A program made the translations under genes and the position numbers. The notes under the pieces were generated by a model. It made no database searches, was not told the origin of the DNA, and was given only the letters and a program-made list of their open reading frames with translations. DNA of 64,000 nt, from NCBI GenBank assembly GCA_963815195.1, contig CAWFGE010000010.1:352001-416000 (forward strand). Direction: 5' to 3'. Positions 1-64,000 of this stretch are shown here, one piece after another. This DNA is from an uncultured Planctomycetaceae bacterium (GTDB lineage: Bacteria; Planctomycetota; Planctomycetia; Planctomycetales; Planctomycetaceae). Position 1 is the first letter of the stretch, and each line of letters starts with the position of its first letter.

Positions 1-931
1 GCTGGCCGATGGCTTTCAAAGACTCCGCGGCATCCAGGCACGCGAGGGCGGAGAGTTGATAATCGTGATCGAACACCAGCGGGACCCACAACAGCGAAGC
101 GGCGGCCCGGTCGTATTGCCGGCGCTGCCGGCGGCCTTCGCCGATGACGAAATAGGCCCCGCCGCGAAGTTTCGGGGGCATGGCCCGGACCATGTCCTGC
201 CAGCGGTCCAAAGTCTGGCTTTCGACCTTCCCGCTTTGCAGGTCGAGCCGCCAAAGCTGGGCAATCGCGAGATGCCGGATGCGGGGGTCGGCATTCGTGT
301 GGAACTGGCGGAGATCGATCGCCGCCGAGCTTTGATACTTGGGATCAAACAGCAGCCCGCTCGCGGCCAAAAGCTTCGCGGCGGGCGTCTTTCGCTCTTG
401 CCATTGGAGAGCCGCGGCTTTCAATTGCGCATCGGGCGGCGAGGTGGTCCACACGAGCGGGATGTGGTTGAAGTGCAGCGTCGTTTTGTCGCTGTCATAG
501 ATCATCAAGAACCGCTCGCCCGCCTGGGCATAGTTGTTCTGCCGGAGCGCGCACTTCACGAGCATCGCGAGGATGTCCCGACGAACCCAGTCCCGCGGCT
601 CCTGCTTCAAGGCTTCTTCAAACAATTTGACCGCTGCCTCGGTGTCGCCGGCGGCAAACTTCTCCAGCCCCTCGGCGTGGGCTTGCACTTGGGCCGTCTC
701 GATCGAGATGACTTCCGACGAGGACTTGATGGTCGTCGGCCCCTCGTCCCGCGTCTGAAAGCGGATATATTCCCCGGTGTAGCTCAAGACGGTGCACACC
801 ACGCGAACCCGGCTGCCGTTGTCCTCGTTGAGCAGCGTGACCTTATCCCGCGTCGTCTGCGCTTGAGCGGCTGGAGGCAGCCCGCCCCAAACCGCGAGTG
901 TCGAACCGAATAGCAGAAGCGCAGATTTCAC
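1..931 (-). CDS. Secreted TPR-like helical protein, 3' end outside the window
   Basis: Read manually, since it is absent from the ORF track (no stop in the window). GTG at 931 overlaps the upstream stop (GTGA). Translation MKSALLLFGSTLAVWGGLPPAAQAQTTRDKV... gives a signal peptide then TPR-like helices (AVKLFEEALKQEPRDW; GAYFVIGEGRRQRRQYDRAA). The + strand ORF 56..913 is its antisense shadow. Confidence 0.75.
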   Translation of the reverse strand, partial: MKSALLLFGSTLAVWGGLPPAAQAQTTRDKVTLLNEDNGSRVRVVCTVLSYTGEYIRFQTRDEGPTTIKSSSEVISIETAQVQAHAEGLEKFAAGDTEAAVKLFEEALKQEPRDWVRRDILAMLVKCALRQNNYAQAGERFLMIYDSDKTTLHFNHIPLVWTTSPPDAQLKAAALQWQERKTPAAKLLAASGLLFDPKYQSSAAIDLRQFHTNADPRIRHLAIAQLWRLDLQSGKVESQTLDRWQDMVRAMPPKLRGGAYFVIGEGRRQRRQYDRAAASLLWVPLVFDHDYQLSALACLDAAESLKAIGQ

Positions 932-2016
932 GTTCCAGGGCTTTCGAGTTTCGAGATGTCCATGTAGGAATAGGTGCCGCGGTTTTCGCTCGCGAGTTGC
1001 TGGAGGAAGTTCTGAGCCGGCGTTTTCAGGTTCGGGCCTTCGCCGAACTGGATGCAGTTGATGTGTGTCTTATGGCCTTTGTTGTATTCCGCGCGGATCG
1101 TAAACAGGTCTCCCGCGGAGAGCCGGTCCTGGTCGGCGTCGGTGAGGAGGAAGATCACATCGGGTTTTAAGTCGAGCGCCGCTTGGAGAGCCGGCATATG
1201 CTTCGTCCCCCCGTTCGCCCCCAGGCTGTTGATAAAAAAGGCGGCCAGGTTGAGGTTCGGCCGCGTTGCGCGGTACAGCGAACTCGAAGTTCCCTTGTCG
1301 TTTCCCAAATGCATGACCTTGATGAGATGCGTGTAGGAGATGATTTGAAACTCTTGTTTCTGGTTCAAGCCGTTGATGCTTTGCATCAGCTTCTGCCGGG
1401 CGAAGCCGATGGCGTTGTTTGTGGACATGCTGCTCGACGTATCGATGACATACACCACCGTTTGCGCGGGCGAGGTCTGGCCCATAAAGCTGACGTCCCC
1501 CGGACCGTCGCCTTTGGCCGGGGGCGTATAAATCGAGTTGGCGGTGACGGTCGCTTCGCTGACGTCGGGCACACCCGAGGGCGGCGGCACCGCGGCGCTC
1601 TGGCCGATGACCGAGCGGGGTTTGACGTCGGGAAGATCGATCAGGTCCTTCGCAGCGGCGTCGGTTTCTTGCGTGGACGGGGCGGCGGACGACGTCGCGG
1701 CGGCCGTCTGGGACTGATTGTTTTGAAGCTCTTCGTCTTTTTGTTCTTCCGGGCGTTCGGGGGACGTGGTGGGTTCCTTGATGTAAATCCCGACCTCGCG
1801 GAAGTCGCCGTGGTCGGCCCCGGTGCCGATTTGCTCATCGCCGCAACTGGGTATGCCCGACGTCACCAGAAACACAATCACCGCCGCATGCAGCGTGCCC
1901 GAGAGCAACCAGCCCGGCACCGCGGCGAAGGACGACGGCCGGGCGGCATCGGGATTGGGGCGCGACTCCGCGGAGGCAGAATCGGCTGCGGGGGAAGGTG
2001 TGGGAGAGGTTGGCAT
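928..2016 (-). CDS. Membrane-anchored von Willebrand factor A (VWA) domain protein
   Basis: N-terminal TM (GWLLSGTLHAAVIVFLV), low-complexity linker, MIDAS motif VYVIDTSSSM, GGT and FLLTD. Start uncertain (2016 ATG or 2043 GTG). Confidence 0.85.
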   Translation of the reverse strand: MPTSPTPSPAADSASAESRPNPDAARPSSFAAVPGWLLSGTLHAAVIVFLVTSGIPSCGDEQIGTGADHGDFREVGIYIKEPTTSPERPEEQKDEELQNNQSQTAAATSSAAPSTQETDAAAKDLIDLPDVKPRSVIGQSAAVPPPSGVPDVSEATVTANSIYTPPAKGDGPGDVSFMGQTSPAQTVVYVIDTSSSMSTNNAIGFARQKLMQSINGLNQKQEFQIISYTHLIKVMHLGNDKGTSSSLYRATRPNLNLAAFFINSLGANGGTKHMPALQAALDLKPDVIFLLTDADQDRLSAGDLFTIRAEYNKGHKTHINCIQFGEGPNLKTPAQNFLQQLASENRGTYSYMDISKLESPGT

Positions 2017-2326
2017 GATGAAGCGGACGGGAAGAGAGGGCACGAGGATAAGAACGGATTACCCCTATCAGTTAGTCTAGGCGGCAAGCGAAATTGAGTC
2101 AACATGAGCAATTTGCGTTCAGCGGTGAAAACGCGGCGAAGAACGTGCGCCCTGGCTGGGCCAATGCTTAGAGGGGGCGACGGTGAGACATCGATCCGTT
2201 TTCGGAGGCCAACTGGCGGACCGCCCTGGCGGAGCCCGTGGCACACTCCAGTGGTGATTTGAGATCGCGGCCGGGCGGGTTATCATGGCTGAGTTTGAGA
2301 TCGGCTTTCGCAATCGGGAAAAACTG

Positions 2327-3622
2327 ATGTCCACGGCTCCTGTTGACCTCTCGGCGGACGTTTCGCGCGTGACGCGCTGGCGGACATTGGTCTGCTTGCT
2401 CCTGTTGGGGGCGACGTTTTTGAACTACGCGAACCGGTTCGCCTTCACGCAGAACGCGATGCGGATTCAAGAAGCGTTCGAAACCGACGAAGCCGGCTAC
2501 GGGAAGCTCGCGGGAAAATTCAGCGCGGGCTTTGCCTGCGGGGGATTGTTATTCGGCATCCTGGCGGACATGATCAGCGTGCGGCTTCTGTATCCGTTCG
2601 TGGTGATCGTCTGGTCGATTGCGGGGCTTTCGTCGGGATTGGCGGCCGATCTGTTTGGGTTGGGCGTTTGCCGGTTTTTGTTGGGGCTGTTCGAAGCCGG
2701 GCATTGGCCGTGCGCGCTGCGGACGACGCAGCGGGTGTTTCTACCCGACCGCCGCGTGTGGGCAAACAGCGTGCTGCAAAGCGGGGCGTCGCTGGGAGCG
2801 GTCGCCACGCCGCTGTTGGTGCTAGGGCTCTATCATGCGGACCCGGCCGTGTGGCGGTGGGCGTTTTTCATCGTGGGCGGTTTGGGGCTCCCTTGGGCGT
2901 TGGGCTGGCTGATGACCGTCGGCGAAGAGGACGTGCGGCGGCCGGTCATTCAAACGGACGAAACGAGCGCCGGCGTCGGCGAACGGAAGGAACTTCAGGA
3001 GGTGCCGTTCTATCAACTGTTTTTGACGCGCCGCTGGTGGCTGCTGTTGATCGTGGTTGTGTGCATCAACACGCTTTGGCATTATGTCCGCGTGTGGATG
3101 CCGGTGCTTTTGGAAAAGGACCACGGTTATTCGCCGGAGTTCGTGCAGACGTTCTCCTCGTGTTATTACTTGTCCACGTTTTTCGGCAGCATTGCTGCGG
3201 GCGTTCTGGTGTCGCGGCTCGCCGCTCGCGGTTGGAACGTCCACCGCGCCCGGCTCGCGTGTTTTTTGGGGTTCGGACTGTTGGCGACGCTGTCGGTCCC
3301 GGCGGCGTTTCTGCCACGGGGGCCGTGGCTGCTGGCTTTGCTGCTGTTGGTCGCGTTCGGATCGTTGGGGTTGTTTCCGATTTATTATTCCCTCAACCAA
3401 GAGCTGTCCGCCAAGAACCAGGGCAAAGTCGGGGGCACGCTGAGTTTCGCCACCTGGGGGATTCTCGCCTTCGTGCACCCGGCAATCGGGGCGTGGGTCA
3501 AGTCGGATCCGAGCATTCGCCCGTGGCTGTTTGCCGGTGTCGGGTTCGGACCGCTGATTGCATTCGCCGTCATTTCCCTGTTCTGGGGCCGGCGGCCGGC
3601 GGATGCCGCGATTTCGGAATGA
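2327..3622 (+). CDS. MFS transporter (ExuT/ACS-like)
   Basis: LNYANR motif, GILADMISVR loop, CRFLLGLFEAGHWP, about 12 TM segments. Confidence 0.88.
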   Translation: MSTAPVDLSADVSRVTRWRTLVCLLLLGATFLNYANRFAFTQNAMRIQEAFETDEAGYGKLAGKFSAGFACGGLLFGILADMISVRLLYPFVVIVWSIAGLSSGLAADLFGLGVCRFLLGLFEAGHWPCALRTTQRVFLPDRRVWANSVLQSGASLGAVATPLLVLGLYHADPAVWRWAFFIVGGLGLPWALGWLMTVGEEDVRRPVIQTDETSAGVGERKELQEVPFYQLFLTRRWWLLLIVVVCINTLWHYVRVWMPVLLEKDHGYSPEFVQTFSSCYYLSTFFGSIAAGVLVSRLAARGWNVHRARLACFLGFGLLATLSVPAAFLPRGPWLLALLLLVAFGSLGLFPIYYSLNQELSAKNQGKVGGTLSFATWGILAFVHPAIGAWVKSDPSIRPWLFAGVGFGPLIAFAVISLFWGRRPADAAISE

Positions 3623-3709
3623 TCTGCGACATCGTTCCCTGCACAAACTGGTTGGGTTTGATTATGATGCGGGCGTTTTGAGGGCAGGACTTTTCAGGAG
3701 ATGACATCC

Positions 3710-4492
3710 ATGAGTTTTTCAGGCCGAACGGCATTGGTGACGGGGGCTTCGCGGGGCATCGGACGGGCGTGCGCAATCGAACTGGCGCGGGGCGGGATCA
3801 ATGTGGGCATCAATTTTCGCTCGCATCCCGAAGAAGCCGAGGAAGCGGCCGAGGAAGTAAAAAAAGCCGGGGCCGAGGCGATTTTGCTCAAAGCCGACGT
3901 GGCCGATCAATCGGCGGTGGAGGACATGGTGGCCCGCGTGGTGTCCGAATGGGGCCGGCTGGATTATTACATTTCCAACGCCGCCTACAGCGACCGCGAG
4001 CTGATGGTCGATGCCGACATCGAGGGCTTTCGCCGCACGATCGACGTTTCGATGTGGGGGGCGTTTTACGGCGTCAGGGCGGCGGCGCGGCAGATGATCC
4101 AGCAAGGCGGCGGCGGGGCGATCGGCATTGTCAGTTCGCCGCACGCCGTGCTCGCGATTCCGACTTCGATGGCCTACAACATGGCCAAGGCCGCCATCGA
4201 CCACATGGCCCGCACCGCCGCGATCGAACTCGCCCCGCACCGCATTCGGGTCAACATCGTGCATCCCGGCTGGATCGACACGCCGGGCGAACGCAAGTTC
4301 TTCACCGAAGAGCAAATCGAACAGGGTGCCAAGGCCCTGCCCCTGGGCCGGCTCGGGCAGGCGTCCGAAATCGCCAAGGCCGTCGCTTATACTCTGAGCG
4401 ATGAAGCCGCGTACATGACCGGCAGCACCCTGACCATCGACGGCGGCGTGAGCCTTCCCTGGTGGTCGAACCGCGCGGAAGGACAAATGTAA
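3710..4492 (+). CDS. SDR family oxidoreductase
   Basis: [11 protein letters not shown](P) motif, YNMAK catalytic motif, [21 protein letters not shown] upstream. Confidence 0.92.
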
Positions 4493-4503
4493 AAGGACCA
4501 AAC

Positions 4504-5865
4504 ATGGAAAACGTCGCGAGTTATCTGGAAGAGCAAGCCGACCGGTTTGTGGAGGATCTCAAGGCCCTGCTGCGGATTCCCAGCGTGAGTGCGGACTCGG
4601 CTTACAAAGCCGACGTGCGAAAGGCCGCGGAATATGTAAGACAGCAGCTCGCCTCGGCCGGTTTGGAGACCGAGCTTTACGAGACGGCGGGGAACCCGAT
4701 TATTTATGCGAGTTGGCTCGGAGCCGAGGGCCAGCCGACGGCTTTGGTGTATGGACATTATGATGTCCAGCCGCCTGACCCGCTCGATGAATGGGAGACG
4801 CCGCCCTTCGAACCGAGCGTTCGCGACGGCAAAATCTTCGCGCGGGGAGCGACCGACGACAAAGGCCAGATGCTGACGCACGTCAAGTCCGTCGAAGCCT
4901 GGATGAAAACGGAAGGCCGATTGCCGATCAATATCAAGTTCGTCATCGAAGGCGAAGAAGAAGTCGGCGGCGACAACCTGGATCGGTTTCTCCAGGAGCA
5001 CAAAGACCTGTTGGCCTGCGACGTGGTCGTGGTCAGCGATACCAGCCAATATGCCCCCGGGAGGCCCGCGATCACTTACGGCCTCCGCGGGAATTTCGGC
5101 TGCGAAATTACGCTCCGCGGCCCCAGGCAGGATTTGCACAGCGGGATGTTTGGCGGCTCCGTCGCCAATCCCGCCAATGCCCTGGCCCGCATGATCGCGG
5201 CTTTGCACGACGACAACGGCCGGGTGCGGATTCCCGGCTTTTATGACGACGTCCTGCCGCTGTCCGACGAAGAACGCCGGGCGTTCGCGAACCTTCCGTT
5301 CGATGAGGCGTCTTTTCTGGAGAAGCTCGGGTTGGGCGCCCCGTTTGGCGAGGAAGGTTTTACCACGCTCGAACGCCGCTGGGCCAGACCGACCTGTGAT
5401 GTCAACGGGATCAAAAGCGGCTACACCGGCGAAGGTCCGAAGACGATCGTCCCCGCCAAGGCGATGGCGAAACTCAGTTGCCGGCTGGTCCCCAATCAGG
5501 ATCCGGAAAAATTGCTCCAGGCTTTGCGAGATTTCCTCGAAGAACAACTTCGGCCCGGTTTGCAAATGGAATTCAAACCCTACCACGGCGGACCGGGGTT
5601 GGTGTTTGCGACCGACAGCCCGTTCATGCAGGCGGCCCGCCGGGCGATCGAGTTCTCCTTCGGCACGCCGCCGGTAATGATCCGTGAAGGCGGCTCGATC
5701 CCCGTGGTTTCGGCCTTTCGGCAGATTTTGGGAGTCGATACACTCCTGTTGGGCTGGGGCCAGGACACCGACAACCTCCACAGCCCCAACGAACATTTTA
5801 CCTTGGCCGATTTTCACCGGGGCATCAAAGCCAGTGCCGCGCTCTGGCAGGAACTAAAAAGTTAG
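4504..5865 (+). CDS. M20 family dipeptidase (ArgE/DapE-like)
   Basis: [29 protein letters not shown] and HSPNE metal-binding motifs. Confidence 0.92.
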
Positions 5866-5892
5866 GGCGAGCGGGGGGTGTAAACCCCCTGG
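5863..5892 (+). repeat. REP-like short palindromic element
   Basis: TAGGGCGAGCGGGGGGTGTAAACCCCCTGG immediately after the stop codon, with a GGGGG/CCCCC hairpin. Confidence 0.45.
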
Positions 5893-5998
5893 TTGGTTTG
5901 AACATTTAAGGATATTCGTTTGCTGGAGCACTCGTGAGTCATCTGCCGGCTTACACCGGCCGCTCGCCTGGTCTAAAGAAGTCATCGAAAGACAAATC

Positions 5999-7280
5999 AT
6001 GTTGGACCTTCAATTCATTTGCGAAAACAAGGAGGCCGTCGCGGAGAACTGCCGAAACCGCGGCGTCGCCGTGAATTTGGATCGGCTGATCGACCTTCGC
6101 GAGGCCCGGAACCAATTGATCGTCGAAGGCGATCAGCTTCGGCACGAGCAGAAAGAACTCTCGAACGAGATCCCCAAAACCAAAGACGCCGACAAAAAGC
6201 AGGCCCTGATTGCCCGCGGCCGAGAGTTGCGGGAGCAAATCGCCACGAATGAAGTCGCCCAGAAGGAATACGAGGCCGAGCTGCGGATCGAGCAGGCCCG
6301 CATTCCCAACATGACCCACCCCGACTCCCCCGTGGGCCGCACGGAAGAGGACAGCAAGACGCTGCGGACGTGGGGCGAGATTCCCAAGTTCGATTTCGAG
6401 CCGCTCGATCACTTGGACCTTGCGGAAAAGCACGATCTGATCGATCTGGAAGCCGGGGCGCGGGTGGCGGGGCACGGGTTTTATTTCCTCAAGAACGAAG
6501 CCGTGCTTCTCGAAACCTCGCTCGTACAATATGCCTTGCAGAAATTGCGGGCCGCGGGTTTCACGTTGATGAGCACGCCCGACATCGCCCGGGATGAAGT
6601 CCTCGAAGGCATCGGCTTTATTCCCCGCGGCGAGGAGGCTCAGAATCTATTCCATCCAGGACACCGATTTGAGCCTGGTGGCGACGGCGGAAATCACGCT
6701 GGGCGGTTCGCTCAAAGATCAAGTTTTGGACGTGTCGAAACTGCCCATCAAGCTCGCGGGGCTGTCGCATTGCTTCCGCACCGAAGCCGGCGCCCACGGC
6801 CGCGCCACGCGCGGGATTTACCGAGTCCATCAGTTTACGAAGGTGGAGATCTTCGGCTTCACCGCCCCCGATCTGGAACTGTCCAACCCCTTTCACGAAC
6901 AAATCGTCGCAATCGAGGAAGAGATTTTCCAAGGCCTGAAAATTCCCTACCGGGTGATCGACACCGCCACCGGCGATTTGGGCGGGCCGGCTTACCGCAA
7001 ATTCGATCTGGAAGCCTGGATGCCCGGGCGAGGCGAAGGCGGTGCGTTTGGCGAAGTGACCTCGGCGTCCAACTGCACCGACTACCAGGCCCGCCGATTG
7101 GGCATTCGCTGCAAATCGCCCGACCGCAAAGGCACAGAGTTCGTGCACACGCTCAACGGCACCGCCGTCGCCAGCACCCGGGCGATCATCGCCATCCTGG
7201 AAAACTACCAGCAAGCCGACGGCAGCATCCTCATCCCCGAAATCCTCCGCCCCTGGGTCGGCGAGGAAAGAATCGGCTAA
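5999..7280 (+). CDS. serS: Serine--tRNA ligase with a single frameshift near 6644 (probably a sequencing error)
   Basis: MLDLQFI..., RIPNMTHPDSPVG and DHLDLA lie in ORF 5999; ATAEI, CFRTEAG, RGIYRVHQFTKVE, KFDLEAWMPG and HTLNGTAVA lie in ORF 6594..7280. There is an extra A in CAG-A-ATC-TAT. Confidence 0.95.
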
Positions 7281-7344
7281 CAGGGAGAGGTCTAAGCTAA
7301 GGAGTTGGCCGCAGATTCTCGTGGCCCGCACGTGGTGGAACGGA

Positions 7345-7375
7345 TATAATGGCCTAATGAGCAATCCGAGGAGGA
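7345..7375 (+). promoter_or_regulatory. Putative -10 box and RBS of the zinc-ribbon/NTase cassette
   Basis: TATAAT at 7345-7350; GAGGAGG upstream of ATG 7382. Confidence 0.5.
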
Positions 7376-7381
7376 AGAATC

Positions 7382-7921
7382 ATGCACCGCGTGCGAATTG
7401 TCATTCAGCACAATCCTGACGATCCCGCTGACGACCTGCGGTGGGCCGCCCGATTGCGGCGCGACCTCTGGGCGCACTCCTCAGTGGAAATCGATCCCGA
7501 CAGCGCAAAACACGCCACGCACCGAAATGGCGAGGGGAATGCCTACTTCGAATTTGCCACCAACCATTTGCCTGAAGTTCGTCGCATCGTCGAGGATTAC
7601 GGATACAAGGACCGCGCAAGCGTCGAAGTGATTCAGGAGGGGCAGGGCACGGAATGCGTGAATTGTGGTTATATCTCTCCAGAATTGGCAACGGTCTGTC
7701 CGAATTGTCATTTTCGCGATATTGGACCGTGTCCTTACTGTAACAATGAAGTGGCCCGATTAAACTACATTTCGATCGCCGGCGATTTGTTTCAATGTCC
7801 GATTTGCCACCACCGGGTCCGGTTCCAATTCCATGATCCTTTGTTCGATGCGAGCGGCCATTACAATCAGCCGTTGGTTCGCGTCAATCCCGCCGAGGCG
7901 CCGGTCGAACATGATGTTTGA
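7382..7921 (+). CDS. Hypothetical protein with a double zinc ribbon (four CxxC)
   Basis: CVNC, CPNC, CPYC, CPIC; strong RBS; 3' end overlaps the next start codon. Confidence 0.8.
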   Translation: MHRVRIVIQHNPDDPADDLRWAARLRRDLWAHSSVEIDPDSAKHATHRNGEGNAYFEFATNHLPEVRRIVEDYGYKDRASVEVIQEGQGTECVNCGYISPELATVCPNCHFRDIGPCPYCNNEVARLNYISIAGDLFQCPICHHRVRFQFHDPLFDASGHYNQPLVRVNPAEAPVEHDV

Positions 7922-8609
7922 CGAGCACGGCCATATCCTCCTCACACCGCGCGAAGTCAGGCAGCAGGCGTTCGATGACCCAGACGGACTCATCAATCAT
8001 GCCCTGATGCCTGGCACCCCTCTCGGGTTTCCCACGTATACCCAATATGCCCGGTTCGTTGATTATCTGTCCGCGAAGTTGGGAATCCATCCACATCACT
8101 TCCTGTTTCGAGGAAGCACAAAGATCGGGTTTAGTATTTCGCCCAATCGGGAAAAGAAAAAAACGTGGCGCAGGTTTGGAGCGGGTTCGGATTTGGACTT
8201 GGCCATTGCCGATCCGCATTTCTATGCGACGGTGGATGAGGCAGTTCGCCGGCATGACCGTATCTCAGAAAATCGCAAGCAAGTTTTCCAATATCGAAGC
8301 GGGACGGAGTTTTATAAGTACGAGAACCGCATCCATCAAAAGGGCCGGCACGATTGCTATCGGTTCTTCGATCTTCCGCGCGGCCTCTCCTGCCTCACCG
8401 AACTCGAGGAAGTTTTGAGGAATGCACCGGTTGACGATTGTTGCGTTTTTAAATTCGTCGAATTCAAGGCGTTCATTTTCCGCGACCGATGCGCGGTGCA
8501 TCGGCGGTATCATACCGACTTGGATGATCTTCGCCGCGGACTGACGACAAAATTCGATCGCCTGCCCGAACCGCCCGAGGAACCTTTCGGGAATGACGAA
8601 TTGGTTTAG
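7911..8609 (+). CDS. Putative Pol-beta superfamily nucleotidyltransferase
   Basis: hGS...DxD signature: FRGSTKIGFSISP...FGAGSDLDLAI. ATG 7911 overlaps the upstream gene by 11 nt. Confidence 0.7.
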   Translation: MMFDEHGHILLTPREVRQQAFDDPDGLINHALMPGTPLGFPTYTQYARFVDYLSAKLGIHPHHFLFRGSTKIGFSISPNREKKKTWRRFGAGSDLDLAIADPHFYATVDEAVRRHDRISENRKQVFQYRSGTEFYKYENRIHQKGRHDCYRFFDLPRGLSCLTELEEVLRNAPVDDCCVFKFVEFKAFIFRDRCAVHRRYHTDLDDLRRGLTTKFDRLPEPPEEPFGNDELV

Positions 8610-9024
8610 CGCAATGTTGCGACTGTTGCCGGACCAAGTCTCGACTTCAACCGGTGCCGCCTGAGGTATTGAAAGTGAGCTTAGAGGTTTGAGGATTGGA
8701 AGCCAGCGTCCCATTGCCAAATCCCCGTCCTCCATCCTCCATCCTCATTCAGGATGTTGGCTGCCGGAAAGCACCCGGCGGACGGTCTCGCATTTCTCCC
8801 GACGTCGCGATTGGGCATCCTTCCCTTTTTCTTGATGACCTTTGGAAACTTCGCCGAACAATCCGCGCGCGCGCCTGATTGTAAGCTAAGTTTCATTGCC
8901 TTGTCGTTATGCCCAGTCCACCCGATCCGTTTTATCGATTAAAGCGGTCTTACGGGCGGCGGGCGGCGACTGACATTCCTCCTGGTGCGTCACGGCCCCG
9001 ATTCAAGATAAAGGATCAACGAAT

Positions 9025-10347
9025 ATGGTCACGGCCAATCCCATCCGCGGCGGGCGCGGCATGGAAAGCGGGCAGGGCGAGTTTGAAGAACTCAAACGCC
9101 TCATTCACGGTAAACTCGTCGACAAGCTCGATCTTTCCCGCTTGGGGGATCTCGAAGGCGATACGCTCCGCCGCGAAATTCGCCTCGTCGTCGAGCACCT
9201 CTGCGACACGGAAAGCCCGCTGCTCAACCGCTCGGAACGCGAACGGTTGATCGAAGAGGTTTTGGACGAAACCTTCGGCTTCGGCCCCTTGGAGATTCTG
9301 CTCAAGGAAGACGGCGTCGCCGATATTATGATCAATGGACCCAAACACGTTTTTATCGAAAAGAACGGGCGGATCCAGCGCTCGAGCGTCACGTTCCGCG
9401 ACAATGACCACCTCATGCAGATTCTCGACCGGATCGTGTCCAAGGTCGGTCGCCGGATCGACGAGACCTCGCCCATGTGCGACGCCCGCCTGCCGGACGG
9501 CTCCCGCGTGAACGCGGTGATTCCCCCGCTCGCGCTCGACGGGCCTTCGCTGACCATTCGGCGGTTTGGTTCGAACCCGCTGACCTTGGAAGACCTGCTC
9601 CGCTTCGGGGCGTTCACGCCGGAGATGGTGATGCTCTTGGAAGGGGCCGTCAAAGCCCGCTTGAACATGATTATCAGCGGCGGGACGGGTTCCGGGAAAA
9701 CGACGCTGCTCAACACGCTGTCGAGCTTTATTCCGCCCGATCAGCGGATGATTACGATTGAAGACGCCGCGGAACTTCAGCTCCAACAGGAGCACGTGCT
9801 CCGCCTGGAAACCCGGCCGGCCAACATCGAAGGCAAAGGCCGGGTCGGTGCGACCGACCTCGTCAAGAACGCCCTGCGGATGCGGCCCGACCGGATCATC
9901 ATCGGCGAATGCCGGGGCCCGGAAGCGCTCGACATGCTGCAAGCCATGAACACCGGCCACGAAGGGTCCTTGACGACCATCCACGCCAACACGCCCCGCG
10001 ACGCCGTCTCCCGTCTGGAAACCATGATCAGCATGGGCGGTTTGGAGCTGCCCCTGAAAGCCTTGCGTCACCAGTTCGCGTCGGCCGTCGATTTGATCAT
10101 TCAAGCCAACCGTCTCCAAGGCGGGCCGCGGAAAATTACGCACATCACCGAAGTTTTGAACATGGAGCAAGACACGGTGATTATGCAGGACGTTTTCCTG
10201 TTCGTTCAGGACGGCATCGACGAGAACGGGCGGGCCCACGGGCACTTTGAAGCGACGGGCGTGCGGCCGTCCTTTATGAGCCGGCTCGAGGCGGCAGGCG
10301 TGCGTCTGCCGTCGAACCTGTTTGCCGCCCGCGCACTCGGAAGCTGA
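9025..10347 (+). CDS. cpaF: CpaF/TadA pilus assembly ATPase
   Basis: Walker [41 protein letters not shown]. Confidence 0.95.
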
Positions 10348-10439
10348 TTCCGACCGATGAATCACCCGGCGGCAAGGACGGAACAAGCCGCCGCTCGAAA
10401 GTCAACGAAAAGCTAGGATGAAAAGCGCCGAGCAGTCCT

Positions 10440-10464
10440 GTGGCACAGACATTCCCGTCTGTGC
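10440..10464 (+). repeat. REP-like hairpin
   Basis: GTG-GCACAGAC-ATTCCC-GTCTGTGC in the cpaF-tadB spacer. Confidence 0.45.
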
Positions 10465-10521
10465 GGATCCTGCTTCCAATTCGGCACGTCCCCAGATCTA
10501 AAATCCATCAGGCAGACTATT

Positions 10522-11480
10522 ATGGACCCAACACTCATTTCCCTCGTGGCCTTTGCGGCGGTTGCGTCGCTGGTGGGAGCCGTCGCGTTTTTGATGCGTG
10601 ACCTCGGCTCGTCGAGCGTCGAAGACCGCCTGGAGGTAATGACAGGCCGGCGCCGGCAGGAAGATATCGTCACGAAAGACGTGCTCATCCGGGACGGGAT
10701 GGAAGGCCTTACCGGAGTCTTCGGCAAGTTCAGCGAGCGTCTCCAACGCTTGGCGCTCTTGTTCGAGCAGGCGGACTCCCCAATGAAGCCGGAAATGTTC
10801 TTCGGCGTGAGCGTGGGCATGGCCGTCGTGGGCGTGGTCGGCGGGGTCATCGCCCGCGCCCGGTTCCGCTCTTGCCCATCTGCGCGATGATGGCCGGCGC
10901 GATGCCTTTGCTGTGGCTGTTGTGGCGGCGGCGGGGGCGGTTTAAAAAATTCGCGATGCAGCTTCCCGACGCCTTGGAACTCGTGGCCCGGGCCCTCAGG
11001 TCGGGGCACAGCCTCGCATCGGGTTTAAAAGTCGTCGTGCAGGAAATGCCCGACCCAATTTCCCGAGAGTTCAGCAATGCCTACGAAGAGCAAAACCTCG
11101 GCATCCCGATCGAGGTCGCTTTGAAAAGCATGCTCCGACGCATGCCGAATATGGACCTCAAGTTCTTCGTGACCGCCGTGGCGATCCAACGGCAGGCCGG
11201 CGGCGACATGGCGGAAATCCTTGACAAGATCGGCTATATCATCCGCGAGCGGTTTAAGATCATGGGCCAGGTTCAAGCTCTCACCGGCGAGGGCCGGATC
11301 AGCGGGATCGTGCTGATGGCGCTGCCCATCGCGTTGTTCTTCGCCGTCTACTATCTCAACCCGGACTATGTGATGTTGCTGTTCACGGAAGAGTTGGGCC
11401 GCAAGATGATCGCCACCGCCGCCGTCCTCCAGGTTTTGGGAGCCGTGGCGATTAAGAAGATTGTAAATATCAAGATCTAG
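10522..11480 (+). CDS. tadB: TadB type II secretion F-family protein, frameshift near 10860
   Basis: N-terminal part in ORF 10522..10890. C-terminal part (QLPDALELVARALRSGHS, IQRQAGGDMAEIL, LTGEGRISG) in 10872..11480. One base is missing in a C run. Confidence 0.9.
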
Positions 11481-11564
11481 ATCTAGATCTCGACCTAACG
11501 CGGCCGAGTGGTGTTCTCCGACTCGTCGTGGTTGAAAAACGTCCCCTGACCTTGGAAGCTTCTC

Positions 11565-12497
11565 ATGGACTACGTGCAAATATTACCGTATGTGATCTTC
11601 GGCGGGATGGTGATGCTCGTCTTTGCCATCGCGAGCCTGTTTTCATCCAAAATCTCGCGCGCAAGCGAACGCTTGGATGAACTCCGCGATCCCACGCTGA
11701 GAAACCGCGACGCCAAGGACCAGAAAAAAGGCGTGGGCGCGATGTTCGAAAAAGCCGCCCCCGCGCTGTCCAGAGCGTTGCAGCCCAAAACCGAACTCGA
11801 GGAGAACAAACTCAAAGTTCGGATGGCGAACGCAGGCTATATCTCCCCCAGCGCGCCGCAGCTTTATCTCGCCGTGAAAGTGGCCATCATGCTGCTCGGC
11901 GTGGTGAGCGGGGCCGGTTACGGCCTGGGAACGTTCGGATTGACTCAAAGCGGATTGACCGCGATGGTCATCGGCGGCGGGTTGGGCTTTTATCTCCCGG
12001 AGATCGTGCTGTTCTTCATGATCAGAGGCCGCAAGGAAAAGATCTTCCTGGGACTTCCCGACGCGCTCGACTTGCTCGTGGTCTGCGTGGAAGCGGGCTT
12101 GGGCCTCGACGCCGGCATGCGGCGGGTTTCCGAAGAAATGGACGACTCGCACCCGGAACTCTGCCAGGAATTCAACCTCTGCAACATGCAGCTGCAAATG
12201 GGCCGGCCGCGCCGCGAGGTGCTGCACGATCTGGGCGTCCGCACGGGCGTGGATGATGTGCGGTCCCTCGTCGCGATTCTGATCCAGGCCGACAAGTTCG
12301 GCTCGTCGATCGCGCAGGCGTTGCGGGTGCAATCCGACAGCATGCGGACCAAGCGGAAGCAGATGGCCGAGGAAAAAGCCCAACAAACGGCCGTCAAAAT
12401 GATTTTCCCGCTCGTGCTGTTCATCTTCCCCGGCATCTTCGTCGTGCTCGTCGGCCCGGCCGCGATCATGATGATCAACGGCCTGCTTTCCCAGTAG
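11565..12497 (+). CDS. tadC: TadC type II secretion F-family protein
   Basis: LPDALDLLVVCVEAGLGLD, LIQADKFGSSIAQALR, AEEKA..KMIFPLVLFIFP. Confidence 0.93.
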   Translation: MDYVQILPYVIFGGMVMLVFAIASLFSSKISRASERLDELRDPTLRNRDAKDQKKGVGAMFEKAAPALSRALQPKTELEENKLKVRMANAGYISPSAPQLYLAVKVAIMLLGVVSGAGYGLGTFGLTQSGLTAMVIGGGLGFYLPEIVLFFMIRGRKEKIFLGLPDALDLLVVCVEAGLGLDAGMRRVSEEMDDSHPELCQEFNLCNMQLQMGRPRREVLHDLGVRTGVDDVRSLVAILIQADKFGSSIAQALRVQSDSMRTKRKQMAEEKAQQTAVKMIFPLVLFIFPGIFVVLVGPAAIMMINGLLSQ

Positions 12498-12730
12498 GCC
12501 TTCGATGAGATGAAGGAAAACCCTAAAAATCAAGACCGGCGGACCGGCCGCTCACCTTCGAATCCCAGCGTTGGCGTTTCCAGGCGGCCAGGAATTCATT
12601 TGGTCAACGGAATTGACCGTGAACAACGGCGGAAGGACAATGAGGGCCGGCTTTGATGCTTCGCGGCCTCGCGGAGCAATCAAAGAAACGTACGAACGAC
12701 GCCGGCATGCCTGGGATGAAATGAATTTCG

Positions 12731-13381
12731 ATGGACATTCCGCAGATTTGGGACCGCCTTCAAGAACATTGGTGGTGGATTCATGCGATCCTGGTCGGGA
12801 TTTGCCTGGGCGGCTCCTTGGGAATCTGGGCCTATCGCGAAGTGTGGTACGGCCTCTCCACGTTCTTTTCCAGCCCCGTGGAAACGCGATCGCCGTTCCG
12901 CGCCCTCGTGCAATGGCTGGCGAGTCTTGTGATGCTCTTGCGGTCGGGAATCAGCGTGGCGTTGATTCTCACCTGGCCCCTCGTGCTAAGGCGGCTGACC
13001 GAACCGTCGCATCGCTGGATCGCGGTGGGTGCGGCCATTGCCGTGTGGGCGCTCCTGCGGCTGATTCTCGCCTTTGGCGTCGCCAAAAAACCCGCGCCGC
13101 CCAAGTTCTTCAAACAGCCTTTGCGATGGGCCTATTATCGGTCCGTGCAAACGCCCGATTCGCTCGTCACGGGCTGGTTGGACGTGTTCTTGGGCGCGGT
13201 GCTCCACATCGGCTTGGGCCTGTTGTGGTATGAGTTCTACACGCAAAAGGAACCGGAGCCTTGGTGGTATGCCGCCGCCGTGGGCATCTCGGTGGTCTGG
13301 ATTCTGTTCGTGACCAGCATCACGGTCCTGGTGCACCCCACGCCCGAAACGCACAGCTATGAGAACGAGAAGTACGAGTGA
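12731..13381 (+). CDS. Hypothetical integral membrane protein
   Basis: About five hydrophobic segments and host-like codon usage; no family recognised. Confidence 0.65.
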   Translation: MDIPQIWDRLQEHWWWIHAILVGICLGGSLGIWAYREVWYGLSTFFSSPVETRSPFRALVQWLASLVMLLRSGISVALILTWPLVLRRLTEPSHRWIAVGAAIAVWALLRLILAFGVAKKPAPPKFFKQPLRWAYYRSVQTPDSLVTGWLDVFLGAVLHIGLGLLWYEFYTQKEPEPWWYAAAVGISVVWILFVTSITVLVHPTPETHSYENEKYE

Positions 13382-13418
13382 GCCACTCTGAATGCGGTGG
13401 ACGCGAAGCCGTTTTGGG

Positions 13419-14048
13419 TCAATCCGCGAGGGGCAGGACCAAGACCTTGCGAATGCAGACTTTGCTGCCGGGATCGTGTTGTTGAAACGCGAAATGCCCT
13501 TGCTTGAAGGTCTGATCGAAGTCGAGGTATTCGTACAATTCGTCCCGGTCGACCGTGATTTTGATGCGCGTTGTTTTGCGGCCGCGCCACACATCGTCGC
13601 GAACTTCCAGTTCGTAGGTGAACCACGTGTCGGGTTTGACGAGCGGTTTGTAAACGTGGCAGAACCCGTACAGCGACCCGGTGCGAATGGGATCGCGGTG
13701 CGTGCTGTCGATTTGGGCTTCGTAGCCGTCCGAGAAGCCGGGCTTCGCGGTCGTGCGGAAGTACATGCCGGAGTTGCCGCCGTCGTTGATTTTGATCTCG
13801 GCCCGGTAGCGGAAGTTCTTATAAGGCCCCTTGGTGGAGACGAGCATCGAGGCCGGACCCGATCCGCACAGGGCCCCGTCCTTCACTTCCCAGACGCTTT
13901 TCTCGTTGCCGACCTTTTCCCAGCCGTCGAGCGTTTTGCCGTCGAACAGGGAAATCCATTTCGCATCGTCCGCGACGACGCGGGAAACGGACGGCAAGAC
14001 CAGAACCGCAGCCAACGTGAGAGCCAATCGAGAAGCCGAGATGTGCAT
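13419..14048 (-). CDS. DUF1080 (3-keto-disaccharide hydrolase-like) secreted protein
   Basis: Signal peptide, WISLFDGKTLDGW, GNSGMYFR, GYEAQI, GHFAFQQH. Confidence 0.9.
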   Translation of the reverse strand: MHISASRLALTLAAVLVLPSVSRVVADDAKWISLFDGKTLDGWEKVGNEKSVWEVKDGALCGSGPASMLVSTKGPYKNFRYRAEIKINDGGNSGMYFRTTAKPGFSDGYEAQIDSTHRDPIRTGSLYGFCHVYKPLVKPDTWFTYELEVRDDVWRGRKTTRIKITVDRDELYEYLDFDQTFKQGHFAFQQHDPGSKVCIRKVLVLPLAD

Positions 14049-14169
14049 GAGTCGATTCCGTGAGTCAGAGAGTTAATGATGTAAGCCAAGGCGATTCGCC
14101 GGTTTGTGGATTGTATCAGAGGCCGGCCGCGCTTGCATTTCCGTCGCGGGATTGCAGGGAAAGACGCTT

Positions 14170-15030
14170 TCACGCCACGGCGATGACGACCGACGCCCCA
14201 ATCAAGGCGGCTCCCGCGAGCCGGGTGGACATCACGCGGTGACTGGGAATCGAATCGGCTTCCCCAAGGTGGTGGGCGAAAATCCATGTGAGCAGCACGC
14301 CCCACAACCCGCGCAGCGAGTACACGATGTTGACTCTTGCTGCATCGCCGAAGAGCCCGAGCGTCAGCGTCATGCCGATGGCCTGGACCGACATCAGCAA
14401 GGCTCCCACGGCCAGCGGGCGGACGACGCGGATCTGCTTGAGCCGGCCCGGCGAATCGGCCCACGGCAAAAACACCAGCGAGAACAGCGCGGCAAAACCG
14501 AATGTGATCGGCAGAAAATAACCCGCTCCCCAGGCCGAGGCCCACCGCTGAATCAACAAGTCGAAGAACGTCATCGACACCGCCGCCAACACCGCGAAGG
14601 CCACCGAGGCGGCAATTCGCGAGCGATCGATCGAGGCATCGCGGGCCTGCACCAACCCCACGCCGGCGACCGCAATCGCCGCCGCGATCCACACGCGGCC
14701 GGGCAAATCGGCCTCGACGAACAGCGGCGTGAAGGCGGGGACCATCAAAACTTTCACGCCCAACACGGGAGCGGCGATCGAAACGTCTCCGCGATGCACC
14801 GCCACGAACGTCAGCAACTGCCCCGTCAGAAACAACGCCCCCAGAATCGCCGGCTGCCATAACATCGACAGCGGCTGCATGGTCCCGCCCATCACCGTCA
14901 ACAGCGGAAACACAAAGGCGGACGCCCAGCAAACCACGATTACCGAAGTCCATGACGTCACCCCCTGGACTTGAGCCCGCTTCAAGATCAAGAGGGCAAA
15001 CACGACGATCACGCTGGAGCAAAACGGCAT
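14170..15030 (-). CDS. EamA/DMT family transporter
   Basis: Two hydrophobic repeats, GDVSIAAPVLGVK, VNIVYSLRGLWGV; start uncertain. Confidence 0.8.
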   Translation of the reverse strand: MPFCSSVIVVFALLILKRAQVQGVTSWTSVIVVCWASAFVFPLLTVMGGTMQPLSMLWQPAILGALFLTGQLLTFVAVHRGDVSIAAPVLGVKVLMVPAFTPLFVEADLPGRVWIAAAIAVAGVGLVQARDASIDRSRIAASVAFAVLAAVSMTFFDLLIQRWASAWGAGYFLPITFGFAALFSLVFLPWADSPGRLKQIRVVRPLAVGALLMSVQAIGMTLTLGLFGDAARVNIVYSLRGLWGVLLTWIFAHHLGEADSIPSHRVMSTRLAGAALIGASVVIAVA

Positions 15031-15288
15031 CAAGAGATGAATCGGACAAACCCTTTCCGAGGAGGTCGGCTGGCAATTCCACGCGGGAAATCGTAGGTTG
15101 TCGAAAGCCAACGATCCCCTGTCAAGTCCGCCCCCTTCGCGCGACCCGATGACGAAATCGTCCGACGTGGGAACCCTGGCTCCAAAAAACTCCGAGTGCT
15201 CTGTTTCCTTGAAGGCGGTTTGGGGTATGATTGACATGAGATCAGTCAGTCTGCCATCTTCCTGTTTTTCCGATTTCAGCGAACCGTT

Positions 15289-17154
15289 ATGTCATCCATG
15301 CGGACCACGACCAACCCGGCGGCTCAAAATGCGTTGCGCGAGGTGCTGGAGAGATACTGGGGATACGATCAATTCCGCCCCCTGCAACAACGGGCGATGG
15401 AACATGTGCTCGCGGGCAGGGATTCGGTGGTCGTCCTGCCCACCGGCGGCGGGAAATCGCTGTGTTATCAGGCCCCGGCGATGTGCATGGACGGCCTCGC
15501 GGTGGTCGTCTCGCCGTTGATTTCCTTGATGAAAGACCAGGTGGACGCCCTCAAGACCAACGGCGTTCCGGCGGAGTACATCAACAGCTCCCAGTCGCCC
15601 AGCGAAAAACGAAACGTCGCCGAGGACATCCGCGCGGGCCAGCTGCGGCTCTTATACGTGGCTCCTGAACGGCTCGTGCAGCCGCAGACAATGTCTTTCC
15701 TCCGGTCGGCGGGCTTGTCGTTCGTGGCCATCGACGAGGCCCACTGCATCAGCGAATGGGGCCACGATTTTCGCCCGGAATACCGCGACCCTCAAAATCC
15801 TCCGGCTGGCGTATCCAGAGATTGGGATTCACGCCTACACCGCCACCGCGACCGAGCGGGTCCGCCGGGACATCGCCCAGAACCTGGGCCTCAATCAGCC
15901 TGAAGTCCTCGTGGGCTCGTTCGACCGCCCGAACTTGATCTACAGCGTGGAACGCCGGCGGGACCGGGTCAGCCAGATCCGCGGAGTCCTCGATCGACAC
16001 CGGGGCGATTCCGGGATCATCTATTGCATCAGCCGCAAAAACGTGGACTCGATCAGCGAGGAACTCAATGCCCTCGGCTACAAAACCCGCCCCTACCATG
16101 CGGGCCTCGCGGACGACGAACGCAAGCGGAACCAGGAAGCCTTCATCGAGGAAAAAGTCGAAACGATCGTGGCCACGGTCGCGTTCGGGATGGGGATCGA
16201 CAAATCCAACGTGCGGTACGTGATCCACGCGGGCATGCCCAAGTCGCTCGAGAACTACCAGCAGGAAAGCGGCCGCGCGGGACGCGACGGCCTGGAAGCC
16301 GAGTGCTGTCTGCTCTACTCCGGCCGCGATCCGCAAATCTGGCGAAAACTCACCGAGGAGGACTCCCCCGAATCGCGGGCCGCCTCGCTTAAGTCGCTGG
16401 AGGCGATCGACGATTTTTGCACGGGCGTGAGTGTGCCGGCATCGGCAGTTGGTGGAACATTTCGGGCAGGTCTGGGACCGCGAATCCTGCAATGCCTGCG
16501 ATGTCTGCCTGGGCGCAGTTGGACCTGGTCGATGACGCCCTGATCATCGGCCAAAAGATTCTGTCGTGCGTCGTTCGCCAGCAGCAGCGGTTCGGCGGCG
16601 AATACACGGCCCAGGTCCTCAAAGGGGCCAGGCTCAGACGCATCCTCGACAACGGCCACGACCAACTCAGCACGTTCGGGCTTCTGGCCGATCACGACAA
16701 GCGGATCATCCGCGATTGGATCGAGCAGCTCGCCAGCCAGGGTTTCCTCGCGAAGGAAGGCGACTACAATGTATTAAAGGTTACGCCCGCCGGTCGGCAG
16801 CTTTTGAAAGGCGAACAAACGCCCCGCCTGCTCAAGCCGCAAGAGCGGGCCCGCAAAAAGGAGGCCGCGGCGGTCGAGACGGACGCTTGGGAAGGCGTGG
16901 ATCGGGACTTGTTCGGGGTGCTGCGAACGCTCCGCCGGGAGCAAGCTGAGGCCCGAGACATTCCCGCGTATATCGTCTTCAGCGATGCGGCCCTCCGGGA
17001 CATGGCCCGCCGGCGGCCCTCCACGTTGGAAGCCTTCCGCACGATCCGGGGCGTCGGCGAAAAGAAGCTCGACGACTACGGAGACGTCTTTGTGGACTGC
17101 CTCATTAAATACTGCCAGGACCACCGCCTCACAATGGATGTCCGCCCGAAATAA
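15289..17154 (+). CDS. recQ: ATP-dependent DNA helicase RecQ, frameshifts near 15788, 16432 and 16514
   Basis: PTGGGKSLCYQ, DEAHCISEWGHDFRPEY, ATVAFGMGIDK and QESGRAGRDG; the Zn module CRHRQL...CNACDVC is in a third frame; RQC and HRDC (IPAYIVFSD) domains follow. Confidence 0.93.
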
Positions 17155-17202
17155 TGGCACGCCGATTGCATTGCGAAAGTTCAATCCCTGATCCAAAAAA
17201 GA

Positions 17203-17231
17203 TTGACGGGCTTCCCTTCGGTCGTCATACT
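17203..17231 (+). promoter_or_regulatory. Sigma70-type promoter of the cold-shock gene
   Basis: TTGACG-17 nt-CATACT, about 85 nt upstream of the ATG. Confidence 0.55.
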
Positions 17232-17317
17232 GCACGATACACGGCGGCGAAGATTCGGATCCGTGCTGTTCTGATCCGGATGCAGGCCAAAACTTTTTCA
17301 GAATTGGAAAACGAGGA

Positions 17318-17521
17318 ATGGCGCAGGGCACGATCAAACGGTTGACGGACAAAGGGTATGGGTTCATCGAACTAGAAAATGGGAAAGACATTTTCTTCCA
17401 CCTCTCCAATCTGGACGGGGTGCGGTTCGAAGAACTCTACGAAGGACAAACGGTGACGTTTACGGAAGGCCAAGGAAGAAAAGGCCCGCAGGCGGAGAAC
17501 GTGAAACCCGCCTCGGCCTAA
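17318..17521 (+). CDS. Cold-shock protein (CspA family)
   Basis: RNP1 KGYGFI, RNP2 IFFH, GPQAENV; GAGGA RBS. Confidence 0.95.
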   Translation: MAQGTIKRLTDKGYGFIELENGKDIFFHLSNLDGVRFEELYEGQTVTFTEGQGRKGPQAENVKPASA

Positions 17522-17538
17522 TTGTTTGCAGGAATGAC

Positions 17539-17574
17539 CGAGCCGGCGGATCGTTCGCCGGCTCGTCTTTTTTT
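17539..17574 (+). terminator. Rho-independent terminator
   Basis: Stem CGAGCCGGCG / CGCCGGCTCG followed by TCTTTTTTT. Confidence 0.85.
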
Positions 17575-17669
17575 GGAAGACCGGACCGCGGCCTCAATCG
17601 GGCCAAGTCCGGGCCGAAGGATTCGGCATTTTGGTACTAGCAGGCCCTCATGGGCCATTAGGGAGATGA

Positions 17670-17897
17670 ATGTTTCGTTGCGAAAAATGTGGAGCCGTTG
17701 TGCCCGCGGGAACATCCGCCCAACACGTTGTCGTGCAGTCCCGCAGCAAAGAATACCCTCAGCGAACCGAGACCCAGGCCGTCGGCCGCAGTCGCTATCC
17801 CCGCGAACGCACCGTGGACAAAGGCGGCGAAGGACAAGAGATCGTCCGCGAACTGAAAGTCTGCCCCAAGTGCGCCGAGGAATTGACCGACGACTAG
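17670..17897 (+). CDS. Small zinc-ribbon protein (terminal CxxC pairs)
   Basis: MFRCEKC...VCPKC; GGGAG RBS. Confidence 0.7.
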   Translation: MFRCEKCGAVVPAGTSAQHVVVQSRSKEYPQRTETQAVGRSRYPRERTVDKGGEGQEIVRELKVCPKCAEELTDD

Positions 17898-17900
17898 ATT

Positions 17901-18028
17901 CCGAAGCACGAAATCCAAAATCCGAAACAAATCCCAATGACCGAAACTCAAATCCCAACCCGCCGAGAATCTCTAAGGTTTGACGCATTGGGAATGGGAT
18001 TGGATTTGTTTCGGATTTCGTGCATCGG
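17901..18028. repeat. Imperfect inverted repeat built from AAATCC(G/C/A)-type heptamer units
   Basis: Left arm CCGAAGCACGAAATCCAAAATCCGAAACAAATCCCAAT; reverse complement of the right arm is CCGATGCACGAAATCCGAAACAAATCCAAT. Confidence 0.7.
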
Positions 18029-18081
18029 GTTTTCTTAAAGAACTCGTGCCAAACGGTGCACGGCGAGCGTGGCCGACTTCC

Positions 18082-19391
18082 ATGATGCCGCGAACTTTTT
18101 TGTTGCTCCTCTTCGCGTTGGCGAGCGTGCCTTTGGTTGCGGGCATCTGGGAGCCGGCGGTCGGGCAGATGGGCGTATTCCTCACGCTGCTGTTGATTGC
18201 GTCGGCTCTTTTGGACCTGGCGATTTCGCCGCGGCTCCGGCATGTCGAAGTCGAGCGGGACGTGCCCGATGTGCTCAGCGTCGGCGCCGGAACGCGATCC
18301 GGCTCTGGCTGCGAAACCCCACGCCGTCGCGATTGTTGTTGGAGCTTCACGATGAGCCGCCCCAGCCCGCGGACATGTTCGACTTGCCGGCCAGGGTCGA
18401 ACTCGGCCCGCAGCAAACCCGGCAAGTCACTTACCACGTGAAACCGCATCACCGCGGCCGGAACCAATTCGGCCGCGTGTATCTCAGGTGCCCGAGCCGA
18501 TTGCGGTTTTGGGAACTCACCGCCGAGCGCGATCTGCCGCAGGCGGTCAAGATTTATCCCGACGTGCAAGCGGTGCATGCGGTGGAGCTTTTGGCCCGGC
18601 ACAACCGCGTGGCCGAGGTCGGCGTTCGCTTGTCGCAACTTCGCGGGCGAGGGACCGAGTTCGACCGCCTTCGCGAATACCGCCGCGAAGATGAATACCG
18701 CAACATCGATTGGAAAGCCACGGCGCGCACCCGGCAGTTGGTCAGCCGGGAGTACGTCGTCGAACGCAACCAGAACGTTCTGTTTCTGCTTGATTGCGGC
18801 CGGTCGATGCTGAGCGAGTTCGGAGGCATCACGCATTTCGACCGGGCCCTAAACGCGGCGATCCTCTTAAGCTACGTCGCCCTTCGCCAAGGCGATACCG
18901 TGACGCTGCTCGCCTCGTCCCGCCGGGTCGAGCGGTATGTGCCCCCGCTCCGCGGCGCGACCGCGATGAAGTCCCTCGTCCGGCAAACGTTCGATCTGGA
19001 ACCGACGCATCACGCCACGGATTATCAACTGATGGCCGAGCAACTCCGGCTGCGGCACCGCAAGCGATCGCTGGTGGTGTTATTGACGCACGCCATCGAC
19101 GAGGTGCACCTGGAAAGCATCGGCCAAACGCTCAGGACGCTCAAATCCCCGCATCTGGTCTTGGGGGCTTTTTTGAAAAACGTGCCGCTCTACGAGCGAA
19201 TGTCGGCGGTGCCCCGCACGGATCTCGAAGCTTTCCAAGTCGCCGCCGCCGCGGATCTTATTGGTGCCCAAAGCCGGCAGATCGCCGAGTTCGAGCGGCA
19301 CGGCCTGTTGGTGATCGATGCCTTGCCCGATCAGCTCTCGTCCCAACTCATCAGCCGCTACCTCGACATCAAAGCCCGCCATCTGTTGTGA
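18082..19391 (+). CDS. DUF58 (MoxR-associated, VWA-like) protein, frameshift near 18290
   Basis: N-terminal TMs in frame 17980. GTEFDRLREY, RNIDWKATAR and FLLDCGRSM in frame 18069..19391. Confidence 0.88.
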
Positions 19392-19437
19392 AGGACGACG
19401 AATCAGGATCGCTCGATCAATAATTGTCGGATTTATT

Positions 19438-19494
19438 AGCCGCAGGGCGGTAGCCCCGGTTCGCCGCAAGAACCGGGGCTAGCGCCCTGCGGCT
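19438..19494. repeat. REP-like long palindrome
   Basis: AGCCGCAGGGCGGTAGCCCCGGTT...AACCGGGGCTAGCGCCCTGCGGCT, a near-perfect 24-bp stem. Confidence 0.8.
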
Positions 19495-19535
19495 GATGGA
19501 TAATCCGGATTGGGATTCATCTCCCATTTCCTCCC

Positions 19536-19586
19536 TTGACATCCAAACATAATCCCGTTATGTATAAATACCTAATCCAATTATGT
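19536..19586 (+). promoter_or_regulatory. padR promoter with two palindromic operator boxes
   Basis: TTGACA 19536-41; ACATAA-N5-TTATGT 19547-63; ACCTAA-N5-TTATGT 19570-86; GGGAGG RBS. Confidence 0.7.
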
Positions 19587-19601
19587 ACGGGAGGCCGCGT
19601 T

Positions 19602-19934
19602 ATGGATTCCAAATTGTTGTCCGGGACGGTGGAGCTGTTGATTCTGGAAATCATCTCCGCCGGCCCCACGTATGGGTACGACATCACCCAGCAGGTGATT
19701 TCCCGTTCGGGCGGGTATTTCGAGTTGACCGAGGGCAGTTTGTACCCGGCTCTGCATCGCCTGGAACGCCAAAAACTCCTGGCGGCCGATTGGCGGGAAG
19801 CCGACGGACGCCGGCGGAAATACTACCGCCTGACCGCGGCGGGCAAAAAAGCCCTGGCCGCGAAAAAGGCCGAGTGGGAACGTTTTGCCAAGGGCGTCGG
19901 GGGCGTGTTGGGGCTGACCTATGGCTGGGCGTGA
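19602..19934 (+). CDS. PadR family transcriptional regulator
   Basis: GTVELLIL, TYGYDI, EGSLYPALHRLE, RRRKYYRLTAAG. Confidence 0.93.
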   Translation: MDSKLLSGTVELLILEIISAGPTYGYDITQQVISRSGGYFELTEGSLYPALHRLERQKLLAADWREADGRRRKYYRLTAAGKKALAAKKAEWERFAKGVGGVLGLTYGWA

Positions 19935-21519
19935 CGACATTCTCGCCGACTTGCCCGCCCCGCATGCGGACGAGCCGCCCACGCTCCGGCAGGACATCGC
20001 CGATGAACTTGCCGACCACCTGAAGTGCGCGGCTCAGCGGGAATCCTTTCAACATCCCGATCCCGCGGACATCGAACGCCGGGTGCTCGCCCGCTTCGGC
20101 GACCCCCGCAAAATCGCCCGTCAACTCTGGTTCGAAGCCATGAAGGAGATTCTTATGTCGCAAAAGATCCTGCTCAGCTTCGTGGGCCTGCTCACGGTGA
20201 TTGCCGCGACCGCTTGCGGGCTGGTGTGGTCGTTGGCCCGCGACTTTCAAACCGCCGCCCAAGCATCTCAAGCCGCCACCGCGGAACTCTTGAAACAAGG
20301 CCGCGACGCGAACCAGGAATTGGTCAATCAAAACCAAAAGATGATGCAGCAACTGACAGCGCTCGCCAACCGCCCTACCGAAGCCGTTACCACGCCGGAT
20401 TGGAATCCGCTCAATGTTCGCGTGGTGAAGAATGATAAAGAGAAAACTCCCGCAGAGGGATTTGAAGTCGTACTCCGTGGACCTCATTTTTCCGATGTGG
20501 AAGCGAGCCGAAATAGCACAGGCGGCAGGGGGAGCAACAGCGTCACAATCACAACCGACGAAAACGGCGTTGCCGATTTTGGACTCGTCCACCCCGGGCG
20601 ATTCTATGGAACCGTGACAGCGCCCTGGGGGGAAAATCGTTCAATTAGCGTGACTGTGAAGGCCGGCATTGCCTCCGAGAGCGTGATCATCGCCCCGGTC
20701 GAACCACCCGAACCGGTTCAAGTCAAACCGATGGTCAAATGGCCCAAAGAATTTGGCGGCTTGGATGTCGCCGTCGTGGTTGGCATCTCTCGCAAAGACT
20801 CCACCCGAGTGGATGACACATCTTGGGAAGGCGGCGCGAATCCGTTCTTGCTCATCCGCCCGGATGGACGATTTGCCGTCTATTCCGAAGTCCATCGCTT
20901 TCCTTCAAATTACAACATTTACAGCAGTCCATCAGACAATGGCAACGAAGCGATTACTGATACCGTTTACTTTCCGAGTGAACCGGTAGAGCATACGGAT
21001 GTGTTTCCCTGGAGAGGCCGTGAAGCGGCGTTGGTCAGCGTCAACGTCGTGTACCTTCCCAAAGAGGCGGGTTTTCCCGGCGATCAGGATCGGCTGAAGT
21101 GTCTATCCCCGTCGGAAGCCCTTTACAGGAGTTTCTCGTCGCAATTTCGCATTTTTCAAAGGCAGACCGGGCGAAACGGACCTCATCAGGACCAGTTGAC
21201 AGGGAAAAGTTTGGGAGCAGGTCAGCAACAGTGGACCATTGATTTCTCGGAATCCGACATTCTCACCACACTCACCATGATCGCTCCTGAGCAATTCCCG
21301 AAAGAATCGAGCAAACACGCAGTCAGGGGATCCCTCTATTTTCACGTCGATGACAAAGACGGGGATAACGAACTCTCGGAAGAGGAATGGAGCAACAGAA
21401 ATCCGGGCCTCACCCAGCTTGAATTTGAAAAGTATCCGATTTCGTATCGCACATTTATGGAAGCCTACTTCGTCAAATACCGAACGCCCGACGAGCGATC
21501 GCGACGCGGATCAAATTGA
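19921..21519 (+). CDS. PadR-associated membrane protein: HAAS/permease-prefix-like N-domain, TM, carboxypeptidase-regulatory-like domain, EF-hand-like C-terminus
   Basis: DELADHL...RRVLARFGDPRKIARQLW, one TM, TDENGVADFGLVHPG, DDKDGDNELSEEE; start overlaps the padR stop. Confidence 0.75.
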   Translation: MAGRDDILADLPAPHADEPPTLRQDIADELADHLKCAAQRESFQHPDPADIERRVLARFGDPRKIARQLWFEAMKEILMSQKILLSFVGLLTVIAATACGLVWSLARDFQTAAQASQAATAELLKQGRDANQELVNQNQKMMQQLTALANRPTEAVTTPDWNPLNVRVVKNDKEKTPAEGFEVVLRGPHFSDVEASRNSTGGRGSNSVTITTDENGVADFGLVHPGRFYGTVTAPWGENRSISVTVKAGIASESVIIAPVEPPEPVQVKPMVKWPKEFGGLDVAVVVGISRKDSTRVDDTSWEGGANPFLLIRPDGRFAVYSEVHRFPSNYNIYSSPSDNGNEAITDTVYFPSEPVEHTDVFPWRGREAALVSVNVVYLPKEAGFPGDQDRLKCLSPSEALYRSFSSQFRIFQRQTGRNGPHQDQLTGKSLGAGQQQWTIDFSESDILTTLTMIAPEQFPKESSKHAVRGSLYFHVDDKDGDNELSEEEWSNRNPGLTQLEFEKYPISYRTFMEAYFVKYRTPDERSRRGSN

Positions 21520-21563
21520 TTTTCCGAGTTCTAAACCTATTTGACCGACTGGACGCGAACACC

Positions 21564-23048
21564 ATGCCGCCGCGTGAGGACATTCTTTCGGAACTGCCGG
21601 CCCCCAATGCCGACGAACCGGGTGCGCTGCGGCGGGATATTTTGGATGAACTCGCGGACCATCTGGAATGTGCGGCCCGGCGGGAAGCGTTGTCCCATCC
21701 GGATCCCCACGACGTGGAACGCCGGGTGCTCGCAAGGTTCGGCAACCCTCAGAAAATCGCCCGTCAACTTTGGTTCGAGGCCATGAAGGAGAAACTCATG
21801 CTGCAAAAACTCACGCTAGCCCTCGTCACAATCGTGGCAGTCGGCTCCGCCCTCGCCTGCGGCTTCATGCTGTCGTTAGCCCGCGACTTCCAAGCCGCCA
21901 GCAGCGAACTGTTAACCCAAAGCCGCGAGGCGAACGAGGCACTGCTTGCGCAACTCAAGGCGATGAACAACCGCAAAACCGAAGAACCGAACCTCATGGA
22001 ATGGGTGCCGGTCAAGGTGCAAGTTCTTGAAAACAATGAAGAGCGAACGCCCGGCGCGGGGTTCTCCGTCACACTGCGCGGGAATGCGATCTCCGAATCA
22101 CAAGGTGCCCAGCTCGAGGAAAAGACGGACGAATCCGGAATTGCTGATTTCGATGTGATCCGGCCCGGCTCATACTCCATCACCGTCCAAACGACCTGGG
22201 GAGAACAGGCAACCGAAATGTTTGTGGTCAAACCCGGAGCGCCCCATGTTGAGAAAGTGCTTGCCCCGAAACCGCCGAAACCGCATCTCGTGAAGCCTTC
22301 GATCCAATGGCCCAAGGAATTGAAAGACGCGGACGTGGCCGCATTGATGACAATTTCGAGCGCCGACAAGACCAAGGTCGATGATCAACTCTGGAAGAGT
22401 CTCCGCAGAGAGCACCTGCTAATACGCCCCGACGGACGGCTGGCGGTTTATTCCGCTGCGTCGGAAAACCAAGCTCAAAACAACCCATCACGACCGCCGA
22501 AGGAACACTACGCCTTTGACACGATCATCCACATCGAATCCAAGCCGGAAGTTTATCAGGAGACCCTGCCTTGGAGAGGCCAAGCGGCTTATCTCTCGGA
22601 GTTGCGACTCGTCAAATTGCCGCAAGACGCCGAGTTCCCCAACAGCGGCGACTTCCTCGACCTCCATTTCCTCGAAATGTTAGGTCCTAACTTTGGCAAA
22701 GGGCATACCTCTCAAGTGATGTACTACGTTCAAACCGAGCCGAAGGAGGGGGAGGAGAAACCTCAGGTCTGGTCGATCGATTTGCACTTTGGTTTGGAAG
22801 TCGATTTCAGCCAGTTGATGGCCGTTGTCAAACAGTTTCCTCAATATCCTTCTGCCGAAGTGGCGAGTTCCTTCGCCTTACTTTCGGGGGCGGACAAGGA
22901 TAAAAACGGGATGATTTCCAAGGCAGAAATTCGTTTTGTAGACCGAAATGTTTTTGGCCTACCGTTTCTGGAGATTGAGTCTGAAAAACTCCCTCTTTCG
23001 TTGGAAACATTTTTCAAAGATTCGCTCGAATACAAAAAGGACCAATAA
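21564..23048 (+). CDS. Tandem paralog of the preceding PadR-associated membrane protein
   Basis: Same architecture: DELADHL...RFGNPQKIARQLW, TM, TDESGIADFDVIRPG, DKDKNGMISKAE. Confidence 0.75.
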   Translation: MPPREDILSELPAPNADEPGALRRDILDELADHLECAARREALSHPDPHDVERRVLARFGNPQKIARQLWFEAMKEKLMLQKLTLALVTIVAVGSALACGFMLSLARDFQAASSELLTQSREANEALLAQLKAMNNRKTEEPNLMEWVPVKVQVLENNEERTPGAGFSVTLRGNAISESQGAQLEEKTDESGIADFDVIRPGSYSITVQTTWGEQATEMFVVKPGAPHVEKVLAPKPPKPHLVKPSIQWPKELKDADVAALMTISSADKTKVDDQLWKSLRREHLLIRPDGRLAVYSAASENQAQNNPSRPPKEHYAFDTIIHIESKPEVYQETLPWRGQAAYLSELRLVKLPQDAEFPNSGDFLDLHFLEMLGPNFGKGHTSQVMYYVQTEPKEGEEKPQVWSIDLHFGLEVDFSQLMAVVKQFPQYPSAEVASSFALLSGADKDKNGMISKAEIRFVDRNVFGLPFLEIESEKLPLSLETFFKDSLEYKKDQ

Positions 23049-23057
23049 CCACCCTGC

Positions 23058-23180
23058 TCATGAAACTTCCGCCAGGGCTTTTTCCCGTGCTTCGTTGAGC
23101 AGCCCCATCCAGGGTTTCATATAGTGCCCGTGGTCGTGAAACGTGCGGCCGCTGATGAGGTTGCCGTCGATCACGCAAGG
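23058..23180 (-). pseudogene. 3' remnant of a DJ-1/PfpI family gene
   Basis: The frame of ORF 23058..23516 ends PCVIDGNLISGRTFHDHGHYMKPWMGLLNEAR, matching the PfpI C-terminal VxDGNLxSxR motif; there is no PfpI N-terminus upstream. Confidence 0.6.
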
Positions 23181-23697
23181 ATATGGAGTAATAGAGGAAC
23201 GGCAGAAAGCCGAACACCGACGGAAAAAAGGCCATCCCATACATGGACGACCGAAAGGCGCGGAGGGCCATTTCGTCCGCGGTGAGGGGCGGAGTTTCCA
23301 CGGTTTCCCAGACGTTCTCGTCCTCTTCGGGAGTGTCCGCGACTGGGGCCGATGCGGTGTCGGCGGCCTCGGCGTAACACGCTCCGCAAGACCAGCACGT
23401 CTCGAAACCCGCATCCACCGTCTCGCCACAATGCGTGCACTTCCAAGGACCGACGGTCTCGGTGGCTTCTTCCGAATGTTTCGCGGTCTCCAGAATCCGG
23501 GCGGATTTCTCGGCATCGTGCTCGGCGACTTGCAGCTTCACGCCGCCCAAAGCCGGCCCGACGATCCACAGCATGTTGGTGGATTCCGCGCCGGAGACGT
23601 AAGCGTGAACGCCTTCCCGCTCCAAGAGCCACTTGGCGAAGCTGGCTTGTTGGGGATTGCCGAATTCCGCAACCGTCACCAAATCGTCCGCGAGCAT
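23181..23697 (-). CDS. DUF2007-like protein with a zinc finger and TM, probably 3'-truncated (ORF reads on to 23014)
   Basis: LVTVAEF...LEREGVHAYV...GGVKLQV, WKCTHC...TCWSC, then a hydrophobic segment that breaks off at about 23180. Confidence 0.7.
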
Positions 23698-23712
23698 CGG
23701 GCGGCCGCCTGT

Positions 23713-23901
23713 CTAGCGGAAATCCTGGTAGGAGTCCCAGCACATATAGAGAATGCCGGCGGCGCTTAAGAGCAGGGCGATATCCAGAAACGTCATCTTG
23801 TTAAACGGGATTCCGGTGATGAAATCCATCACCGCCAACAAGGCGACCAAACCGGAGACCGCCCCTGAGCCAATGACCATGCTTTTCGGGATATTTGCCA
23901 T
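23713..23901 (-). CDS. Small two-TM membrane protein
   Basis: 62 aa with two hydrophobic helices, co-directional with the next gene. Confidence 0.7.
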   Translation of the reverse strand: MANIPKSMVIGSGAVSGLVALLAVMDFITGIPFNKMTFLDIALLLSAAGILYMCWDSYQDFR

Positions 23902-24048
23902 AATGACCGTTCGCTGTGCCCGCCAGGTTTTGCTAATGGATGAAGAAGAGGGGGGAATATTCGGAGAGGCTCCGAAGGGGATGTTCCCTCATTATAAAGC
24001 GGCCCCGTGCCCCAAATCCAGCCTGGAATTGGAAAACGGATGGCAACA

Positions 24049-24127
24049 GTGGCAACGTTCCTGAGCGCAGCGAAGGGCGTGGTGATCGCAAAGACCACGG
24101 CCGTCGCTGCGCTCAGGGACGTGCCAC
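24049..24127. repeat. REP-like long palindrome
   Basis: GTGGCAACGTTCCTGAGCGCAGCGAAGGGCGTGGT...ACCACGGCCGTCGCTGCGCTCAGGGACGTGCCAC. Confidence 0.8.
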
Positions 24128-24204
24128 CCACAGTTAAATATTATTCCACGCGGGGGAGTTGTTGCGCAGATTTTTCAGGGAAGGGCAAGGTCTCCAGAAG
24201 GCCG

Positions 24205-24342
24205 ATGGCCAACCTCTGCGGTGCCGACTTGCGAGGAGCGATATTGGCCGAGGTCGATTTTTATCTCGTCGATCTCCGCGGGGCGATTTATGATCCCGAG
24301 CAGGAATTTCACCTCCGGCGGTCCGGGGCGATCTTGTCCTGA
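24205..24342 (+). pseudogene. C-terminal remnant of a pentapeptide-repeat protein
   Basis: ANLCG ADLRG AILAE VDFYL VDLRG pentapeptide repeats; no credible upstream coding region. Confidence 0.55.
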
Positions 24343-24346
24343 CCGC

Positions 24347-25441
24347 TTATTCCGGGGGGTCGAGCCGGAAGAGCTTGGGGCCGGCATCGTCCGTCAGCGG
24401 GTCGAAGTTCGCGGGCGGCGGTTCGTCGAAGCGGAATCGCAACCTGAGGCCCTGGCTTTGCCAGCTTTTCGGGTCGAGCGAGATTTTGCCGGCCGGCGTT
24501 GTCGCGGCCGTCTCGGAGGGACGGGCTTTGGTTGGGGCTTTTTCCGCCGTGGCGGGGGGTGTCGCGGGTGCGGCAGGGGTCTCGGGAGCCGGTTTCGATT
24601 TCGCTTCCGTTTTCTCCGGCGTGGCGGCGATTTTCTCCGGCGGCTTGGCGGGTGTTTCCTTTTTGTCGTTTTCGTTTTCTTTGGCTTTTCTTTTGTGGAA
24701 GTTCGGATTGAAATACGCGGGCTTGTTGTAATCCACGACCGGAGGCGGCGGGGTTCCTTTGGTTTCGTTCATCAGCAGCGAAAAGCCCAACTTCGTCCCG
24801 GCGAACTGCGTGCCGCCTTCGTAGATGTCGCCCCGCTGAAACGGTCCCGCACCGAGAAACCACGTGTCCTTGGCGGTGCTGCGAACGGGGGCGACGCCCG
24901 ATTGCCAGACCGGTTCCCCGCTTTCGCGGTGATAGGCGAAGGCCCCGATTTTCGCCGCCGCCAGTTGCTCGTTGCGTTTGGCCAAGGCCAATTCCGGCAA
25001 CGAGGGCAACGAAGGCGAATTGGGGACGAGGCTGGAAGCGGCGTTCAGGAAATTGTTGGCCGGCATCCCGTAGGTGACTTCATGCCGATCCGTGCCCAGG
25101 GCTCCGATCCGGGCTTCCACGACGTAGTCCGCCTCCTCTTTTTTGTCCTGGAGCAAACACCGGGCCGCCACGAGTTGCTGCCGGAGCGAGCTGGTGATGT
25201 ACTCCGCGTTGACGAACCCAACGCCTTTGATGTTCTTGAGATAGGTCGTATCGAAATAGACGGATTGCCCGGAGAGCGCACGGAAGTCGAGTTGGGCCAC
25301 GCTGCGGTCGACGGCATTGGAGGTCAGAAGCTGCTCGGTCGCATCCCGTTGCTGCGTGGAACCGCACCCCAGCACTCCGAGGGAGAGCAGGACCCAGGCA
25401 GCCCACCGATGGAACGAGGCACCCATCTGCATCGAACGCAA
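24347..25441 (-). CDS. Lipoprotein, DUF6655-like, with a Pro/Ala/Lys-rich tail
   Basis: Lipobox [34 protein letters not shown]. Confidence 0.75.
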
Positions 25442-25540
25442 AAACCAGAATCAAATGCGAAGGAAATGTGAGAGAGGCCGCGAAGTATAATGGTTTTGCG
25501 ATGCGAGGCTAGAGCGCTCCGTTGCGAATTATTTGAGAGA

Positions 25541-27229
25541 TCAATAGTCGAACTGCAATCGCATGCCGAAGCCGTAGAGGCTGCCGTTGCTGGCCGGGGT
25601 GTTGGCGGTGGTGCGGTTTTCGTAAATTCCGTCCCAGATGATGCGGGTGTTGGGATTGGCGATCCAGTTGACCGCCAGCGAGACGTCGTTGACCCTTGCG
25701 GAGGAGGCCGAGTATCCGGACGGGTTCGTCGCCCCGCCGTTGACGCCGCCCAGGTCGTTCAAATTGAGGGTGGAGTAGCGGGCCCCGATCATCCACGCGC
25801 CCCAGCCGCCGTCGCTGGTGGAGAAATTGTGGAACGGAATGAGCCGGCCCCAGCGGCCCAATTTGCGGTCGTAGGGGATAAATTCGCCGGTCAACAGGTA
25901 GTTGGCCTGGACGTACCAGCTATTGCCGTACCACGTTCCCAGGACCGGGCCGCTGCGGCCGCTGGCGAAAGTGCGCACCCCGCCGGCCCAGGCCATGTAG
26001 TATTCCGACTGGATGCTGAGCGAACCGTATTGAAAGACAAACTCCGGCACCAATCGGGATTCGTTGTTGGCGAACATCCGGGCTTCGCTGACGATGGGGT
26101 GCACCTGGTTCGAGCCGTTCCGCAGCAGCGTGCGGGCGCGGAAGCGGGCGATGCCGTTGTCGGTGTCGGCATACATGCCCCCGACGCCCAGGTGCAACAG
26201 GTATTTGCCTTCCTCTTCAAACCAGGGGGTGATCACCGTCCGGCCTTCCGCCATGTAGGCGCCGGACTGCGTGTCGAAGAAAAACCCGCTGCGGTTGTTC
26301 TTCGCGATGCCCGCTTGATAGACCCATGCGGCATTCTCCGTGTGGTTCAGCATCACGATCGACGGGATAAACCCGTTGTCCTGGTCTTCGACAAACGCGT
26401 CCCAGCCGAGGGAGCGCTCCATGAAGTTCTGGAATCGGCTGCTGGTGAAATTCTCAAAGCTCCACAAGGGCTTTTGATTCCCGAGGCGGATGTTGCGGAA
26501 GATCGGCAAGTGCGTGAACATCCCGAAGACTTCCGTGGGGTTGGGGGAGTTGATGACGGAGGTGTTCGTGCCGGACGCATTGCGGACCGTTGTCGCCAGG
26601 TTGAAATCGTATTGGATCATGTATTCAAAGTTATTGTACATCGTACCCTTCGCCCCCAACCGGCCGCGGCGGATGTTGATGCCGTCCGTCACCGGGCCGA
26701 TCGCGCCCGGACCGGCAAACTGGACCTGGTTCTCGGCATTCAGCCAGACGGTATCGAGGTTGACCTCCACATCCGGGCGGAGGACGAAATTCCCGGTCGA
26801 CGAACGGAACTGCCAGCCCTCATCGAAGAGGCCTTTCAGCACCGATTCATCCTGCGCCTGGGCCGCCGGCCCCGACGTGCCTGTGATCTCCGGATCCGGA
26901 AGCCCGAATTCGCGGTCCATCGGGGAATCCTGACCGCTCAAGTCCACGGGTGGCACGTTTTGTCCGTTGGCGTTGCTCTGGGGACGATCGACCCGTTCCC
27001 GCAGACGTTGGACCTCGGCGGAGAGTTCCCGCACCTGTTGCTGCAAATCATTCTGCTGATTGGCCGTGGTCGAGACCGGCTCCGTTTCAGCCGGGCGGCG
27101 GGCCCCATAAAACATCTGGTCTGGATCAACCGGTCTGAAAGTTTGATCCTGCCCGGCTGCCGTTCCGCAGCAAGCCCCGAGCAGCACACAAAAAATCAAC
27201 TCACAAAAACCTGAGCGCGATCGAGACAT
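25541..27229 (-). CDS. OprO/OprP-family phosphate-selective porin
   Basis: Signal peptide, coiled coil, IRRGRLGAKG, FMERS, SWYVQANYLLTGE, C-terminal MRLQFDY. Confidence 0.85.
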   Translation of the reverse strand: MSRSRSGFCELIFCVLLGACCGTAAGQDQTFRPVDPDQMFYGARRPAETEPVSTTANQQNDLQQQVRELSAEVQRLRERVDRPQSNANGQNVPPVDLSGQDSPMDREFGLPDPEITGTSGPAAQAQDESVLKGLFDEGWQFRSSTGNFVLRPDVEVNLDTVWLNAENQVQFAGPGAIGPVTDGINIRRGRLGAKGTMYNNFEYMIQYDFNLATTVRNASGTNTSVINSPNPTEVFGMFTHLPIFRNIRLGNQKPLWSFENFTSSRFQNFMERSLGWDAFVEDQDNGFIPSIVMLNHTENAAWVYQAGIAKNNRSGFFFDTQSGAYMAEGRTVITPWFEEEGKYLLHLGVGGMYADTDNGIARFRARTLLRNGSNQVHPIVSEARMFANNESRLVPEFVFQYGSLSIQSEYYMAWAGGVRTFASGRSGPVLGTWYGNSWYVQANYLLTGEFIPYDRKLGRWGRLIPFHNFSTSDGGWGAWMIGARYSTLNLNDLGGVNGGATNPSGYSASSARVNDVSLAVNWIANPNTRIIWDGIYENRTTANTPASNGSLYGFGMRLQFDY

Positions 27230-27485
27230 CCGTGTTCCCAGAAAGCTGAAGATTCCATTTGCATACCGGCCAATGCATCCGTTCACATCGACCCACCGGT
27301 TGTCAAGGCGCACCGATTAGGTAAACCTTGAGGGTTGTGAGGGTTTCATCGATCATTCCGATTGGGCTGCATTAACGAATGCTAATTATTCGCGCCGGTA
27401 TTAACAAAGACTTCATGATTCCGGTGAGTTTTTGAATATTTCTTAACATTCGCTTCCGCGGAGGTTTAGAACGGTTGTTCTCCTC

Positions 27486-28100
27486 TTACGCTTCGGTCTG
27501 GCCCACCGGCGGGAGGAATTTGTCCAGAGGATCCGGCTCGCCGGCTTTTTCGAAGTAGCCGGGGTTTTCCAGCCCGAACCCGTTCGCCACGCGGTTGAAG
27601 AACGCGAACATGGCGGTGATGTACACCGCCTCGGCGATCTGCGGGTCCGTCCAGCCCGCATCGCGGAGCTTCTGCACTTCTTCCGGCGTGTTGCGGTAGG
27701 ACTCGTGCGTGAGCAACTTCGCAAACCGCAGCAGGGCCTTCTCCGCCTCGGTGATGGGAGCCTCCTCGATTTCGCCCCGGCCGATGTGCTCGACCGCGGC
27801 GTCCTCGGCTCCCTGCCTGTGCAAAAAGTACGCGTGCGAATGCATGCAGTATGGGCAGCGGTTCTGGCCCGAGACCAAGGTGGCGATCATCTCCTTAACC
27901 CGCTCCGGCAGATGCCCGTCGCAAAAGTGGATCTGCCAACTGAAATCCATCACCTGCTGCATAAAGTCCGGCCGATGGCTGAAGCACTTGATGATGTCGG
28001 CCACCTTCGTGCGGTCGGGACGCTTCTGAAAATAGAAATCGTACCCCCGGGCCACGTCCCCTTGGGCATCTTTCTCTTCGATCCACTCGATGAACGGCAT
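27486..28100 (-). CDS. AhpD/carboxymuconolactone decarboxylase family peroxidase-related enzyme
   Basis: KEMIATLVSGQNRCPYCMHSH and FAFFNRVANGFG. Confidence 0.88.
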   Translation of the reverse strand: MPFIEWIEEKDAQGDVARGYDFYFQKRPDRTKVADIIKCFSHRPDFMQQVMDFSWQIHFCDGHLPERVKEMIATLVSGQNRCPYCMHSHAYFLHRQGAEDAAVEHIGRGEIEEAPITEAEKALLRFAKLLTHESYRNTPEEVQKLRDAGWTDPQIAEAVYITAMFAFFNRVANGFGLENPGYFEKAGEPDPLDKFLPPVGQTEA

Positions 28101-28333
28101 GACGGTCTCCCTTGGCAAAAAAAATGATCGGACACGCAAGGCTCGACCCCCGCTGCGGACGCATTGCCCCCATCTAACCATACGCGGGAGCCTGCATCAA
28201 CCATCTCAACAGGCACTGGCGTGCTTTTGAGAACGAATTGGGTTATAATCAAAGCACAACTCCCACACATCCCCTTCACCATCTTGACGATCACCTCGGG
28301 TTTGTTCTTCGTCTCGAAAGACAGGGTGCTTCC

Positions 28334-28633
28334 ATGATTAACACAGAACGGGTTCACGGTTTGGTCCTTCGCTGGCAGACCGCCTTGAGCCACCGCAACT
28401 TCGATTCCCGATGGGAAACCACAAAAGCCACGAGATCGATTATTCACCTGATCGAGAAATTTCCGGAAACCCCGGCCCTGGAAGTCATGGATTGGGTCGC
28501 GGGCATCATCGAAAAGGGCGAAGCCCCGATGACGTTCGGCGACGTGGCCGATGTCTCGTCCCCGATGGAATTGATCCGCAACGACTACCGCGGGTTTCGG
28601 ATGGTATTGGCGCTGTGCCCCATCCGGTGTTAA
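28334..28633 (+). CDS. Hypothetical protein
   Basis: The ORF fills the gap and is followed by a hairpin/T-run; no motif recognised. Confidence 0.45.
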   Translation: MINTERVHGLVLRWQTALSHRNFDSRWETTKATRSIIHLIEKFPETPALEVMDWVAGIIEKGEAPMTFGDVADVSSPMELIRNDYRGFRMVLALCPIRC

Positions 28634-28673
28634 CGCCCCACCGCCGGGCCGCTTTTTATCGAGTCTCCCTTCC

Positions 28674-28979
28674 ATGCCGACGCTCGTGTTCTCGCTCGAG
28701 AAGCCGGACCTGCCGCCGTTTTCGATGCCGGAGCGGTTCAAGCACGACATCATTTACTTCGGCACGCCCGCGGGCAACCCCGCCGCACCCGCGGCTTTGG
28801 CCAAAGGCGAGTGGTGGATGCCCCGCGAGGAGGCTCTCCGCATTTATGACGAAGGCGTGGTGCGGATCGTTTCGCCGCTCGACAGTTCGACCACGGCGGA
28901 ACTGGAAATCACCGAGGAGCAGGAAGATTGGCTCTCGTGGCTGATCGAGAACCAAATCGAACAGGTGCGGTTGCAATAG
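28674..28979 (+). CDS. Hypothetical protein
   Basis: Host-like codon usage and a globular acidic sequence (GVVRIVSPLDS...ELEITEEQEDWL). Confidence 0.7.
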   Translation: MPTLVFSLEKPDLPPFSMPERFKHDIIYFGTPAGNPAAPAALAKGEWWMPREEALRIYDEGVVRIVSPLDSSTTAELEITEEQEDWLSWLIENQIEQVRLQ

Positions 28980-29152
28980 CGCCGCCTTTGTCCGAAGGCG
29001 TTTTTGAAGTGCTGCGTTCAAAAAGCACTGGGAAAGCCCGTCGCATACCTTTTGCGACTTTCCCGGGGCACACACCGTTGTAGAACCGGTCGAGTCCACT
29101 AAAATCAACGCGAAGCGAATCTCTCTGGACTCCTGACAACGGACCGAACGAC

Positions 29153-30736
29153 ATGACCGAATCCCCTCCCCGGCGCGCATTAGTCAGCGTGAGCAACAAG
29201 GACGGCCTCGCGCCTTTTGCGAAAGGCCTTGCCGAGCTTGGTTTTGAAATTCTTTCCACCGGCGGGACGCGGCGGCATCTGGAGGAAGCGGGCATTCCCG
29301 TGATCGACGTCGCCCGCTACACCGGGTTTCCCGAAATGATGGAAGGCCGGGTGAAAACGCTGCACCCCAAGGTGCACGGCGCGATTTTGGGCCGGCCCGA
29401 CGTGCCCGGCGACGCGGCCGCGATGAAAGAGCACGGGATCGTTCCGTTTGAGATGGTGATCTGCAATTTGTATCCGTTTCAGGAGACAATCGCGAAGCCG
29501 GGCGTGACGGTCGAGGATGCCATCGAGCAAATCGACATCGGCGGCCCCAGCATGATCCGCTCCGCCGCGAAAAATCACGCCCGCGTCGCCGTCGTCACCC
29601 GCCCCGCCCAATACCCCGTGGTTCTCGAGGCCCTCAAAGGCGGCCACCTCGGCGATGCGTTCCGCCGGGAGTTGGCACTGGCCGCGTTCGAGATGACGGC
29701 CGACTACGACCGGGCGATCGCAAATTACTTTACGAAACTCGATCTGGAAACGCCCGGCGAAGAACAGCCCATGCCGGCGGCGCTCGATCTGAGCTTCCGC
29801 CGGGCGATGCCGCTGCGCTACGGCGAAAATCCGCATCAACAGGCGGCGTGGTATGTGGAACCGGACTTCCCGCCCGCGAGCCTGTCGGCGGCGAAGCAAC
29901 TCCACGGCAAGGAGCTGTCCTACAACAACCTGCTCGATCTGGATGCGGCCCTCAACATCGCACGGGAGTTTTCGGAACCCGCGGCTGTCGTCATCAAGCA
30001 CAACAACCCCTGCGGCTGCGGCATCGGCGAGACGCTCGCGGCGGCGTTCGACCGGGCCTACGCGGGCGATCCGGTGAGCGCGTTTGGTTCGATCATCGGC
30101 TTCAATCGACCGCTGGACGCGGCGACGGCGGAAAAACTGGCCGAGCCAGACCGCTTCGTGGAAGCCATCATCGCCCCCGCCTACGATCCCGATGCGTTCG
30201 AGATCCTCACCACCCGGCCGAAGTGGAAAAAAAACGTCCGCCTGATGGAATGCCCGGCGATGCTGGAAGACCGCGAAGCCAGTTGGGACTACCGCCGGGT
30301 CACGGGCGGATTGTTGGTGCAGAGCCGCGATGAATTGCCCGACGTGGAAGCGGAGTGGCAAGTCGTCACGACACGAAAGCCGACGGATGCGGAGCTTTCG
30401 GATCTCAGGTTCTCGTGGGCGGTGTGCAAGCACGTGAAGTCGAACGCGATCGTGTTCGCCCGCGGCGGGCAGGTCGTGGGTGTGGGAGCCGGTCAGATGA
30501 GCCGGCTGGATTCCGCGTTCATCGCCGCCCACAAAGCCGGCGAAAGAAGCCAAGGCGGCGTGGTGGCGTCGGACGCGTTTTTCCCCTTCCGCGACGGCGT
30601 GGACGAAGCGGCCCGGGCCGGCATCACCGCCGTGATCCAACCCGGCGGCTCGCGAAACGACGAAGAGGTCATCGCCGCCTGTAACGAGCACAACATGGCG
30701 ATGATCTTCACCGGCCGCCGGCACTTCCGGCATTGA
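29153..30736 (+). CDS. purH: Bifunctional AICAR transformylase/IMP cyclohydrolase
   Basis: [53 protein letters not shown]. Confidence 0.97.
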
Positions 30737-30761
30737 TCAGAGGCCGGAGAGAGGTTCTTGG

Positions 30762-31835
30762 ATGTTGATTCTCTATTCCCCTTGGCCGTATCTAGTCGGC
30801 CTCGCGGTTTGGCTGATTTGTCTGGGGGTGCTGCTGCGGGTTTTGCTGCTGAAGCGCAGAAACGCCCGGCGGCGGCAGGGGACGCTGCACGGGTGGAATG
30901 CGGCGTTGTCCTGCTGGATGTTTCTGGCATGTTTGACGGCGTGCGAGTTGTTTTTCGCTTTGTTCGTCGACCACACCGACGCCATGAACGCCACCAATAT
31001 CTCCAAACGCTGGATCCTCCGGCACATCGACGGAGAAAAAAACAACATCGGGTTTCGCGATGCCCGCGATTTTTCCAAACGGCTGCCGGCGGGCGTCAAG
31101 AGGATTTGTTTCTTCGGCGACAGCTTTACCGCAGGGCATGGCGTCGCGGACAAGTCCGCGCGGTTTACGGACATCATCGGCGAGCGGTTGGACGAGGCCC
31201 ACCCGGGCAAATATGTGGTCGCCAACATGGGCGAGCTGGGTTACGAAGCCACGCTGGTGGAAGGCCTGGTGCGGGCGGCCCTTTCCGAGGGCAACCAAAT
31301 CGACATGGTCGTTTACGTCTACATGATGAACGATATCGAGGGACTCGATCCGCGCACGCGGGCGGCGATCAAGGGCCTGCAACAAAAGCAGCCGACGTTC
31401 TTTCTGTTCCGGGACACCTATTTTTTCAACTGGTTGTATTTCCGCATGGTGCAGACGGCGGGGCCTCGGGGCGGCGGGTATTTTTCGCATCTCGTGGATT
31501 CTTACGACTCGGAGCCCTGGGACCACCTCGCGAACCGGTTGAGGCAACTACATGTCAACTGCCGCGAGCATGGCGTGGAATTTCGGATGGTGCTGTTTCC
31601 CTTCCTGCACGATTTGGGGCCGGATTATCCGTTCAAGCGGGCCCACGCCAAGCTGGTGCAATTCTGCAAAGCGGAAGGCATCCCGGTGCTCGATCTGGAA
31701 CCTGTCTTGGAACCGCACGCCGGCGAAGGCCTGACGGTCAATCCCTACGATGCGCACCCCAACGAACGGGCCCACAAACTGGCGGCCGACGCGATCGAGA
31801 AATCGCTGCTGGGGGATGTGTTCGCCTCGGAGTAG
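30762..31835 (+). CDS. Membrane-anchored SGNH/GDSL hydrolase
   Basis: Two N-terminal TMs, [15 protein letters not shown]. Confidence 0.88.
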
Positions 31836-31856
31836 AGCCCCGACAACGTTTCGGCT

Positions 31857-33110
31857 TCACGAGTTCGATACCTTCAGGTCTTTCTGCTCGATCGCGGCGT
31901 GGCCGGATTTTCGAAACGGCCGGGGCATCGGTTGGGCGTGGCCTTTTTCATCGATGGTCCGGCAACGGAGTGTGTAATCGCCCGCCGGAAGGCCGGGATG
32001 CAGAATCGCCCAGTGCGCCTTGGCCAGACGTAGCGGCCAGGTTTTGGGCTGGCCCGTCCGCGGATCGAAGCCCAGCGTCGGAAGCGGAATCTGATCGCCC
32101 GCGATGCCTCCGCCCCAGGATTTCGGCGGCGGTAGGATGTGGGCGTCTTGCCAGGGCGCGGTCGTGTGATACCGGTCGCCCGGCGGACGAACCTCGGCTT
32201 TGTTTTCGATCCAAACTTGGACGTTCTTGAGGCCCGAAACGCCGACCTGGGCGTAGCCCGTGATGGGAATCGGCGTATTCGGCTTGATCTTGGCGGGGTA
32301 CGACAACGTGGCCGCGAAGGTTTTGAGCGGGCTGTCCAGATCGTTGTTGCCCTTGGCGTAGGTGTCGTTTGCGTGTGACAGGTTGGAGAGCACGACCGTG
32401 GTCAGCCATTTGATCGACTTGAACCCGTAGTGCTCGGGAACCACGACCCGCACCGGTCCGCCTCGCTCCGGCGTGAGCCATTCGCCGTTGAGCTTGTAGC
32501 ACAAAATCACCGGCGGCAGGTCGAAGGGATCCTCCAGTACCCGGCCCACGGGCAGCGAGACTCTTAAACATCTGCTTCTCGTCGTCGTTGTGGTATCCGT
32601 AATAAAACACCCGGCGGAGATCCTCGCGGGGCTCGGTCATCCATAGTACCTCCCGCAGCGGCACGCCTTCCCAAATCCCCGTTCCCAGCGGGCAGCCGAT
32701 GTTGAGGCACGTCATCACCTTGGCGAACCGCACGGCTTTGGTCTCGGCCAGTTTCATCAGCCCGGCGAAATCGAGAGCGGTGTTCTGGGCCTTGGTGAGA
32801 GGCTCCGCAGCCGGGCCGGGTTTTCGGGATCGCCGATGACTTCGAGCCTCCAGGTCTCGCGGGTGAGTCCCACTTCTTTGCGTTTTTCCTCCGGCAGCGA
32901 ATGCGGCAGCGGCTTGCCTCGCGAGACATCTTGAAACTTGTCCGGCAACGTCAGCCAGGTTTCCATGCGATCGATAGCATCCTCCAGGAGCGGATCCCGC
33001 TCCGCGTCCGCCGCCCAGAGCGGCCAGGTCGCGAGAGCCGCTGCCCCACCGAGGCCGCACTTCAAAAAATACCGCCGCGCGAGTTCGGCATGTTCTTCGA
33101 GAAACGACAT
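31857..33110 (-). CDS. Tat-exported molybdopterin-dependent oxidoreductase (sulfite oxidase-like), frameshifts near 32805 and 32562
   Basis: RRYFLK Tat motif, KVMTC, WEGVPL and ERGGPVRVVVPEHYGFKSIKW are spread over three frames. Confidence 0.82.
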
Positions 33111-33374
33111 GGAAACCTCCCGTTCTCGGGTTTCAGATTTCGTCTTACTCTTGATTCATCTCAGTGTACCCGTTTCTCAGAAAAATCACTCGCGACTGGG
33201 TACGAAACTTGGGCCTATCCATTTTTGGCTTCTTCTGACGTGATCGGTTCGCCAGGGATTTCGATGGCGGATTTCACAACATCATGATTCTGTGACGCAT
33301 GATTCCGCCCTTATTCGAAAAACAGACGGCGAGCCAAAGTCTCGCGACGCCGGCGATTTCAGTACAATGACTGG

Positions 33375-33962
33375 ATGAAAGCTCCCAAGCGAAATTGGTG
33401 GTGGCTGCTCATTCCGGCGGCGGGATTGGCGTTGGTTTTCGTGTTGGCCGTTCGGCATTCGCGCCAGACCGCGGCGATCGGCCACATTGAAAGTCTGGGC
33501 GGGCGGGTGCTGACGACGCACGGGGAACCGGACTGGCTCCTGCGGGTCACCCGCGGGCGGTCGTTCCCGGTCTTCCAAAGGGCGACGCTCGTCAATCTCA
33601 GCGAAACCGGCGCCCGCGACGACGACCTCGCGTCTCTGGAGCGGCTGAACGGTTTGGAGCGCCTGAACCTCGCCAACACAGAGATCACGGACAAAGGGCT
33701 TGTCCATCTCGAAGGATTGAGGGATCTCAAGGCCCTCGATTTGAACGGCACCCATGTGACCGGGGCGGGGCTCGAACATCTTCGTTCCCTGACAGAACTC
33801 GAATACCTCTATCTCCAGGGGACCCGGGTGGGCGATGAGGACTTGCCGGCTTTGGAGGGGTTCAAACACCTCCGGCTCTTGGATGTTGCGGGAACGGATG
33901 TCACCCCGAAAGCCGCGGCCGAGATCAATCGGCATCTCCCCGATGTCGAGGTGAGGCAATAA
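33375..33962 (+). CDS. Leucine-rich repeat protein
   Basis: N-terminal TM, repeats LxxLNLxxTxITDxGLxHL. Confidence 0.88.
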   Translation: MKAPKRNWWWLLIPAAGLALVFVLAVRHSRQTAAIGHIESLGGRVLTTHGEPDWLLRVTRGRSFPVFQRATLVNLSETGARDDDLASLERLNGLERLNLANTEITDKGLVHLEGLRDLKALDLNGTHVTGAGLEHLRSLTELEYLYLQGTRVGDEDLPALEGFKHLRLLDVAGTDVTPKAAAEINRHLPDVEVRQ

Positions 33963-33992
33963 TTCTGCCCGAACGAACGAGGAACGCGTTTC

Positions 33993-34460
33993 ATGCCCAA
34001 ACTGAGTGCAGGCCTCTTGATGTACCGGATCGCCGACGGCGAGTTGGAGGTGCTGTTGGCCCATCCGGGCGGCCCGTTCTTTCGGAACAAAGACGAAGGC
34101 GCGTGGTCGATTCCCAAAGGGGAGCCCGATCCCGAGGAAGACCTCCTGGCGGCGGCGCGGCGGGAATTCGCGGAAGAAACCGGCGTCACTCCCGCGGGGC
34201 CGTTCCAGGCTTTGTCGCCCGTCAAGCAAAAGGGAGGCAAAGTCGTCCATGCCTGGGCGTTCCTGGGCGATTGCGACCCGGTGGGACTGGTCAGCAATAC
34301 GTTTCCGATGGAATGGCCGCCCAAATCCGGCCGGCAGATGGAATTTCCGGAGATAGACAAAACCGAGTTTTTCCCCCTGGAAATCGCCAAACGGAAGATC
34401 AACCCCGCCCAGATTCCCCTGTTGGACGAACTTGAGAGGATTCTGAAGGAAGCCGGCTGA
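33993..34460 (+). CDS. NUDIX hydrolase
   Basis: HPGGPF, WSIPKG...AARREFAEETG Nudix box. Confidence 0.92.
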   Translation: MPKLSAGLLMYRIADGELEVLLAHPGGPFFRNKDEGAWSIPKGEPDPEEDLLAAARREFAEETGVTPAGPFQALSPVKQKGGKVVHAWAFLGDCDPVGLVSNTFPMEWPPKSGRQMEFPEIDKTEFFPLEIAKRKINPAQIPLLDELERILKEAG

Positions 34461-34515
34461 TCTCCTCTTAACCGGCGGAATGCGGGCAGGATGAAAATTG
34501 TGACGCCAAAAACAG

Positions 34516-34569
34516 TTGACGAGCCGCGAAAACCGACTACAATGAATGGAAATTGAGACTCAATCTCAA
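34516..34569 (+). promoter_or_regulatory. bfd promoter with a Fur-like palindrome
   Basis: TTGACG-16 nt-TACAAT, then TTGAGA-CTCAA-TCTCAA at 34553-69. Confidence 0.6.
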
Positions 34570-34647
34570 CAGTGTTTTCCCGGTTTGTTCGAAATAAAGG
34601 CTCGCTCGTCGCTGTAGCGCGAGAAGCGAGCGATTTTGGGAGCGAGG

Positions 34648-34878
34648 ATGGCGATGTCCCCATCCACTGACAAAGTGATCTGCCACTGCCTGGGCGTGAC
34701 GGAATCCGACATTCGTTCCGCAGTTTCCACCGGAACGGTGCAATCGCTCCAATGCGTGATGAACGGCACGGGAGCGGGCACCGGGTGCACGGCGTGCCTC
34801 CGGCGGATTCACTCCCTGATCTGTGAAGGCTGTCCTCAGTCCGCGTCGCCGCAGCCCGCGGCCTGCGTCGCCAAATAG
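34648..34878 (+). CDS. bfd: Bacterioferritin-associated ferredoxin, [2Fe-2S]
   Basis: ICHCLGVT...GTGCTAC motif, adjacent to bfr. Confidence 0.85.
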   Translation: MAMSPSTDKVICHCLGVTESDIRSAVSTGTVQSLQCVMNGTGAGTGCTACLRRIHSLICEGCPQSASPQPAACVAK

Positions 34879-35321
34879 AGTTCGATGCTGGTCGTATCGA
34901 TCACGTGCTGCTGGGCTTCGAGCCAGTCCACGCTTTCTTCGGTTTCTTTGAGGATCCGCTCCATCACCTCTCGGCTGCCGTTGTCTTTTTTGTCCGCGGC
35001 GAGGCGGATGCCGTCGTTGTAAGTGGCGACGCCGTGGAGTTCGAGTTTGAGGCTGTTGTCCAACTGCTCCTGGACACTTTGCCCGACGCGGATCACATCG
35101 TAGCGGGCGATTTCCGGGACGCCGTCGAGAAACAGAATGCGGTCGATCAGGTATTCCGCATGCTTCATTTCCTCGATGGATTCCTCGTAAAAATGCTTGG
35201 CCAACCGCTCGTAGCCCCAGTTGCCGCACATCTTGGCCTGGATAAAGTACTGGTTGATGGCCGTCAGTTCGATCGTCAGCCCGGCATTGAGGGCGTCGAT
35301 CACGTCTTGGTCGCCTTTCAT
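34836..35321 (-). CDS. bfr: Bacterioferritin
   Basis: MKGDQDVIDALN, ELTAINQY, EEMKHA (heme Met), RILFLDG. Confidence 0.93.
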   Translation of the reverse strand: MKGDQDVIDALNAGLTIELTAINQYFIQAKMCGNWGYERLAKHFYEESIEEMKHAEYLIDRILFLDGVPEIARYDVIRVGQSVQEQLDNSLKLELHGVATYNDGIRLAADKKDNGSREVMERILKETEESVDWLEAQQHVIDTTSIELYLATQAAGCGDAD

Positions 35322-35713
35322 GCTGCGTTTTCCTTTCGCTTCGTGCAAGGGGGGAAGTGTGTCCCAATAAGTAGGTCTGTTGGCAACGGTTTGAGGGAAT
35401 TGTAAAAGCCCGCCCGCCCTATCTGCCACCAGTTCGGCCTGGAAATTGGCGATTTTTTTCGATTGACAATGCGTCTCGCCAGGATCGGCGAGCGAATGAA
35501 TCTCAATTCCCCTCAAACCCGATTCGGATCTCCACAACTTATTGACAGCCCGCCCCGACCTTCGCAGTTTTTCAAAACTTTCTCAGCCTGAAATTCCAGG
35601 GGAATTCGCTCCCGGCGCGGCGTGCGCGGGCAATTTCCTCGGCAATCGGTGATTCGTTTTTTTATTATTGGTATTGAAGGGGATGCTCACTCACTTGAGG
35701 AGGGATTCGAGAG

Positions 35714-35748
35714 AGGACGACGGTGGAACTGTCGTCCTTTATTTCATT
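35714..35748 (+). terminator. Hairpin plus U-rich tail (terminator-like)
   Basis: AGGACGACGG-TGGAA-CTGTCGTCCT then TTATTTCATTT. Confidence 0.45.
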
Positions 35749-36024
35749 TGAGATCCTCGATGACTCGCCTCATCGCCAAAGCCCCCCGATGAGCACCCGC
35801 GAGGGCACATGTTGTGGATCAATTCGAGTCATCCACAAGTTGTGCACATGGATTTGAGGGCGGAGAAATAATCTCAAAAACTGCAAGTCTTTTCCAGGGC
35901 TTGTGTTGCGGCTTGAAGTGCCCACACAGCGCGGCAGGCGGCTTGGCGGGGCACTGCGGACCCGTTATCTAATGGGGTGGATTGGCGAATTGGCCGCTTT
36001 GTGTACCTCCGAAGGGATGCGATC

Positions 36025-36056
36025 GGGCGGCAGTACCGGCTGCCGCCCTTTTTCTT
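36025..36056 (+). terminator. Rho-independent terminator or attenuator upstream of csrA
   Basis: GGGCGGCAG-TACCGG-CTGCCGCCC-TTTTTCTT. Confidence 0.7.
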
Positions 36057-36095
36057 CCCCCACACCTCATGGACCTCAAGGAAGGAAAGAGACCC

Positions 36096-36293
36096 GTGTT
36101 AGTGCTATCCCGCCGACAGGATGAGAGAATCATCATCGATGACAATATCGTGATCACCATCGTGGAAATCCGGGGCGACACCGTGCGTCTGGGGATCGAT
36201 GCACCCCGGGACATTCCGGTGCATCGCGAGGAGGTGTACCACGCCATCCAGCGGACCAAAGCCGAGCCCATGGGCACCGCCCCCGGCGAATGA
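36096..36293 (+). CDS. csrA: Carbon storage regulator CsrA
   Basis: (M)LVLSRRQDERIII...VRLGIDAPRDIPVHREEV; GTG start. Confidence 0.93.
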   Translation: MLVLSRRQDERIIIDDNIVITIVEIRGDTVRLGIDAPRDIPVHREEVYHAIQRTKAEPMGTAPGE

Positions 36294-36369
36294 ACGGCCC
36301 TGGCTCGGGCGTCCTCTTTGCGGTCGCCACGGCCTTCGCTGCGCTCGCGACGTGCCACGGAATCGCATT

Positions 36370-37788
36370 TTACGCAATCACATCGTGCACCACGCGGCCG
36401 TGCACGTCGGTGAGACGGAAATCCCGCCCGGAGTAGCGGTACGTCAGCCGTTCGTGATCGAGCCCCATCAAGTGCAGGATCGTGGCGTGCAGGTCGTGGA
36501 CGTGGACGCGGTTTTCGACGGCGTGCATGCCGAACTCGTCCGTCGCCCCGTACATCAACCCGCCCTTCGTTCCGCCGCCGGCGAGGAACATCGAAAACCC
36601 GGTGTTGTGGTGATCGCGGCCGGGCTTTTTCTTTTTGTTGTTCTTGTCGATCTGGGCATAAGGCGTGCGGCCGAACTCGCCGCCCCAAATCACCAGCGTA
36701 TCGTCCAAGAGTCCCCGCAGTTTCAGGTCGCCAATGAGCGCTGCGGTCGCGCGGTCGCTGTCGGCGCACAATCGGCGGTGGCCGTTGTCGTTGTCCGTAT
36801 GCGTGTCCCAAGGCTGTTTGCCGCCCTTGGTGACGTAATAGACTTGGACATATCGCACGTCGGCTTCCAACAATCGGCGGGCCAAGAGGCACGACCGCCC
36901 GAACACGCTGCTGCCGTAGGCTTCCTGCGTGGCCTTCGATTCCTGGCTGATGTCGAACACCTCGGTCGCTTCCCGCTGCATGGCAAACGCCATTTCCATC
37001 GCCTGGATTTGGGATTCGAGGGCATCATCGCCGCCGCGGTTCTCGGCGTGCAGGCGGTTCAGTCGGCCCAGCAAATCCAACTGTTTCCGCTGCTGGCCCC
37101 TGTCCCAGCGGGGATGGCGGATGTTGGCGACGAGTTTTTCCACCGCCATGTCGTTGGTGTCCACCGCCATGCCCTGATGCTCGCCCGGCAGAAACGAATT
37201 GGACCAAAGTTGCGGCCCCACCACGGGCAGCCCCGGACACAGGCACACAAAGCTCGGCAGGTTTTTGTTCTCGCTCCCCAAACCATAGGACAGCCAGGAC
37301 CCCATCGAGGGCCGAATCGGCTGGATGTTCCCGGAGTGCATCAACAACAGCCCCGGCTCGTGGTTCGGGACATCGGTGTGCATCGAGCGGAGGATGCACA
37401 AGTCGTCGGCGTGGCGGGCGAGGTTCGGGAAGAGTTCGCTCATCACCACGCCGCTCTCGCCGTGCGGCTGGAACTTGAACGGCGAAGGCATAAACCCCGC
37501 GCCCCGGCCCTTGGAGCGCTCGCTCGGCGTTTCGCCTTCGTGCTCTTTGAGGGCGGGCTTGGGATCGAACGTGTCCACGTGCGAAGGAGCGCCGTTCATG
37601 AACAGATACAGCACCCGCTTGGCCTTGGGCGCGAAATGCGGCCGAAGCTGATCCGGCTTCGCCGCCGCTGCGGAAGACAAAAGCCCCCCGTCGCTCAAAG
37701 CCCCCGCAAGCCCCAACATCCCAAACCCCGCCCCGGCCCGCCCGAGCATCTGCCGGCGAGTGAATCCAGTCGAATGAGGGTCAACCAT
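36370..37788 (-). CDS. DUF1501 protein (Tat-exported)
   Basis: TRRQML, AKRVLYLFMNGAPSHVDTFDPK, CLLARRL, WGGEFGRTP, HDLHATILHLMG. Confidence 0.93.
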   Translation of the reverse strand: MVDPHSTGFTRRQMLGRAGAGFGMLGLAGALSDGGLLSSAAAAKPDQLRPHFAPKAKRVLYLFMNGAPSHVDTFDPKPALKEHEGETPSERSKGRGAGFMPSPFKFQPHGESGVVMSELFPNLARHADDLCILRSMHTDVPNHEPGLLLMHSGNIQPIRPSMGSWLSYGLGSENKNLPSFVCLCPGLPVVGPQLWSNSFLPGEHQGMAVDTNDMAVEKLVANIRHPRWDRGQQRKQLDLLGRLNRLHAENRGGDDALESQIQAMEMAFAMQREATEVFDISQESKATQEAYGSSVFGRSCLLARRLLEADVRYVQVYYVTKGGKQPWDTHTDNDNGHRRLCADSDRATAALIGDLKLRGLLDDTLVIWGGEFGRTPYAQIDKNNKKKKPGRDHHNTGFSMFLAGGGTKGGLMYGATDEFGMHAVENRVHVHDLHATILHLMGLDHERLTYRYSGRDFRLTDVHGRVVHDVIA

Positions 37789-37800
37789 GATAGGCCTCTT

Positions 37801-37844
37801 TCTTAATCTCAATCTTAATCTTAATCGTACTCTTAATCTTAATC
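37801..37844. repeat. (TTAATC)n hexamer tandem repeat
   Basis: TCTTAATCTCAATCTTAATCTTAATCGTACTCTTAATCTTAATC. Confidence 0.75.
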
Positions 37845-37871
37845 CGAAAACTGCCGGTTGGGTGTGTGGGG

Positions 37872-37896
37872 CCGGCGGCTAGCGCCGTTCCGCTCA
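37872..37896 (+). repeat. REP-like element; a degenerate second copy lies at 40210-40233
   Basis: CCGGCGGCTAGCGCCGTTCCGCTCA versus CCGGCGGCTACGCAGAGCCGCTCA. Confidence 0.55.
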
Positions 37897-40056
37897 ATCG
37901 ATAAACAACAATTCGTTCGACGCCAACAGCACCTGGGCATACTGCGTCCAACGGTCCAAGGAATCCGGTTCGCTTCCAAAGAACTCCGCGGCAAGCTGCT
38001 TTTTCTTCCGCGCGCGGCGGCCGGCCGTAACAGAGTTCATAAGCCCGGGTGATGCGGTCTTCGTTCTCGGGCGAGGTTTCGATCAGGCGTTTCGCCAAAG
38101 CCTCGGCCTGGGCGACCATGAAGGGGCTGTTCATCGCGAACAGCTTTTGCAGCGGCGTGGTCGTTTCGACCCGGCGTTCGCTGTGCGTGTTGGGGTCGGG
38201 AAAATCGAACAGGGCCAGCATGTGGTTCAGTTCCAGCCGGCTGATTTTGCTGTAAACGGTGCTCCGGCGGGATTTCGGATCTTGCGGATCGATCGATTCC
38301 CGCCGACTTGGGGATCCGAGCCGGCCGGAGACCGAGAGAATCGCGTCCCGCCATTGTTCGATGCTCATGCGTCTTCGGGGCATGCGGGCCAGGAGCGTGT
38401 TCGCGGGATCGAGTTTCTCGGCTTGGGGATTGCCCGTGCTGCTTTGGCCATAGGTGGCCGAGAGCACGATTTCCCGGTGCAGCCATTTGAGCGACCAGCC
38501 GTTTTCCATAAACCGCACCGCGAGGTCATCGAGCAGCTTCGGATGCGTGGGCTCTTCGCCGAGGGTGCCGAAGTTGCTGGGCGTGCGCCACCAGCGGCTG
38601 ATCGAAATACTGCCCCCACACGCGGTTGACGATCACGCGGGCCGTCAGCGGGTTTTGGGGATTGGCGATGTCGTTCGCGAGTTCCAGGCGGCCGCTGCCG
38701 GTCTCGAACGGCGTTTTGTCCGCATCGAGAATCTGCAAGAACCGCCGCTTCACGACCGGGCCTTTGTTGTTCACGTCGCCGCGGATATAAACCGGCAGAT
38801 CGGTCGGCTTGTCGTCCTTGATGATGTGCATGGCGTTTTCGGGCTTGGGCTTGCCTTTCTTGCCGCGCTCTTTGCCCTCCTGTTTGCCCTCTTTGGTATC
38901 GTCCAGCGGCTGGTTGACCATGCTCGTGCTCGCGAACACCCCGGCGAGCAGCATAATAGTCTTCGGTTTCGATCGGATCGTATTTGTGGTCGTGGCAGCG
39001 GGCGCAGGCGACCGTCAATCCCAACAGACCCCGGCCGACGACGTCCACGCGGTCTTCCCATTCGTCGGCCATGACCTCGGGCGAGTTTCGGCGGTAATAC
39101 TTCGGCCCCACGCCGATGAACCCGAGCGCCACGCGGTTTGGCTCCTCGGCCTTGTCCATCAAGTCGGCCGCGAGCTGCAGGCGAACGAACCGGTCGTAAG
39201 GCACATCGTCGTTCAAAGCCTGGATCACCCAATCGCGGTAGAGATAGGCATTCGGATAACACAGCGAATTGTCGTTTCCCACGATGTGGGCCTGGTCCTC
39301 GGCGTAGCGGGCGATGTCCAGCCACATCCTCGCCCAATGCTCGCCGAAGTGCGCGGAAGCGAGCAGCCGTTCGACGACTTTCCGCTTCGCATCGGGAGAT
39401 TCATCCGCGACAAAGGCTTCGACCTCTTGGGGCGTGGGCGGCAAGCCGATCAGATCGAACGTCACCCGCCGGAGCCAAACCCGCCGATCGGCCGGCGGCG
39501 CGGGCGCGAGTTTCGCGTCTTCCATCCGTTTGAGCACAAACGCATCCAGCGGCCGTTTGATCCATGCGGAGTTTTGAACCGGAGGCGGATCGGATTTTCG
39601 CGGCGGCTGGAACGACCAGAACTTGCGGGCCTCCGCGAAGTCGATGTCCGGCTTCGCCGGGACGGCCGGCTTCTCGCCGGCTTTTCGCGGATCGGGCGCG
39701 CCCATTTCGATCCACTTTTTGAAGTCCGCAATGACTTTCGCATCCAGTTTGCCTTTGGGGGGCATCTCGAAGCTCTCGTAATTGAGGGCCTCGATCAGCA
39801 GGCTTTCGTCGGGCTTGCCGGGCACGATCGCCGCCCCGGAATCCCCGCCCGTGACGAACCCATCGCGGGAATCCAGATTCAGGTTCCCCTTGAGTTCGCC
39901 CTTCGCCTTCGCGGAATGGCACGCGGCACACTCTTTGATCAGCACCGGGCGGATGCGTTTCTCGAAAAAGTCGATTCCCGCATCGTCCGCCGCCCGCGCG
40001 GGCAGGTGAAGACCCAAAACCAACACGAACAGCGAAATGGAAAGCGTCTTACTCAT
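37894..40056 (-). CDS. PSD1/planctomycete cytochrome c protein (DUF1549+DUF1553), about four frameshifts
   Basis: FFEKRIRPVL..CAACH, RRVTFDLIGLPPT, CARCHDHKYDP, NPLTARVIVNRVW, WSLKWLHREI, ending LLASNELLFID; pieces lie in different frames. Confidence 0.9.
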
Positions 40057-40255
40057 AGGGGCAGGCAAGAACAAGAAGGAGGATTCAAGGCAGGAAGTTT
40101 TTTTATCTATCCAACCATACCAAATCCTTGATGAGTCGGCCACCGCTCCAGCCGAAATCCTTGAGCGGCTGGGCGCTCGCCGCCGGTCTTGGAAGTCGCT
40201 CAAGAATCACCGGCGGCTACGCAGAGCCGCTCACGTGAAGGCGGCACCGGGCCGT

Positions 40256-42256
40256 TCAAGCCGGCGGACCGGTTTCGCCGGAATCATTGGAAGATGGCGG
40301 TCGGCGGCCGATGGTTTTGAGGAGGCCCAACAATAACACCGCCGCGATCGGCAGCGAGACGTAAGGCGAAACGCCCCACGCGACGGGAACATAGCCCAGC
40401 CCCAACGAGACGAGCCCGACGGTGAGGGCATAAGGCATCTGCGTGCCGACGTGGGCCAGGTGATCGCAGCCGGAGGCGGCGGACGACAGCACGGTCGTGT
40501 CCGAGATCGGCGAGCAATGGTCCCCGAAAATCGAACCGGCGAGCACCGCCCCGATCGTGCCGAGCATAAACGGATGGCTGGTGATGTCGGCGGTCTCGCC
40601 CGTCATCAGGTAGTAGGTCAGCGTGATGCACAAAGGCATGAGGAGACCCATCGTGGCGAAGCTGCTGCCCGTGGCAAACGACACCGCCGCCGAGACGACA
40701 AACGCCGTCGCAGGCATCCACGCCGCGGAAAGATTCCCGCCGAGGCCGTCGATGATAAACCCCGCCGTGTTGAGATGCTGATCGTCGCAGAGCCCGGCGA
40801 TGCTCCAGGCCAGGACCAGAATCACCACGGCGAGGAGCATGCTCTGAAGGCCTTTGATGCCCGCGGCCACGGTGTCGGATAGCGACAGCGATTTGAGCGA
40901 GATCGCCGACAGACCCGCCGCGATCAGAGGCGCTGAACGCCGAATAGAGGAGCACGTTGTAAGTGTCGGGGCTTTCGGGATGGACCTGCATCTCCCACGT
41001 GATGCCCGCCGCCAACACGCCCAAGAGCACCGAAAGCGGCAAGAGGGCATTGACGATCGTGTATTGTCCGGGCGGAGCGTCCGTGTCTTCGTCCAGATGC
41101 ATCGCCGGGACTTCGGAAGGATGGGGATCGCGCGCCATGCGGGCTTCGCATTCGCGCATCGGTCCGAAATCCCGCCCGGTCCACGCCACCGCGCCGACGA
41201 ACACCAACAGCAGCAGCGGATAAAACCGGAAAGGAATTGTCGCGAGGAACACGCTGTAAGCATCGGCTTCGAGGCCCAGTTGTTTGAGCGCGGGCCCGAT
41301 CTGCCCGAGTTCAAAACCGACCCAGGTCGAGACCACAGCCAAACCCGCGACGGGGGCCGATGTCGAGTCCACCAGAAACGCCAGCTTCTCACGCGAGATG
41401 CGGAGCCGATCCGAGACCGAGCGCATCGTGCTGCCCACGAGCAGCGTGTTGGCGTAATCATCGAAGAACACCACCAGCCCCAACAGCCACGTCATCACCT
41501 GGCCGTGCTCGCGGGTCCGGGCAAATCGGGTCAAGCGGTCGACCAAGGCCCGCGTGCCGCCGCTGGCGGACATGACCCCGATCATTCCGCCGAGCATCAG
41601 CGTGAACATCACGGCCCGCATATGGTCGGTGCCGCCGTCGGGCGGAGCGAGCTGGTGGAGCAGATAGGTGTCGATCATCCGCAGGAAGGCCAAAAACGGA
41701 TTGCCCCCCGCGAGCACCATCGCTCCCGCGAACACGCCCGCCAACAGGGCCACGATCACATCCTTAAACCACACCGCGAGAACGATTGCGACCAAAGGCG
41801 GCAGCAGGCTGAACCATTTCCAGACCAGCCGCACGTCCCGCCGGACTGTTTGGCCGCCTGCGGTGACGCGGAGTTCCGATTGCTCGATATACACGCGGCG
41901 GGCGGCGCTTAAGTCGGTGTGGATTTCCAGAACGCCGTCTTTCCAATCGCCCGCCGGGACGGCTTTGCCGTTTTGCGTGATTCGCAAGCCCACGATTTGC
42001 AGCGGGCCTTGGAACGCCTTGTCCACATGGCCTTGGGGATCGAGCGCGGTGATGCGAACTGCTTGCCCTTTCGCCAACGGGACATCCCGCAAAACAACCG
42101 CAGGAGCTTCAACGCGAAACCGCGGCGGCGGTTCGGTTTGGGAATCGGCGTCCGCCTGAGGCGCGAATGCGGAACGACGCATGCGAAAACAAAACCGGCA
42201 AGCAGCAAACAGAAAAACAAGCGGTTTGGATTACGGCGAAGTCGCGAGAAAATCAT
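40256..42256 (-). CDS. Na+/H+ antiporter NhaC family protein, frameshifts near 42170 and 40935
   Basis: SLLPPLVAI, FFDDYANTL, SREKLAFLVDST, SFATGSSFAT, FGDHCSPISDTT, HVGTQMPYA. Confidence 0.88.
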
Positions 42257-43406
42257 AGGCGGGCCAAAGCACGGTGAGGCGGGTTCCCTGGCCGGGCAAG
42301 GAGGCAATGCCCAGGCGACCCCGATGATTGGACACGATTCGCCAGCATTTCGGAAGCCCAAAGCCCAAACCCCGGCCCGCCTGCCGGCCGCAATAAAACG
42401 GATCGAACAGATGCGGCTCGTCCCCCGCGGCGAACGATTGGCCGTCGTCTTCGATGACGATCCGGGCCATTGCCCCGGCGGGTGTTTCGAGGTTCGCGGC
42501 CGTCAACGAAATCCGCCCGCCTTCCCCGAGCCAATCCAGGCTGTTGCGAAGCAGTTCCGTGACCACGACCGCCAATTGCGCGCGGTCCGCGAAGATCGGA
42601 ATGGACTCGCTCACGTCGCATTGAAAATTCGCCGAGCGGCTTTGCATCTCGGATTCGAGCGGCCGCGTGATCGCCGGGAGCACATCGTTCAAATCGAGCC
42701 ATTCAGGATGCGGCGCGGGCGGCCGGGCGAAGAGCATCGTGTCGCCGATCATATCCCGAATCCGCAGCGCCTGCCCGCCGATGGTCATCAACTGCCGGCG
42801 ACGTTCGGGATCGGTCTCGCTCTGAAGGAGCGCTTGGGCCCGCCCCGAAATCGTGGCGACGGGGTTGTTGATCTCATGTCCCGCCCCCGCCGCGAACTCG
42901 GCGAGAGCGTGCAACTTGTCCGAAAGCAACTTCTCGGCGAGGCGATCCTGGTTCGCCAAAATGCGGGCGCTTGCTTCTTCCAGCCACTCTAATTCCTCCG
43001 CATGCAGGTGCGTCTGATCCGCCGTCCACAACGAAACCCAGCCGGCGGGATGGTTGTCCCATTCCAACAGAATCGTCGGCTGAAGGTTCAAATCGTCCAC
43101 GGGCAATTTGGGGAGAAGTTCTTGGAGCCAGGTTTCCGGGGTTTCTCCGCCGGCTTGTTCCGCGTGAGCCAGATTGGGGAACGGCTGGCGGAGACAGGGG
43201 AAGACCATCGGCGAGGCCAAATCCCGCAGAAACACGCCGCAGGCCTTGGCGAGCGTGTCCTGGCCGATGAACACCGCGGCCGACGAGGTGAATTGCCTCC
43301 AACCGCGGCCGACGTGCCAGAGCGCGGCTTCTGTGGAAGACAGGGAGAGAGCTTCCAGCAACCACCGCGTTTGATCGAGGCGTGAATCGGCGGCGGGGTG
43401 GGTCAT
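42231..43406 (-). CDS. Sensor histidine kinase
   Basis: H-box AGAGHEINNP, ELLRNS, EDDG, FDPFY, GRGLGFGL. Confidence 0.9.
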   Translation of the reverse strand: MTHPAADSRLDQTRWLLEALSLSSTEAALWHVGRGWRQFTSSAAVFIGQDTLAKACGVFLRDLASPMVFPCLRQPFPNLAHAEQAGGETPETWLQELLPKLPVDDLNLQPTILLEWDNHPAGWVSLWTADQTHLHAEELEWLEEASARILANQDRLAEKLLSDKLHALAEFAAGAGHEINNPVATISGRAQALLQSETDPERRRQLMTIGGQALRIRDMIGDTMLFARPPAPHPEWLDLNDVLPAITRPLESEMQSRSANFQCDVSESIPIFADRAQLAVVVTELLRNSLDWLGEGGRISLTAANLETPAGAMARIVIEDDGQSFAAGDEPHLFDPFYCGRQAGRGLGFGLPKCWRIVSNHRGRLGIASLPGQGTRLTVLWPAYDFLATSP

Positions 43407-43437
43407 CCGACAACTCGATCCGTCTGAAAATGCACCG

Positions 43438-43491
43438 GCCCGAAGCGCAAAGGGAGCGCTTCGGGCGATTTCCCTCGCTTGCGGTTCGGGC
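43438..43491. repeat. REP-like palindrome (CCCGAAGCGCAA family)
   Basis: GCCCGAAGCGCAA...CCCTCGCTTGCGGTTCGGGC; same family as 44693-44751. Confidence 0.65.
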
Positions 43492-43508
43492 GGGAGCGAA
43501 GCCGGCGA

Positions 43509-44087
43509 TTACGCGGCGACGGGTTCGATGTCCAATTGCTTGCACATCCGTTCGACCAGCGTTTCCACGTCGAAGGGCTTTTGCAGAAAGTCGTTGGCCC
43601 CGGCGGATTTGAGGTCGGCGATTTTGTCCTGCTCGACCATGCCGCTGATGCAAACGATTTTGACGTCGTCCATCGCCGAGTCGCTGCGGACCCGCTGGCA
43701 GACCTCTTTGCCGTTGATGTCCGGGAGCATCACGTCCAGGACAATGATGTCGGGATGGTACTCTTTGACCATCATCCCGGCGTCAAAGCCGTTGTTGGCG
43801 ATGCGGACGTCAAACCGGCCGTCGGCTTCCAGAACGTCGCGGAGCATTTCCACGAGTTCCTCGTCGTCGTCCACGAGGAGGGCTTTTCGCTTGCCGCTTT
43901 CCAGGGCATCGGTGGGGATGCCGTTGTCCTTCATGAACTTGTAAAGGACATCGCGGGGAATGCGACGAAAGCGAGAGCCGGGGACGCGAAAGCCTTTGAG
44001 TTGTCCCGAGTCAAAACAGCGGATGATGGTTTGCTGGCTGACGTTGCAGATTTTGGCTGCTTCGCCCGTTGTGAAGACAGTCTTCAT
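43509..44087 (-). CDS. Response regulator with an N-terminal excisionase-like HTH_17 domain
   Basis: FTTGEAAKIC..SQQTIIRCFDSG, LVDDD, LDVMLPD, FLQKPF. Confidence 0.92.
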   Translation of the reverse strand: MKTVFTTGEAAKICNVSQQTIIRCFDSGQLKGFRVPGSRFRRIPRDVLYKFMKDNGIPTDALESGKRKALLVDDDEELVEMLRDVLEADGRFDVRIANNGFDAGMMVKEYHPDIIVLDVMLPDINGKEVCQRVRSDSAMDDVKIVCISGMVEQDKIADLKSAGANDFLQKPFDVETLVERMCKQLDIEPVAA

Positions 44088-44692
44088 AATCGTGATCCAT
44101 CCTTTGAATCGAGCACCCGCCTATTGCAGGTGAAAACCATAAAACCCCCAGCGATTCCAACACTGACGAGGTTTCCTCCTTGCCAACGGCTTGCCGCCAA
44201 ATCCCTGTGCGAACCGTTTTGCCAAGATTCCCTATACTGTGATTAAGAGAACCGGTCAAGAGAACTTTACCAAAGTTCTCCGATACGCCAATTGTATCTA
44301 TTCTATGAATTCGGTCAACGGCCAAACACCCCGCTAAACCGTCCAAACCCCGAAGTTTGCGTATTCTCTGTCATTTTTACAACGGATTGCAACCTTGACA
44401 TCCGGGCTGCCGTTTTTCCGCAAATGCAACGATTTCAAGGATTTGCAAACTCAAACTCTCCGAAAATCGGCTGGCGTTTGTAATTCTGGGGAATTTAGAC
44501 AAAATTGCGGACGGGCTTGGGGGCAAATCGGAGGTTTTGTCACACCCGGCCGAATGGACAGTGCCAATTCTTCCGGAGGGGAATATGGAACTTGTGCGAA
44601 AATCCGTCTCGGAGGCTGATTCCTGCGACGCAAGATGTCGCTTCCGATCGATCTCGGCGACGGGAAGCCGCCGCTGCGGAAGAGGCCCTAAT

Positions 44693-44751
44693 TAGCCCGA
44701 AGCGCAAGCGAGGGATTTTCGGAAATGCGGCCCGTTGCTTGCGCTTCGGGC
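44693..44751. repeat. REP-like palindrome (CCCGAAGCGCAA family)
   Basis: TAGCCCGAAGCGCAAGCGAGGG...GCTTGCGCTTCGGGC. Confidence 0.7.
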
Positions 44752-44776
44752 GAGGGAGGCGTTCACAGGACAGAGG

Positions 44777-45250
44777 CTAACCGACGGTGGGCAGGATCAT
44801 GTCCTCGCGCCAGAACCGGCTGAGGTCTTTGACCAGTTTGAGAAATTTCGGCAGATCGACCGGCTTGGTCATGTAGCTTTCGACTTCGAGCTTCTCGGTG
44901 GCCGCGATGTCTTCCTGATCGGTGGACGCCGTGAGAATCACCACAGGAATCGACTTAAGCTCCTCATCCTGCTTGATTTCCTTGAGCACCTCCCGGCCGT
45001 CTTTTTTGGGAAGGCCCAAATCGAGCAGGATCAGATCGGGATGCGGAGCGACCGCGAACTTGCCCCGGCGGTACAAAAACTCGAGCGCTTCCTCGCCGTC
45101 ACTCAGCCACGTGAGACGGTGCAGAATGTTCCCCCGTTTCAGCGCTCCGATGGTCAGGCGGGCGGCGGGCAGGCTGTCCTCCACCAACAGAATCTCCATC
45201 GGGCGGCCGACGGTGTTCTCGCTGCGGGATTGATGCGATGCAAAAGACAA
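44777..45250 (-). CDS. Single-domain response regulator (Rcp1-like)
   Basis: ILLVEDS, PDLILLDLGLPKKDG, IPVVILTAS, YMTKP; start uncertain. Confidence 0.9.
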   Translation of the reverse strand: MSFASHQSRSENTVGRPMEILLVEDSLPAARLTIGALKRGNILHRLTWLSDGEEALEFLYRRGKFAVAPHPDLILLDLGLPKKDGREVLKEIKQDEELKSIPVVILTASTDQEDIAATEKLEVESYMTKPVDLPKFLKLVKDLSRFWREDMILPTVG

Positions 45251-45381
45251 GTGAACAAGACCTTGTTCTTAAACGGCAGCATGCCCCTCCTGGGAATCAC
45301 GAAAGCTTAAACTTCCTTTTAGGAATTGTACCGTCGGCATCAGGTGTTGCCAGGGAAAAAATCGCCGAGATGCCGAGACTT

Positions 45382-47049
45382 TTACGAGTCGTTCTGGAGC
45401 CGGCGAGCGGCCTGCTCGTTTTCCAAAGCCGGCAACGGCTCGACGGATTGGCCTTCCAGACGGGCCCGGGACCTTTGGACCTGGAATTCGTAGGCCGGAT
45501 CGTTGCCATAGAGATTGCTGATCTTCCGCCAGATGCCTTGGGCTTTCACCAACTCGTCTTTGAGGAAGCAGTCCTCCGCTTCGTAGAGTTTTTGATTGAC
45601 GTAGTCCGCCGAGGTCAGTTCCCGGCCGGCCTTTTTTCTCGCGAGCTGCACCTTGAGATATTGCCGCTTCGCCAACAGATAAAACGGCCGGTCGTCGGGG
45701 CGGGATTCGAGGCTGTCCATCATCAGCCGGTATTTTTTATCCGCCAGCGCCAGGTCGCCGAACGCTTCGTAGGCGAGCCCATCGCGGTATTGCCCCTCGG
45801 CCTCGGTTTTGGGTTTCAGATTCCGCTCCATGCGGTTTTTTGTTTGCCGTTCCGCGAGGTCCGTCTCGATCTTGTCGATCCACTCCGCGACTTCCACATG
45901 ATATTTGCCGTCGGGAAATCGGTTCTGCAGCTGTTCGATGTAGTCTTCGCGGGCGGTCCGCCAGTTGTCGATGTCGTCGGTCTGCATCAATTCCTTGGCC
46001 CGGGCGTAGAGTTGGTCTTCGCTCGGCGGCCACACCGCCCAGGTCACCACGCCGATCAAGAGCACCAGGCACGCGCTCAAAAACCACACCTGCTCGTAAA
46101 ACGGGCCGGCTTTCTTTTTTTTCTTTTTCTTTTTGCCCAGGGCCTTTTGCAGTTCGGGCGTGCCCGCCGCCGAGACGGTCCGGTTCTGGCCGCCTTCGAG
46201 GGTCTGCTTGGCGACGCTTTGCTGCTTGGTGACTTTTTCCAGCACATCGTCCAGCGCCATCTGCACGGCGAGGGCGTCGAAATAGCGGTTTTCCGGGTCT
46301 TTTTCCAAGAGCTTCATCACGACCGATTCCAGCCACACCGGGCAATCGATCGCTTCGGACGAAATCCGCGGGGGTTCGTTCTTCAAATGCTGATGGAGCA
46401 TATCCACCATTGTGTCCGCCTGAAACGGCGTGCGGCCCGTCAAGAGTTCGTACATCACGCAGCCCAAGGCGTACAAATCCGTCTTGCGGGTGATGGGCAA
46501 CGTGCCGGTGATCTGTTCGGGAGCCATGTAGGCGTAGGTCCCGACCGTGCTGCCCGCGGCCGTGAGGGCGGTCGCCTGGGTATCGCGGGCGATCCCGAAA
46601 TCGCCGATCTTCAAATACCCCTTCTTGGAGAGAAACAAATTCGCGGGCTTCAAGTCGCGGTGGATAATTCCCGCGTTGTGAGCGTGTTCGAGGGCTTTGC
46701 AAACGTGGCGGGCGCAGTCGATGGTCTGCTCCCAAGACAGCCGGCCTTTCCGCTTGAGCCAGTCTTCGAGCGAGCCGCCGTCCATAATCTCCATCGCATA
46801 CAGCGGTTGCCCTTTGATCGTGCCTCCCCAGTAATATTGGACGATATGCTTGTGCCGGAGCTTTTGCAGAATCTCCATTTCCCGTTCGAAGCGCGAGTGG
46901 ACTTTTTTGTCCATCGCCAGCGCCGGGGTGAGGACTTTGAGCGCAACCTTTTGCCCCGTCTTGAGGTAGGTGGCGAGGTACACAATGCCCATGCCGCCCA
47001 CGCCCAATTGTTTTTCAATCTCGAACGGACCGATTCGCCGTTTGGCCAT
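45382..47049 (-). CDS. Transmembrane Ser/Thr protein kinase (Hanks type)
   Basis: GVGGMG, VALK, HRDLKPAN, DFG, YMAPE, poly-Lys plus TM, helical extracytoplasmic domain. Confidence 0.93.
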   Translation of the reverse strand: MAKRRIGPFEIEKQLGVGGMGIVYLATYLKTGQKVALKVLTPALAMDKKVHSRFEREMEILQKLRHKHIVQYYWGGTIKGQPLYAMEIMDGGSLEDWLKRKGRLSWEQTIDCARHVCKALEHAHNAGIIHRDLKPANLFLSKKGYLKIGDFGIARDTQATALTAAGSTVGTYAYMAPEQITGTLPITRKTDLYALGCVMYELLTGRTPFQADTMVDMLHQHLKNEPPRISSEAIDCPVWLESVVMKLLEKDPENRYFDALAVQMALDDVLEKVTKQQSVAKQTLEGGQNRTVSAAGTPELQKALGKKKKKKKKAGPFYEQVWFLSACLVLLIGVVTWAVWPPSEDQLYARAKELMQTDDIDNWRTAREDYIEQLQNRFPDGKYHVEVAEWIDKIETDLAERQTKNRMERNLKPKTEAEGQYRDGLAYEAFGDLALADKKYRLMMDSLESRPDDRPFYLLAKRQYLKVQLARKKAGRELTSADYVNQKLYEAEDCFLKDELVKAQGIWRKISNLYGNDPAYEFQVQRSRARLEGQSVEPLPALENEQAARRLQNDS

Positions 47050-47333
47050 CGGCGGACTCCGACTTTGCGTCTATCGTTTCGGGGGAAAAGTTCCGCAGAA
47101 AACGCGGGATCAGGTTGGAAGGAAACCGCACCAGCGCGAACGGTTCACGATTTCCCATCCATTCTGACGGATGCCGCGCCGGAGTTCAACGCAGACTTCG
47201 TTGGGGGCCACGGGTTGCGGCCGCGTGGTTCCCTGGCCCGGGCGGCGGATGGTGTCAATTGCCGGTCGATTGCTGTAAAGTGGAATCATCTCACTCTTTT
47301 CCATGTTGAACGAATTTCTGCGAGGAGCGACCG

Positions 47334-48632
47334 ATGCCCAACATCCTCAATCGCCGCGATATGTTGAAAGCCGCCACCGTGATGGGGGCGGGGCTTTATT
47401 TGGGAACGAATGCCGAATCCGCAAGAGCGGCCGATTCGCCGAACGAGAAGCTGAACGTGGCGCAGATTGGGATTGGCGGCCAAGGCGGTTTCAATCTGAA
47501 CGGCGTGAAGGGGGAAAACATCGTCGCTCTTTGCGATGTGGACGATCAGCGGGCCGGCAAAGCCTACGAGCGATTTCCCCAAGCGAAAAAGTTCTACGAC
47601 TATCGGCAGATGTTCGATGCGATGGAAAAACAAATCGACGCCGTCGTCGTCGCCACGCCGGACCATTCGCATTTTTATCCCTCGATGATGGCCTTGGAGC
47701 GAGGCAAACATTTGTACTGCGAAAAACCGATGGCCCATTCGGTCGATCAAGTCCGCCGGATGACGGACCTCGCCAAAAAGCAAAACGTGGCCACCCAACT
47801 CGGCGTGCAGCGGCACACAATTGACAATATGCACCGCGTGGTCGAACTGATCAAAGCCGGGGCCATCGGGGATGTCACCGAGGTGCATTCCTGGATCGGC
47901 GGCAGCCGGGGCATGCCCGAATTGCCCAAGGGCAAAGAAGAGGTCCCCGCGAATTTGAAGTGGGACCTCTGGCTCGGCCAGGCCGAAGACCGGCCCTATC
48001 ACAAAACCTATTGCCCCTACGGCTGGCGGTTTTGGTGGGACTTCGGCACCGGCGAGATGGGCAACTGGGGCTGCCATATTCTGGACATTCCCTTCTGGGT
48101 GCTCGATCTCAAATACCCCACGCGCGTCGATGCGTCCGGCCCCGAAGTGGACGACCGCCGCACTCCCAAACAGATGGCGACGCACTTCGAGTTCCCCGCC
48201 CAAGGCAAACGGCCGGCCGTCAAACTGCATTGGTATCACGCGAGCAAAGGCCCCGACATCCTGCGGGAGAAAGGCTTAAGCGACAAGGGAGCCAACAACC
48301 TGTTCCTCGGCACAGAGGGCATGCTCTTGTGCGGATTCGGCATGCGAAAACTCCTGCCGGAAGACAAGTTCGCCGACGACAAAGCCCCGGACCAATCGAT
48401 CCCCAAGTCCCCCGGCTTCCACCAGGAATGGATCAAAGCGGCGAAAGGCGGCGAACCGGCGACCTGCCGATTCGATTACTCCGGCCCTTTGAGCGAAACC
48501 GTCCTCCTGGGCAACGCTGCCTACCGCGCGGGCGGCGGGTTCGATTGGAACGCCCCAGAACTCCAAGTCCACGGGAACCCCAAGGCCGAGAACTATCTGC
48601 ATTCCCACGTCCGCAAAGGCTGGGAGATTTGA
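47334..48632 (+). CDS. Tat-exported Gfo/Idh/MocA oxidoreductase
   Basis: NRRDML, IGIGGQG, ATPDHSH, YCEKP, GNWGCHILD. Confidence 0.93.
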   Translation: MPNILNRRDMLKAATVMGAGLYLGTNAESARAADSPNEKLNVAQIGIGGQGGFNLNGVKGENIVALCDVDDQRAGKAYERFPQAKKFYDYRQMFDAMEKQIDAVVVATPDHSHFYPSMMALERGKHLYCEKPMAHSVDQVRRMTDLAKKQNVATQLGVQRHTIDNMHRVVELIKAGAIGDVTEVHSWIGGSRGMPELPKGKEEVPANLKWDLWLGQAEDRPYHKTYCPYGWRFWWDFGTGEMGNWGCHILDIPFWVLDLKYPTRVDASGPEVDDRRTPKQMATHFEFPAQGKRPAVKLHWYHASKGPDILREKGLSDKGANNLFLGTEGMLLCGFGMRKLLPEDKFADDKAPDQSIPKSPGFHQEWIKAAKGGEPATCRFDYSGPLSETVLLGNAAYRAGGGFDWNAPELQVHGNPKAENYLHSHVRKGWEI

Positions 48633-48656
48633 AAACGAATTCGCCAATTAGTAAAT

Positions 48657-49611
48657 TCAGGCATCCTTCAGGATAGCATTGAGATGTTGTTGCAGATTTC
48701 TCTCAACATTCTTTTTGCCACCGATGCTATCATCATAGAAAATGGCACGGTAACCGCGCACGTCAAATGGCATCTTCGCCCCTTCTTCTCGACGCACGAG
48801 CAGGACGGCCGGTTTTTTCAATGCGTGAGCATATCCTAGTTCATAGAATACGTTGGGATTGTGGAGGCTAATTTCCGCAACCACAGCATGGGCCTGTTCA
48901 ATCTGTTGTTGGATGTCGTCAAGAATAATCCCTGGACCGGGAATCTCGTCGACTCGGATAATCTCGAATCCCGCATTTTCCGCGACTGGTGATATGACTT
49001 CGCGATAGAGCGTCTCAAATGGTTCGGAGAAAGGCATGATTACAAAAATGCGAGGCGCTATTCCCGTGACCGTGGTCTCCAAGAATTGGATTTCGGCATC
49101 ATCCCAAGCATAGAGTCCCGTGCCCGTGCCTTCTATCGGACGGTGCAACACAACGTCCAAGACATCGACATCGTCCACAGTCATTCGGACCGTTTGACCG
49201 TTCACATCGATAGTCAGTGTGTGTTCTTCGTGGACATTAATATTTGAAAGGCGACCAACTCCAGCGCAGCATCCAGCCTAGTCCTGGGCGGTATTCACTA
49301 ATCGAATAAGCATTGTCGAATCCGCCAATTTGCGCGGAGAGATATGGGGAATCCAGAGACTGGTATCCAAATACAATCCCTGCGGAGGTACGCTCGTTAC
49401 GAGTGAGTTTCAGTCGCGTCGTTATTTGCCCATCCCGAAATCGGATTGAGCCAATGGCAAGCCCTAAAGGTGGTGGCGATTGAGGATCGTCTGGACCATC
49501 ATACTTTGCGACAGGCCCTTCGAACGTCCAACGCCCGGCAATGGCAGCCCATTTTTTAATGCAGATAGGTGTTGGAGATTTAGCAGATGCATTGTCCAAA
49601 ACAGTAGCCAT
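48657..49611 (-). CDS. Beta-sandwich domain fused to a nucleoside 2-deoxyribosyltransferase-like domain; frameshift near 49265 joins ORFs 49237..49617 and 48657..49205
   Basis: The second frame is open upstream of its called start (AGVGRLSNINVHEEHTLTIDVNGQ). The C-domain reads FVIMPF...AHAVVAEIS..NPNVFYELGYAHALKKP...PFDVRGYR. Confidence 0.75.
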
Positions 49612-49728
49612 TGACACTGCCTAAATGAAGAATTTCGAAACAATTCGGTTATAAGATACCACGCAAAAGGTTCTATTGTCAACTAAGTGTTCAAATATTT
49701 AATTGGGCCGGCTTGAGTTGCCTTGTCA

Positions 49729-49988
49729 TTATGCCCCCTGTAGTACGCGCACAGAGGCTCGAACCGTCCCTGCGTAACCGCCCAGGTCCACGACCAGATG
49801 CCAATGGCCCGGACGAAGTGCGGGTATCTGAACCAACGGAAGATGCCCGTAGCCGCCGTGATACCAGTGCGCTTTTCCTGTGCTGTAAGGCGTATCGCTC
49901 GTGTCGTCAAGCCAGTTGGGCGAGTTGTCGAGGTTCACTTCAACAAGTCGTTGGCCGACAAATCGAATTCGTAGTGCAGGTAATTCAT
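49729..49988 (-). CDS. DUF1883 domain protein (frameshift near 49945, possibly decaying)
   Basis: ATG 49988 gives MNYLHYEFDLSAND; the sequence then continues in the other frame as VEVNLD...HGGY...GHWHLVVDLGGYAGTVRASVRVL. Confidence 0.72.
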
Positions 49989-50101
49989 TCGGAAGCCGGT
50001 TTTCATTGGGGTCTGAAACCAACCATCGGTTTTGGAAAACGGGATCGGCCAATTCGCAGGATACGCCTCAACGGAATTATCCGTCAGCGACGACATGTAC
50101 A

Positions 50102-51832
50102 CTACTTTGAGTCCGACGGCTTATTCTCTCCAGTTTCTAAAGGCTCCAGCGTGATCTCGGTGAATTGAAATACCGCCGGATGTTGGCCGCCGATTTTCAG
50201 TGGATCAAGAGACTGTGAAGGCATCCGGTGCAGTTTGGAAAAATCGCCGGACCAGGAATAAATCTCTTGATCGTTCGCCGTCACGCGCAAGCGGTCCTTT
50301 CGCACCCAAAACGCCAAATCGACCGCCAACTGCGGCGTTAAAACACCGCCAAACCGCTTCGGCAAGTCGGGATTGATCCCGGCAAACATTCCCTCGTATT
50401 TCGGCAACGTGGCGTCGATGAAAAAATTAAACCGCGAGCTTCCCGAAGCCAATCCCACCAGCAATGCACCCGGTTGGCGCACGAATCGCTCCACGCGCAT
50501 TCTCAAGCAATAGCTTTCGGGGAGGGGAGATGACAGAGGGATGGGCATTCCGAAAGAGCGGGCATCCTTCTGCGGCTGTAATCCGATAATCGCGTCGCCT
50601 ACTCTTCGCCAGTTTCCGTATTCGGATTGAGAAGCGTTAAGATTCGCCATCAAATCGATGCGATGGGGCTTTGCATCCGGCTTGCCCGCTTTCTCTAAAC
50701 CCGACGGATCGGCGGTTTTTGAGACTTTGGCATCTTGAGATCCTCCCGTGCCGGAGTCTTGAGGAAAGTGATTTATCGCGAACCAAAGCCCCAATCCGCC
50801 CACGACCAATAGGACGGCCAAGCCCATCCAAAGGGGTTTCCCCAAGCGGAGGGATGGTGACGGCGTCGTTTCCTCATCCGGCGAATAGGGGATCGTCTCG
50901 GCGAACGCGGCGGAATCGGATTGGGAATTCTCTCGCCAATCGGTCTCCAGTTTGCGGAGCGATGTTACGACGGCATCCGCGGAAACGGGGCGGTCTTCCC
51001 GCGACTTTTTTAATAGTTTGTCAATAAAACTTGATAACGATTCGGGAACGGCCGGATTGACCACGCGAGGCGAAAGTTGTTGTTCCGAAGTAATCGCCGC
51101 GATCACGCCGAAGATGCCCTCGGCTTGAAACGGCAATCGCCCCGTCACCATCCGATACAACACGCAGCCGAAGCTGAACAGATCCGACCGCTCGTCGACG
51201 GGCTCGCCGCGGGCTTGCTCCGGCGACATGTAAGCCGGCGTGCCCAGCAAGGCGCCGTCCTGAGTCAGTTTCGTTAAGTTTCCGGCAGCATGGTAAGCCA
51301 AACCGAAGTCGAGGATCTTGATCCGCCCGTTCGAGCCAATCCAAATGTTCGCGGGTTTGATGTCGCGATGGATGACTCCCGCCGCGTGTGCCGCGGCGAG
51401 GCCCCGCGCGATTTGTTTTCCAATGGAAAACGTCTGCGCCACATTGGCCCGCCGATCGGGCCTGAGCCATTCTTCGAGCGACTTGCCTTCCAAATGTTCC
51501 ATCGCAAGGAACGGCGTGCCCTGGTCCTCGCCGACTTGATAAATCGTGACGATGTTTTCGTGTTTGAGCGCGGCCGCCGCGCGGGCCTCGCGGAAAAAGC
51601 GCACCCGCGCTTCATCGTCCTCGGCAAAATTCTGGTTGAGCGTTTTCAGAGCCACCGTGCGATTGAGTTGCTCGTCCGTCGCCAGATAAACGCAGCCCAT
51701 GCCGCCTCGGCCCAGCATGCGTTTGATGCGATAGGGCCCCAGCATCTCCGGCGAAGCCCCCGCGGAATGTTCCGTGGCCATCTCGCCTGATGAGTTGGGC
51801 GAAGGCGGTTTCAAATCGAAATCCGACGACAC
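50102..51832 (-). CDS. Transmembrane Ser/Thr protein kinase, copy B
   Basis: GRGGMG, HRDIKPAN, DFG, GTPAYMSPE, TM, beta-rich C-domain; GTG start aligned to copy A. Confidence 0.92.
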   Translation of the reverse strand: MSSDFDLKPPSPNSSGEMATEHSAGASPEMLGPYRIKRMLGRGGMGCVYLATDEQLNRTVALKTLNQNFAEDDEARVRFFREARAAAALKHENIVTIYQVGEDQGTPFLAMEHLEGKSLEEWLRPDRRANVAQTFSIGKQIARGLAAAHAAGVIHRDIKPANIWIGSNGRIKILDFGLAYHAAGNLTKLTQDGALLGTPAYMSPEQARGEPVDERSDLFSFGCVLYRMVTGRLPFQAEGIFGVIAAITSEQQLSPRVVNPAVPESLSSFIDKLLKKSREDRPVSADAVVTSLRKLETDWRENSQSDSAAFAETIPYSPDEETTPSPSLRLGKPLWMGLAVLLVVGGLGLWFAINHFPQDSGTGGSQDAKVSKTADPSGLEKAGKPDAKPHRIDLMANLNASQSEYGNWRRVGDAIIGLQPQKDARSFGMPIPLSSPLPESYCLRMRVERFVRQPGALLVGLASGSSRFNFFIDATLPKYEGMFAGINPDLPKRFGGVLTPQLAVDLAFWVRKDRLRVTANDQEIYSWSGDFSKLHRMPSQSLDPLKIGGQHPAVFQFTEITLEPLETGENKPSDSK

Positions 51833-51882
51833 GGGACGATCCTTAAAAAGACGTGAAGGAGTTGCAACCGAGAACGGATATC

Positions 51883-52017
51883 TCAACGTTCACAGCATTC
51901 TGCGATATAAAGCGAATAGTTCGTGTCGTCAAGCAGGCGAACATTGGCCGAGTTGTCGAGGCTCACCTCAACAATGTCATCCGCAGATAAATCCAATTCA
52001 TAATGCACGTAATTCAT
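51883..52017 (-). pseudogene. Truncated DUF1883 copy (N-terminal half)
   Basis: Read manually: MNYVHYELDLSADDIVEVSLDNSANVRLLDDTNYSLYIAECCER*, clearly homologous to 49729-49988. Confidence 0.75.
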
Positions 52018-52105
52018 CGGCGTGCCTTTCACTCGGTTTGTATTTCGAACCGGGATTCTGCTTCTGTTTTAGCTGTGTCTTGTCATCACACCAATAGTTT
52101 GTGCA

Positions 52106-53827
52106 CTATTCCGTATCGGGTGACGTGTTCACTGCCGTCTCCACTGGCTCCAGCGTGATCTGGGTGAATTTGAAGACTGCCGGATTATGGCCGCCGATCA
52201 TGAGCGGCTCGTCGGATTGTCCAGGCAATCGCTTGAGTTGAGCAAAATCGCCCGACCAGGAATAAATCTCTTGATCGTTCGCGGTGACCCTCAGGCGATC
52301 TTTTTGCACCCAGAATGCCAGATCGACCGCCAGCCGAGGCGTTAAAACGCCCCCAAGCCGTTTCGGCGAATCCCAACCGATGCCCGCGTGCATTCCCGGG
52401 TATTTCGACGAAGTGGCATCGATGAAGAAGTTAAACCGCGAGTTTCCAGAAGCCAGGCCCACAAGCAATAAACCGGGCTGGCGCATATAGCGCTCCACCC
52501 GCAGCCGCAGACAGTAGCTTTCCGGAAGCGGACGGGAAAGGGGAACGGCCAAGGCAAAGAACGGGGTCTTATTCTCAGGCTGGGATCCCAAAATCGCATT
52601 CCCTTCTTTCCGCCAATCTCCCTTTTCGGCTTTGGAGACATCAATCGCCTCGATCAAATCGATGCGGTTGGCGCCTTCTTTCGGCTGATTCACCTGTTGC
52701 GGATCGATCTGTTTCTTTTGGCCATCTTGTGAGCCGCCGCCGATCTCCGGTTTGGCCTTCGTGCTTCCAATCGCATGCCAAATCCCCCATCCGCCAACGA
52801 GCGCCAGGACAATCAACCCGATCCAGGCCAATTTTCCAAAACGAAAGGCGGGTAATGCGGTTGCATCGTCATCGGAGGGTAAGGCAATGGTGTCATCGTT
52901 CCCGGTGGAGTTCGATGGGGAATTTTCCCGCCACTCGGCATCCATCTCTTTGAGGGCCGTCAGCACGGCGTCGGCGGAGGCGGGCCGGTCGTCGCGAGAT
53001 TTTTGGAGCAGATCGTCGATCAAATTCGAGAGCCGTTGGGGAACGGCCGGATTGACCACGCTCGGCGAAAGCTGTTGTTCCGATGTGATCGCCGCGATCA
53101 CGCCGAAAATGCCCTCGGCCTGAAACGGCAATCGCCCCGTCACCATGCGATACAGCACGCAGCCGAAGCTGAACAGATCCGAGCGCTCATCCACCGTCTC
53201 GCCGCGGGCTTGCTCGGGCGACATGTAAGCCGGCGTGCCCAACAAGGCCCCGTCCTGGGTGAGTTTGGTCAGGTTCCCGGTACTGTGATACGCCAGGCCG
53301 AAATCGAGGAGCTTGATCCGCCCGTTCGTGCCAATCCAAATGTTCGCGGGTTTGATGTCGCGATGGATCACCCCCGCCGCATGGGCGGCCGCCAAGCCTC
53401 GCGCGATTTGTTTCCCGATGGAAAACGTCTGCGCCACGTTCGCCCGCCGATCCGGCCTGAGCCACTCTTCGAGCGATTTGCCTTCCAGATGCTCCATCGC
53501 GAGAAACGGCGTGCCCTGGTCCTCGCCGACTTGATAGATCGTGACAATGTTCTCGTGCTTGAGTGCGGCGGCCGCACGGGCCTCCCGGAAAAACCGCACC
53601 CGCGCTTCGTCATCCTCGGCAAAATTCTGGTTGAGCGTTTTGAGAGCCACCGTGCGGTTGAGTTGCTCGTCCGTCGCCAGATAAACGCAGCCCATGCCGC
53701 CCCGGCCCAGCATGCGTTTGATGCGATAGGGTCCCAGCATCTCCGGCGAAGCCCCCGCGGAATGTTCCGTGGCCATCTCGCCCGATGAGTTGGGCGAAGG
53801 CGGTTTCAAATCGAAATCCGACGACAT
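52106..53827 (-). CDS. Transmembrane Ser/Thr protein kinase, copy A
   Basis: Kinase domain almost identical to copy B; linker, TM and C-domain diverged. Confidence 0.92.
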   Translation of the reverse strand: MSSDFDLKPPSPNSSGEMATEHSAGASPEMLGPYRIKRMLGRGGMGCVYLATDEQLNRTVALKTLNQNFAEDDEARVRFFREARAAAALKHENIVTIYQVGEDQGTPFLAMEHLEGKSLEEWLRPDRRANVAQTFSIGKQIARGLAAAHAAGVIHRDIKPANIWIGTNGRIKLLDFGLAYHSTGNLTKLTQDGALLGTPAYMSPEQARGETVDERSDLFSFGCVLYRMVTGRLPFQAEGIFGVIAAITSEQQLSPSVVNPAVPQRLSNLIDDLLQKSRDDRPASADAVLTALKEMDAEWRENSPSNSTGNDDTIALPSDDDATALPAFRFGKLAWIGLIVLALVGGWGIWHAIGSTKAKPEIGGGSQDGQKKQIDPQQVNQPKEGANRIDLIEAIDVSKAEKGDWRKEGNAILGSQPENKTPFFALAVPLSRPLPESYCLRLRVERYMRQPGLLLVGLASGNSRFNFFIDATSSKYPGMHAGIGWDSPKRLGGVLTPRLAVDLAFWVQKDRLRVTANDQEIYSWSGDFAQLKRLPGQSDEPLMIGGHNPAVFKFTQITLEPVETAVNTSPDTE

Positions 53828-54001
53828 GCGATCACCCTTGGAAAGGTGGAAAAGACTGGAACTGGAGCGGCGATCTTGAAGCTTTCAGCATATCGCCTGA
53901 TGTGGTTTTCGGCTACGGATAATTGAGCCGGTTCGTTGCTCTTTTCGGCCCGGTCGCCTACGCTAAACCCAGTCCATCTTGTTCGCGTATTCCTGGGAGA
54001 G

Positions 54002-57000
54002 ATGATGTTAATGATCCGTTTGCTGGCCGTCGTGGGAATCTTGGGGAACATCGCCGCCGGTTCCTCTGTCTTCGCCCAAAACGCCGAGCCTTTCTCGTTC
54101 AAGAAGGGCGACCACATTTGCTCTATCGGGAACACCTTGGCCGACCGCATGCAGCACCACGGCTGGCTGGAAACGCTCATCCAAAGCCGATTTCCCGACC
54201 ACGAACTCGTGTTTCGGAACCTGGGCTTTTCGGCGGATGAACTCACCGTCCGCCCGCGCTCGGACAACTTCGGCTCCCCCGACAAGCATCTCGCCTTCTC
54301 CAAAGCCGACGTGATCTTCGCCTTCTTCGGCTATAACGAATCCTTTAACGGAGAGGCCGGCCTCCCGGCGTTCCGCAAACAGCTCGCGGACTTCATCGAC
54401 CACACGCTCAGCCAGAAATACAACGGCAAATCGGCCCCGCGTTTGGTCCTCTTCTCGCCGATCGCTTACGAAGACACGGGCAATCCCAACCTGCCCGACG
54501 GCAAGGAAAATAATGCCCGCCTCAAACTCTACACCCAGGCGATGGCCGAGGTCGCGAAAGAAAAAAAGGTGCCGTTTGTCGATCTCTATCATCCGACCTC
54601 GGCTGTCTACGCCCAGACCAAACAGCCGCTGACGATCAACGGGATTCATCTCACCTTGGAAGGCAATCGCCGGTTGGCGGAGATCATCGAACAAGCTCTG
54701 TTCGGCAAGACGGTCCCGCCCGGCGAGGAGACTTTGGAAACGCTTCGGACCGCGGTGCTCGATAAGAATTTGCACTGGTTCAACCGCTACCGCGTGACCG
54801 ACGGCTACAACGTTTACGGCGGCCGGTCGAAGACGGGCGACTACGACGGCCAGACCAACGCGACGATCATGCAGCGCGAGTGGGAAATCCTCGATGTGAA
54901 AACCGCCAACCGCGATCGCAAAATCTGGGCGCTCGCCCGGGGCAGCGACTATACGGTCGATGACAGCAACGCCCCGCCGCCACTCACCATCAAAACCAAT
55001 CGCCCCGGCCCCAACCCCGACGGTTCGCATCCGTTCTTGAGCGGAAAGGACGCCATCGCCGAGATGACGGTGCACACCGGGATGAGCATCAATCTCTTTG
55101 CGTCCGAAGAAACGTTTCCCGAGTTCATCAACCCCGTGCAGGCTTCGGTCGATGCCGACGGCCGGTTGTGGGTCGCGGCGTGGCCGACCTATCCGCATTG
55201 GAATCCGAGGAAGGAAATGAACGACAAGCTGCTGATCCTGCCCGACGACGACGGCGACGGCGTGGCCGACCGCTGCATCACCTTTGCCGACCATCTGCAC
55301 AACCCCACCGGCTTCGAGTTTTGGAACGGCGGCGTGATCGTCGCCCAGGCCCCGGATTTGATGTTCCTCAAAGACACCGACGGCGACGACAAAGCCGACG
55401 TCCGCTTGCGGATCCTGCACGGCATCGACTCCGCCGACACACACCACACCGCGAACTCGTTCGTCATCGATCCCGCGGGCTGGCTGTATTTCCAGCGCGG
55501 CGTGTTTCACGTGACCAATGTCGAAACGCCTTGGCAAAAGCCCTTTCGCTCCAATAGCACGGGGCTGTATCGCTTTAATCCCCGCAGCTTTCAGATCGAA
55601 TACCATTTCTCCGTCGGCCCCAATCCGCACGGCGACGTGATCGACCGCTGGGGCAACCAGTTTGTCAGCGACGGCACCAGCGGCACGGGCTATTACGTCG
55701 GCTTTCCCCGGAAGCCTGCTCCCAAGCAGCTTTACGTCAAGCAATACCGACCGGTGCCGGGAACGGGCCTGATCTCCGGCAGCCACTTCCCCGAAAAGCT
55801 GCAAGGCAATCTGCTGATCACCAACGCCATCGGCTTTCAAGGCGTGGCGCAATATCAGTTTGTCGATCAAGGGGCGAGCTTCCACTGCGAACCGGTGGAG
55901 CCGATCGTGTTTTCGAAAGACCCCAACTTCCGCCCGACCGCGGTGGAAATCGGCGGCGACGGTGCGCTTTATATCACCGACTGGCAAAACCCCTTGATCG
56001 GCCACTTGCAGCATAACCTCCGCGATCCCAACCGCGATCACCGCCACGGCCGGATTTATCGCGTGACCGTCAACGGCCGGCCGCTGCGGAAACCCGTCAC
56101 GATGGCCGGTCAACCGATTGCGGAACTCCTCGAGCACATGAAGTCCGACGAGGACGACATCCGCTACCGGGCGAGGCTGGAACTCAGCGGCCGTGAAAGC
56201 CAAGCCGTCGCGGACGCTGCCGCCAAATTCGCCGCGGGCCTGGACGCACGGGACACGAAGGCCGCAATGCCTTTGACCGAGGCGCTTTGGCTGCATCAAC
56301 AACACAAGATCGTCAACGAAGCACTGCTACGAAAAGTGCTCACATCTCCTGAACCCAATGCGCGAGCCGCCGCCACGAAGGTGCTGCGGGAATGGCATCC
56401 GCAGATAAAGAACGCCGGTTCGCTGCTGATCCAGTTGGCCTCGGATGAAAATCCCCGCGTCCGCGCCCAAGCCGTGGTCGCGGCGACGTATTATCAAGGC
56501 CCGGATGCAGCGGAGGTCGTGTTTGCCGCGGAACTGTTGCCGCAGGATTTGCAGATCACGGCCGACCTCAAAGAGGCCCGCAGCATCTTGAATGTCGATC
56601 AATATATTCGCGACGCGATCGCCGACAACAAAAAGCTTTCCAAGGCCGCCCAGCTCTCTATGCTCAAAAATGCGAGCGTCAATGAACTCGTCAAGCTGGA
56701 GCCGAGCGAAGCGGTGTACCTGGCGATCCTTTCGCGTCAAAACGTGCCTGCCGAGCATCTGCGCTATGCGCTCGGCGGTTTGGCGAAGTTCCAGAAATCG
56801 AGCGACCTGGACTTGTTGATGAAACTCATCGGCGATCTGGACGCGAACGAGCAAGCGGCGAGTCTGAACGGACCGACTGCGCTTTTAATGGAACGTTCGC
56901 CCGCGGAACTCGCGGGCGTCAAGGAGGCACTTAAGAAACTCGCCACCAAGGGAACAACAGGCGAAGCCCGCAAACTGGGTTTCGCCGCTTGGATGACCGC

Positions 57001-58939
57001 CGCCGGTGCTCCGGGCGATGCGTTCGCAAGCGCCACGCAGGACAAAGCCGGTGTGAAACTTTGGCTCGAATCACTTTCCCTCTTAAGAGACGACAAGCTC
57101 CGCGGGCAACTGTATGAGACCGTGCAGCCGCTGCTGTTTTCGCTGCCGGCGAATTTGGAGCAGGAATCGGGCACGTCCGCGATTGCATCCAGCGGGATTC
57201 ATGTGGATTTCTTCCAGCCCAACCCGCGAAACGTCGCCGTCGAAACCTTGGCCCAACTCAAGCCCCAGGCGAGCGGGATCGTGTCCGACATTCGCATGGA
57301 TGTCCCGCAACTCAAAACGCGGGACGGGTTTGCCCTCCGGTTTACGGGACTGATCCATATCGACCGCGGAGGCAGATATACCTTCTTTACCCGCTCGGAT
57401 GATGGATCCCGGCTCTACATCGGCGATGAATTGGTCGTCAACAACGACGGGCTGCACGGGATGTCCGAAAAGAAAGGCAGCATTCAGCTTTCGCCGGGCT
57501 TTCATCCGATCACCGTCACCTACTTCGACAACGGCGGCGGAGATGGGCTCGAAGTCTCCTGGTCCGGCCGAGGCATGCGGAAAGGGGCCATCCCGGCGGA
57601 AAAGCTCTCCGTCAGCGGCGGCGAAACGCTGCACGATGTGGCGATCGGCACCTTGCAATCGCTCCCCGGTCCCAAGGCCGAGATGTTCCGCGATCTGGCG
57701 ACGTTGATCAAATCCGGTCGCAATCGCACGAGCGCGATCCGCGCGATTCGGCAGATTCCCAAAGAGGATTGGCAAAAAGACCAGGCGAGACCGTTGGTCG
57801 ACAATCTGACCGCCTACCTCACCGAGATCCCCGCCCGCTACCGCACCGGAGCGGTGGCGATGGATGCCCTCGGTCTGGCCAAGGAACTCGCCGAGCGATT
57901 GCCGGCCGATCAAGCCCGCACCGCAAAAGAACGCCTGGAAAACCTGGACGTGCGGGTGATCGCGATCGGCACGGTGCCGCATCGGATGATTTATGACAAG
58001 GAACGGATCGTCGCCCTAGCCGGGCAGCCGGTGGAGTTTCGCTTCTCCAATTCCGACAGCATGCCGCACAACTTCGCGATCACTTTACCAGGCGCGATGG
58101 AAGAGATCGGCCTGTTGGCCGAAGCCACGGCCCGCGATGCCGACGCGATGGCGCGGAGCTACATCCCCAAGTCGAACAAAATCCTCATGGGCAGCCGGCT
58201 CTTGCAAACCGGGGAGTCGCAGGCTCTGAGTTTTGAAGTGCCCAAGCAGCCGGGCGTCTATCCCTATGTCTGCACCTATCCCGGCCACTGGCGGCGAATG
58301 TATGGGGCGCTTTATGTCGTGGAGAACCTCGCCGACTACCAGGCCGACCCCGCGAACTATTTGGCCCAGCATCCGCTCAAAATTCAGGATGAACTCTTAA
58401 ACCTCATCGGCAAGTCCCGCGAGTGGGAAGTGGAAGAGCTTTTGGAGTCCGTCAAGCCGTTGGCCGAGGGGCGGTCCTATGAAGTCGGCTATAACGCCTT
58501 CAAAGTCGCGAGCTGCATCGCCTGCCATAAGATGGGTTCCGAAGGCCAGCAAGTCGGCCCGGAGCTGTCCAAGCTCGACGAGAAAAAGACCAACGCCGAG
58601 CACATCCTGCGTTCGCTCTTAACGCCATCGGAAAAAATCGAGGAGAAGTACCAGACTTATACGTTTCTCCTCGCCTCCGGCCAGACGGTGACGGGGATGA
58701 TCCTCGAAGAAAAACCCGAGGGTATCGAGATCATCGAAAACCCGCTCGCCAAGACCAAGCCGCTGGTGATTCAGAAATCGGACATCGAATTGCGCAAAAA
58801 GTCGGAAAAATCCCTGATGCCCGAAGGCCTCGTCAACAAGCTCACCCGCGAAGAGATCCTGGACTTAATCGCCTATGTGGTGAGCAAAGGCGATAAAAAC
58901 CATAAACTCTTCAAAGGCCACGAGGGGCATCAGCACTAG
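54002..58939 (+). CDS. PVC-type heme-binding CxxCH protein: SGNH-like, beta-propeller dehydrogenase-like, HEAT, PA14, azurin-like Cu and cytochrome c domains
   Basis: Signal peptide, IGNTLADR/NGIH, DTDGDDKAD, FRPTAVEIGGDGALYITDW, SDDGSRL..NNDGLHG (PA14), PHN...CTYPGHWRRM, CIACH, KSLMPEGL. Confidence 0.9.
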   Translation: MMLMIRLLAVVGILGNIAAGSSVFAQNAEPFSFKKGDHICSIGNTLADRMQHHGWLETLIQSRFPDHELVFRNLGFSADELTVRPRSDNFGSPDKHLAFSKADVIFAFFGYNESFNGEAGLPAFRKQLADFIDHTLSQKYNGKSAPRLVLFSPIAYEDTGNPNLPDGKENNARLKLYTQAMAEVAKEKKVPFVDLYHPTSAVYAQTKQPLTINGIHLTLEGNRRLAEIIEQALFGKTVPPGEETLETLRTAVLDKNLHWFNRYRVTDGYNVYGGRSKTGDYDGQTNATIMQREWEILDVKTANRDRKIWALARGSDYTVDDSNAPPPLTIKTNRPGPNPDGSHPFLSGKDAIAEMTVHTGMSINLFASEETFPEFINPVQASVDADGRLWVAAWPTYPHWNPRKEMNDKLLILPDDDGDGVADRCITFADHLHNPTGFEFWNGGVIVAQAPDLMFLKDTDGDDKADVRLRILHGIDSADTHHTANSFVIDPAGWLYFQRGVFHVTNVETPWQKPFRSNSTGLYRFNPRSFQIEYHFSVGPNPHGDVIDRWGNQFVSDGTSGTGYYVGFPRKPAPKQLYVKQYRPVPGTGLISGSHFPEKLQGNLLITNAIGFQGVAQYQFVDQGASFHCEPVEPIVFSKDPNFRPTAVEIGGDGALYITDWQNPLIGHLQHNLRDPNRDHRHGRIYRVTVNGRPLRKPVTMAGQPIAELLEHMKSDEDDIRYRARLELSGRESQAVADAAAKFAAGLDARDTKAAMPLTEALWLHQQHKIVNEALLRKVLTSPEPNARAAATKVLREWHPQIKNAGSLLIQLASDENPRVRAQAVVAATYYQGPDAAEVVFAAELLPQDLQITADLKEARSILNVDQYIRDAIADNKKLSKAAQLSMLKNASVNELVKLEPSEAVYLAILSRQNVPAEHLRYALGGLAKFQKSSDLDLLMKLIGDLDANEQAASLNGPTALLMERSPAELAGVKEALKKLATKGTTGEARKLGFAAWMTAAGAPGDAFASATQDKAGVKLWLESLSLLRDDKLRGQLYETVQPLLFSLPANLEQESGTSAIASSGIHVDFFQPNPRNVAVETLAQLKPQASGIVSDIRMDVPQLKTRDGFALRFTGLIHIDRGGRYTFFTRSDDGSRLYIGDELVVNNDGLHGMSEKKGSIQLSPGFHPITVTYFDNGGGDGLEVSWSGRGMRKGAIPAEKLSVSGGETLHDVAIGTLQSLPGPKAEMFRDLATLIKSGRNRTSAIRAIRQIPKEDWQKDQARPLVDNLTAYLTEIPARYRTGAVAMDALGLAKELAERLPADQARTAKERLENLDVRVIAIGTVPHRMIYDKERIVALAGQPVEFRFSNSDSMPHNFAITLPGAMEEIGLLAEATARDADAMARSYIPKSNKILMGSRLLQTGESQALSFEVPKQPGVYPYVCTYPGHWRRMYGALYVVENLADYQADPANYLAQHPLKIQDELLNLIGKSREWEVEELLESVKPLAEGRSYEVGYNAFKVASCIACHKMGSEGQQVGPELSKLDEKKTNAEHILRSLLTPSEKIEEKYQTYTFLLASGQTVTGMILEEKPEGIEIIENPLAKTKPLVIQKSDIELRKKSEKSLMPEGLVNKLTREEILDLIAYVVSKGDKNHKLFKGHEGHQH

Positions 58940-59742
58940 CCGCCCTGGAGGATGCGTTGGGCCAGTTGGTTATAGGTCTGGTTGACCAGCTGGGCCTCTC
59001 TATTGAGGAAAGCGCGTTGCGGAGAGATATTGAACGGTTCCACGACCTGCCGCCAGGCCCGCTGAAGGTCCGAAAAACTCTGGCTGAAGAGCGCGGGATT
59101 GTTGTTTCGTTCCACCACTTGACGAAAACGCCGCGCGGTCCCGGCGAAGGTCCGGATCGAATTTTGCAATCGCCAATCGATCGCCCGATTTGATAAAATC
59201 CGATTCGCGCGGTACGCCAAGTATTGGGACTCACGTTCCAAGGCCCGGGCGTCGCGGACGATGGCTAACCCGTTGCCGGCGGCTCCAACGTTCGCGGAAA
59301 TCGCAGCGTGGACCTGGTCGTCGGCGAACTGGACGCGGGCGGCATCCCGCACAATCACACCCCACGCCTGACCCTGACCCGGCCGCCGGATCTCAAGATT
59401 CCGAAACAATTGACGAAGCTGGCCATCGAGATTCTGTAAATCCTGAGAGAGAGACTGCCGGCCTACGCCCGCTTTGAGGGAGCGGTCGAAGTGCCGCGCG
59501 GCTTCCAATGCGGCACCTGCTTCCCGAGACACGTTCCGGGTATTCGGCCCCCGCACGTCGATGGACAAATGCTGATGGAGTTGCGCCAACTCGCTGACGA
59601 GTTGGGTGGACCACTGGCTGACGTCCCCGGATTGTTGTTGGCCGTAGCCAATCGCGGGGCCCTGGGCATCGGCGGTTTGCCTCGTAAGCAGGATGAACGA
59701 CAAGCCGCAGAGGACCAGCGCCTTTTGAATCGAAATGGACAT
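58936..59742 (-). CDS. Secreted hypothetical helical-repeat protein
   Basis: Signal peptide ending ADA-Q; two internal repeats (AARHFDRSL / TARRFRQVV); GAGGAG RBS. Confidence 0.7.
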   Translation of the reverse strand: MSISIQKALVLCGLSFILLTRQTADAQGPAIGYGQQQSGDVSQWSTQLVSELAQLHQHLSIDVRGPNTRNVSREAGAALEAARHFDRSLKAGVGRQSLSQDLQNLDGQLRQLFRNLEIRRPGQGQAWGVIVRDAARVQFADDQVHAAISANVGAAGNGLAIVRDARALERESQYLAYRANRILSNRAIDWRLQNSIRTFAGTARRFRQVVERNNNPALFSQSFSDLQRAWRQVVEPFNISPQRAFLNREAQLVNQTYNQLAQRILQGG

Positions 59743-60219
59743 GGTTCTCTCCTCGATTCGTTTGATGTAATGCCTTTACATTCATCTGATGTTCTGCCCA
59801 AGCGAGCGATGCACGCTTTGGATTGGGCCTTATACTTCCATTTTAGCCGCTTGGAAGCAGGCTCCTACCGGAGAAATCAACGTCCCCGGCTGCGGTGGAT
59901 CTCCAGACTCCCAATAGGGAATTTTCGAGCCGCCCACCGCGGGGGGTCGGGATTTGTCGACATCGACGAACATGCGATTAATCCTAACCCGGACGAGCCG
60001 GCGGAACATTCTCGATCCGCGTTTTTGGCAACGCATTTCCCTGCTCCCGTCTTTTCCGCGTTGACCGGAAGAAGGCGGATTTTCGGCAACGGGAGAATTT
60101 TGAAAAAAACCCTCAGGATGACTACTTCCTGTTTGCACGGGGAAATCCCTGTGGTTACCGTATTATGTACGCCCTCTCTGTACATCCACTACAACTCTTC
60201 GGGTCGGTGGAGTCTCTCG

Positions 60220-63200
60220 ATGAATTTCGCCCCGTTTGCAGGTCGTTTGCCGAATCTGAGTTGGTCCATCGCTTCGCGCGTGCGAGAAATGTTTCGCCCG
60301 TCGTCGTCCCGAAGAGATGCCCGCCGGCAACTTCGCTGGCGTGGTTATTCACCGATCGGAATTATTGCGGAGGTTCTCGAGGACCGGACTTTGCTCACGA
60401 CCTTGTCCGTTTCGGACGTGACAAGGCCCGAAGGCGATAGCGGGGATACGACATTCACATTTGATGTGATGCTCGATGAAGCCATCGCTGAGGATGTGAC
60501 CTTCAATTTCACAACCGAGACGTTCAACTTGAAAGGCTTCGCGCAGGCGGGCAGCGACTTCACTCCCGTGAGCGGTTCCGGAAGGATCACGGCCGGTCAA
60601 ACCGCGACCACGATCGAAGTCTCGATCCTGGGTGATCGCGTGCCGGAAAGCGATGAGCTGTTCTTCGTGGATCTTTCCAATATTGATGCCGGCGGCCTGC
60701 CCGTCGAATTCGATCCCGCCCAAATTCGACCCACCGGCATCACCGAAGTCGCGTCCTATAATACGCCCGGTTACGCGTTGAATGTGCAAGTGGTGGGCAA
60801 CCTGGCTTATGTCGCCGACAGTTTGAGCGGTATCCGGGCGTTGGATTTGACCGATCCTGCTGGCATCACTGAACTGGGGGCGTTCGATACGCCCGGTCAG
60901 GTTTGGGATGTGCAAGTGGTAGGAGACTTAGCCTATCTCGCCGACAGTGTGGGTCTGCGGGTGTTGGATGTGAGCAACCCTGCCGCCATCAACGAAGTGG
61001 GGTTCTTTGATACGTCCGGTAACGCGTTGGCTGTGCAATTGGTGGGCAACCTAGCTTATGTTGCCAATGATGAGAGCGGTCTCCGGGTGTTGGATGTGAG
61101 CAACCCTGCCGCCATCACCGAACTCGGCACCTTCAACACGGCCGATTATGCACGGGATCTGCAAGTCGTGGACAACCTGGCATATGTCGCCGATAATGCT
61201 GACGGTCTACGGGTGTTGGATGTGAGCAACCCTGCCGCCATCACCGAAGTGGGGTTCTTTGATACGCAATATGTCGCTTTCAGTGTACAAGTCGTGGGCA
61301 ACCTGGCATATGTTGCCGATGGTAATAGCGTGCGGGTGCTGGATGTGAGCAACCCTGCCAGCATCATGGTACTCGGCACCTTCAGTTCGTTCCATACGGC
61401 CGGCTACACAAGGGATGTGCAAGTGGTGGGCAACCGGGCTTATGTCGCCGATGATGAGAAGGGTCTGCGGGTGTTGGATGTAAGCAACCCCGCCAGCATC
61501 ACCGAACTCGGTACGTTCGATACGCCGGGTAACGCAGGCGCTGTGCACGTGATGGGCAACCTGGTTTATGTCGCCGATGGTAATAGCGGTCTGCGGGTGT
61601 ATGACGTGGAAACAGGTCTGGCTGCCCGGGCACTGGCAACGATCCAAAACGATGACCCAGCCAGACTGAGCATTTCCAATGTGTCAATGCTTGAGGGCAG
61701 TAGCGGTCCGACGACGTTTACGTTTGATGTGACACTCGACGTCGCGATTAGCGAAGATGTGACGTTTAATTATACAACCGTGTCCGATACAGCACTGGCT
61801 GGCAGCGACTTTCAGGCAGTCAACGGTTCCGGAAGAATCCCGGCTGGACAAACCGCGACGACGATCGAAGTGACTGTCACCGGAGAAAGTGCGGTGGAAA
61901 GCGATGAGCGATTTTTGTGAACATTTCCAACCGGCAAGCCAGCGGTCTCCTCATCGAATTTGATCCCGCGCAACTTACAATCGGCGATATCACGGAAGTG
62001 GGGTTCTCGAACGCGCCAGGTTTCGCCCAAAGCGTGCAGTTAGTCGGGAACCTGGCTTATGTCGCCGATGCTTTAAGTGGCCTTCGGGTATTGGATGTGA
62101 GCAATCCCGCCAGCATCACGCAACTTGGAGCCTTCGATACGCTTGGGTCCGTTTCGGATGTGCAAGTGGTGGGCAACTTGGCTTACGTCGCCGATGGTTC
62201 CAGTGGTCTGCGGGTGTTGGATGTGAGCAATCCCGCGAACATCACCGAACTTGGAGCCTTCGATACGCCCGGTTTCGCACGTGATGTGCAAGTGGTGGGG
62301 AACCTGGCTTATGTCGCCGATGCTTTAAGTGGCCTTCGGGTATTGGATGTGAGCAACCCCGCCAGCATCACCGAACTCGGTGCGTTCGATACGTTCGGTT
62401 ACGCACATACTGTGCAGGTGATGGGGAACCTGGCTTATGTCGCCGATGGTGATAGCGGTCTGTCGGTGTTGGATGTGAGCGACCCCACCACCATCGGCCT
62501 AGTGAATTTCTTTGATACGTTCTTCGAGTATTACGATGTGCAAGTGGTGGGAGGCTTAGCTTATGTCGCCGACAATAGCGGTCTGCGGGTGTTTGATGTG
62601 AGCAGCCCCTTCGCCATCACCGAAGTCGGATTTTTTGATACGCCCGGTCTCGCCTCGAGAGTGCAAGTGGTGGACGATTTGGTTTATGTCGCTTGTGGTA
62701 GCGGTCTGCAGGTGTTGGATGTCAGCGACCCCGCCGCCATCACCGAAGTGGGTTTCTTTAATACACCAGGTTTCGCTTGGGATGTGCAAGTTGTCGGCGG
62801 TTTGGCCTATGTAGCCGACGATTCAGGTGGCCTGCGAGTGCTCGGATTGACCAATGCCCGGGCAACGGCGACGATCGAAAACGACGATTCCGCGAAGGTG
62901 ATTTTGGCGAGCGTCGTAAACATCGCCACGCAACAACTTGAGGGAGACGATGACGATCCAACGTCCCTAGCCCAGTTTGAGTTTTCCGTGACATTGGATC
63001 ATCCGGTGCCTGGAGGATTCACGCTTCGGTACTTGGTCCGAGACGGTGCTATTAACCCGGTGGTCAATCCGGGACGAGCGGAACTGGGCAAAGATTACAT
63101 CGTCGATGACAGCGTTCCTTACAATCAGTTCTCGGGCGGTGTGGGAACGTTGACATTTACGGGAAATGCCAACGAACGGTTGTTTATCGATCTGACGTCC

Positions 63201-64000
63201 ATTGGGGATACCGTTGTCGAAGCCGATGAGTTTTTTAACATCGAACTGGACACGATCACCCTAAACGATGCCGCCATTGATCCCAGCCTTGTGACCGTCA
63301 GCGACGAAAAACCGGGAGACCGGCGGCAACAGGGAGTGATCCTCAACAGGCTCGACGGCATGCCCCCCGACGACCAATCCCAGCTCAGCTTGGCCTTTGC
63401 GGGGAAATTCCCCTCTCCAAACGGCGGCGATCCCATTGCACGCTTCGAGGTCACTTCGAGCAACGGCGTGCAAGAGGGATTCCAGGTCGACCTTGTGGTG
63501 GACCTTTTGAGCGTCAGCGGGGCATCGAGTGCGTTGACGTTCGCCGATTCCAATTCCCGAAGAACGGTCCGGGGCTCTTTCACCGGCAATCCGGGTGAGA
63601 GGCGGAGCATCGACGTGCCGATTCCTCCGTCGACGACGATGTTGAATGCCACGCTGGGGAATGTGTCGGCTGCGGGGGCTGGAGTGAATCCCGCAGATAT
63701 TCTTCCAGCGGCACTTTTGGCGATCACGCTTCCGGATAACGCGATGTTCGTCACCGCCGCCGGTCCGGGAGGCGGGCCTCACGTCAAAGTGTTCAAATCA
63801 TCGGGAATTAAAGAATTCTTTGCGTTTGGTGGCGGGTTCATAGGCGGAGTGCGGCTGGCGACGGGCGATGTGACCGGCGATGGCGTTTCAGACATCATCA
63901 CCGCTGCGGGACCGGGCGGCGGACCGGACGTGCGGGTGTTCGATGGTGTGACGCTTATGCAAATTAACGGTCCGTTGGGCGACTTTTATGCCTATCCTGG
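60220..64000 (+). CDS. Large surface protein or adhesin: LEPR-XLL-type signal, Calx-beta, 2x7 LVIVD repeats, FG-GAP-like repeats; frameshift near 61915; runs off the window
   Basis: AEVLEDRTLL, EGDSGDTTFTFDV, AYVADxxxGLRVLDVSNPA repeats. After a T-run indel the frame stays open to 64000 (AGPGGGPHVKVF, GGVRLATGDVTGDG). Confidence 0.88.

Follow-up and report, generated by a model that had tools for sequence, protein, structure and literature searches.

A two-gene cassette encoding a ferredoxin-like zinc-ribbon protein and an MNT-like nucleotidyltransferase in Planctomycetia, a possible toxin-antitoxin pair

Small nucleotidyltransferases (NTases) in two-gene systems take part in tRNA tailing, in oligo-AMPylation of proteins, and in the production of oligo-dA or p3diT signals. 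In MenAT1, as described in PMC10435456 and PMC11375011, an NTase toxin of the DUF1814/AbiEii family is paired with an antitoxin that binds to it, and the toxin, MenT1, is phosphorylated at T39, two residues before the DxD motif. In the Clover (CloA/CloB) and Hailong (HalA/HalB) systems, the partner of the NTase is an HD dNTPase (CloA) or a membrane channel (HalA), which is described as toxic without the NTase (PMC12265719, PMC13434031). Here, we compare these systems with a cassette of two small genes located downstream of serS in a window of 64,000 nucleotides, which is the whole stretch of DNA that was analyzed, from an uncultured Planctomycetaceae bacterium.

The features of the cassette are listed in Table 1. 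The elements named in the original prediction were all located, including the TATAAT box and the strong ribosome-binding site, the overlap between the 2 genes, the 4 CxxC motifs of gene 1 (C92/95, C106/109, C117/120, and C139/142), and the GSTKIGFS (residues 68 to 75) and SDLDLAI (residues 93 to 99) motifs of gene 2. The homologues begin at the same Met, and the −11 overlap is repeated in many loci. No −35 box was identified, as a sigma-70 scan gave no site on the plus strand, and no inverted repeat was found at the promoter among the repeats listed. The TATAAT hexamer is rare in the genome, with 481 sites in 8.87 Mb on both strands. A TA[TC]AAT box was found 11 to 65 nt upstream of gene 1, mostly at positions −36 to −46, in 33 of 73 cassette loci as compared to 42 of 2510 control genes, the controls being genes of the source genome and the related cassette loci not being independent of each other. 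The presence of a −10-like box upstream of gene 1 exceeds chance. Codons richer in AT than those of the flanks had also been claimed, and this shift is real but mild. The GC values of gene 1 and gene 2 were 0.547 and 0.530, with a GC3 value of 0.60 for both, as compared to 0.60 to 0.62 (GC3 0.74 to 0.81) for the 4 flanking genes and 0.60 for the whole genome, and the composition of the cassette fell in the 6th to 10th percentile among 2363 genes of similar size.

Table 1. Coordinates in the window of the features of the two-gene cassette
Feature	Position	Strand	Remark
TATAAT, −10-like box	7345..7350	+	Also conserved ahead of gene 1 in the related cassettes; promoter role inferred
AGGAGG ribosome-binding site	7369..7374	+	7 nt 5' of the ATG; from sequence
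Gene 1, 179 aa	7382..7921	+	Predicted binding partner, likely antitoxin; 242 homologues in the word-indexed database
Ferredoxin-like α/β domain, gene 1 residues 1-86	7382..7639	+	Model; fold match
Four CxxC motifs spanning C92 to C142, interpreted as a pair of Zn ribbons	7655..7807	+	Putative metal pairing
Gene 2, 232 aa, Pol-β/MNT-like NTase, likely toxin	7911..8609	+	94 homologues in the word-indexed database
11-nt overlap, gene 1 end / gene 2 start	7911..7921	+	Translational coupling inferred
Gene 2 motif G68-S69…G73-x-S75…P78	8112..8144	+	Homologue conservation
Gene 2 S93-D94-x-D96 metal-binding motif	8187..8198	+	Homologue conservation

The AlphaFold2 model of the gene 1 protein (45 sequences, pLDDT 89.4, pTM 0.65) predicted that a ferredoxin-like domain is followed by a Cys-rich half. 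This separate domain was absent from the original prediction. The fold matches to residues 1 to 86 were of the generic CutA/PII/S6/ACT type, with a Z score of 7.3 at best, and the β-sheet of the modeled domain could possibly bind nucleic acid. The profile search gave matches to DZR and rubredoxin-like families below the cut-off and no match to HTH or RHH domains, while the PDB sequence search gave Zn-finger matches driven by the Cys residues. No catalytic or membrane motif was recognized in the profile and fold searches. The search for longer fused forms of the N-terminal domain, which carries little weight, also gave none. The invariant residues in 38 diverse gene 1 homologues include 6 of the 8 Cys residues, E57, R112, and Y129. 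Locus L136 contained a gene 1 homolog of 88 amino acids that lacks the ribbons and is located directly upstream of an intact NTase gene, and the ferredoxin-like domain is therefore the constant part of gene 1. The zinc ribbon had been proposed as a sensor or antitoxin, but this natural partner without ribbons shows that it is not essential.

The model of the gene 2 protein (52 sequences, pLDDT 94.8, pTM 0.90) was most similar in fold to 1no5_B (Z 4.7, rmsd 3.7, 93 aligned residues), followed by 8xeh_E (Z 3.8), 1wot (Z 3.5), and 5yep_A (Z 3.5). Minimal NTases occupied ranks 1 to 4 and 8 among 48,161 chains, so that the NTase core proposed for this protein was recovered as an MNT-like core, with Z scores of only 3.2 to 4.7. 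Foldseek searches against PDB and BFVD gave nothing at E≤0.001, sequence searches of PDB with 3 profiles gave matches at chance level and no close solved structure, and PF01909 was present in 11% of the members of the Atlas cluster at rank 25. All 52 close homologues and all 48 wide homologues carry G68, S69, D94, and D96. An assignment to the Pol-β/MNT fold is reasonable for the modeled protein because the minimal-NTase folds coincide with the invariant GS and DxD residues, the fold Z scores alone being insufficient. There are 24 residues between S69 and D94, and a helical insertion spans residues 102 to 177, with R140, K/R144, and R151 conserved. In the strand at residues 185 to 190, no third carboxylate was found at position 186, which we take from knowledge of the fold, rather than from coordinates, to be the corresponding site; it is occupied by K, S, T, R, or N in the close homologues and by S, K, N, T, or A in the wide homologues. 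The NTase chemistry is uncertain because this third catalytic carboxylate is not conserved, as judged from the homologues. The wider NTase family included 533 representatives at 50% identity in a full HMMER scan (E≤0.001), and its distant members share the GS..GFS..P and SDxD motifs and a YRDW-like strand, the third acid being missing in them too.

The 2 proteins were predicted to form a complex with an ipSAE value of 0.81 (0.84, 0.81, and 0.76 in the individual runs), as compared to 0.00 for the best of 3 controls. Among solved complexes, 116 of 157 attain the ipSAE mark, as compared to 2 of 215 mismatched pairs; with custom alignments, both figures are approximate. The contact agreement between the runs was at least 92% and the pLDDT of the partners at least 91. 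It is unlikely that the prediction reproduces a known structure, since no similar complex was found in the PDB sequence searches. The predicted interface consists of helix 1, the loop at residues 36 to 44, residues 58 to 61, and the second ribbon (residues 126 to 137) in gene 1, and of residues 90 to 92, 119 to 139, 151 to 157, and 180 to 186 in the NTase. Another set of conserved gene 1 residues is located outside this interface, namely R5 (37 of 38 homologues), R48 (36 of 38), Y55 (35 of 38), E57 (38 of 38), and R112 (38 of 38), and the catalytic residues G68, S69, D94, and D96 were not among the predicted contacts listed. The model supports binding between gene 1 and the NTase, without being a proof thereof, and inhibition through gene 1 binding does not follow from the predicted contacts.

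The original prediction asked whether the pair is conserved, and the homologues were found to be linked. Their database names are hypothetical or missing, apart from a few zinc-ribbon guesses. When genomes were scanned with the profile of the NTase, 26 loci were identified, 25 of which were close and one a distant locus in Stenotrophomonas; 24 of the 25 close loci were labeled Planctomycetota and the other one an unassigned bacterium, and gene 1 was located immediately upstream of the NTase gene in all 25. A metagenome scan with gene 1 identified 56 loci, and wherever the NTase start was recognizable, it was located −14 to +15 nt from the gene 1 stop codon. Of 401 Planctomycetia genomes in a single sample, 19 from 4 families contained gene 1, in a total of 20 loci, and the NTase had been lost in 2 of these 20 loci. 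The reciprocal NTase search of the same 401 genomes matched 24 genomes, 17 of which contained a total of 18 close-family loci, all 18 with gene 1, while 7 contained distant NTase members without gene 1.

The cassette was present in 1 of 60 relatives examined and in none of 3 genomes of the same genus (85% to 94% complete). The nearest neighbor of the source NTase in the tree was L001, a locus labeled Gemmataceae, with 77% identity. This patchy distribution across Planctomycetia families points to horizontal transfer. A phylum-wide sample searched with a narrow profile gave matches in none of 400 other genomes, and a sample of 350 genomes from another class gave 2 wide-family matches. None of 54 candidate stretches from viral contigs contained a close relative, and the plasmid search gave none either. 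For both genes, dN was far below dS in close pairs, and both are under purifying selection. The pairwise distances of gene 1 and gene 2 were correlated (rho 0.71 for 37 cassettes, with 0 of 2000 permutations as high), which shows co-inheritance rather than co-evolution.

To describe which gene breaks, we scored 64 of 79 distinct cassettes that remained after de-duplication, the other 15 being dropped as they run off the contig end. Both genes were intact in 38 cassettes, while only the NTase was broken in 18, only gene 1 in 5, and both genes in 3. Three assignments were made by hand: L024 was moved due to a termination codon at codon 4, and L049 and L131 were counted as whole copies of L008 and L083. 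The NTase lesions were deletions, truncations, or replacements in 11 of the 18 cassettes and point lesions in 7, and the NTase was replaced by other TA-like genes in 3 cassettes. The TA[TC]AAT promoter box was kept in 9 of the 18 orphan gene 1 copies. Since these 18 cassettes have lost the NTase only, gene 1 is apparently harmless and tolerated alone, which argues against the polarity of HEPN-MNT, Hailong, or Clover.

The asymmetry of 18 to 5 was significant in a length-weighted binomial test (p 0.026), a value that is inflated in that gene 1 served as the query for the majority of the loci; the split in an unbiased sample was 6 NTase to 2 gene 1 lesions (p 0.25). Without any toxicity, the same asymmetry would arise because the promoter disappears together with the gene next to it when the first gene is lost. 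The point lesions and frameshifts could be assembly errors, as the frameshift in the sole serS gene of the source genome suggests. The ferredoxin-like domain was left whole in 3 of the 5 gene 1 lesions (L050, L023, and L136). In L050, gene 1 has a termination codon at codon 86. In L023, gene 1 is interrupted after about codon 123 by an insertion that we presume from its sequence to be IS66-like, and an apparent gene 1 fusion of 602 amino acids at this locus was rejected in favor of this insertion; the same genome contains a second cassette, L018, which is intact. Gene 1 has a termination codon at codon 4 in L024, where the NTase is intact and the promoter box is kept, and its 5' half is deleted in L017, where the NTase is likewise intact. 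In L093, a deletion affects the ferredoxin-like domain, and the NTase is intact up to the contig end. L017 and L024 count against strict toxicity of the NTase unless polarity silences it. As an indicator of a toxin, the decay pattern is suggestive, not decisive.

In the 3 genomes of the same genus, serS was followed by ABC-transporter genes, the cpaF/tad block was located on a different contig, and the genes flanking serS and cpaF/tad mapped elsewhere in the source genome. The cassette thus occupies a synteny break, as the arrangement of the flanks differs. No tRNA genes were found in the window, no convincing terminal or target-site repeats at the cassette edges, and no integrase adjoining the cassette. 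The survey of the flanks of the other cassettes covered at most 2 genes on each side and extended no farther than 2.5 kb. Genes were predicted with a purpose-built coding model and annotated with Pfam, which gave 177 genes, mostly with housekeeping functions. Families related to defense, toxin-antitoxin (TA) systems, or mobile elements made up 13 of these genes as compared to 5 of 150 control genes (p 0.15), and 16 of 177 as compared to 5 of 150 when ambiguous families were included (p 0.04), where the families were counted by eye and the controls were 150 of 158 genes from 20 regions of the source genome alone. The anticipated enrichment in defense islands was therefore weak at best and is not clearly shown. 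Single loci adjoin genes for a type I restriction-modification system (L020), BrxL (L025), and TA systems (L006 and L088).

The proximity to serS, flagged in the original prediction, did not extend beyond the source genome, the sole serS gene of which is frameshifted. A functional link to serS or tRNA-Ser, with the cassette as a local regulator, is suggested by this adjacency and by MenT3, which reportedly prefers serine tRNAs. Seryl-tRNA synthetase was not found among the 177 Pfam-annotated genes flanking the other cassettes, the cassette was not found in the same-genus genomes, in which serS is followed by ABC-transporter genes, and it has a promoter box of its own, so that such a link is extremely improbable and serS is a chance neighbor.

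The reading that we prefer, and to which we give an even chance, is that the cassette represents a type II-like TA pair, in which the NTase is the putative toxin and gene 1 a binding antitoxin. The arrangement is that of type II TA systems, in that both genes are small and share a promoter box of their own, with the putative antitoxin first and translation probably coupled. The proposal of a TA pair made in the original prediction fits the predicted complex and the decay pattern when gene 1 is taken as the restraining partner. The cassette would be transcribed from its own promoter as a two-gene operon, and gene 1 would bind the NTase, likely keeping it inactive, with helix 1, the loop at residues 36 to 44, and the second ribbon gripping residues 119 to 139, 151 to 157, and 90 to 92 (the loop before DxD) in the modeled complex. 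Once freed, the NTase would add NMPs to an essential acceptor, by analogy with MenT most likely an RNA 3' end. Speculatively, the NTase could be released when stress or an infecting phage causes gene 1 to be lost or displaced. The closest folds are those of MNTs, which are the antitoxins in HEPN-MNT systems as presented in PMC13000451, and this counts against the toxin reading, as does the lack of an HTH or RHH match in gene 1.

The positions of the GS and DxD residues outside the listed contacts, and of the conserved gene 1 set (R5, R48, Y55, E57, and R112) outside the interface, would also be expected if the heterodimer itself were the active NTase. Such a two-subunit enzyme, silent until triggered, with gene 1 as an activating sensor or substrate recruiter that binds RNA or a phage cue through its exposed β-sheet, is possible although somewhat unlikely; it is consistent with a minimal core that lacks a substrate-recognition domain, like HI0073 (1no5, the top fold match), and it accounts for L017 and L024. 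It does not on its own predict the 18:5 asymmetry, and L136, if intact, works without R5, R48, and both ribbons. Quite unlikely is a non-conflict accessory enzyme for metal or redox stress or for the nucleotidylation of a small molecule such as an antibiotic or metabolite, carried as niche cargo that is gained and lost. The DUF262/GmrSD_N partners of the sister NTases match PADLOC NsnA (E 1e-26 to 1e-43), the cassette seems costly to carry given that 26 of 64 are broken, and no metabolic neighbor is conserved, even though the mostly solitary cassettes amid housekeeping genes, the lack of a clear defense enrichment, and the lack of viral-contig and plasmid matches speak in favor of this alternative.

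In the reverse arrangement, gene 1 would be a toxic effector that is restrained by the NTase via nucleotidylation or an inhibitory oligonucleotide. A constitutively toxic gene 1 is incompatible with the orphan copies, which amount to 18 cassettes with gene 1 intact and the NTase broken, 9 of them with a promoter box, and gene 1 has no recognizable catalytic or membrane motif. This arrangement is highly unlikely in our view, despite the resemblance to MNT antitoxins (8xeh_E, Z 3.8; 5yep_A, Z 3.5), the predicted direct contact, the partners that vary in the wider family (DUF262, transglycosylase) as for signal synthases, and the toxicity of CloB and HalB mutants indicated in PMC12265719 and PMC13434031. 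A more far-reaching version of the preferred TA reading is doubtful: a first toxin of a widespread Pol-β branch of uncharacterized structure without the third carboxylate, with the HEPN-MNT logic inverted, a ferredoxin/zinc-ribbon guard with a second surface that senses phage or stress, re-wiring to DUF262 or transglycosylase partners in other bacteria, and thereby a new nucleotidylation-based defense family with a new product or target.

The claim that the pair is undescribed held up in that no curated family in Pfam, NCBIfam, or PADLOC fits, with nothing above the cut-off for gene 1, gene 2, the 52 close, or the 48 wider NTases. In PADLOC 2.0, neither gene matched any family at E≤1, and 47 of the 48 wider homologues had no match at E≤0.01, the remaining one giving a weak LmuB match. 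In PHROGs, only the uncharacterized phrog_32008 was matched, with E 7e-4 for gene 2 and E 8e-11 for a DUF262-partnered relative. The titles and abstract openings found in full-text searches of the literature contained neither the cassette nor the NTase-DUF262 pair, although the supplements of Nicastro 2023 may list the family. Membership in MNT-HEPN, MenAT/AbiE, CBASS, Hailong, and Clover was rejected due to mismatches in partner, profile, and motif.

HEPN-MNT type VII (MntA/HepT) and HI0073/HI0074 (1no5) have the folds closest to gene 2 and share the GS and DxD motifs. However, the cassette NTase is 232 amino acids long as compared to about 100 to 130 for these MNTs, it has 24 rather than 10 residues between GS and DxD, and it contains a large helical insertion and no conserved third carboxylate. 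Its partner has a ferredoxin-like domain and CxxC motifs rather than the HEPN R-φ-xxx-H motif, and the polarity would be reversed. For CBASS, no CD-NTase match was found in PADLOC, Pfam, or NCBIfam, and no effector neighbor was conserved; CdnD 6p82_B aligned to gene 2 with Z 2.7 (rmsd 4.4, 125 aligned residues). Clover and Hailong, as far as described in their sources, likewise consist of 2 genes, a small Pol-β NTase and a single partner, but gene 1 is neither an HD dNTPase nor a membrane channel, and the third acid of the [D/E]h[D/E]..h[D/E]h triad given for CloB (PMC12265719) is missing in gene 2. The fold-search matches listed for gene 2 included neither HalB nor MenT, although either could still be related to it.

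Within the wider NTase family, a DUF262-like gene was located directly downstream of the distant NTase in 6 of 7 Planctomycetia matches and in one plasmid copy. These NTases share the GS..GFS..P and SDxD motifs and the YRDW-like strand with the cassette NTase, but their gene order differs, with the NTase gene preceding that of a stand-alone DUF262 protein of 330 to 400 amino acids. In L141, a gene with a transglycosylase domain was located upstream of the NTase. In a 43-row tree with a midpoint root and several long branches, all 21 zinc-ribbon-partnered NTases fell in one branch (100/99), read without a formal clade test, which also held 4 proteins lacking context, while the 7 NTases with DUF262 partners all fell outside it. 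The NTase family thus recurs with at least 3 unrelated partners, and the cassette pair, being small, soluble, confidently modeled, and predicted to bind, offers a testable entry to a branch of 533 representatives and to planctomycete conflict systems.

The cassette would most likely work like MenAT1, by analogy. Both consist of 2 genes with the antitoxin first, and both combine a DxD NTase with a small, unrelated partner that binds it directly, as far as MenAT1 is described in its sources. Unlike in MenAT1, none of the 52 cassette NTases matched AbiEii/DUF1814 at E≤0.1, and the partner has an unrelated fold. Gene 2 also differs from MenT1 in that no Ser or Thr is conserved at the position two residues before DxD, where residue 92 is G in 18, S in 7, D in 7, A in 5, and E in 3 of the 52 homologues, and TglT (6j7q) matched gene 2 with a Foldseek E value of 3.9 and TM 0.10, and was not among the matches with Z≥2. 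The cassette is an uncatalogued two-gene module that brings new parts to a known kind of system.

The break in synteny at window positions 7281 to 8773 coincided with the position of the cassette, which consists of gene 1 (ferredoxin-like and zinc-ribbon domains) and the overlapping nucleotidyltransferase (NTase) gene. In 3 genomes of the same genus, serS and the cpaF/tad block were located on separate contigs and had different neighbors. One REP-like intergenic element was located directly 3' of the cassette. The serS gene was unbroken in the related genome G001, and its frameshift in the window is most likely an assembly error. The apparent split of the RecQ-like helicase gene likewise suggests assembly frameshifts.

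Coordinates of the features in the window and at scanned loci (L)
Feature	Location	Strand	Description
REP-like short intergenic elements	window 5927-5972, 8711-8749		copies dispersed in this genome and relatives
serS	window 5999-7280	+	sole copy found in this genome; split by one-base frameshift near 6645
RecQ-like helicase gene	window 15289-17154		reading spread over three frames, apparently split
Two tandem Ser/Thr-kinase-like genes	window 50105-53776	-	559 and 556 aa; first 50 residues identical
GmrSD_N (DUF262) gene, then IS integrase gene	L106:7037-8962		in this genome
Variant cassette	L136:1495-2393		88-aa partner, ferredoxin-like domain only; NTase unbroken
Transglycosylase-domain (PF00912) gene	L141:759-2118		overlaps wider-family NTase gene
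Stenotrophomonas protein	L026:5944-6993		tandem NTase-like motifs, GS..SDLD and GGS..NDLD

The variant cassette at L136 was situated as an insertion between 2 sufB/sufD-like genes. At L071, L074, and L088, the NTase gene was truncated and followed, downstream of gene 1, by other TA-like genes, as if these had reused the site; they are Panacea (by Pfam) and what we take to be DUF4160/DUF2442-like and VapD-like genes. At L135 and L152, the NTase was contained within an open frame of 1421 amino acids that continued into a POTRA-containing gene, representing either a fusion or a lost stop codon.

Among the more distant relatives of the NTase, the transglycosylase-domain gene at L141 is a third kind of partner. 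At L157 to L160, L162, L164, and L139, a stand-alone DUF262/GmrSD_N gene was located directly downstream of the NTase gene, with a DNA-methylase-like gene upstream at L158, and these DUF262/GmrSD_N partners were NsnA-like according to PADLOC.
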